A DNA stretch of 48,551 nt. Origin: Rozella allomycis CSF55. Taxonomy: Eukaryota. The notes under the pieces were generated by a model that saw nothing but the letters and a program-made list of their open reading frames with translations, searched no databases and was not told the origin of the DNA. Below, in pieces: positions 1 through 48,551 of this stretch. The stretch lies in the NCBI GenBank assembly GCA_000442015.1, contig KE560862.1:1-48551 (forward strand), in the 5' to 3' direction. Made by a program: the position numbers and the translations under genes. How positions within the stretch are numbered: the stretch's first letter is position 1; each line of letters opens with the position of its first letter.

Positions 1-129
1 CCTGCAATCAATTTTTAATAAAATACAAAATTGATAATTTCATCTTTAAAAAGTTAAATCTTAAATGTGAATAATTATGAGACATTTAAATAAGGTTAAA
101 TATAACCGAGGTCACACGTCAAAGCCACC

Positions 130-2387
130 ATGAACATTTTATTTCTCTGTTTGATATTTACATTTTCGGCATTAATTCAGAGTTTATCAATAAAATCTCC
201 ACTAGCTGTTTTAAGAGGCATACCATTTTCGGTGTCTTTCAGTGTGGCACCACTTGTAGGCGGTAACGAAAAATATGAAATTTAAAAATAGACGATCGCC
301 CATGGAAGGATAATGTTGGATACTATACGGTGTATGATGGTGAATTTGTAATCTCTTCAAACAAGTTTTCACCCTATGATGAGGAAATCAAGGTCAAGGA
401 TTTGCTTGTTGAACATTTTGGGGAGCACGAGTTCAAGGTTGTCGTGTCTGGTAGTGAGAATGGGGAGGCTATATTGAGTGATACGTTTGAAGTGTATTGT
501 ATTCCAGGGATTCTGAGTATCTTGCCGTCGATTATAACAGTTGCGTTAGCGATGTGGCTCAAACAGAATATATTGGCATTGTTTATAGGAATATGTATTG
601 GATCTACTTTTATATATAGGTATAATCCAATAACTGGAATGTAAGGAATATATTTGTGTGAGATAGAATGCGTGCGGTTGATACTATAGTTGTTGAAGCA
701 TTAGCCGATAGTGGACATGCTAGTGTGATATATTTTTGTTTGTTGATTGGTGGAATGATAGCTGTTATTGGTAAAGGAGGAGGTGCCAAGGGAATGGCGC
801 AAGCAGTGACCAAGTTTGCCAAGACGAGGAGAAGTGCGCAGTTGGTTACATTCTTTGTTGGGATATTTATATTTTTTGATGATTATGCGTCGTGTTTGAT
901 TACAGGATCTACTATGAGAGATATTGGCGCGCAATTGAAAATCAGCAGGGAAAAGTTATCATTTATTGTTGATACGTGTGCAGCGACTATATCGTGTTTG
1001 TTTATTGTGTCGTCGTGGGTTGGGGTTGAAGTTACACAGATTGAAGATGGCTTTAAAGAAGCTGGAATTGAAGAGAACGCGTATTCATCATTTCTGAATG
1101 CTATTCCATACAAATTTTATCCGATTCTAGTGTTAATATTTACATTTATAACGATTATAACTGGGAAAGATTTTGGGCCCATGTACAGAGCAGAGAGAAG
1201 GGCTGTTGTTTATGGAAAGGTTAGTAGTGATCATGCGAAGCCAGTTGTGGATGTAGATGATGAAACAATGTCACCCAAGAGTGATAAACCACAGCGATGG
1301 TACAATGCAGTGATTCCATTTCTTGTTATAATATTTGTTGTGTTTGGAGGGATGGTTTTAGAAGGATATTTCCATGTTCAAGACAGACTTGGTGGGTCTA
1401 TTGAAAGAGAAATGATTTTAGCTACAACGCAAGGACAGAAAATGAGGCTATTGAGTGAACAAGGAAGTCTTTCATTTGATATTCAAACTTATTTATCTAA
1501 GAGTGATTCATTCCATGCTTTGATTTGGGGATCATTAGCTGGTTCATTTGTCGCTATTTTTCTTGTTGTTGCTCAAAGAATATTAACGCTATCAGAGGCT
1601 ATGGATGCATGGTTGGCTGGATGCAAATCTATGATCTTTGCTATTCTAATTCTAGCCCATGCATGGGGACTTGGCAACATTTCTAATCAATTACAAACAT
1701 CTGATTTTATGACATTTGCATTGAAGGGGAATATTCCAGCTGGCTTATTACCAACAATTGTATTTATTCTTGGAGCAGGGGTATCATTTGCAACAGGTAG
1801 TGCATGGGGCACAATGTCAATTCTCTTTCCACTTGTCATTCCTTTGGTTCATGATCTAGCCAAAGGTGATTTGAATCTACTGTACGCTTCTATGGCTGCC
1901 ATTCTCAGTGGCTCTGTGTGGGGTAATCACACGTCCCCAATAGCTGATAGCTGCATTATGTCTTCAATGTCTACTGGTAATCATTTCTTTATCAATTAAA
2001 AAAGGTTGTGATCATGAAGATCACGTTAAAAGTCAGGCCCTGTATGCTATCATTGCAGGAATCATTTCAATTCTGTTTTGTACAATTCCAGTAGGCTTTG
2101 GCTTGTATCCCTTCTGGGCTGCCCTTCTTATCTCTATTGCTGTAATGATAATCATCATTATGCTGTTTGGACGCAAGCCTGAAGATTCTTCACCAACCCT
2201 GGCATCTAAATTGCTTGGACGAAGACGAAATAAAATGGATTTTATTATTGAAAAAGAAGAAATTGATCAAGTTCAAGATGTTTCTAGTGAAGATCAAGAT
2301 GACAGCTATGCCAGCTGTTCTCAAATACAAGAACCAATCTACAAAGAGCATTATTCTTCCATAGCCAGTCCTTACAATAAAGTTTAA
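130..2387 (+). CDS. Na+/H+ antiporter NhaC-family membrane protein with N-terminal signal peptide; introns 263-291, 641-666, 1977-2004
   Basis: Motifs IFFDDY, ISREKLSFIVD, SFATGSAWGTM and GNHTSPIADS; splicing restores STGCDHEDHVKSQ, typical of bacterial NhaC-like proteins; hydrophobic N-terminus MNILFLCLIFTFSALIQS. Confidence 0.85.
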
Positions 2388-2511
2388 CTTACATTTATTT
2401 ATTTTATTTTATTTGCATACGTTGAGTGATCACTTAATTACTTCATTGTCATAACCCTTCTTTTTGTTTTTTTTCTGAAATTTCTTTTTGGCGCCATTTT
2501 TGATTCTGCAA

Positions 2512-5500
2512 ATGAATAACACTGAAAATAACAATTTTGGAACAAACCAAGGTGATAAAAATATTTTTTACTAATAATAGAAATTCAATTTCAGATTGGT
2601 GATTTTGTTGCGATAGATTCTACTAAAAGGGGGTTTGTGAGATATGTAGGTCCCACAAAGTTTAGACCAGGTATTTGGGTTGGAGTAGAATTAGAAGGTG
2701 ACTATGGTAAAAATGATGGCTCAGTAGATGGGTACTCTTTTCTTTCATTCTTTAATAGGATCACCTATTTTGACTGTCCTAAAAATAAAGGTCTTTTCCT
2801 TCAACCCTCCAAACTATTTCTACTCAAAAAATCATCCGCCTTCATTTCAACATCTCAAGTGTTCAAAACTAGAAACAGATCCGCTACAATCGATAACAAT
2901 GCTTCTTCTTCAAAGGAATCCCTAAATTTAAAACAAAGACCAACTTCTCTTTTAGCTGCTGCTGGTTTAGAACAACATAAAGAACTTCCAAGACCTCATT
3001 CTTTAATAACTTCAAAATCTCTGTCTCATCATGAAGAAAATGAATTAACTCTCAAGCAGCTGAAAATTCAAAATCAAGTTCTCTCTAATGAATTGAACAG
3101 ACTAAAATATCAATTAGAAGACACTGAAAGAAATCTAATCTCTTCTCAAAAGGCTTTGGCAAATGAAAATATCGATTCAATGAACACAATAAATCAAAAT
3201 GAATTAAAAGAATTATTAAACAAAAACAACAAAATTTGTGCTGAATTAGAAATAATTAGAAAAGAAAGAGATCAATTACTGGCAAAAGTTAATGACCTAG
3301 AGAAAATTAGAAGCCCTGACAATGAAAAGATTGAGCAACTGGAATTTGAAATGTCGATGCTTCAAGCTGAATTAAGTCTTAGAAAAAATGATTCACAAGA
3401 ATTCGATAACCAAACAGATTCCATCAAAGAAGAATGTCTTTTGTTAAAAAGTCAATTAGAAGGCCTAAAAAGCGAAATGAATTCATTAAAAACTCTACTG
3501 GATAATAAAAACCAAGAATTGATAAGGCTTCAAGAGACAAACAATGCCAGAGAAAAAGAATTGCAAGTTGTTAAATCCACCTTTGTTAGTATCGATAAAG
3601 AAAATGACAAATATGAAAAACTTCTCTTTGTAGAAAGAGAAAAAGTTGTAAACTTGGAGCAAGACTTGGAAAAGCATACACAGCTACTCAATGAAAAGGA
3701 TAGCGTAATTTCATCTCTGATGTCTAAACTGGATTCGGCACAAAAAGAAAGTATAACAGCATTTGAAGCCTCAAAGAAAGAATTGGTAAAAAGAAACGAA
3801 GAATTGAATCTGGAGAACCAGGGTCTGTCATTACATTTATCGGAATTACAAAAGGAAATTGAGGAAAAAGAAGATTTACTGAAATTTCAGTCTGAATCTC
3901 TTAAAGAAGAAAATAACAATTTGACTAAAATAAACAAAGAATTAAACAGTAAATATTCAAATATTCAAGATGAAATTTCAAATATAAAAATTGAATTGGA
4001 TAAAGTAAAAGAAGAAAAAAGACATTTGGAACATCTTAATCAAAATATAGCTAATGAAAGAAAAGATGATTTAAAAAAGATCGAAAAGCTACAAGATGAA
4101 ATAATTACTTTTCAAAACTTGGCTGAAGAAAAGAGTTTAATGTTACTTTCAATGGAAAAACAATCAGAAAATTTACAAAAGGATTTTGAACAAAAGAGAA
4201 ACGCTTTAGAATTGGAATTGTTTAAAAGAGACGAAAACGTTACTCTTTTAAAGGATGAAATTGATAATTTAAAACAAATAATTCAATTTCAGCAAGATAC
4301 AATAAATTCTTTAAAATCTGAAAACTTTAACGAAAATGAAGAAATTTCATTCTTGAAGAAATTGTTGGAAAATGAAAAGGAAAACAGCAATCAATTAAAA
4401 ATACAAAAGTCTGATATTGAATTTAAATTAAGAGAAAAAGAAAATAATGAAAGTCAGCTATTAGACAAATTACAGGAAATTAAGCTACAATTGGAAGATC
4501 AAGGATTGTTGATAGAAACACTCAAGGTTGAAAAGGAAGAAGTTGAACTTCAAATGAAAATTCAGAAAAACGATTTTGAATCAGAAAAAGATTCTTTAAA
4601 TAAAGATTTAGAATTGAAAATAAATTCGCTGAAATCAAAAATGAATTCTTTAGAACTAGAAAATTCTGATTTAAGGCGCAAAACCGAATCAAATTCTGTG
4701 AGCAAGCTAACAATTGAACAAATTTCTTTAAAGTCAACAATTCAAGCTGAAGAAATTGATGATTTGAAAAAAGCTTTAAAAAAGAAAGAAAATGATGAAA
4801 AAGAAACAATTAAACGAATTGATGATCTAATTAGAAGAAATGAAGAGTTGGAATTGACCACCGTAGATCTACAGTCAAGAATTGAATCAGAAAGCTTAAA
4901 AAGAATCAAATCTTCTGATTTTGAAGAAATTCAGAAAACTCTGGCTGCTGAAAAAGCAACATTCGCTACCAAAGTATCGCAACTTGAAAAACAATTAACA
5001 AGCCTGAAATTACAAAAAACAGAATATGAAAACGAAAAAGTTTTACTTTTGGAAGAAATTTCATCCTTGAAAGAAAGAATTGACATTATTTCAGATGAAA
5101 AACGCATTTTAGAAAATTCGCAATCAAGGGTGGTACAAAAGAAACCGGCAAAAGTAGCTCACTTTAATTCCATGGTTTCAAATCTAAATTTGTTTGAAGA
5201 AAATGAAAATAAAGATTTAATCAAAATTCAACAAGAAGCACAACAGTTGGACAGTTTATTAATTGATACCTCCATTCTTGTATCTCAAAATCAACTGGTT
5301 TCAAAAATTGAATCTTTCCCTTTTATCAAAAGTTATTTATCATCTTCATTGACAGAAATTAATAATGATGATACATTTTTGACAAAATTAAACGACCTAT
5401 TGCGCCAAAACTATATCGATAACAATCCATCAACTGACAAATTTAATCAATTAGACAATGATATCCCAAAAGACAAATCTTACTGCCTTTACTGTGATGC

Positions 5501-5576
5501 TTTTGATCATTCTACGGAACAATGCTTGAATCAATCCCAGGTAAATATTTAGACTTTTAGATAATAGACATTTTAA
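2512..5576 (+). CDS. CLIP-170/Bik1/Tip1-like microtubule plus-end protein (CAP-Gly, coiled coil, CCHC knuckle); introns 2552-2580, 2732-2758, 5541-5567
   Basis: CAP-Gly motif GIWVGVELEGDYGKNDGSVDG, long coiled coil, YCLYCDAFDHSTEQC knuckle; spliced C-terminus QSQTF resembles the CLIP-170 ETF tail. Confidence 0.85.
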
Positions 5577-5672
5577 ATTAGCTGATTTGTTTGGTTTTGA
5601 TTGTACTTAAATAAAGCATTATTTCTTCTATCATGTCCTTTTCAATTTGTGGCCATTTTGTTCTTGTGGCGC

Positions 5673-6785
5673 ATGTCTATACTGGACCTTCTTGAAACTG
5701 ATAAAAAATGTATTAATATTAGCGCGCCGATGGTCAGATATTCAAAGTAATATCTTTTTATGTTTTTTCAAAGACTTGCATTTCGGCAACTTGTGCGTAA
5801 ATATAATGTAGATGTCGCATTTACACCTGTACCACCTTGTACTAAATCTAAGGTAGATGGTTATGGCTGCGGATTTTCACAAATCAGAATCTTACAGACA
5901 AATAGAATTTCACACCGCGCCTGGTACTAATAATTGGCGATCTTAATCAAGACGATAATCCGCTTGTTATTCAGTTTGCCGCCAAAGATCCAATTGATTT
6001 ACTTAAAGCATCTATCTTGGTAAAGGATCATGTATCTGCCATCGACTTGAATTGCGGCTGTCCACAAAAGTGGGCTATTCAAGAGGGCATTGGAAGTGCT
6101 TTGTTAGACATGGATTTAGAGAAACTAAAAGACCTAGTTGGAACAACTATCAGAAATGTAGATATCCCTGTTAGCACTAAAATTAGAGTTCATAAGGACC
6201 TGCGGTAATTCGACACTTTTTCTTTGAAGCAGACAAACTATAGACATGGTCCAGGGATTAGAGAAAATAGGTGTTTCATGGATAACTGTTCATGGGAGAA
6301 CAAAAAATCAGCGCCCAAGCGATCCAGTTGATCTGGATGCTATTAAACTTGTACATTATTGGTTTCTAATTGTTTTAAGATAAATGAAAGTGTGTCAATA
6401 CCGGTGTTCGCTAATGGAGATATATTTACACTTGAAGATGTTAAGCAAGTCCAGGAGTATACCAAAGTGAGAGGTACTGTTATTAAAACTAGATGACATA
6501 GGCGTCATGGCGGCTAGAGGCCTTTTAGAAAATCCAGCCTTATTTGCTGGTCATTCGAAAACTCCGCCGGGTTGCATATCTTCGTATATTAATCTTGCAT
6601 TAGCCTGTGGGACTCCAAGTGCGATTGTTCAGGGTCACGTGTCAATGATGATTGAAAAGTCAATGTCAAATGCAGGTAATATATAATAAAATATTTATAA
6701 AGAACGGAAAATGTTCAATTCTTTAACAAGTGTACATGCAATACTTGATTATCTAGAAGAACATTACCCAAACATAATTATATAA
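5673..6785 (+). CDS. DUS4: tRNA-dihydrouridine synthase 4-like; 7 introns (5747-5773, 5829-5856, 5924-5951, 6205-6232, 6351-6379, 6474-6501, 6676-6702)
   Basis: Spliced motifs APMVRYSKLAFRQLVR, IDLNCGCPQKWA, WITVHGRT, ANGDIF, GVMAARGLLENPALF. Confidence 0.9.
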
Positions 6786-6803
6786 AAAACGCAAAAATAC
6801 ATT

Positions 6804-7202
6804 TTATGCATTCAACTCTCTTTTCATCTTTAAATATTTGATTCCTAAAAAGCTTAAAATGATCAATGTTATTGAAATCATAGTTCCTGCAAGTACATTC
6901 CAACGACGATAATCATTTGATCGAAATTCTTCCTCTTGACTCTTTGTAATCTTTAACTTTGAATCAGAGCTTATTCTTTTACTTGTGTCTCTTAATTCAG
7001 TGACATTTCCTGTATTTAACCTAGAGGGTGCCGAAAAATTGGTTTTGGGATGAAGTGCCTTCTTTACATGTACTTGAATAACACTGCTAGGCTTCTTTTG
7101 AACAAAATTTTGATTATATTGTAAGGCGATTTTTGAACTCGCTGATGGTATACATAAGAAAAGTAATAATATGAAATACGGGATATTAAGTAACCCGGTC
7201 AT
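6804..7202 (-). CDS. Small orphan protein with signal peptide and C-terminal TM helix (type I membrane protein)
   Basis: 132-aa ORF with hydrophobic N-terminus and a TM segment followed by basic residues; no family recognised. Confidence 0.6.
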   Translation of the reverse strand: MTGLLNIPYFILLLFLCIPSASSKIALQYNQNFVQKKPSSVIQVHVKKALHPKTNFSAPSRLNTGNVTELRDTSKRISSDSKLKITKSQEEEFRSNDYRRWNVLAGTMISITLIILSFLGIKYLKMKRELNA

Positions 7203-7310
7203 ATCGAAGAGGCTTGTCTAATTTTCTAATCAGATGTAGATTTTGGTAAAAATCGTAATGGTGACACAATCATAGTGAATAAAACAAAAATGCAAACATA
7301 AATACATATA

Positions 7311-7460
7311 GTGACCACTGACCAGGAAATGCCCGGGAGTCAGTGGGACATCCTCCACCTTTAGGTCCAATGACAATAGGCAGAATCCAGATTTAGAGTA
7401 CTCGTAAAACTTTTCCCCCACAGGAAAACTGATATTGTCAATTCAACATCAATGGACACG
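7311..7460 (-). ncRNA. Candidate structured non-coding RNA of unknown family
   Basis: About 48% GC island (7311-7430) in AT-rich intergenic DNA with nested helices CCACTGAC/GTCAGTGG, TGACAATA/TATTGTCA, TTTTCC/GGAAAA, GTCCA/TGGAC; G-U extensions favour the minus strand. Confidence 0.45.
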
Positions 7461-7513
7461 AAAGTTGTTAGTTTTAAAGGCACAAAAACCTACGCCATCA
7501 ATCTTCATCTTTA

Positions 7514-8961
7514 TTATTGAAATCTACTAGTATTGCGACCGAAGATGCTTGCAACTAGCCAGTAAATAGGTATCAACACTTTGTTTCTCCAGGAAACTGA
7601 CATGGAGAAGTATGCATATCTCCAAAGTATCCAAGCTTGAAATCCTGCCTTGTGCACCTTTTGGTCTCTTATTCTTAATGAAGCGATCGCCTTCCAATCC
7701 CCGACATAAGCCAAACTGCCGATTTCTTTGTAAGAAAAGACTGGCTGAGATTCAAGTTGTTTGCCTTTGGCAGTGTTATTTAAAGCTATGATAAACCTTA
7801 GAATAATTTACTTCTTGCTAAAAAGAGTCCCTTTTGGTTTGCAATCTGAGCTGTTTGGGGCAAAGGAGCATCTTTAACAACAGCACAATCTCCAAGAGCA
7901 AACACATTGTCAAGAGCTTTGTTATCTTTATCCAACACTCTTAGATATCCATCAGTGATCAGTCTCTTGGCAGGATCTAAAGGAAGGTTGGTTGACTGTA
8001 TTAAGGGGTTTGGCGCCAAGCCTGTAGCCCACACAGCCAATCCATACTTTAAGTTTTCTCCTCCGTGCAGCTTTATTTCTTCTTTTCCCAATTCTAATAC
8101 TTTAGTTCCTTTGTTAAATAATAAATTGATTAATTACCAGTTCTGATTTTTATTCCTGACCGCTCAAATTTCTTCGCAGCATACTCCGATAAGGATGCAT
8201 CGAAATTGGTAAGAATCTTTGGAGCCACATCTATCAAAGTGATAGTTACTTTGCTCATAAGTTCAGGATACATCTTTGACAAGTCTTCGTAAATGAAATC
8301 ATGAAGCTCCGCTGAAAATTCAACCCCAGTTGGGCCTCCACCAACTGCTACAAAGTTTAAGAAACCTTTTTGTTGTTCTTCTGTGACATTAGGCTGTTTT
8401 GCTTTTTCGAAACAATCAAGAATTCTATTTCTTATCTTTCGAGCATCACCAATGTCTTTCAGGAAACAAGCATTTTCTTTAACCCCGGGAATACCAAATG
8501 TCTGTGTAAGAGCACCACAGCATATGACAAGCTTGTCAAAATTAACAATGTGCTCATCATAAGAGGCATCCTCCAATGCACTCCTTATTGTCAATTGTCT
8601 TTTTTCCAGATTTATCTGTTCACATTTTGATTGAAAAAATGTAAAGTTTTTGGCATGCTTTCGAATAGGCTCAGTAACACTTGTTGTATTCACATGGTTT
8701 GTTTACGCTCTGTATTCTAATGTACCCACGCAAGTAGATGCTAAAAGGGGTGTAAACACAAAGTAATTTCTGGGAGAAACAACTACTACATCGTATCTTT
8801 TTGTATCGATTTTTGATAGAAGCTTAAATCCGGCCCATCCTGTACCTATAATGACCAATCGTTCTTTAAAATTCAAAAGTTAACTGAGTACCTTTAACAT
8901 TTGTAGCACTTGTTGCATACTTTCGACTAATTGCCAACAAGCTCATTCGAGATCCGATCAT
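7514..8961 (-). CDS. Type II (external/alternative) mitochondrial NADH dehydrogenase, NDE1/NDE2-like; introns 8864-8891, 8680-8706, 8109-8137, 7786-7811; start may be 8946
   Basis: [59 protein letters not shown]; presequence-like N-terminus. Confidence 0.9.
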
Positions 8962-9087
8962 TGGAAGTTTCGAAAATTCAGGAAATTCAAGAACAAAACC
9001 ATTGACAAATTTGGACCATGAAAAAAAATAAAGTTGATATTCAATCATGCTCTACTAAATAGAAGGAGCAAAATTTATCATTTGTGT

Positions 9088-9093
9088 AAAAAA
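9088..9093 (-). terminator. RNA polymerase III T6 terminator of tRNA-Leu
   Basis: TTTTTT on the minus strand 3 nt after the discriminator base. Confidence 0.75.
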
Positions 9094-9096
9094 GAG

Positions 9097-9177
9097 TGCT
9101 GAGAGTGGGGCTCGAACCCACGCATCTTACGATATGGGATCTTAAGTCGCACGCCTTAACCACTCGGCCATCTCAGC
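9097..9177 (-). tRNA. tRNA-Leu, anticodon TAA, long variable arm, no intron
   Basis: GCTGAGA/TCTCAGC acceptor stem, TGGCCGAGTGG A box, GGTTCGAGCC B box, anticodon loop CTTAAGA. Confidence 0.95.
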
Positions 9178-9303
9178 TTGTGATAGGTCAAGTTTATTGG
9201 ATTTGTTATATTTACCAAATGTATGTTAACCATTCAACATAAAACAAAACCGTCGGCATTACATCAAGTATTAACGAAAATAGTTTATAAAGACAAAAGG
9301 NAT

Positions 9304-10557
9304 TTATTTTATACTGACACTCCATTGAAGCCCTTGAATATATTTGTATGTAACGCTTGTCTTCTCCTTTATCTCATCAAGAAATCTGTTGATGTATTCC
9401 ATAATGTTCAAATGTGAGTATCCCTTATGTATTACTTTAATCTCTTTATTAATAACTGTGATCGGTTTATGAAATGTTCTTAATAGAATGTCGACAAGAT
9501 CAGATTCACATTTCTCTGGAGTAATTTCCTTCAGAAACGTATGATACGCAACCATTAATGCTAAAGGTCTCTTCATACCACTCCAACGCTTAGATCGGCC
9601 TCTCCAAGAATTTCCGAAAGACTTTTCTAAAATACTGTAAGGAGGGAAACCATCAACGCCGTACTGCCAGCGATTCCAAAGGTCTTTCATCCTATTTGAT
9701 TTAATAAGTAATGGTTGATCAACAGTAATTTTCTTCTTAAGGAAGCGGTAAAGCTCTTTTTGTGACCATTTTTTCAATTGAGGAGTTACTATGTGGTTCT
9801 CACGATCTTCGCCTTTAAGGGCGTTTTTCAATCTTGTGGAACTTCGAATTTCGCTTTTGGTAATATTAATAGAATCCTTAATAAAAGATGGTGAACAGAG
9901 GTTTGCGGTTTGGTTTACAGTTGTGTCTGATTGAGAAATTTCACTTTTAGGCGTTTTAACTGAGTCAAATTTTTGAATTATTATCTTTCTGATATTTGGT
10001 TCGGGTTTGATCTTTGACTTTAACTCTTCTTCATTTTTCGGAGCATCATTAGTTAATGAGCGGCTTACATTGATTGGATGAGAATCTTTGATGTTGTTTG
10101 TTGCAAAGCAATCGTTCTTCCATTCATCTATTCTATTAACCTTTTCCTCAAGACTCAACATCCTCGTATTTATCTTCTGTAACTCTGTCAGATTTCTTTT
10201 CATATATTGAGTCATATTGCCAATAAATACATTTACCTTTTCGCCTTGAAAGGATGGATTCTCATCAACATTATACTGTTCATTCAGCTTGTGCTTGCAG
10301 CTGGATTTAGCGATTAAGGAACTAGAAAAATCATCTTCCTCTAAAATTTCTACTAATTCTATTTCAACCATATTTATATCGTCGATTCCTACATCACCGC
10401 ATTCGCTATTTTGTAAAGAAATTGTCTCTATCTCCTCCTCAAAATGTTCTTCTAATTCAGATTTATTGTACTCGTTGCGCTCATGGTCGGTTTCGAGGTC
10501 CATAAAAAAGATTGGTAAAATATTAAAACCCCTTGTATGAATGATGGATTTTGTCAT
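9304..10557 (-). CDS. GCR1_C-domain protein (Gcr1/Msn1/Hot1/Ndc10-type DNA-binding domain); 3' end abuts an N join
   Basis: DLWNRWQYGVDGFPPYSILEKSFGNSWR fits the GCR1_C pattern W..W..G..G.P....LE..FG..WR; intronless. Confidence 0.7.
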   Translation of the reverse strand: MTKSIIHTRGFNILPIFFMDLETDHERNEYNKSELEEHFEEEIETISLQNSECGDVGIDDINMVEIELVEILEEDDFSSSLIAKSSCKHKLNEQYNVDENPSFQGEKVNVFIGNMTQYMKRNLTELQKINTRMLSLEEKVNRIDEWKNDCFATNNIKDSHPINVSRSLTNDAPKNEEELKSKIKPEPNIRKIIIQKFDSVKTPKSEISQSDTTVNQTANLCSPSFIKDSINITKSEIRSSTRLKNALKGEDRENHIVTPQLKKWSQKELYRFLKKKITVDQPLLIKSNRMKDLWNRWQYGVDGFPPYSILEKSFGNSWRGRSKRWSGMKRPLALMVAYHTFLKEITPEKCESDLVDILLRTFHKPITVINKEIKVIHKGYSHLNIMEYINRFLDEIKEKTSVTYKYIQGLQWSVSIK

Positions 10558-10650
10558 ATGACAGTGTCTATCATAAATTATGATAGGTTTTAGTAAACGT
10601 TATTTGGAAGAAAAAAATGGGAAAGATCAAAATTTTAGTGCAAATTTATT

Positions 10651-11761
10651 TTATTCGTCGTCAATGTTTAGGGAATCTAAGTCATCGATATTAAACAATT
10701 CTTCGTTGATAGGACCGGGATTCTCGTCTTGTGTGATCTCTTCTCTAGTAGTATAATCAATTTCAGTAGCGTCTTCATCATCTTTAAACAATTCAGGATT
10801 AAACGTAAATAATTCCTTTCCAGACGCCATAAGCTTACCAGATTTAACCTTTTGCGCCCTGTCTTTAGTCTTTGCGTCAGCTTCTTCTGCTAATTTCGCT
10901 ATCCTTGAAGCTTTCCATGCTGTAAAAGATTCTAAAGTCACGGGTGTTAAATTGTCGCCAAGTTTGTGCCTCTCTGTTTCCAGAAACTCTTCCAAAGTTA
11001 TTTGTTCTTTTTCTTCTTCCTTTTGTTTTTCAGATTTTAAGACAAAACCAGGAGGTAATGCGTGTCTGTATTTACATTTTTGACCTATGTAGACAGAAAC
11101 CAAAAAATACCTCCATTTGGGCATTCCCAAAACCATCCGTATTTCTTTTGCTCGATTGCTTCTAAAAAGTACTTGCAGACAATATCAGTCGTAGTCTTTA
11201 TACCAGGGCCATGCTTGTCTTTAACTACCGATTCTAGTTTGTCTTGATCCCATTTATCCATCGTGTCTTGTTCTTTGGCCGAATCACGAGCATCGGTATA
11301 GAGATCAATTTTAGCAGATTTTCTTTCTTTAGATAAATCGTGAGAAAACTTGCACTTATCACCCTTGGTACACAGACCTATAAAGACCATTGAAGTTTCG
11401 TACCTTGTTTAAAAAATGCACAAACCACAGATTTTGGATCAACGCCTATATTATTATTGGTATCTTTGTGTACCGACAGCAACTTTTTGAGTAAGGACTG
11501 GTTTAAATAAAGCAGCTAGTTCTTTCTTCTTTTTTTCAGCTTCCTCTTTTGCTTCCTTTTTCTTTCTAATGTCTTCTTCTGCCTTTTATATTTGAAAACT
11601 AGTTTAAATACCTTTTGCGGACCAACTTGATATTGTTTTTGAACCTGTTGAACATACTTATTCACTTTGGCACTTTTATTTTTATTTTTTAGCCCAAAAG
11701 TTTTGTCTTCTACAATTTTTTGTTTTACTTTTTGTTCTTGTTTTTTGGATTTTGGAGGCAT
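10651..11761 (-). CDS. TMA46: CCCH zinc-finger DRG-regulatory protein Tma46/ZC3H15; introns 11583-11611, 11446-11473, 11378-11403, 11085-11110
   Basis: [65 protein letters not shown]. Confidence 0.93.
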
Positions 11762-11930
11762 TCACAAGATTGACCAGGGTAAATTATCATAGAATCCGCT
11801 AAAGCAATGCTACGACTCTATGTTGAAATTTAGATGTAAATTTAAAAATGATCCTTCATTTTGTGTTCAGTTTTAATTTCATTGAATATAATGATTCGCT
11901 CTACACTATCCACTAAGCCACATTTAAAAA

Positions 11931-34535: not shown

Positions 34536-36403
34536 ATGAAAATTAATACAGCAGAATCTTTTGACACTATAGACTTATCCGAAACAACGTATAAAATATT
34601 CTGCTTGAAATATAGACGAAAGACTTTGAATGCATTAAATTTCACAAGGATGACACCTGTTCAAGCTGTTACACTTCCAAATTTTCTATCAAACAAAGAT
34701 GTAGTAGTGCAATCAAAAACAGGATCTGGAAAAACTTTGAGTTTTGTTATACCAGTTATTGAAATATGTCAAGGATTGAAATCTTTCATGTTGAATGATG
34801 TTTTGGCAGTTATTATAAGCCCTACGAGAGAATTGGCAAAGCAGACATATGATGTAACTGTGAAATTTTCAGAAAATACAAATCTTGTTGTTCAATGCTT
34901 AATAGGTGGCGTGGATATTCAAGCTGATGTAAAGAAAGTCAGAGAATTTGGTGGGAACATTCTGGTCACCACACCAGGCCGTTTATGGGATATAATGGAG
35001 AAATGCAGTGATTTTCTATTATTCAAAAAACTCGAAGTTTTAGTTTTTGATGAAGCCGACAAGTAAAATGCATTACTTTGAGCAATTAGATTAATACAAA
35101 TGGGATTTCAATCAAAAGTGACAGAAATTATAGGGAAATTACCAAAACAAAGGAGGACTGGATTGTTTTCAGCAACTTTGAACGATTCCATTAAAGAGTT
35201 AATTAAAGTTGGCCTTAGAAATCCAGTTAAAATCAACGTAACTGATTCTCACAGTGATGGCCAAACACCTGAAACACTGCAACTGTTTTATTCAGTTGTG
35301 AATCCAAAAGAAAAACTTTTTCAATTGGCTAGCTTCTTGAAAGAAAAGAAGGGATCCAAAATCATGGTGTATTTTGGCACCTGTGCATGCGTTGAGTATT
35401 TTCATCATGTAAAATATTTCTATAAATTTAATTAGCTCTTGTCAGAATGGTCAGAAACCAAAGATTTAAATTTGATTTCATTGCACGGAAAAATGGTCAC
35501 TAAAAAGAGAGATGGTATTATTATAAATGTAACGTTAAAAAGGGTTATATAAAAAATTTGTTAAAGAAAAGGATGCTATTCTTTTGTGCACAGATGTTAC
35601 AGCTAGAGGTATTCACGTTGACGATATCGATTTTGTTATACAGTAAAACATTCTTTATAATTAAATTGATACGATCCACCTCAAGATCCAAGTATGTTTG
35701 TTCATAGAGTAGGCCGATCTGGTCGAATGGGAAATTTGGGAAACGCTTTGGTTTATCTCTACCCCAACGAAGTTCCTTACTTGGGTAATTTTTAACTCCT
35801 TTGTTGATAGATTTTTTGAAACTAAGAAAAATATCAATGGAAGATTTGCCATTGTTCAACCACACACTTTGCTCATCGGGTATTTATGATCTGTTGGCTA
35901 ATCATGACCGTTCATTGTATGAAAAGAGCATGAGAGCGTTTGTCAGTTATGTCAGATTTTATCAAGAGCATCATGCCTCGTTTATTTTCAGATTTAAAGA
36001 TATAGCGATTGGGGATATTGCCGATGGATTTTTTCTACTGAATTTGCCTAGAATGCCTGAATTGGACCAGAAGAATATTGATTGGAAGCCACCGCGTCCA
36101 GAGGTTAATGTAATAATCGCACACATTACTGAGTAATAGGTTCATGAAATCGCGTTTAAAGATCCTCAAAGAGAACAACAACGACTTGTGAGAGTTGAAA
36201 AACAAAAAGAAAAGAAGGCAGAAGAAAAGAAGCAAAGAAAGAAAAGCTTGAAGAATAAGAAGAAATCAGGAATCACGAAAGGACATAGATTTACAGTTAA
36301 CGATTGGGATGAATTGCAATCTGAAGCCAGACTATTAAAGAAATTGAAGAAAGGAAAAATATCAGAAAAAGAAGTCGATGACGCTCTAATGAATTTTGAA
36401 TAA
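34536..36403 (+). CDS. SPB4: DEAD-box helicase Spb4/DDX55; introns 34589-34615, 35063-35089, 35409-35435, 35515-35542, 35643-35668 (GT-TG), 35785-35810, 36110-36139
   Basis: [69 protein letters not shown]. Confidence 0.93.
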
Positions 36404-36427
36404 AGTAAATTTCTTTTACACATTGCT

Positions 36428-38204
36428 TTATTTTTTATGGTGAAAATGGACTTCGTGAAAATTTGGTTCTTCGTATTCGCCATCTCTAAACTTTTTACTT
36501 ATCAAGGATGTCATACTAAACATGAATTGTAAAGCAATTTACTTTTGAAATTCTTGTTGCATTAATTTGTGCNGAATTCTTTGTTGCATTAATTTGTGTT
36601 CTTTATGAATGCCTAATGAATCTAAAACAAATCTTCCTATTTCAGTATTTTCTCTCGAACCACGCAATGCTTCACTATTTCGTCCGTAAGCATACAAGTT
36701 AACATCTACTCCTGTGTGTCCATATGTTGTCCAGCCAATATTCGCTCTTTTTGAAATCTACATGATTTTTGTCGAATAAATGTACTGTTTCGCCAAGAAA
36801 ATATTCAACTTTGGAATAATCATTATTTAAAACATGTTTCTTCAAATAATCCAATTCGACTTTTTCCAACTCGAACGGCAAATAAGCTTTGATAACTATT
36901 TTCAAGTATATTTCAATGCTGTCAGAGTTCATATTGTCAGATATATTCTCCTTTATTTCTTTTGAGATTCTACTAGTGGATTTATTAATATCAAGTAAAA
37001 TTTGTGGATTCCATTTATATTCAGGATATTCCTCTGTGTATTGCGCCCCTACTGTCAATCCCCCGGTTTCATGGTCCGACACTGATATCATTACAGCACC
37101 AGGATTTTTATCGACAAAGTCCTTGACTAACTCTACGGTTTGCTGATACATAAGAATTTCTCTTGCATGGGTTGCAGGGTCGTTGCTGTGAGCCGCCATG
37201 TCTAAATTTTCATTCTTGGTAACTTTGCCTTACCAATTCTCGAGCCTTCAATCATCAAAAAGAATCCTTTGTCAGATGCCTCCATTAAATTCTTTAATGC
37301 AAATGATGCCATTTCCATCAAAGAAGGCTGAGAATTGTCTCTATCAATTTCGTAGTCCATATGATCAAGTGAAAATAGTCCGATAAAAGGATATCCAAAG
37401 TTAACACACTTTTTCAATACTTACTGGTGAATGCTTTCTATAGAGCTCAATTCTGCCCTGCTAAAGGCCAAGGTAGCTGAAGATCTCTTTACTAGTAAAT
37501 TAATGTTATCTCGTCTGCAGGAATCTTTTCCAGATACAAACATGCATCGACCACCACCCATTAATAGATCAACGGTTTGGTTCAATTTAGAAAATCCCAT
37601 TTGGAATAATGCTATTTCACTCTCCATATCTCTATGTTCTACATGTGCACTAAAGGATGCCGGTGTTGCATGAGTCACTCTCGAGGTCGAAACTAGTCCA
37701 GTTGCGTATCCTGCCTTCTTTGCGGCTTCCAAAACCGTTATACAAGGTTTTTTGTTTTGATCCACTGAATGAATACAGTTTTCAAATTCGTACCTCCAAT
37801 GGCTCCATTGTATGTTTTTATCGCACAACTAAAGGCAGTAGCTCCGGCAGCACTATCTGTGATCAATGAGCTTGATGATTTAGTCCTGGAAGATCCAACA
37901 AGCATCGTGTCTAATGGCAATAGTAACTCTGCATCTTTATGTAATGCTTGATTAAATGACCTAGCAAAGGTTTGAGATGCTGGACCATATCCATCTGAAA
38001 TCATTAATATCACATACTTTCTATCTTTTACTATCTTTTCATAGAGTAATTACCTGTTTTTGTCTTGCAATGTATAATTGCGAACAAAAAAGCCATGAGA
38101 AATATGGAACACAAAACTACTCTCCATTTGAAATTATTAGACATTGACAAGGCCTTTTGATTGTGACTTTTACTTATCAGTGGTGTTTTTTCTCTTGTTG
38201 ACAT
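36428..38204 (-). CDS. PHO8: Vacuolar-type alkaline phosphatase (type II membrane); introns 38025-38053, 37765-37793, 37395-37424 (GT-GG), 37202-37233, 36758-36785, 36516-36542; N join at 36573
   Basis: ISDGYGP, TDSAAGAT, THATPASF, FFLMIEGSRIDMAAH, SDHETGG, GHTGVDV. Confidence 0.92.
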
Positions 38205-38277
38205 GAATATTGAAATTTTCGTAAATAGATCATTCATCATTGATAATGATTCAAGTCCAAATGCTAATTAAAACGGT

Positions 38278-39063
38278 TTATTGAATGACAGGTTCAAGTC
38301 TCCGAGAGGTAACGATCCTCATAATAATTATTGAAAACAATATCTGGCAGAAAAATAGAGCGAAATTAACAGCTATGAGGACAATGATGATGTAATTAAG
38401 CTTCATTTTGATAGCATCAAGTAAATTTAAAAGCCCTGCAGATCCGGTACCGGGCAAACCTGTCATGACAAGAATACAGTACAGAATATGAGCGAATTGA
38501 AATACGTAGTACAAAATATAATAGAATGAATTGTCGTCTCTAAGTGATTTTGAGTGATCATGGGTACTTTAAGGCCTTATATAACGAAATGTGCCAAGTT
38601 AGAAAGGAACAAAATGGTCCTAGCAAACAATATGCTATTGACAGTAGGATTGAACTGATTTGGTATTGATTGGCATCAACTGTCATTAATGCAATAACGC
38701 TTGCAAAATTCAGTATGTAGTTACTAACAGCCGCTTTTTAGTAATTTTTAACATGCATACTTAACCATAAAATATAAGACAGTCTAATCTGACCCCTTTT
38801 ACTTTCTTGTATCTCTTTTTTAATATCATGTGTGACGCATGGCCAACACCAAGGCCAATTAGGTGGCACGGCTTGGGTAGAAGGTAATTGAATTTGTGTT
38901 TGACCCAATATATGTAATTAAAATGACAAATTACGGAGTCTACAGGCTTTTCTTTCAATTTGTCTTGACCTTGTTTTAGGTCTTCTTTAATTTCTTTTAG
39001 TTTTGCTGTATTGGTTGGTGAACTAACTGTATTTTCAATTCCTTCATATCGTGAGCCGTTCAT
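38278..39063 (-). CDS. SCAMP-family secretory carrier membrane protein; introns 38906-38934 (GT-TG), 38734-38760, 38540-38567
   Basis: Spliced PPNWPWCWPCVTHDIKKEI, SFLTWHISLYKALKDDNSF (E-peptide-like) and four TM segments. Confidence 0.8.
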
Positions 39064-39101
39064 TAATTAGAAATTTCTATTCTATTTTAGAAATTAAATC
39101 C

Positions 39102-40310
39102 ATGCTAGCTTGTATGCAGTGTGGGCGCGACGCGATCAATGAGCCTCAAAAAGTACACCACCTTCAGCAATTACCAGATGATGTTATTTTTAAAATACTT
39201 GATGAATTGAATTACATGGAGCTCACAATCTTTTCAATGGTAATCTAAAGTATTTCAAGATTAAGTGTTCAAAATGGAGCCAGAAAGTTGGCAATAATCC
39301 GACATTGTACAGGAACTTGAACACTAATATATTCCCACTGAAGACGGTAAAACAAATCAATTCAAAAATCAGCTACAACTTGCAAGTACAATATTTAATT
39401 TTGCGCATAGGAAAGTTAAACTATTCAATATTTATATCGTTTATAAAGAAGGCGGGTGAAAAGGTTATTGACCTTTACTTTGATGCGAATGATTTGGATG
39501 TTAATTCAAAGTTCAGCAATGTAGTATTTGAAAGCATTTCAACTAATGTAAATTGCATTTCTAATCTTGTACTTGAAAATTGTGAAAATATCAGTACTGA
39601 ATGTATTCAAAAATTGTTTCTTGCAAGTAAGCGCCTAAGATATCTACATATTTCTAAATGCTTCTCTCTGGATGATATGTGCCTAAAGAGTGTAGACAGC
39701 ATTTATCTTGAGAAAATATCCTTAATTGATGCGTTTGATATCACGAGTAAAAAAGAAAAGAATTCAGAAATCAGGTGATGGCGTTCAACATTTATTAGAC
39801 AAGTGCAAAAAAGTTAGTCACCTTGCATTAATTAATTGTTCCAAAGTTTTTCCTAATGCTTTTACTGGTATTAAATTCTGATTGTTATTTACAGGTGTGG
39901 ATTTAAATCAATTGGTGGCATTGGATGTAACCAAATGTCGCAACATGAACGATGATTTACTATATATTATATCTAATAAGGCAACAAACTTGAGAATTCT
40001 GAGTTTGAATGGGTGCTGTGATGTTACTGATAAAGGCATAGGCATGTTAAAGATGCTTCCTTTAGAAGATTTGGATTTGACCGAATGTTATTGCATTACT
40101 ACAACAGGCATTAGTGGTCTTTTGATGGAACTGACATCTTTGAAAGTTTTGAACCTTTCATTTTGCATGAAACTCGCCGACGAAATAATACCGTCCATTA
40201 CACGCCTTCGATTGGAAAAATTGATATTAACAAACTGCAGTGGCATTTCTTTTAAAGCTATATCAGATCTAAAACGAATAATGGGAAATTGTGTCGTACA
40301 AACTTGGTGA
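39102..40310 (+). CDS. F-box/LRR (FBXL-type) protein; introns 39240-39265, 39747-39774, 39868-39894, probably also 39347-39372 and 39386-39410
   Basis: F-box LPDDVIFKILDEL...CSKW; Cys-containing LRRs (LxxLxLxxCxxITD type). Confidence 0.85.
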
Positions 40311-40333
40311 ATAAAATGTATAATTCATTAAAT

Positions 40334-42140
40334 TTATTGATAATTTAACAGAAACCGTGTTTCGGAAGGACAACCAATAACTTTGACAATTGAATCCACA
40401 GTTTTTCCATTCTTTATTTCATCCCAAATCATTTTTGGGATTCTCTCAGAAATTCGATGACATCCAAAAACAGAGACTTTGGTTACATTTGAACTTGGAT
40501 TTAAAGTAAAATTTCTTTCAAAGGACAATAATGCATTCATCACATCATCGTCCACGTTGGAACACCAAGACAAATCTATAAGTTCAAGTTTACATACAGA
40601 AGAACAGATGTCCATTAGCATTTCTTTAGAGAGTAATCTCACATAATTTAGATTTAGATTCTCAATCTTTTTGATAAGAGTGGGAACTAATGGCTTCAAT
40701 GCCAGATCAGTCAGTTCAAGATTTCCAGCTAATGAAAGATGAGTCAAGTTTTTGGTCTTTTCAAGCATTTTGTTAACACATTCATCATTTATTTTTGGAA
40801 GGTTGGATAAATCAAGAAACTTTAACCTTTTCACATCAATAAAATCCAAAGAACTACTGGAAATATTAGTGCATTTGTTTAAACTCAGTTCTTCTAGTGA
40901 AATGTTCTCGAATATTGCAAGTAAGCAATCATCTGTGAGAGCAGGGCAATTCTCCAATTTCAAACTTCTTAGTTGNACATTTGTTTAAACTTAGTTCTTC
41001 TAGCGAAATGTTCTCTAATATTGCAAGTAAACAATCATCTGTGAGAGCAGGGCAATTCTCCAATTTCAAACTTCTTAGTTGTCTAAAATGTTTTATATGA
41101 AGAAGTCCATTAACAGTGAACCTATTATTTGAACAAAAGTGTAGCGCTTCTATATTCGGGCAATGCTGAGCCAAATCAGATATACCTTGATCTGTAAATT
41201 TAACCGACTCTACAAACGAAAGCCTCTTCAGTCTGGATCCAATATGATTCCCCAAAGAACACAAAGCACTGTTTGTCAACAAAAAGGCGCCAGTGATTGA
41301 AAGAGATTCAACAAAAGGAATGTTCGATACAAATTTGTCAAATGTTAAATCATCCAATCTACCACACTGCCTAAGATCTAGCGATTTTATAGGAAGACCT
41401 TGAAATTTAGACCATCCTTTTTCTGTAATATCTGTGCAGTCATAAATCGTTATATCAGGCTGGTTATGAATAAACAAGTCAATAAGATCATCATTCATTT
41501 TCCTGTTTCTACACACTAATTGGCACAACGAATCAATTAATGCTGGTTCTATATCGCCAAAGGCTTCAATATCTTCAATTAACGCATATAGTTTTTGTAG
41601 ACAAAGTACTTTTAAAGAAGGAACCTTGTTTAACAGAATATCATCCAGTAGAGAAGTTTCATGAGGTAATTTTTGAAGCTTCTTTGTAGCGCCTTTTCTG
41701 ATTGGTTTTTTATTCTTTGATAGTGCGTTTAAGGCGGATTTTTGGCATGATGCGCACAAAGAAGACCAACATCCAATCGGTAATAAAGTTGAGCAATTAG
41801 AGCAATGTTTTTGTTTCTTGAAATCATAATCCATGTCATCGTCATCATCTTTTTTAGGTTTCTTCTTTTTTGGTCGTTCTGATGCTGTAGCTTCCTGATT
41901 TACTTGTTCTTGAGCAATTTGATTATTGTTAACTATTGTTTCTTGTTCATTTGTCGTTTGTAATTCTTGGGTTGTCGAGGTCTCCGTTTGTAATGACGTC
42001 AAGTTAACGGTAGGCTGGATTTCAACCGTTTCATTTTCATTGGCATTTCTATTTCTCGCCATAGAAAGACGGGAGCTTATTCCTCGCTCTTCTAGAAAAG
42101 AACTAAGAGCGCTTCGTGGGCCTTTAACAGATCTCACCAT
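40334..42140 (-). CDS. RAD7: Rad7-like LRR nucleotide-excision-repair protein, split by an assembly overlap at the N at 40976
   Basis: N-terminal GPRSALSSFL, VPSLKVLC box, LRRs, C-terminal VSVFGC. Confidence 0.75.
40871..41081. repeat. 105-nt duplication across a single N (40871-40975 vs 40977-41081)
   Basis: 5 substitutions, all at third codon positions of the Rad7-like gene. Confidence 0.85.
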
Positions 42141-42246
42141 GCATAAATAAGAAAATTTTCACTAGTACAAGCCAAAAATTTATTAATATATAGTGAAAAA
42201 TTAACTTTTAATAAACACGCTTGAAATATAATACAAATTTAAAGCT

Positions 42247-42652
42247 CTAGTCCACAATCATTTGATGATCATCTTTTTGATTTTCTAGCACAGCTTCTCT
42301 CTTCTCTAAATCTTGCAAAATATCATCAATATCATTTAGAATAATATTTCTTTTTTCTTTTGACGCTTTTATTTGCATATCATAGTCATTTAAAAGAATT
42401 CTTTGTTTTAACATGTTCGAAACATCTAGTAGAGAATTAATAGACCTAATCTAGAATAACATCGTCTTATAAATCTTACGATATTTTCAGTATGGCAAGT
42501 AAGTTGGTATTGCTCCCGTGTAATATGAGTAAGAGATTTGTTTCCAATCTATACAAAAATACATTAACGAATACTGTTGATATTTGTAAAATAGAAGAAA
42601 TATTTTCATAAAGAGAATTAATTTCATCGTCTACCGTAACTCTGAGGTTCAT
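42247..42652 (-). CDS. MED22: Mediator subunit 22 (Srb6)-like; introns 42549-42574, 42451-42479
   Basis: Spliced VDDEINSLYENISSILQ...HTENIIRSINSLLDVSNMLKQRILLND fits the Med22 pattern. Confidence 0.65.
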
Positions 42653-42690
42653 TTTCAGGGAATTCCGTAAAGCCAGGGTCAAGGAAGAAG

Positions 42691-44857
<2,167 letters not shown>

Positions 44858-44894
44858 ATCAATTTCGTATTACATTTTTATTTGTATTTGTTAN

Positions 44895-45349
44895 GTCTCC
44901 ATGCACTCTATCAGCACTCATGGAAAAGACGAAACATCATCACCAACAATACTCCGTAACTACACAACTCCTTCCTCCACAATTACTCAAAGCACCAAAA
45001 CGACGGGACAGANACTTAGATGTGGGTTTTCCCTGATGTATATGTTTGTTCGTGTTGCCGCATCTGGTAGGTATTCTGCGACTTCTGGTTGGCAGTTCTC
45101 CATTTTTATCAGGGCCGGTTTGAGATAGGCCGTTGTCATTCGTCTAAGGTCATTTCTATCTAGATGTGAGCAATCAAAGAGATGATCTTCAGTTTTTATA
45201 TGTAGCTTACAGAGACGGCACATGGTTTCATTTGTGATATGCATTTTCCATCTGGTTGTCCGGCGAAGGACAGGTAGCAGATCCAGCGTCAGTTTGTGCC
45301 GAAAGGCACTTTCGGTTCTTGCCTTTGGTAGTTTGGCTATTGCCACAAC
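44895..45349 (-). mobile_element. 3' fragment of a non-LTR (LINE-like) retrotransposon, zf-RVT-type C-terminal domain
   Basis: FRHKLTLDLLPV...CRLC...TEDHLFDC; fragmented by Ns at 44894 and 45013. Confidence 0.65.
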
Positions 45350-45662
45350 TGAGCCTGGGTCTAAAGTAATTTAAAGAAAACTTAATAAATAAAACTTTTA
45401 GAGCAGTGAAAAACTTTTTTATTTTATTCAAGGGTCGCATTTATACCCCGACCCTGGCTTCTCACTTCTTTTCCGAAATTTCCTTCACACTCTTATTTTT
45501 TAGGCTTTGCGGCTGTGTTATACCCATAACATCGATATTTTTGCTAGATCTCTTGACTACCTCGCTAAATAATAAGCCTGAAGTGAGAGCAGNGTGCCTA
45601 CCTCACTAAATAATAGGCAGGAAGTGAGAGCAACCGGATTGCTAACTCTTCCACTTCCAACA
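45350..45662 (-). repeat. Putative 3' LTR of the copia element (TG...CA), preceded by the polypurine tract at 45663-45672
   Basis: Minus strand GAGAGAGAG then TGTTGG directly after RNase H; contains TATAAAT and AATAAA; CA end at 45350 is inferred; N join at 45593. Confidence 0.55.
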
Positions 45663-45672
45663 CTCTCTCTCA

Positions 45673-48551
45673 AGCTGGCTGGTCTCTTTATGATTCTCAT
45701 TGAAGTTCTATGTCTCTAAAATGCTTCCCTTGGCAATCCGTTCGTTAATGCATCCGCTGTCATATCCTTAGTGCTCAAGTATTCTAAATAAATTCTTCCT
45801 TTTTCTATCTTATCTCTTATGAAATGATATCTATTTTCTATATGTTTAATTTTTTACATTTGATTCGTAAGTGTGAGCTAATCTTATCGCACTCTGGTTA
45901 TCCTCATTAATCCTCACAGCTAGAGGTTTCCATCGTCTTGGTATGTCCAATTCTTTGAGTAGTTTCATCATCCATAATCCTTCTTTGCTTGTATCCGCCA
46001 GTGCCACTTCTGCCGTGCTCAATGCGTTTGTCTTTTGTTTTCGTGTCTTTCAACTCACCAAATTTCCGTCAATAAATATTAAATATCCTGTTGAACTTTT
46101 TCTTGTATCTTTGTCTGTTGCCCAATCAGCATCACTGAACCCTTCCACTTGTATTCTTCCTTTTTTCACACTTGCTGCGCCATCTTCACACTTGTATGTG
46201 AGACAAAAATCCTTAGTTTCCTTTAAATATCTCATAATCCGCTTGACTAATTTCCAATGTTGTTCCCCAGGATTTTCCACGAATCTGCTTGCCATATTCA
46301 CAGCGCGGCTAATGTCCGGTCGTGTCATTGCTTGAATCCATTGAAGGTTCCCTATTGCCTCCCGATATGGTATATGTTTCATTCTTAACTTCTCATCTTC
46401 ACTTTGTGGGCTTTGCGATGTGCTGTAGTCGGCCCCACTTTCCATTGGTGTGGATATTCCTGCGCATTCTTCCATTCCAAATTTCTTCAAGGTATCTTCA
46501 ATAAATGTTTCTTGTGACAGTCTTATCTCTTTCTTTCCTTCATCTTGTTCAATGTTGATTCCTAAGCATCAATTCAATTTATCTTGTATTGAGAATTTAT
46601 GTATGCTTTCGTCTTACTCAGCATTTCTTCGCTGTTTGTTGCTAATATGATATCATCTACGTAAAGTGCCAATATCATCGTCCTATTTTTCTTTTCTTGG
46701 TGTATACGCAGTAGTATCTCTTGAATCCCGCCTTTTTCAAATCCTTGTCAATGCGCATGTTCCATTGTCGTCCGGCTTGTTTCAATCCATATAATGATTT
46801 TCTCAGCTTGCATACTTTCTCCGTATGGAGTATTTATATCCAATTTATAAAATCGTCTCAGATCCCTTTTCAGCGAAGTCTTCTGGTTGTTCCATGTAGA
46901 TCGTCTCACTAATCTTACCGTTGAGATACGCAGTTTCCACGTACAATTGGTGTAATGTATAATGTCTTGATGCTGCCAATGCAATGATCGCATTCACTGA
47001 TGTATGTTTTGCCACTGGTGCATATGTTTCAAAATAATCTCTCCCTTTCACCTGAGTGTGACCACGAAAGACCACACGACTCTTGTATTTCAACAATTTC
47101 CCATTCCCATCAAACTTCGTCACATTTACCCATCTGCATGTGTGCACTTTCTCACCTTCGGGTCTTTCAACTAACTCCCATGTTTCATGATCTTTCAAGG
47201 ACTTAATCTCTTTTTCCATGGCTTCATACCACTCTGCCGAATCATCAGTCAAAATCGCTTCTTTGTATGTGCTTGGATAGTTTTCCAAGGCCATTAATGC
47301 GGCCTCCTTTGGGTTTTCAAAGTAATTCTTTCTCGCGATGTTTCTTAGTCCACCATTCTCATAATTGCGCCAAGTTCCCATAATAACTTGACAATCTTCC
47401 TTACGTATTTCCCTCGCCTTGAATATATCTCTCCCTTTCGGTCTTGGGTTTGTGGCTTGGTGTGATCGCACGTCCTCGATAATCGTATTTTGCACTGGCA
47501 CTTGTCGTTGCACGTCATTTATAACCGTCTTTACGTCCTCTTTATTCAACTTTATTGTTTTCTCGTTTTGCTCGTTGGCCTTTCTCTCCCTTATTTTCGC
47601 TAAAGATTCCTTCAACCTCTCCAACTTCCTACTCGATTCTTCTTCAATTTCTTTTCGCATCATCTCCTTTAGTGTCTGTATCGAGCCTCCTTCTTTTCTT
47701 CCACTCATTCGTTCCACGATTCCATCAATCATTCTTTCGAATTCCACTTCTTCTGTCTCATCCTCATCTTCATCCTCATTCTCATCAATAAACCTAACAT
47801 ATGTTGTTGTTNCCCTCATCTTCATCATCATTCTCATTAATAAATCTAACATGTGTTGTTGTTTTTACTTTATTTGTCTTTCCGGACCATGGCCATAACC
47901 TACTAAGTAGTGTAATGCCGCCTTCCCGTCTAACTTGAATCTCTTGCTCTTGTCAATATGCACATAACAAGCGCTTCCAATCTCTCTCATATGACTCACA
48001 TCCGGTTTTGTACAGCTGTAGATTTCCTCTGGGGTTTTACCGCCCAAAACTTTAGTGGGTGTTCTATTCTGAATGTAACATGCAGTATTCGCCATCTCAC
48101 NCCGATAGTTGTCTGTTGCGCTGGCACTTGTCGTTGCACGTCATTTATAACTGTCTTTACGTCTTCTTTATTCACCTTTATTGTTTCCTCATTCTGCTCG
48201 TTGGCCTTTCTCTCCTCTATTTTTGCTAATGATTCCTTCAATCTTTCCAGCTTCCTACTCGATTCTTCTTCAATTTCTTTTTGCATCATCTCCTCTAGTG
48301 TCTCTATCGACCCTGCTTTCTCTCTTTCGCTCATTCGTTCCACAATTCCATCAATCATCCTTTCGAATTCCACTTCTTCTGCCTCGTCCTCATCTTCATC
48401 CTCAATCTTATCAATAAATCTAACATGTGTTGTTGTGTTCACTTTATGCGTCTTCCCGACGCGTACTCTGAACATTCTGTGGCCATGACCGTATCCTACT
48501 AAGTAATGAATTCTCCGCCTTCCCGTCTAACTTGGATCTCTTGCTCTTGTC
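45673..48551 (-). mobile_element. Degenerate Ty1/copia retrotransposon pol (integrase C-terminus, spacer, RT, RNase H), frameshifted and assembled as a mosaic of at least two copies
   Basis: TACYIQNRTP, KPDVSHMREIGS, YKSRVVFRG, LYGLKQAGRQW, LYVDDIIL, SDADWA, KHIENRYHFIR; related segments near 47480-47810 and 48102-48430. Confidence 0.92.

What the first reader, a model, noticed from the sequence alone, without database searches (positions are those of the whole stretch)
35643..35668. GT-TG intron in the essential helicase Spb4/DDX55
Seen: the conserved VIQ-YDPPQDP motif is interrupted by gtaaaacattctttataattaaattg (26 nt, with an in-frame TAA). Only an acceptor ending TG restores CA|A TAC GAT. 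The next AG (35685) gives a frameshift and a stop. The length falls in the genome's 26-29 nt window. Inference: the spliceosome accepts a non-AG acceptor when a G lies at the right distance.
Basis: partly seen in the sequence, partly recalled or inferred. Interest (0 to 1): 0.85.

Follow-up and report, generated by a model that had tools for sequence, protein, structure and literature searches.

The report
Tiny intron ending TG, not AG
A ribosome-assembly helicase gene of the parasitic fungus Rozella allomycis carries a 26-base intron that ends in TG instead of the near-universal AG; the DNA is correct, and only removing exactly these 26 bases gives a normal protein, but no RNA data were available to show the splice.

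Summary
The window is a whole contig of Rozella allomycis CSF55. The Spb4/DDX55 gene (34536-36403, +) has seven tiny introns. Six are GTA...AG of 26-30 nt. The seventh (35643-35668) has a good GTAAAA donor, intron-like length and composition, but ends TTG.

- **DNA is correct.** T at 35667 is present in all four DNA contig sets laid, which carry four sequence versions.
- **Gene is under selection.** 26 exonic variants are synonymous and 0 are not; 9 lie downstream of this intron.
- **Only the 26-nt removal fits the family.**
  - Pfam Helicase_C positions 89|90 are joined.
  - The 30-residue motif V to VI spacing is restored, as in 71 of 71 related loci.
- **Public annotation.** It uses the 65-nt option and so lacks 13 residues, including the invariant H-R.

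No RNA data could be laid, so use of the TG is inferred (about 0.7). GT-TG introns are a known rare class. This is a probable new member, notable as the only productive acceptor.

The parts
34536..36403 (+). Spb4/DDX55 DEAD-box helicase gene, ATG to TAA. It has eight exons if the 26-nt intron is removed, giving 558 aa.
   Evidence: Pfam DEAD, Helicase_C and CTE_SPB4 on exon pieces. Best solved match is yeast Spb4, 7nac_x. The spliced model scores 661.3 bits against an HMM of 92 homologs.
34589..34615 (+). Intron 0: 27 nt, GTATAA...ATAG. Its length is a multiple of three and it has no in-frame stop.
   Evidence: The annotated protein P0001 omits these 9 codons. My model with it removed reproduces P0001 exactly, apart from intron 4.
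35063..35089 (+). Intron 1: 27 nt, GTAAAA...TTAG. An internal AG at length 20 is passed over.
35409..35435 (+). Intron 2: 27 nt, GTAAAA...TTAG.
35515..35542 (+). Intron 3: 28 nt, GTATTA...AAAG.
35643..35668 (+). Intron 4, the finding: 26 nt, GTAAAAC...AAATTG. It has a GT donor and a TG at the 3' end, 15% G+C and no internal AG.
   Evidence: Sequence. Pfam profile positions 89|90 are joined across it. Its intron-model score beats 35 of 49 canonical introns. My gene finder picks it once non-AG ends are allowed at a cost of 4 bits, but not at 6 or 8 bits.
35667..35667 (+). The T at intron position -2, where canonical introns have A.
   Evidence: No difference at this place in 4 of 4 contig sets that span it.
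35669..35708 (+). Start of exon 5. 35669 is the last base of the Q codon. Thirteen codons follow, for [13 protein letters not shown], which includes the H-R of helicase motif VI. The public annotation treats 35669-35707 as intron.
   Evidence: Including the segment adds 57.6 bits. 89 of 92 homologs have the whole segment; H is present in 91 of 92 and R in 92 of 92. G+C is 38.5%, exon-like. No variants in four contig sets.
35684..35685 (+). First AG downstream. It would give a 43-nt intron, a frameshift and a stop after 6 codons.
35691..35692 (+). Second AG. It would give a 50-nt in-frame intron that deletes YDPPQDPS and changes Q to H.
   Evidence: 626.2 bits; acceptor context -3.34 bits, below the canonical minimum of -3.18.
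35706..35707 (+). Third AG. It would give the 65-nt in-frame intron used by the public annotation (P0001).
   Evidence: 603.7 bits.
35785..35810 (+). Intron 5: 26 nt, GTAATT...ATAG.
36110..36139 (+). Intron 6: 30 nt, GTAATA...ATAG. An internal AG at length 24 is passed over.

Best explanation
35643-35668 is a genuine spliceosomal intron of Rozella's ultra-short class whose 3' end is UG instead of AG. It is removed at exactly these borders, so that CA joins A to make CAA (Q), followed by Y-D-P-P. The product is a full-length Spb4/DDX55 helicase with an intact motif V to motif VI core.

**Shown**
- The sequence and its correctness.
- Purifying selection on the reading frame on both sides of the intron.
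- The 26-nt removal is the only one of the four candidates that reproduces the family's invariant architecture.

**Inferred**
- That the spliceosome ligates at the UG.

**Proposed mechanism (inferred)**
- These introns carry little information beyond GTA at the 5' end, (T/A)AG at the 3' end and a length of 26-30 nt.
- The exon-ligation site is therefore set largely by distance from the branch or the 5' splice site.
- The G at -1, which in yeast pairs with the 5' G, is kept. The U at -2 weakens pairing with the branch adenosine but does not abolish it.
- No AG lies within the permitted window.
For: 1. **T at 35667 is real.** It is present in 4 of 4 contig sets laid (X3, X5, X6, X7), each with one piece spanning the gene. 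With the window these give four sequence versions (X6 = X7).
2. **Selection.** Of the 37 variable places, 26 are exonic and all 26 are synonymous, 0 are nonsynonymous, and 11 are intronic. There are 347.7 synonymous and 1326.3 nonsynonymous sites. Nine of the synonymous changes lie downstream of intron 4, in the frame that needs a removal of 2 mod 3 nt.
3. **Pfam.** Helicase_C ends at profile position 89 on the Q and resumes at 90 on the Y.
4. **Homolog HMM (92 sequences).** 26 nt scores 661.3 bits, 50 nt 626.2, 65 nt 603.7, and 43 nt 452.5 because it is truncated.
5. **The 13-residue segment.** It is complete in 89 of 92 homologs; H is present in 91 of 92 and R in 92 of 92.
6. **Motif spacing.** In 71 of 71 metagenome loci where both motifs were found (of 80 fetched), motif V (CTDV..) to motif VI (HR.GR..R) is exactly 90 nt in one frame. 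Only the 26-nt model gives this spacing.
7. **The 26-mer looks like an intron.**
   - GTAAAA donor; A at position 3 in 47 of 49 canonical introns.
   - Its score without terminal dinucleotides is 5.24, against a canonical mean of 4.0 and sd 2.21.
   - It is reached by 0.49% of 22,009 background windows.
   - G+C is 15%.
   - Acceptor context is +3.33 bits, against -4.73, -3.34 and -1.89 for the three AGs.
8. **Length class.** 26-30 nt in 47 of 47, 41 of 46 and 37 of 59 predicted introns under three length priors. No hairpin shortens the 65-nt option (z 0.19).
9. **Segment 35669-35707.** It has exon-like G+C of 38.5%. It has no variant. At the intron rate of 5.8%, about 2.2 would be expected; that expectation is my arithmetic.
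10. **Precedent.** GT-TG junctions occur at about 0.02% in a long-read fungal annotation, 22 junctions in Ganoderma lingzhi (PMC11590231, Table 1 passage), and in 36 human genes (PMC2374985, abstract).
Against: - **No RNA.** No listed holder is an RNA run, so no junction was seen.
- **Human precedent.** TG acceptors were never the sole acceptor of an intron. AG>TG mutations activated neighbouring AGs rather than the TG (PMC2374985, abstract and section 12).
- **Yeast precedent.** The A at -2 pairs with the branch adenosine, and U at -2 gives a strong second-step defect (10.1101/212811, passages and the legend of Fig. S6). A UUG reporter was not rescued by a permissive Prp8 mutant (PMC12262433, passage).
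- **Alternatives exist.** Two in-frame GT-AG alternatives (50 and 65 nt) are present, and the deposited annotation uses one of them.
- **Selection does not discriminate.** The synonymous-only pattern cannot tell 26 from 50 or 65 nt.
- **My models are ab initio.** The intron census and position weights come from my own gene models, not from transcripts, and the weights were trained on the set they describe.
- **Contigs can hide minor alleles.** Contigs drop rare variants, so a minor A allele is not excluded.
- **Unlisted differences.** For X6 and X7, one search lists 21 places but reports 23 other letters. Two differences are unlisted. I infer they lie near the ends of the stretch.
Confidence: 0.7

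Rival explanations
1. The intron is canonical but longer. The spliceosome uses the same GT and an in-frame AG further on: 35707 (65 nt, as annotated) or 35692 (50 nt). The resulting helicase lacks 13 or 8 core residues.
For: Both removals keep the frame. The public model P0001 uses the 65-nt version. AG is the near-universal acceptor, and human AG>TG mutants switch to nearby AGs (PMC2374985, section 12). The synonymous-only variation fits any in-frame removal.
Against: - The 65-nt version deletes H (91 of 92) and R (92 of 92) of motif VI.
- The 50-nt version deletes D (89 of 92) and P-P, and breaks the 30-residue spacing seen in 71 of 71 loci.
- Scores fall by 35 and 58 bits.
- Both lengths lie outside the 26-30 nt class.
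- Both must skip the frameshifting AG at 35685.
- Their acceptor contexts score -3.34 and -1.89 bits, against a canonical mean of 1.33.
- The supposedly intronic 39 nt has exon-like G+C, perfect family motifs and no variants.
- No hairpin shortens the path.
Confidence: 0.12
2. A fairly recent AG>TG mutation has crippled the acceptor. Most transcripts are mis-spliced at 35685 or retain the intron and end at a stop. The gene is failing, or survives on a trickle of correct product.
For: U at -2 is poorly tolerated in yeast (10.1101/212811; PMC12262433). The first AG downstream gives a frameshift. No close relative is available to date the change: no relative, and at most 47% identity over the best segment.
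Against: - T is shared by all four sequence versions, which differ at 7.5% of synonymous sites in total.
- There are 26 synonymous and 0 nonsynonymous changes, 9 of them downstream. At the neutral site ratio of about 3.8 nonsynonymous to 1 synonymous site (347.7 and 1326.3 sites), nine synonymous out of nine is very unlikely.
- A trickle of correct product would still mean that the TG is used.
Confidence: 0.1
3. It is an artefact or a minor-allele effect. The functional genome copies carry A at 35667, and the T is an assembly or consensus choice.
For: Only contigs, not raw reads, could be laid, and contigs drop rare variants (text). The assembly is a draft with 9 single N.
Against: Four contig sets, with word depths 248.8, 24.8, 457.5 and 21.1, show T. 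They carry distinct flanking variants, among them 35650 A>T inside the intron in X5 and 35535 and 35714 on either side in X6 and X7.
Confidence: 0.04
4. The 26 nt stay in the mRNA and are skipped by the ribosome (translational bypass), or the gene makes two separate polypeptides.
For: A stop codon follows the last sense codon directly, as at known bypass sites (recalled: phage T4 gene 60).
Against: The element has every feature of this genome's introns apart from one base. There is no matching take-off and landing codon. No start codon opens exon 5.
Confidence: 0.01

Closest known systems
TG 3' splice sites of human U2-type introns (Szafranski et al. 2007, PMC2374985; GNAS and 35 other genes)
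   Same: GT donor, TG in place of AG, a pyrimidine at -3 (T here) and a purine at +1 (A here). AGs lie within the reported 28-nt limit: here they end 17 and 24 nt downstream.
   Different: In human the TG is always an alternative to a productive AG and never the sole acceptor. Here the nearby AGs give a frameshift or delete invariant residues, so the TG would be the only productive site. The introns here are 26-30 nt with no polypyrimidine tract and no clear branch motif: YTRAY is present in 14 of 49. Use of the TG is unproven here.
Rare GT-TG junctions in a long-read fungal annotation (Ganoderma lingzhi, PMC11590231, Table 1: 22 GT-TG against 89,855 GT-AG)
   Same: A fungus, the same dinucleotide pair and a similar expected rarity. 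At that rate a genome with some ten thousand introns would hold a few; this is my estimate.
   Different: Those junctions are supported by transcripts. Intron sizes there are ordinary for fungi (recalled). I saw nothing there on whether they are constitutive.
Ultra-short intron systems such as Paramecium (recalled: introns of 20-35 nt, GTA...TAG, Jaillon et al. 2008; not read here)
   Same: A tight length class, information concentrated at the two ends, and AT-rich introns that carry stops.
   Different: A different lineage and genetic code. I know of no report of non-AG acceptors there (recalled, not searched).
Yeast 3' splice-site recognition in the P complex (Wilkinson et al. 2017, 10.1101/212811)
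   Same: It gives the framework: G(-1) pairs with the 5' G(+1), and A(-2) pairs with the branch adenosine. The G(-1) is kept here.
   Different: U at -2 is strongly defective in yeast. If it works in Rozella, either docking is more tolerant or proofreading is weaker.
Public gene model for this locus (P0001, 'DEAD-domain-containing protein [Rozella allomycis CSF55]', 545 aa)
   Same: The same gene and six identical introns.
   Different: It uses a 65-nt GT-AG intron and so lacks [13 protein letters not shown]. This shows as a 13-residue gap against solved Spb4.

Membership tests
Spliceosomal (U2-type) intron of this genome's ultra-short class | 5' GT with the local GTA(A) consensus | tested here: met
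   GTAAAAC. Position 3 is A in 47 of 49 and position 4 is A in 33 of 49 predicted introns.
Spliceosomal (U2-type) intron of this genome's ultra-short class | Length inside the class range | tested here: met
   26 nt. The class is 26-30 nt in 47 of 47, 41 of 46 and 37 of 59 predicted introns.
Spliceosomal (U2-type) intron of this genome's ultra-short class | 3' terminal AG | tested here: not met
   It ends TTG. T at -2 is present in 4 of 4 contig sets. All 49 census introns end AG, but the census required that by construction.
Spliceosomal (U2-type) intron of this genome's ultra-short class | Removal restores the frame and a conserved protein | tested here: met
   Pfam positions 89|90 are joined. 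The model scores 661.3 bits. The 90-nt motif spacing matches 71 of 71 loci.
Spliceosomal (U2-type) intron of this genome's ultra-short class | Absence of the intron from mature RNA | not testable with these tools
   No RNA holder is listed. No protein in the collection carries the joined segment from this organism.
U12-type (minor) intron | Extended /[AG]TATCCTT donor and TCCTTAAC branch box (recalled consensus) | tested here: not met
   The donor is GTAAAACA, and no such box lies in the 26 nt.
TG-AG tandem acceptor (Szafranski 2007) | An AG acceptor within 28 nt of the TG | tested here: met
   AGs end at 35685 and 35692, 17 and 24 nt after 35668.
TG-AG tandem acceptor (Szafranski 2007) | The TG is used alongside a functional AG isoform | not testable with these tools
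   This needs transcripts. By sequence, the AG forms are a frameshift (43 nt) or a core deletion (50 nt).
Spb4/DDX55 subfamily of DEAD-box helicases | DEAD and Helicase_C domains | tested here: met
   DEAD scores 115 bits. Helicase_C is found on both sides of intron 4.
Spb4/DDX55 subfamily of DEAD-box helicases | SPB4-type C-terminal extension (PF13959) | tested here: met
   62.9 bits against a cut-off of 27.
Spb4/DDX55 subfamily of DEAD-box helicases | SPB4-type C-terminal tail (PF23681) | tested here: inconclusive
   19.6 bits, below the cut-off of 27.
Spb4/DDX55 subfamily of DEAD-box helicases | The closest solved relative is Spb4 | tested here: met
   7nac_x, SPB4, E 3.4e-77. It ranks ahead of HAS1/DDX18.

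The most novel reading that the evidence does not exclude
Rozella's spliceosome sets the 3' end of its 26-30-nt introns mainly with a molecular ruler rather than by reading AG. A UG at the right distance can therefore serve as the sole, constitutive acceptor in a core ribosome-biogenesis gene. The human survey never found such a case: there, TG acceptors are only alternative. If true, Rozella would be a natural system in which the A(-2) to branch-adenosine check of exon ligation is relaxed.
Probability: 0.35. Interest if true: 0.65.

Novelty: new member of a known kind. Interest (0 to 1): 0.45.

Why it matters
**Splicing.** If transcripts confirm it, this is a constitutive GT-TG intron in a gene whose yeast orthologue is essential (recalled). 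It would run against the human rule that TG acceptors need a productive AG partner. It would also make Rozella's ultra-short introns a test bed for how the exon-ligation site is chosen when a distance constraint dominates.

**Annotation.** The deposited protein for this gene lacks 13 core residues, including the invariant H-R of motif VI, because gene callers allow only AG. The same error may affect other genes of this and similar genomes, and so comparative datasets that use these proteomes.

**Limits.** This is one intron, of a rare but already known class, and there is no RNA evidence.

Tried and rejected
- **Whole genome.** None is held for this window, so no genome-wide count of GT-TG introns, no paralog search and no search for U2AF, Prp18, Slu7 or Prp22 was possible.
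- **RNA evidence.** No RNA holder is listed. The four runs laid were all DNA contigs and showed no joints.
- **Earlier notes of this scan.** None exist for this genome.
- **Transcript-derived protein carrying the joined segment.** None was found. P0001 covers only 71% of the 41-aa query. The other 13 hits are 61-73% identical relatives from other organisms or unnamed sources.
- **Relatives with DNA.** The exon-6 scan of metagenome contigs found no relative. The alignment scan gave 80 loci with at most 47% identity over the best segment. None had an intron between motifs V and VI in the 71 loci where both motifs were found. The ancestral state of the acceptor therefore could not be read.
- **Hairpin bringing a distal AG closer.** Rejected: -4.2 kcal/mol, z 0.19, and 108 of 200 shuffles fold at least as well.
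- **Branch-site motif.** No position-specific motif was seen. YTRAY is present in 14 of 49 introns at scattered distances.
- **Other non-canonical introns on the contig.** With non-AG or non-GT ends allowed at 4 bits, six were picked.
  - One is the finding.
  - 14752-14780 is false: the canonical intron 14781-14809 fits the protein.
  - 45830-45857 lies in a decayed retroelement.
  - 40986-41013 lies next to an N. I did not follow it or 46557-46582 up; the latter lies in the retroelement region.
  - 37409-37438 stays open; see noticed in passing.
  - At 6 or 8 bits the finding is no longer picked.
- **Translational bypass and split gene.** Considered and rejected; see rivals.
- **Literature.** Two searches (giving 18 and 8 papers) turned up no paper on Rozella splice-site usage or on this intron. 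I read passages of only three of them (PMC8476143, PMC6349667, PMC8042348).
Full report
**What the window is.**
- A protein search with exon 1 returned a 545-aa protein, P0001. A source names it 'DEAD-domain-containing protein [Rozella allomycis CSF55]'. Its longest contig is 48,551 nt, the length of the window.
- The window is therefore a whole contig of this early-diverging parasitic fungus.
- G+C is 29-40% along it. It carries 9 single N.

**The gene.**
- On the + strand, ATG 34536 to TAA 36401-36403 encodes an Spb4/DDX55-type DEAD-box helicase.
- Pfam finds DEAD, Helicase_C and the SPB4 C-terminal extension on the exon pieces. The C-terminal tail scores below its cut-off.
- The best solved relative is yeast Spb4, 7nac_x.
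- I read seven introns:

| Intron | Coordinates | Length (nt) |
|---|---|---|
| 0 | 34589-34615 | 27 |
| 1 | 35063-35089 | 27 |
| 2 | 35409-35435 | 27 |
| 3 | 35515-35542 | 28 |
| 4 | 35643-35668 | 26 |
| 5 | 35785-35810 | 26 |
| 6 | 36110-36139 | 30 |

- With a 65-nt version of intron 4 (35643-35707), the spliced translation is identical to P0001. The other six introns therefore agree with the public model.

**The observation.**
- 35643-35668 is GTAAAACATTCTTTATAATTAAATTG. It sits between ...D-F-V-I-Q and Y-D-P-P-Q-D-P.
- Pfam's Helicase_C profile stops at position 89 on the Q and resumes at position 90 on the Y.
- Unspliced, a TAA follows CAG directly.
- There is no AG in the 26 nt.
- The next AGs end at 35685, 35692, 35707, 35709 and 35712. 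The first three give these candidate introns, shown beside the 26-nt removal:

| Intron length | Effect on protein | HMM score (bits) | Acceptor context (bits) |
|---|---|---|---|
| 26 nt (TG) | full [13 protein letters not shown] kept | 661.3 | +3.33 |
| 43 nt | frameshift, stop after 6 codons | 452.5 (truncated) | -4.73 |
| 50 nt | in frame; deletes YDPPQDPS, Q to H | 626.2 | -3.34 |
| 65 nt | in frame; deletes [13 protein letters not shown] (the public model) | 603.7 | -1.89 |

- Canonical acceptor contexts have mean 1.33, sd 1.54 and minimum -3.18 bits.

**Is the T real?**
- No RNA run holds the gene.
- I laid four DNA contig sets. Each has one contig across 34500-36450, with 7, 18, 23 and 23 other letters.
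- 37 variable places and one 1-nt deletion are listed. None is at 35667. The only one inside the intron is 35650 A>T, in X5.
- X6 and X7 carry the same set. Together with the window there are four sequence versions.
- For X6 and X7 two of the 23 differences are not in the list. I infer that they lie near the ends of the stretch.
- These are contigs, so a rare A allele is not excluded.

**Is the gene alive?**
- Under my model, 26 of the 37 variants are exonic and all 26 are synonymous. 0 are nonsynonymous and 11 are intronic.
- Nine synonymous changes lie downstream of intron 4. The downstream exons are therefore translated in the frame that requires a removal of 2 mod 3 nt.
- Intron diversity is 11 in 191 nt, or 5.8%. 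Synonymous-site diversity is 7.5%.
- The 39 nt that the public model calls intron carry no variant. About 2.2 would be expected at the intron rate (my arithmetic). This is weak support for their being coding.

**Which removal gives a proper helicase?**
- An HMM of 92 homologs scores the four candidates as in the table above. These homologs are all hits of 500-720 aa, of the 119 other than P0001.
- The 13-residue segment is complete in 89 of 92 homologs. H is present in 91 of 92, R in 92 of 92, D in 89 of 92 and the second P in 88 of 92.
- Against solved Spb4, P0001 shows a 13-residue gap exactly there.
- In 71 of 71 metagenome loci where both motifs could be found (80 fetched; 9 lacked a pattern match), motif V to motif VI is 90 nt in one frame. 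Only the 26-nt model reproduces that spacing.
- The names 'motif V' and 'motif VI' are recalled.

**Does the 26-mer look like a local intron?**
- I wrote a small Viterbi gene finder for the contig, using codon log-odds and GT..AG introns.
- Predicted introns of 26-30 nt under three length priors:

| Length prior | Introns at 26-30 nt |
|---|---|
| Flat over 20-44 nt | 41 of 46 |
| Flat over 18-150 nt | 37 of 59 (the rest scattered, one or two per length) |

- The five exceptions under the 20-44 nt prior are in-frame alternatives of neighbouring predictions.
- A canonical 32-nt intron in a neighbouring gene was missed by the finder and seen by eye.
- One paper gives fungal intron medians of 29 to 197 nt. 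It does not say in the text I could read which species has 29 (PMC8042348, passage; its Table S7 was not seen).
- The census of 49 introns shows GTA at the 5' end: A at position 3 in 47 of 49. At -3 it shows T 27, A 19, C 2, G 1. There is no polypyrimidine tract and no branch motif.
- Sixteen internal AGs that would give 20-25 nt are passed over.
- Scored without its end dinucleotides, intron 4 gets 5.24 bits, against a mean of 4.0. That is higher than 35 of 49 canonical introns. Only 0.49% of 22,009 background windows reach it.
- G+C is 15% for the 26-mer, 25% on average for the introns and 38.5% for the following 39 nt.
- Restricted to AG, the gene finder cuts the gene in two at the TAA. With non-AG ends allowed at 4 bits it picks 35643-35668; at 6 or 8 bits it does not.
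- These models are ab initio and partly self-trained. They describe the class well but do not prove any single junction.

**Mechanism.**
- The best reading is a normal ultra-short intron with U in place of A at -2, ligated at the UG.
- In the yeast P complex the last G pairs with the first G of the intron, and A(-2) pairs with the branch adenosine. U at -2 is strongly defective there (10.1101/212811, passages and the legend of Fig. S6).
- A UUG reporter splices poorly and is not rescued by a permissive Prp8 mutant (PMC12262433, passage).
- In human, 36 TG acceptors are known. All are alternative, all lie within 28 nt of an AG, and AG>TG mutants use neighbouring AGs (PMC2374985, abstract and sections 12 and 13).
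- Here AGs end 17 and 24 nt downstream, so a human-style dependence on a nearby AG for the first step is possible.
- Those AGs lie outside the 26-30-nt class, have poor contexts, and give a broken or shortened protein.
- I therefore infer that distance dominates site choice and that the G at -1 is sufficient. That is inference, not observation.
- No hairpin shortens the path to a distal AG.

**How new?**
- GT-TG is a known rare class: 22 junctions against 89,855 GT-AG in a long-read annotation of Ganoderma lingzhi (PMC11590231, Table 1 passage), plus the human cases.
- At such rates a few are expected in a genome with about 2.5 introns per kb of coding sequence (PMC8476143, passage).
- The unusual points are that the TG would be the only productive acceptor, in a core gene, in a 26-nt intron.
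- I found no paper on Rozella splice sites in two searches.

**Verdict.**
- The public protein model is very probably wrong at this point.
- Interest is moderate.

Noticed in passing
window 36539-38004, - strand; TAA at 37421-37423: An alkaline phosphatase gene (Pfam Alk_phosphatase on three pieces) has one in-frame TAA between well-matching parts. No GT donor lies within about 45 nt upstream. The only GT..AG there is 16 nt and shifts the frame. A 30-nt GA..AG removal (37409-37438) would keep the frame. It may be a second non-canonical intron, a real truncation or an error. The stop falls in a variable part of the profile (positions 170-215), so homology cannot decide.
   Followed up: partly
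window 37202-37233, - strand: A canonical 32-nt intron (GTAAGG...TTTAG) joins ...EGSRI to DMAAHSND of the alkaline phosphatase. It is longer than the 26-30 nt my gene finder returned, so the true class is a little wider than my census shows.
   Followed up: partly
window 34536-36403 (public model P0001): The deposited protein for this gene lacks 13 residues, including the invariant H-R. The annotation used a 65-nt GT-AG intron.
   Followed up: yes
window about 45830-48530, - strand: A decayed Ty1/copia-type retroelement. RVT_2 matches two separate ORFs, and there is a weak (sub-threshold) retroviral SH3-like match. There are frame breaks and a missing stretch near 45830-45857. Four of the contig's nine N lie within it and a fifth just outside, at 45593.
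   Followed up: partly
window 42873-44857, + strand: A gene with a Myb_Cef domain ('pre-mRNA splicing factor component') and two predicted 28-nt introns. By name it is a Cef1/CDC5-type splicing factor. It was not examined further.
   Followed up: no
window 34500-36450: There is a high density of variants among the DNA runs: 37 places in 1,951 nt and at least four sequence versions. Two runs from different samples (X6, X7) carry the same set. All exonic changes are synonymous. This suggests several haplotypes or strains in the sequenced material.
   Followed up: partly
window 34589-34615: Intron 0 of the helicase gene is 27 nt (a multiple of three) and has no in-frame stop. Retention would insert 9 residues rather than end translation.
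   Followed up: no
window 14752-14809, + strand: The predicted intron 14781-14809 has the weakest intron score of the census (-12.8). Even so, it is the one that joins ...EDKSK to [10 protein letters not shown] in what looks, from recalled motifs, like a UDP-N-acetylglucosamine pyrophosphorylase.
   Followed up: partly

Follow-up and report, generated by a model that had tools for sequence, protein, structure and literature searches.

The window, by which we mean the whole stretch of 48,551 nucleotides analysed here, corresponds to contig C514 in a eukaryotic assembly of 11.86 Mb and carries, on its minus strand, a gene that the preliminary description had labelled as an alkaline phosphatase (ALP). 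That label is borne out. Matches to PF00245 follow one another in profile order, with exons 2 to 4 scoring above the cut-off and exon 5 reaching 24.2 bits against a cut-off of 24.4. Of 131 near-invariant columns, defined by conservation in at least 90% of 116 homologues, the protein retains the residue in 126 and its paralog in 125. On these grounds the gene is assigned to the Pho8-type alkaline phosphatases, and the conserved motifs, whose residues we take to have metal and catalytic roles, are intact. Five introns of 29, 29, 30 (the third, in question here), 32 and 28 nt interrupt the gene, and the spliced frame has no further stop. The parts of the gene are as follows:

38054 to 38204, minus strand: exon 1, start codon uncertain, with a hydrophobic stretch
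38053 to 38025, minus strand: intron 1, 29 nt, GT-AG, passing over AGs at bases 19 and 23
37794 to 38024, minus strand: exon 2, PF00245 positions 2-79
37793 to 37765, minus strand: intron 2, 29 nt, GT-AG, at a position common to the paralog
37425 to 37764, minus strand: exon 3, PF00245 positions 80-170
37395 to 37424, minus strand: candidate intron 3, 30 nt, GT...GG, phase 2, splice predicted
37234 to 37394, minus strand: exon 4, PF00245 positions 216-267, opening with the conserved YPFIGLF block
37233 to 37202, minus strand: intron 4, 32 nt, GT-AG
36786 to 37201, minus strand: exon 5, PF00245 positions 270-342
36785 to 36758, minus strand: intron 5, 28 nt, GT-AG
36540 to 36757, minus strand: exon 6, carrying the GHTG motif

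The best protein match is a public model labelled Rozella allomycis, which differs from the window protein only in splice choices and two residues. It joins to an AG at base 84 of the third intron and drops the YPFIGLF block, with the loss of 18 conserved residues, and against a profile built from homologues its 84-nt intron scores 41 bits lower than a reading in which the intron ends with GG at base 30 (GG30). Within exon 6, a 27-nt duplication around an N at 36573 (36547-36600) is absent from three DNA runs and is an assembly artefact; N-flanked duplications of the same kind occur in L002, in L011 and near 40976. At the contig end (44850-48551) lie reverse transcriptase-like pieces, partly duplicated, which are presumably fragments of a copia-like retrotransposon.

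Because the protein keeps its near-invariant residues, an intron must be placed at 37424. The features of this intron are the following:

37419 to 37424, minus strand: donor GTAAGT, giving an in-frame TAA at 37423-37421 if retained
37409 to 37410, minus strand: AG at intron bases 15-16, upstream of the branch position and out of frame
37400 to 37404, minus strand: branch-like TTAAC at intron bases 21-25 (A23 at 37402, A24 at 37401), a putative branch site
37398 to 37399, minus strand: alternative TT end, 27 nt, in frame
37396 to 37397, minus strand: competing TG end, 29 nt, out of frame

As had been described, minus-strand positions 37424-37395 read GTAAGT...TTAACTTTGG between CAC CA and A TAT CCT, and exon 4 continues the frame of exon 3, from which it is separated by one TAA. 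The AG 16 nt into the intron is indeed out of frame, and its use puts five stops into the stretch that was tested; no further AG follows until base 84, which is far downstream and in frame. The ends proposed to restore the frame (AA at 24, TT at 27 and GG at 30) do so, the list being incomplete in that TG at 18, GT at 21 and TA at 33 also qualify. The donor GTAAGT, found in 39 of 1058 AG introns, has the U1-type consensus expected of a U2-type intron, whereas the terminal AG is missing and no usable AG is present. The genome encodes a U2 snRNA with GTAGTA, and the TTAAC lies at the genome-wide A peak described below, where it might pair as a branch site. Our custom gene finder also needs a non-AG intron at 37424. 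Read-through of the stop is compatible with its score (170.3 bits, with a 41-residue spacing), but nothing points to a changed code.

It had been suggested that raw reads be checked for an indel or an A at 37396, and three DNA runs from three studies have the same bases as the assembly. These runs (X1, X3 and X4) are available as contigs, which can hide minor alleles, and one may be the source of the assembly. Records X1-8 and X3-23 have 0 differing letters over 37353-38400, and record X4-24 spans the stretch with 30 differing letters and 30 gap bases, all of them outside 37395-37424. Run X4 also has seven differences (one a deletion) in the 32-nt intron at 37202-37233, with GT and AG kept, and a premature stop at 37711 (C>A) in a single contig of depth 25, perhaps through an amplification error. 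At 36817-36951 (seven differences) and 37265-37382 (six), a divergence of about 5%, a second haplotype is seen at about one third of the depth, which points to three copies or to an uneven mixture. A metagenome scan returned 80 loci, the best at 63-68% identity, and in the three examined (L095, L096 and L099) no intron was found at the place of 37424. In an RNA run with a matching species label, seven short pieces less than 90% alike were found, none on the ALP gene, which is not evidence on expression.

The rules that introns follow across this genome were derived with a two-strand gene finder, which was trained on this DNA itself, namely on 65 stretches (687 kb) with only AG allowed as an end. 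Of its 1066 introns, 940 measure 26-29 nt and 50 measure 30 nt, 13 are shorter than 26 nt, none has 16 nt, and 27 nt is the commonest length (281/1066). A run that admitted non-AG ends, the last two bases of which were left unscored, covered 85 stretches (887 kb) and gave 1531 introns, 1434 of them in genes of at least 450 nt and 1104 with long flanks and no N; these sets are gene-finder predictions, not transcripts. In the strict set of 1104, AG ends 1073 introns and another dinucleotide 31; the analysis of AG introns covered the 1058 of 26-33 nt, the 15 others being left out. The first AG from base 26 onwards is chosen in 1051 of the 1058, and AGs at bases 12-25 are freely passed over. Thus, the 16-nt AG at 37424 is unusable, because intron lengths set in at 26 nt and the first AG from that base onwards is the one taken. 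Irrespective of intron length, 773 of the 1058 have an A at base 23, compared with about 34% at other bases, and 26-nt introns make up 2 of the 141 with A24 but not A23, versus 137 of the 464 with A23 only. The A at base 23 or 24 thus looks like a branch A that would be placed from the donor, with a minimum of 3 nt to the acceptor. Base -3 is relaxed, as AAG is found in 351/1058. No depletion of G is seen 4-6 nt before a used AG, which rules out a strict "first G" rule as a general rule and shows that AG wins over upstream TG, CG or GG (hereafter BG). A further stop-free 27-nt GT-AG intron, hidden in frame at 26837-26863 (minus strand) in a gene that we take to be AAR2-like, was seen in the window and stands outside the tally of 82 given below.

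The preliminary description had gone further and proposed that only the terminal G of an intron is strictly required, citing about 3 of 86 introns. In the window we count 82 introns, two of them non-AG (35643 and 37424), which roughly reproduces that share, the second of two TG cases not being located. The other window site, a neighbour of ALP, is:

35643 to 35668, plus strand: GT-TG intron candidate, 26 nt, with a posterior of 0.99 for the TG end at 26

A blind test over the 887 kb, leaving out both window sites, found an in-frame TG, CG or GG end at 26-31 nt in 24 of 29 AG-less introns, versus 12 of 58 in the off-frame controls (p=3e-8). By eye, and with family motifs that we assume to be diagnostic, the five exceptions were judged to be three gene ends or fusions, one mis-framed AG intron and one unclear case. 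As the test was passed, the terminal-G rule holds as a fallback that concerns about 2% of introns, mostly with TG. The part of the proposal that stands is that an A at -2 is dispensable while the G at -1 is kept; "strictly required" was too strong, since AG is found in 1073/1104 and beats upstream BG, and GG is under-represented. Altogether, 26 of the 1104 introns are BG candidates (TG 20, CG 3, GG 3), and in 25 of them the next AG after base 25 lies at base 34 or later. GG is scarce (p=0.02 against one third), and the other two GG candidates are open to other readings, namely an in-frame TG29 and an AG30. When AG was changed to GG in silico, 347 of the 1058 introns acquired a new AG and a further 474 a competing G upstream, which can explain both the scarcity of GG and a possible leakiness of the allele at 37424.

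The site at 37424 shares features that are common among the BG candidates: a purine precedes the GT in 26/26 of them (832/1058 AG introns), and an A follows the acceptor in 16/26 (411/1058), the 26-member counts for these flanking bases taking in both window sites. In other respects it is the weakest kind of BG site. It ends in the rare GG, it is the only BG candidate of 30 nt, the other 25 measuring 26-29 nt, and it is one of two exceptions to the use of the first G from base 26, which holds in 24 of 26; its own first G, at base 29, is out of frame. The claim of a GT-GG intron therefore stands to the extent that GG30 is the best in-frame end, with a posterior versus the TT end at 27 nt (TT27) of 0.81 in a free mixture and 0.55 in a two-class model; it is weakened by TT27 being nearly equal by homology and by competition from the out-of-frame TG29. 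Ends at 18-33 nt cannot be separated by homology (172.9-175.6 bits with a profile from ALP homologues), nor is spacing decisive, as GG30 leaves 31 residues and TT27 32, and 103/104 homologues have 31-42.

On balance, we favour, with some reserve, the interpretation that 37424 marks a real U2-type mini-intron whose acceptor has lost its A, probably by a change from AG to GG, and that is cut at the GG often enough for the enzyme to stay under selection. A wider reading, which we put forward more tentatively, is that the spliceosome of this wild organism, owing to a rewritten Prp18 loop, relies on TG, CG or GG as the only constitutive acceptor of about 2% of introns, 37424 included, which would make it a natural counterpart of the yeast mutant with a deleted loop. 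On this wider reading, the branch A would be placed about 23 nt from the donor and ligation would follow 3-8 nt further on, which by extrapolation would involve hundreds of introns genome-wide.

The alternative that survives best, although we consider it rather unlikely, is that the gene is a dispensable paralog with a damaged acceptor. A recent change from AG to GG would have left TG29 or retention dominant and the allele weak or dead, buffered by the paralog (G000:C330) or by an AG haplotype. The first-G pattern predicts TG29, GG is scarce although A-to-G changes are common, and both the X4 stop and the minor haplotype bubbles fit this account. So does the intact paralog, whose corresponding segment holds a GT-AG intron of 30 nt; since that intron is shifted by 7 nt with respect to the conserved block and has another phase, it gives no fix on the boundary at 37424. 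Against this alternative, the conserved ALP residues have not decayed, and the X4 stop is confined to one contig and may be an amplification error. A weaker argument is that the public model, from another assembly and with two different residues upstream, also lacks the AG and skips to base 84.

That distance alone sets the end, at another in-frame dinucleotide and chiefly at TT27, we regard as improbable. In its favour, 27 nt is the commonest length, the HMM scores are equal (175.6 versus 174.9 bits for GG30), length favours TT27 at 0.97 if no G rule is applied, and its posterior is 0.17-0.45 in mixture fits that still count artefactual non-G cases. However, none of the other AG-less introns, once inspected, has a credible non-G end, and of the other in-frame ends, AA24 falls on the putative branch A, with those at 18 and 21 nt upstream of it. 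Slightly less probable still is a base error or a hidden heterozygous allele, such that the true or expressed sequence has AG. An AG allele is conceivable because contigs hide minor alleles and the second haplotype adjoins the site, yet the three runs agree with the assembly and contain no indel, with the reservation that one may be its source. That only canonical introns are used here, be it two AG introns (37492-37461 plus the 16-nt one), a 48-nt GC-AG intron or the public 84-nt intron, is hardly credible, for although all three options are in frame and AG-ended, they score 162.4, 163.2 and 133.8 bits, respectively, versus 174.9 for GG30, none of the 1066 introns is 16 nt long, and the 32-nt candidate 37492-37461 lacks A23 and A24, is among the top 13 of 1058 in GC and would remove residues that align with the solved alkaline phosphatase 3wbh.

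The splicing machinery offers a candidate cause for the relaxed acceptors. Prp18, a splicing proofreading protein, is present (L003:1561-1752, G000:C1022) and keeps 25 of 31 near-invariant columns; five of the six losses are adjacent loop residues (T, V, G, I and H), one residue is inserted, and 25 of the 26 other columns are kept. Among 102 complete homologues out of 149 matches, 86 have all six loop residues and none has fewer than three. A public Rozella allomycis Prp18 protein (P0123) has a loop identical to that of the genome; ahead of the loop, two neighbouring residues differ from the L003 translation. Passages of PMC10711555 state that yeast without Prp18 uses BG sites, UGG being one of the most efficient, along with shorter branch distances, and that deletion of the Prp18 loop increases the use of non-consensus 3' sites. 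In the yeast P complex, as described in part of 10.1101/212811, G(-1) pairs with G(+1) and A(-2) with the branch A, and the conserved Prp18 loop buttresses -3 and -4. We infer that the relaxed 3' sites may be tied to the rewritten loop, a correlation within one genome. Loss of Slu7, U2AF35 or U2 pairing was ruled out as a cause, all being present and ordinary-looking. Prp8 (L011:4554-4790, G000:C706, minus strand) has three changes within a stretch of 77 residues that elsewhere nearly matches the five best solved homologues; it keeps the alpha-finger Q and the W and E positions of known suppressor alleles. The changes include N to S at yeast position 1618, a presumed suppressor site, for which a literature search gave no printed source.

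Full-length candidates for U12 (L176:1501-1633, G000:C861; 36.4 bits) and U6atac (L177:1501-1607, G000:C12; 26.8 bits) were seen below threshold. A U12-type donor is GTATCCTT, and a 27-nt intron in L036, at 5907, opens with GTATCCTT. A minor spliceosome is possibly acting on tiny introns in this genome. For the intron at 37424, a U12-type GT-GG identity was ruled out, its donor being GTAAGTAT and the U12 and U6atac candidates lying below the cut-off.

Taken together, a sequence of events can be proposed. DNA statistics show that the donor sets the place of the putative branch A (base 23 or 24) by distance, and that the 3' end is the first AG at least 3 nt beyond it, AGs upstream being ignored. 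Where no AG is within reach, a nearby G after T, C or G would, on statistical grounds, serve as the sole acceptor, in about 2% of introns. By analogy with the yeast P complex, the last G would be kept through its pairing with the intron's first G, whereas -2 would pair only with the branch A; the rewritten Prp18 loop could then account for tolerance at -2 and -3 and for the very short spacing from branch to acceptor. At 37424, GG30 would compete with the out-of-frame TG29, and splicing is therefore probably leaky. If this is true, the genome has about 1 in 45 introns without AG together with a localised change in a loop that touches the 3' splice site, and nature would have provided a way to examine by what means spliceosomes enforce AG and what fidelity very short introns cost. 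Public gene models of Rozella allomycis, an early-diverging fungal parasite, would also be wrongly cut, as in the 18 residues lost from ALP, and miscut Rozella models would affect phylogenomic and gene-loss claims.

A search of open-access literature found no work on Rozella with non-canonical splice sites or a minor spliceosome. Single GT-GG introns are known rarities. As far as its sequence allows a class to be assigned, the intron at 37424 appears to work like BG splicing in yeast prp18 mutants, and not like a U12 GT-GG intron or a TG-AG tandem. According to passages of PMC10711555, S. cerevisiae prp18 mutants share with Rozella the kept G at -1, the free -2, short distances from branch to 3' site, UGG and UUG among the best-used sites and helpful exonic adenosines. 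In those mutants, however, BG sites are minor alternatives at least 7 nt from the branch, whereas in Rozella, a wild organism, they seem to be the only acceptors, lie 3-7 nt from the putative branch A and occur alongside a Prp18 that is present with its loop rewritten. Mutation of the Prp8 alpha-finger (Q1594A) relaxes -3 and -2 in the part of PMC12707134 available to us, and Rozella Prp8 keeps the matching Q. TG sites in human U2 introns likewise keep the last G but, in the passages of PMC2374985, are found only as alternatives beside AG, in 36 genes, and in Rozella no AG is in reach. Human U12-type GT-GG introns such as that of ARAF (PMC1557818, in part) have the same boundary with a different class of donor, that at 37424 being U2-type.

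The boundary is also shared with GT-GG introns of Ganoderma lingzhi, of which 38 (0.04%) are given in the portion of PMC11590231 that we consulted; the Rozella BG share is some 25 times that of GT-GG, TG and CG together in Ganoderma (79 of about 92,000). Finally, the ultra-short introns of myxozoans, Dicyema and Stentor have a narrow length peak, as here; the conserved A of myxozoans moves away from the AG as intron length grows, and that of Stentor lies at a near-fixed base, both as in Rozella (PMC13644364 and PMC9505925). The passages on these organisms report no non-AG acceptor class and no change in the Prp18 loop, and it is in these two features that Rozella, as read here, would differ from them.

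What the first reader, a model, noticed from the sequence alone, without database searches (positions are those of the whole stretch)
38906..38934. Second GT-TG intron, in the SCAMP gene
Seen on the minus strand: GAC TCC|gtaatttgtcattttaattacatatattg|GGT CAA ACA. This 29-nt segment contains no AG, and removing it moves the ATG-led frame into the frame encoding the SCAMP PPNWP..P...HDI motif. It ends in ATTG like the Spb4 case. Two independent cases make a sequencing error less likely.
Basis: partly seen in the sequence, partly recalled or inferred. Interest (0 to 1): 0.8.

Follow-up and report, generated by a model that had tools for sequence, protein, structure and literature searches.

The report
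Tiny SCAMP intron ending in TG
A membrane-traffic gene of the fungus-like parasite Rozella allomycis appears to need removal of a 29-base intron that ends in TG rather than the near-universal AG, one of roughly three in a hundred such introns in this genome, though no RNA data were available to prove the cut.

Summary
38934-38906 (minus strand) is a 29-nt GTAATT...ATTG segment without AG, and removing it joins the ATG at 39063 to the SCAMP frame. The GT-AG alternatives (56, 98, 152 nt) have donors and lengths this genome barely uses. The window matches proteins named Rozella allomycis. A self-trained model on 0.85 Mb of the genome gives 26-29-nt introns ending AG 96.4%, TG 2.6%, CG 0.5%, GG 0.3%; donors and the final G stay intact, which argues against sequencing error. 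An A sits 23 nt from the donor in 75% of AG introns and in 23 of 28 TG introns: probably a branch point set by distance. Prp18 has a diverged fidelity loop, a candidate cause. No RNA run held the organism, so splicing is inferred. SCAMP is a weaker case than Spb4: homology does not pin the junction and it lacks A23. TG/CG acceptors are known from Micromonas. This scan already noted GT-TG introns on other contigs of this genome.

The parts
38935..39063 (-). SCAMP exon 1 (ATG at 39063; 43 codons, ends in a K/E-rich stretch like the SCAMP coiled coil)
   Evidence: coding log-odds +9.9 over background; end of exon aligns with the coiled-coil end of P0004; no Pfam hit of its own
38906..38934 (-). 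intron 1, 29 nt, GT...TG, phase 0; donor GTAATT; A at +22 and +24, T at +23; TG is the first G at or past 26 nt
   Evidence: 17% G+C against 35-39% in the flanking exons; GTAATT is the commonest donor, 117 of 992
38761..38905 (-). SCAMP exon 2 with the PPNWP...HDI motif
   Evidence: Pfam PF04144 positions 2-35, E 1.4e-8
38734..38760 (-). intron 2, 27 nt, GT-AG, A at +23
38568..38733 (-). SCAMP exon 3
   Evidence: aligns to P0004 and P0005 after splicing
38540..38567 (-). intron 3, 28 nt, GT-AG, A at +23
   Evidence: read from the sequence (my scripts placed it one base off; the protein is the same)
38278..38539 (-). SCAMP exon 4 to the stop codon
   Evidence: Pfam PF04144 positions 87-166, E 3.2e-14
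38872..38927 (-). rejected rival: 56-nt GT-AG intron with a GTC donor
   Evidence: in frame but posterior 2e-6 or less; GTC donors 0 of 992
35643..35668 (+). companion case: 26-nt GT-TG intron in the Spb4 helicase gene, A at +23
   Evidence: restores IQYDPPQDP as in wheat P0002; Helicase_C profile 88 | split codon | 90; found by the model without a TG prior, posterior 0.90
37395..37424 (-). candidate 30-nt GT-GG intron in the neighbouring alkaline phosphatase gene
   Evidence: posterior 0.70, in-frame stop, A at +23, no AG within 45 nt; the junction is not pinned by homology

Best explanation
A real U2-type (major spliceosome) intron whose only acceptor is UG. It belongs to a genome-wide minority class (about 3.4% ending TG, CG or GG) in an organism whose introns are nearly all 26-29 nt. 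Proposed working: (1) a GUA donor is recognised [signal shown in sequence]; (2) the branch A is set by distance, 23 and sometimes 24 nt from the donor, with almost no branch consensus or pyrimidine tract [the A is shown; that it is the branch point is inferred]; (3) the acceptor is the first AG ending 26 nt or more from the donor [shown as a statistical rule]; (4) where no AG is in reach, the first G past 26 nt is used, mostly UG [inferred from gene models], because the last G is the base that must pair with the first intron G while the base before it is checked loosely [recalled from spliceosome structures; consistent with PMC10711555]; (5) the loose check comes from the very short branch-to-acceptor gap and/or the diverged Prp18 loop [hypothesis]. 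In SCAMP the branch would be A24 (or A22) and the product a 233-residue four-exon SCAMP.
For: SCAMP: best of 31 options; commonest donor, modal length, 17% G+C; TG is the first G past 26 nt and no AG follows within 45 nt of the donor. Genome: with a neutral 3% prior TG takes 11 of 18 non-AG calls against a 5.2% background share; EM gives AG 1269.8, TG 34.2, CG 6.0, GG 4.0, every end without a final G 1.0 or less; donors GT 1310.9, GC 3.1, others 1.7 or less; planted-acceptor controls show no bias to TG. All 28 TG calls shift the frame (20) or hold a stop (8). Six of 28 have one Pfam family on both sides; 4 join exactly in profile register (Spb4, Atg4-type peptidase, Sac1 domain, SNF2). A 30-nt GT-GG in isocitrate dehydrogenase equals a 10-residue excess over 46 of 46 solved homologues. 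A at +23, which the model does not score from the donor side: 882 of 1169 AG introns, 23 of 28 TG introns (p 1.5e-7), 17 of 19 TG introns of 27 nt or more, against 0.33-0.35 background. First-AG rule 1241 of 1254; an AG ending at 20-25 nt is skipped in 252 of 1254. Prp18 loop differs at positions kept in 58-59 of 60 environmental homologues; in yeast, loss of Prp18 or of this loop opens BG acceptors.
Against: No spliced read. In SCAMP homology does not fix the junction (95.5 bits for TG29, 92.8 for AG56, 87.0 for AG98). SCAMP has T at +23 (the A22/A24 pattern occurs in 58 of 1169 AG introns). Before an error-rate prior, a missing-base error fits the SCAMP sequence slightly better than the intron (log-likelihood -392.8 against -395.0). 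The whole-gene model did not call the SCAMP gene at all. G000 has local flaws: 286 isolated Ns in 848,551 nt and a short inversion in Prp18 relative to P0007. Two of the six Pfam-bridged TG junctions are off register by 1 and 6 positions, and one TG call (L071) lies in an integrase frame and is probably false. TG is not depleted upstream of used AGs (23 of 448 against 18.4 expected), so 'first G' is a fallback, not the rule. U2AF35, which reads AG, is present and well conserved. A branch A only 3 nt before the end of a 26-nt intron is closer than the commonest spacing cited for any species in the passages read from PMC2483917.
Confidence: 0.84

Rival explanations
1. Assembly artefact: the true base at 38907 is A (an ordinary TAG acceptor), or a base is missing and there is no intron.
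For: G000 has isolated Ns and at least one short inversion against another record of the same protein. A missing base near 38912 fits as well as the intron before an error prior.
Against: Errors would hit the four terminal bases alike; found about 44 at position -2, about 2 at -1, about 4 at the donor. Odds intron to missing base 115 at an error rate of 1e-3, 1,150 at 1e-4. A hairpin inversion could restore AG in 4 of 29 TG introns with 3-bp arms, 0 of 29 with 4-bp arms, and not in SCAMP. The public Spb4 model that skips its TG junction is on record on two contigs, a weak hint that a second assembly also lacks the AG.
Confidence: 0.06
2. An ordinary but long GT-AG intron to the AG at 38872 (56 nt from 38927, or 98 nt from 38969), giving a SCAMP 9 or 23 residues shorter.
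For: Canonical ends, in frame; nearly the same alignment score; 17 of 992 introns exceed 36 nt.
Against: Both donors are GTC, 0 of 992 in the (self-trained) set; they would have to beat the commonest donor 7 nt away; posterior 2e-6 and 3e-8. In Spb4 the same escape removes 13 residues of a conserved helicase motif.
Confidence: 0.04
3. Same donor, another non-AG end (26-nt GT-TA at 38909), or a mixture of neighbouring ends.
For: Posterior 0.12 under the neutral prior; it would add one Leu, which homology cannot see.
Against: TA ends get no mass genome-wide although planted TA ends are recovered; 26-nt introns have T at +23 in only 20 of 280 and the A22-T23-A24 pattern in 0 of 280.
Confidence: 0.02
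4. The intron is a decayed AG that is spliced poorly or not at all: the gene is a hypomorph or pseudogene, or is read from a near-cognate start (the TTG at 38908) without exon 1.
For: No annotated SCAMP of 152 residues or more was found with exon 4 (weak by the tool's own note); AG remains 96% of ends, so TG is probably less efficient.
Against: All four exons are open and SCAMP-like; exon 1 scores as coding; the same end occurs as the sole acceptor in conserved genes such as Spb4 and a SNF2 helicase.
Confidence: 0.04

Closest known systems
Micromonas BOC1 introns with TG or CG acceptors (PMC3879977; passages read)
   Same: Short, AT-rich introns without a visible branch motif; 34 have TG or CG acceptors, most backed by ESTs. 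This is the nearest natural precedent.
   Different: Confined to one chromosome region of a green alga; here the class is spread over ordinary genes of three contigs of a fungal-line parasite, with a donor-anchored A at +23 not mentioned in the passages read.
Human TG 3' splice sites in U2-type introns (Szafranski et al. 2007, PMC2374985; abstract and passages)
   Same: GT donor, TG acceptor, major spliceosome.
   Different: Human TG sites are always alternatives to an AG within 28 nt and never the sole acceptor. In SCAMP the next AG is 34 nt on and out of frame with this donor; in Spb4 and others the nearby AG gives no intact protein, so TG must be the working acceptor.
BG acceptors of Saccharomyces cerevisiae lacking Prp18 or its conserved loop (PMC10711555; abstract, passages and section 18)
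   Same: Same spectrum (AUG, UUG, ACG, UGG), last G kept, base before it free; short branch-to-acceptor distances favoured.
   Different: A laboratory mutant using these sites at low level beside an AG; here they appear to be the normal sites, Prp18 is present, and its loop is diverged rather than deleted.
Tiny introns of heterotrich ciliates (Stentor, PMC9505925, passages; Blepharisma, bioRxiv 10.1101/2021.12.14.471607, passages and a figure legend)
   Same: Fixed tiny length, GUA donor, branch A by position without consensus; Blepharisma has an RNA-supported GT-GG intron.
   Different: In Stentor the A moves with length (10th of 15, 11th of 16: tied to the 3' end); here it stays at +23 for lengths 26-30 (tied to the 5' end). 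Species with constrained branch points in PMC2483917 (passages) are also tied to the AG.
U12-type (minor) introns with odd ends (bioRxiv 10.1101/2022.09.24.509304; one passage)
   Same: Tolerate non-canonical terminal dinucleotides.
   Different: Need an RTATCC-type donor (recalled); the SCAMP donor is GTAATT.

Membership tests
U2-type spliceosomal intron | GT donor matching the genome's major consensus | tested here: met
   GTAATT, 117 of 992
U2-type spliceosomal intron | Terminal AG | tested here: not met
   ends ATTG; no AG within 45 nt of the donor. This is the point of the finding: it is filed as a non-canonical variant.
U2-type spliceosomal intron | Branch adenosine near the 3' end | tested here: inconclusive
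   genome-wide A at +23; SCAMP has A22 and A24, T23; no lariat data
U2-type spliceosomal intron | Major spliceosome present | tested here: met
   U2, U5, U6 above Rfam cut-offs, U1 at 69 of 69.5 bits, with canonical pairing motifs; U2AF35, SF1, Slu7, Prp18 found
U2-type spliceosomal intron | Removed from the mRNA | not testable with these tools
   no RNA holder listed; the one run laid does not hold the organism
Human-type TG-AG tandem acceptor | TG is an alternative to a usable AG within 28 nt | tested here: not met
   next AG ends 34 nt downstream and is out of frame with this donor; definition
U12-type intron | RTATCC-type donor | tested here: not met
   donor GTAATT; only 3 called introns in the survey have GTATCC and all 3 end in AG; consensus recalled
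SCAMP protein family | Pfam PF04144 domain with the NWP motif and four hydrophobic segments | tested here: met
   exons 2 and 4 hit PF04144 above the cut-off; spliced protein aligns to P0004 over 195 residues; membrane segments judged by eye
Prp18-loss type BG usage | Prp18 absent or its conserved loop damaged | tested here: inconclusive
   Prp18 present; loop has one extra residue and lacks the T, G and H kept in 54, 59 and 58 of 60 uninterrupted homologues; function untested

The most novel reading that the evidence does not exclude
Rozella allomycis has a natural major spliceosome that sets its branch point by a fixed 23-nt ruler from the donor, needs no AG for the first step, and ligates at the first G when no AG is in reach; its diverged Prp18 loop is the trans-acting change that allows some hundreds of genes to rely on a sole UG, CG or GG acceptor. 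It would be a wild counterpart of the yeast prp18 loop mutant and would show the smallest lariat and branch-to-acceptor geometry the fungal spliceosome accepts.
Probability: 0.3. Interest if true: 0.8.

Novelty: new variant of a known kind. Interest (0 to 1): 0.6.

Why it matters
If about 3% of introns use a sole BG acceptor, roughly one intron-bearing gene in ten carries one (about 44 in 345 such gene models), and AG-only gene models of this much-used reference for early fungi and microsporidia are wrong at those places, as the public Spb4 model is. It contradicts the human rule that TG never works alone, and gives a direct test of how the spliceosome checks the A of the AG: swap the Rozella Prp18 loop into yeast and read BG usage. 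The donor-anchored A at +23 would set a natural lower limit on lariat size in fungi.

Tried and rejected
RNA: no RNA holder listed; the only run listed (X1, share 0.00) gave short chance matches on window 28600-48500 and nothing on SCAMP; this is no evidence either way. Homologues for SCAMP: none at 152 residues or more, 4 among cluster representatives, too distant to fix the junction. Relatives of Spb4 in metagenomes: 354 pattern matches, none confirmed. Whether both records of P0001 come from different assemblies could not be looked up. A changed genetic code (TAA read as a residue) was considered and dropped: it would not supply the frame shift, and the model finds ordinary stops. U12 type rejected on the donor. 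Strict 'first G wins' rejected: TG upstream of a used AG is not depleted overall; only out-of-frame BG is somewhat rarer than in-frame (7 of 145 against 34 of 306, p 0.035). Loss of U2AF35, SF1, Slu7 or Prp18 rejected; changed U1, U2, U5, U6 pairing motifs rejected. A solved-structure search for the exon after the Sac1-domain TG intron found nothing. Literature: no paper reporting non-AG acceptors or the +23 A in Rozella in searches (open-licence library only; listings seen; passages read in PMC8476143, PMC6349667, PMC13393502; supplements not opened, and genome-paper supplements could mention it). PMC6349667 notes only ~30-nt introns lacking conserved motifs.

Full report
Observation. On the minus strand, 38934-38906 is 29 nt, starts GTAATT and ends ATTG. 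No AG lies between 38940 and 38873. The ATG at 39063 opens a frame that never reaches the SCAMP motif; the frame with PPNWP...HDI is closed by TAA at 38922-38920 and has no ATG before the motif. A frame change is therefore needed. With this intron and two ordinary ones (27 and 28 nt) the gene gives 233 residues that align to the SCAMP P0004 at E 2e-27; exons 2 and 4 hit Pfam SCAMP.

Organism and companion case. An Spb4 exon of the window is 100% identical to a protein named Rozella allomycis (P0001). In Spb4 a 26-nt GT-TG intron (35643-35668) restores IQYDPPQDP as in the wheat homologue; the public model jumps from VIQ to VGRSGR and loses 13 residues of the helicase motif. The flanking exons meet Helicase_C at positions 88 and 90 with one split codon between. 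This case is pinned by homology; SCAMP is not (95.5, 92.8 and 87.0 bits for the 29-, 56- and 98-nt forms).

What introns look like here. I wrote a two-strand gene model and trained it on the window and 80 stretches of 10 kb from two other contigs: 848,551 nt with 27,101 N, about 7% of G000. With AG-only acceptors, 992 confident introns were 26-29 nt in 887 cases, under 26 in 2 and over 36 in 17; donors were GTA in 955 and GTC in none (self-trained, so rare donors may be under-called). Both short GT-AG rivals in SCAMP need GTC. Of 31 single-intron options, the 29-nt GT-TG has posterior 0.86 with a neutral prior (26-nt GT-TA 0.12) and 0.9996 with the fitted prior; the 56-nt GT-AG has 2e-6 or less. 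These are model posteriors given the ATG; the whole-gene run did not call SCAMP.

Is TG a class or noise? With acceptors freed under a neutral 3% prior, TG took 11 of 18 non-AG calls against a 5.2% background share. Fitting the acceptor prior from a flat start, and leaving out introns over 40 nt or with an N within 45 nt, gave AG 1269.8, TG 34.2, CG 6.0, GG 4.0, GA 1.0, GC 0.8, the rest 0.4 or less. The same fit on donors gave GT 1310.9, GC 3.1, GG 1.7, TA 1.2, AC 1.0. So only the second-last base varies, which random error or heterozygosity would not do. Controls: with called non-AG ends set to AG, TG fell to 0.0; 60 planted ends drawn from all 15 were recovered without TG bias (4 planted, 5.2 found; exact junction 34 of 60); 60 planted AA/AC/AT ends gave no TG (49 of 60 exact). 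All 28 TG calls at posterior 0.5 or more shift the frame (20) or hold a stop (8). Six of the 28 have the same Pfam family on both sides: four join in exact register, one is off by 1 and one by 6; one CG case is exact too. A 30-nt GT-GG in isocitrate dehydrogenase reads through as exactly 10 extra residues against 46 of 46 solved homologues. One TG call lies in an integrase frame (L071) and is probably false.

Artefact rival. G000 has 286 isolated Ns in the survey and a short inversion in Prp18 relative to P0007, which lies on a different, 11,680-nt contig. Such an inversion could restore AG in 4 of 29 TG introns with 3-bp arms and 0 of 29 with 4-bp arms, not in SCAMP. For SCAMP alone a missing base fits slightly better than the intron before any error prior; odds become 115 to 1 for the intron at an error rate of 1e-3 and 1,150 at 1e-4. 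P0001, which avoids the Spb4 TG, is on record on two contigs, a weak hint that another assembly has no AG there either.

How it most likely works. An A stands at +23 from the donor in 65-89% of AG introns at every length from 26 to 30 (882 of 1169), against 0.33 inside introns and 0.35 after GTA in coding sequence. There is almost no consensus around it and no pyrimidine tract. Where +23 is not A, +24 is A in 59%. The acceptor is the first AG ending at 26 or later in 1241 of 1254; AGs ending at 20-25 are passed over in 252. TG introns have A23 in 23 of 28 (p 1.5e-7) and 17 of 19 at 27 nt or longer, where the model's 3'-anchored matrix does not supply it; this is independent support that they are introns. 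In all 28, and in SCAMP, the TG holds the first G at or past 26 (by my estimate about a 1 in 10 chance event, so only consistent), and only 2 of 28 have an AG ending at 26-32. AG wins when present: TG upstream of a used AG is not depleted (23 of 448, 18.4 expected), though out-of-frame BG is rarer than in-frame (7 of 145, 34 of 306, p 0.035). I read this as a branch point set by a ruler from the donor, AG-independent first step, and a second step that needs the last G but checks the base before it loosely. That the A is the branch point is inferred; a 3-nt gap in 26-nt introns is tighter than the spacings in the passages read from PMC2483917. SCAMP has T23 with A22 and A24, a pattern seen in 58 of 1169 AG introns.

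Machinery. U1, U2, U5 and U6 keep their pairing motifs; U2AF35, SF1, Slu7 and Prp18 are present. Prp18 stands out: after the conserved GN.AWP.GV its loop has one extra residue and lacks the T, G and H of the yeast protein, identically in P0007. Of 80 metagenome loci returned (117 or more matched), 76 were Prp18-like by flanking helices; 16 are cut by an intron in the loop; of the other 60, 54 keep the T, 59 the G and 58 the H, none with an insertion (the pattern selects for a conserved first half). In yeast, loss of Prp18 opens BG acceptors such as AUG, UUG, ACG and UGG, deleting this loop raises use of sites that differ at -2 and -1, and Prp18 is dispensable at short branch-to-acceptor distance (PMC10711555). 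This is a candidate cause, not shown.

Comparison and novelty. Human TG acceptors are always alternatives to an AG within 28 nt (PMC2374985); here they are not. Micromonas BOC1 introns have 34 TG or CG acceptors, mostly EST-backed (PMC3879977), and Blepharisma has an RNA-backed GT-GG, so the kind is known. I found no report for Rozella in searches; PMC6349667 notes only ~30-nt introns without conserved motifs. The donor-anchored A differs from the 3'-anchored branch points of Stentor, Yarrowia, Trichomonas and Giardia. Eight earlier notes of this scan describe GT-TG/BG introns on other contigs of this genome at 3-6%; they are unchecked AI notes and add no independent proof; a word search for the Prp18 loop with the branch position found none.

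Verdict. Observation confirmed; a real GT-TG intron is about 84% likely; direct RNA proof is missing. New variant of a known kind; interest 0.6.

Noticed in passing
L131:1561-1752 (+): Prp18 conserved loop is diverged (one extra residue; T, G, H lost) against yeast and 58-59 of 60 environmental homologues; candidate cause of relaxed acceptor checking.
   Followed up: yes
L131:1636-1640: G000 reads SF where the named protein P0007 reads ND; a five-base hairpin-loop inversion explains it. An assembly flaw or a variant in G000.
   Followed up: partly
L078:7673-7702 (-): 30-nt GT-GG intron in isocitrate dehydrogenase; in frame without a stop, equal to a 10-residue excess over all 46 solved homologues.
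   Followed up: yes
window 37395-37424 (-): Candidate 30-nt GT-GG intron in the alkaline phosphatase gene next to SCAMP.
   Followed up: partly
window 35643-35708 (+): The public Spb4 model (P0001) skips the TG junction and drops 13 conserved residues.
   Followed up: yes
L136 (G000:C861:364863-364995), L015, L070 (-): Signs of a minor spliceosome: U12-like RNA at 36 of 53 bits, a U2AF35-related second gene (ZRSR2-like by eye), and a 27-nt intron starting GTATCCTT; U12-type introns this short would be unusual.
   Followed up: no
survey of L049-L128 and window: AAG ends 339 and GAG 39 of 1169 AG introns, and G at +5 in only 21% although U1 and U6 motifs are canonical.
   Followed up: no
L098:2519-2597 (-): Pyruvate dehydrogenase E1 beta: the stretch between AV and GAAL is not resolved by one short GT-AG intron; the model needs a 45-nt intron, a 3-codon exon and a GA end. 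Unexplained.
   Followed up: no
window 9301, 29960, 36573, 40976, 44894, 45013, 45593, 47812, 48101: Nine single Ns; those at 29960 and 40976 sit at frame breaks and mimic non-canonical introns.
   Followed up: partly
window 45000-48551 (-): Broken copia-type retroelement pieces (RVT_2, SH3 domain hits).
   Followed up: no
window 9096-9177 (-): tRNA-Leu (TAA) called by ARAGORN.
   Followed up: no
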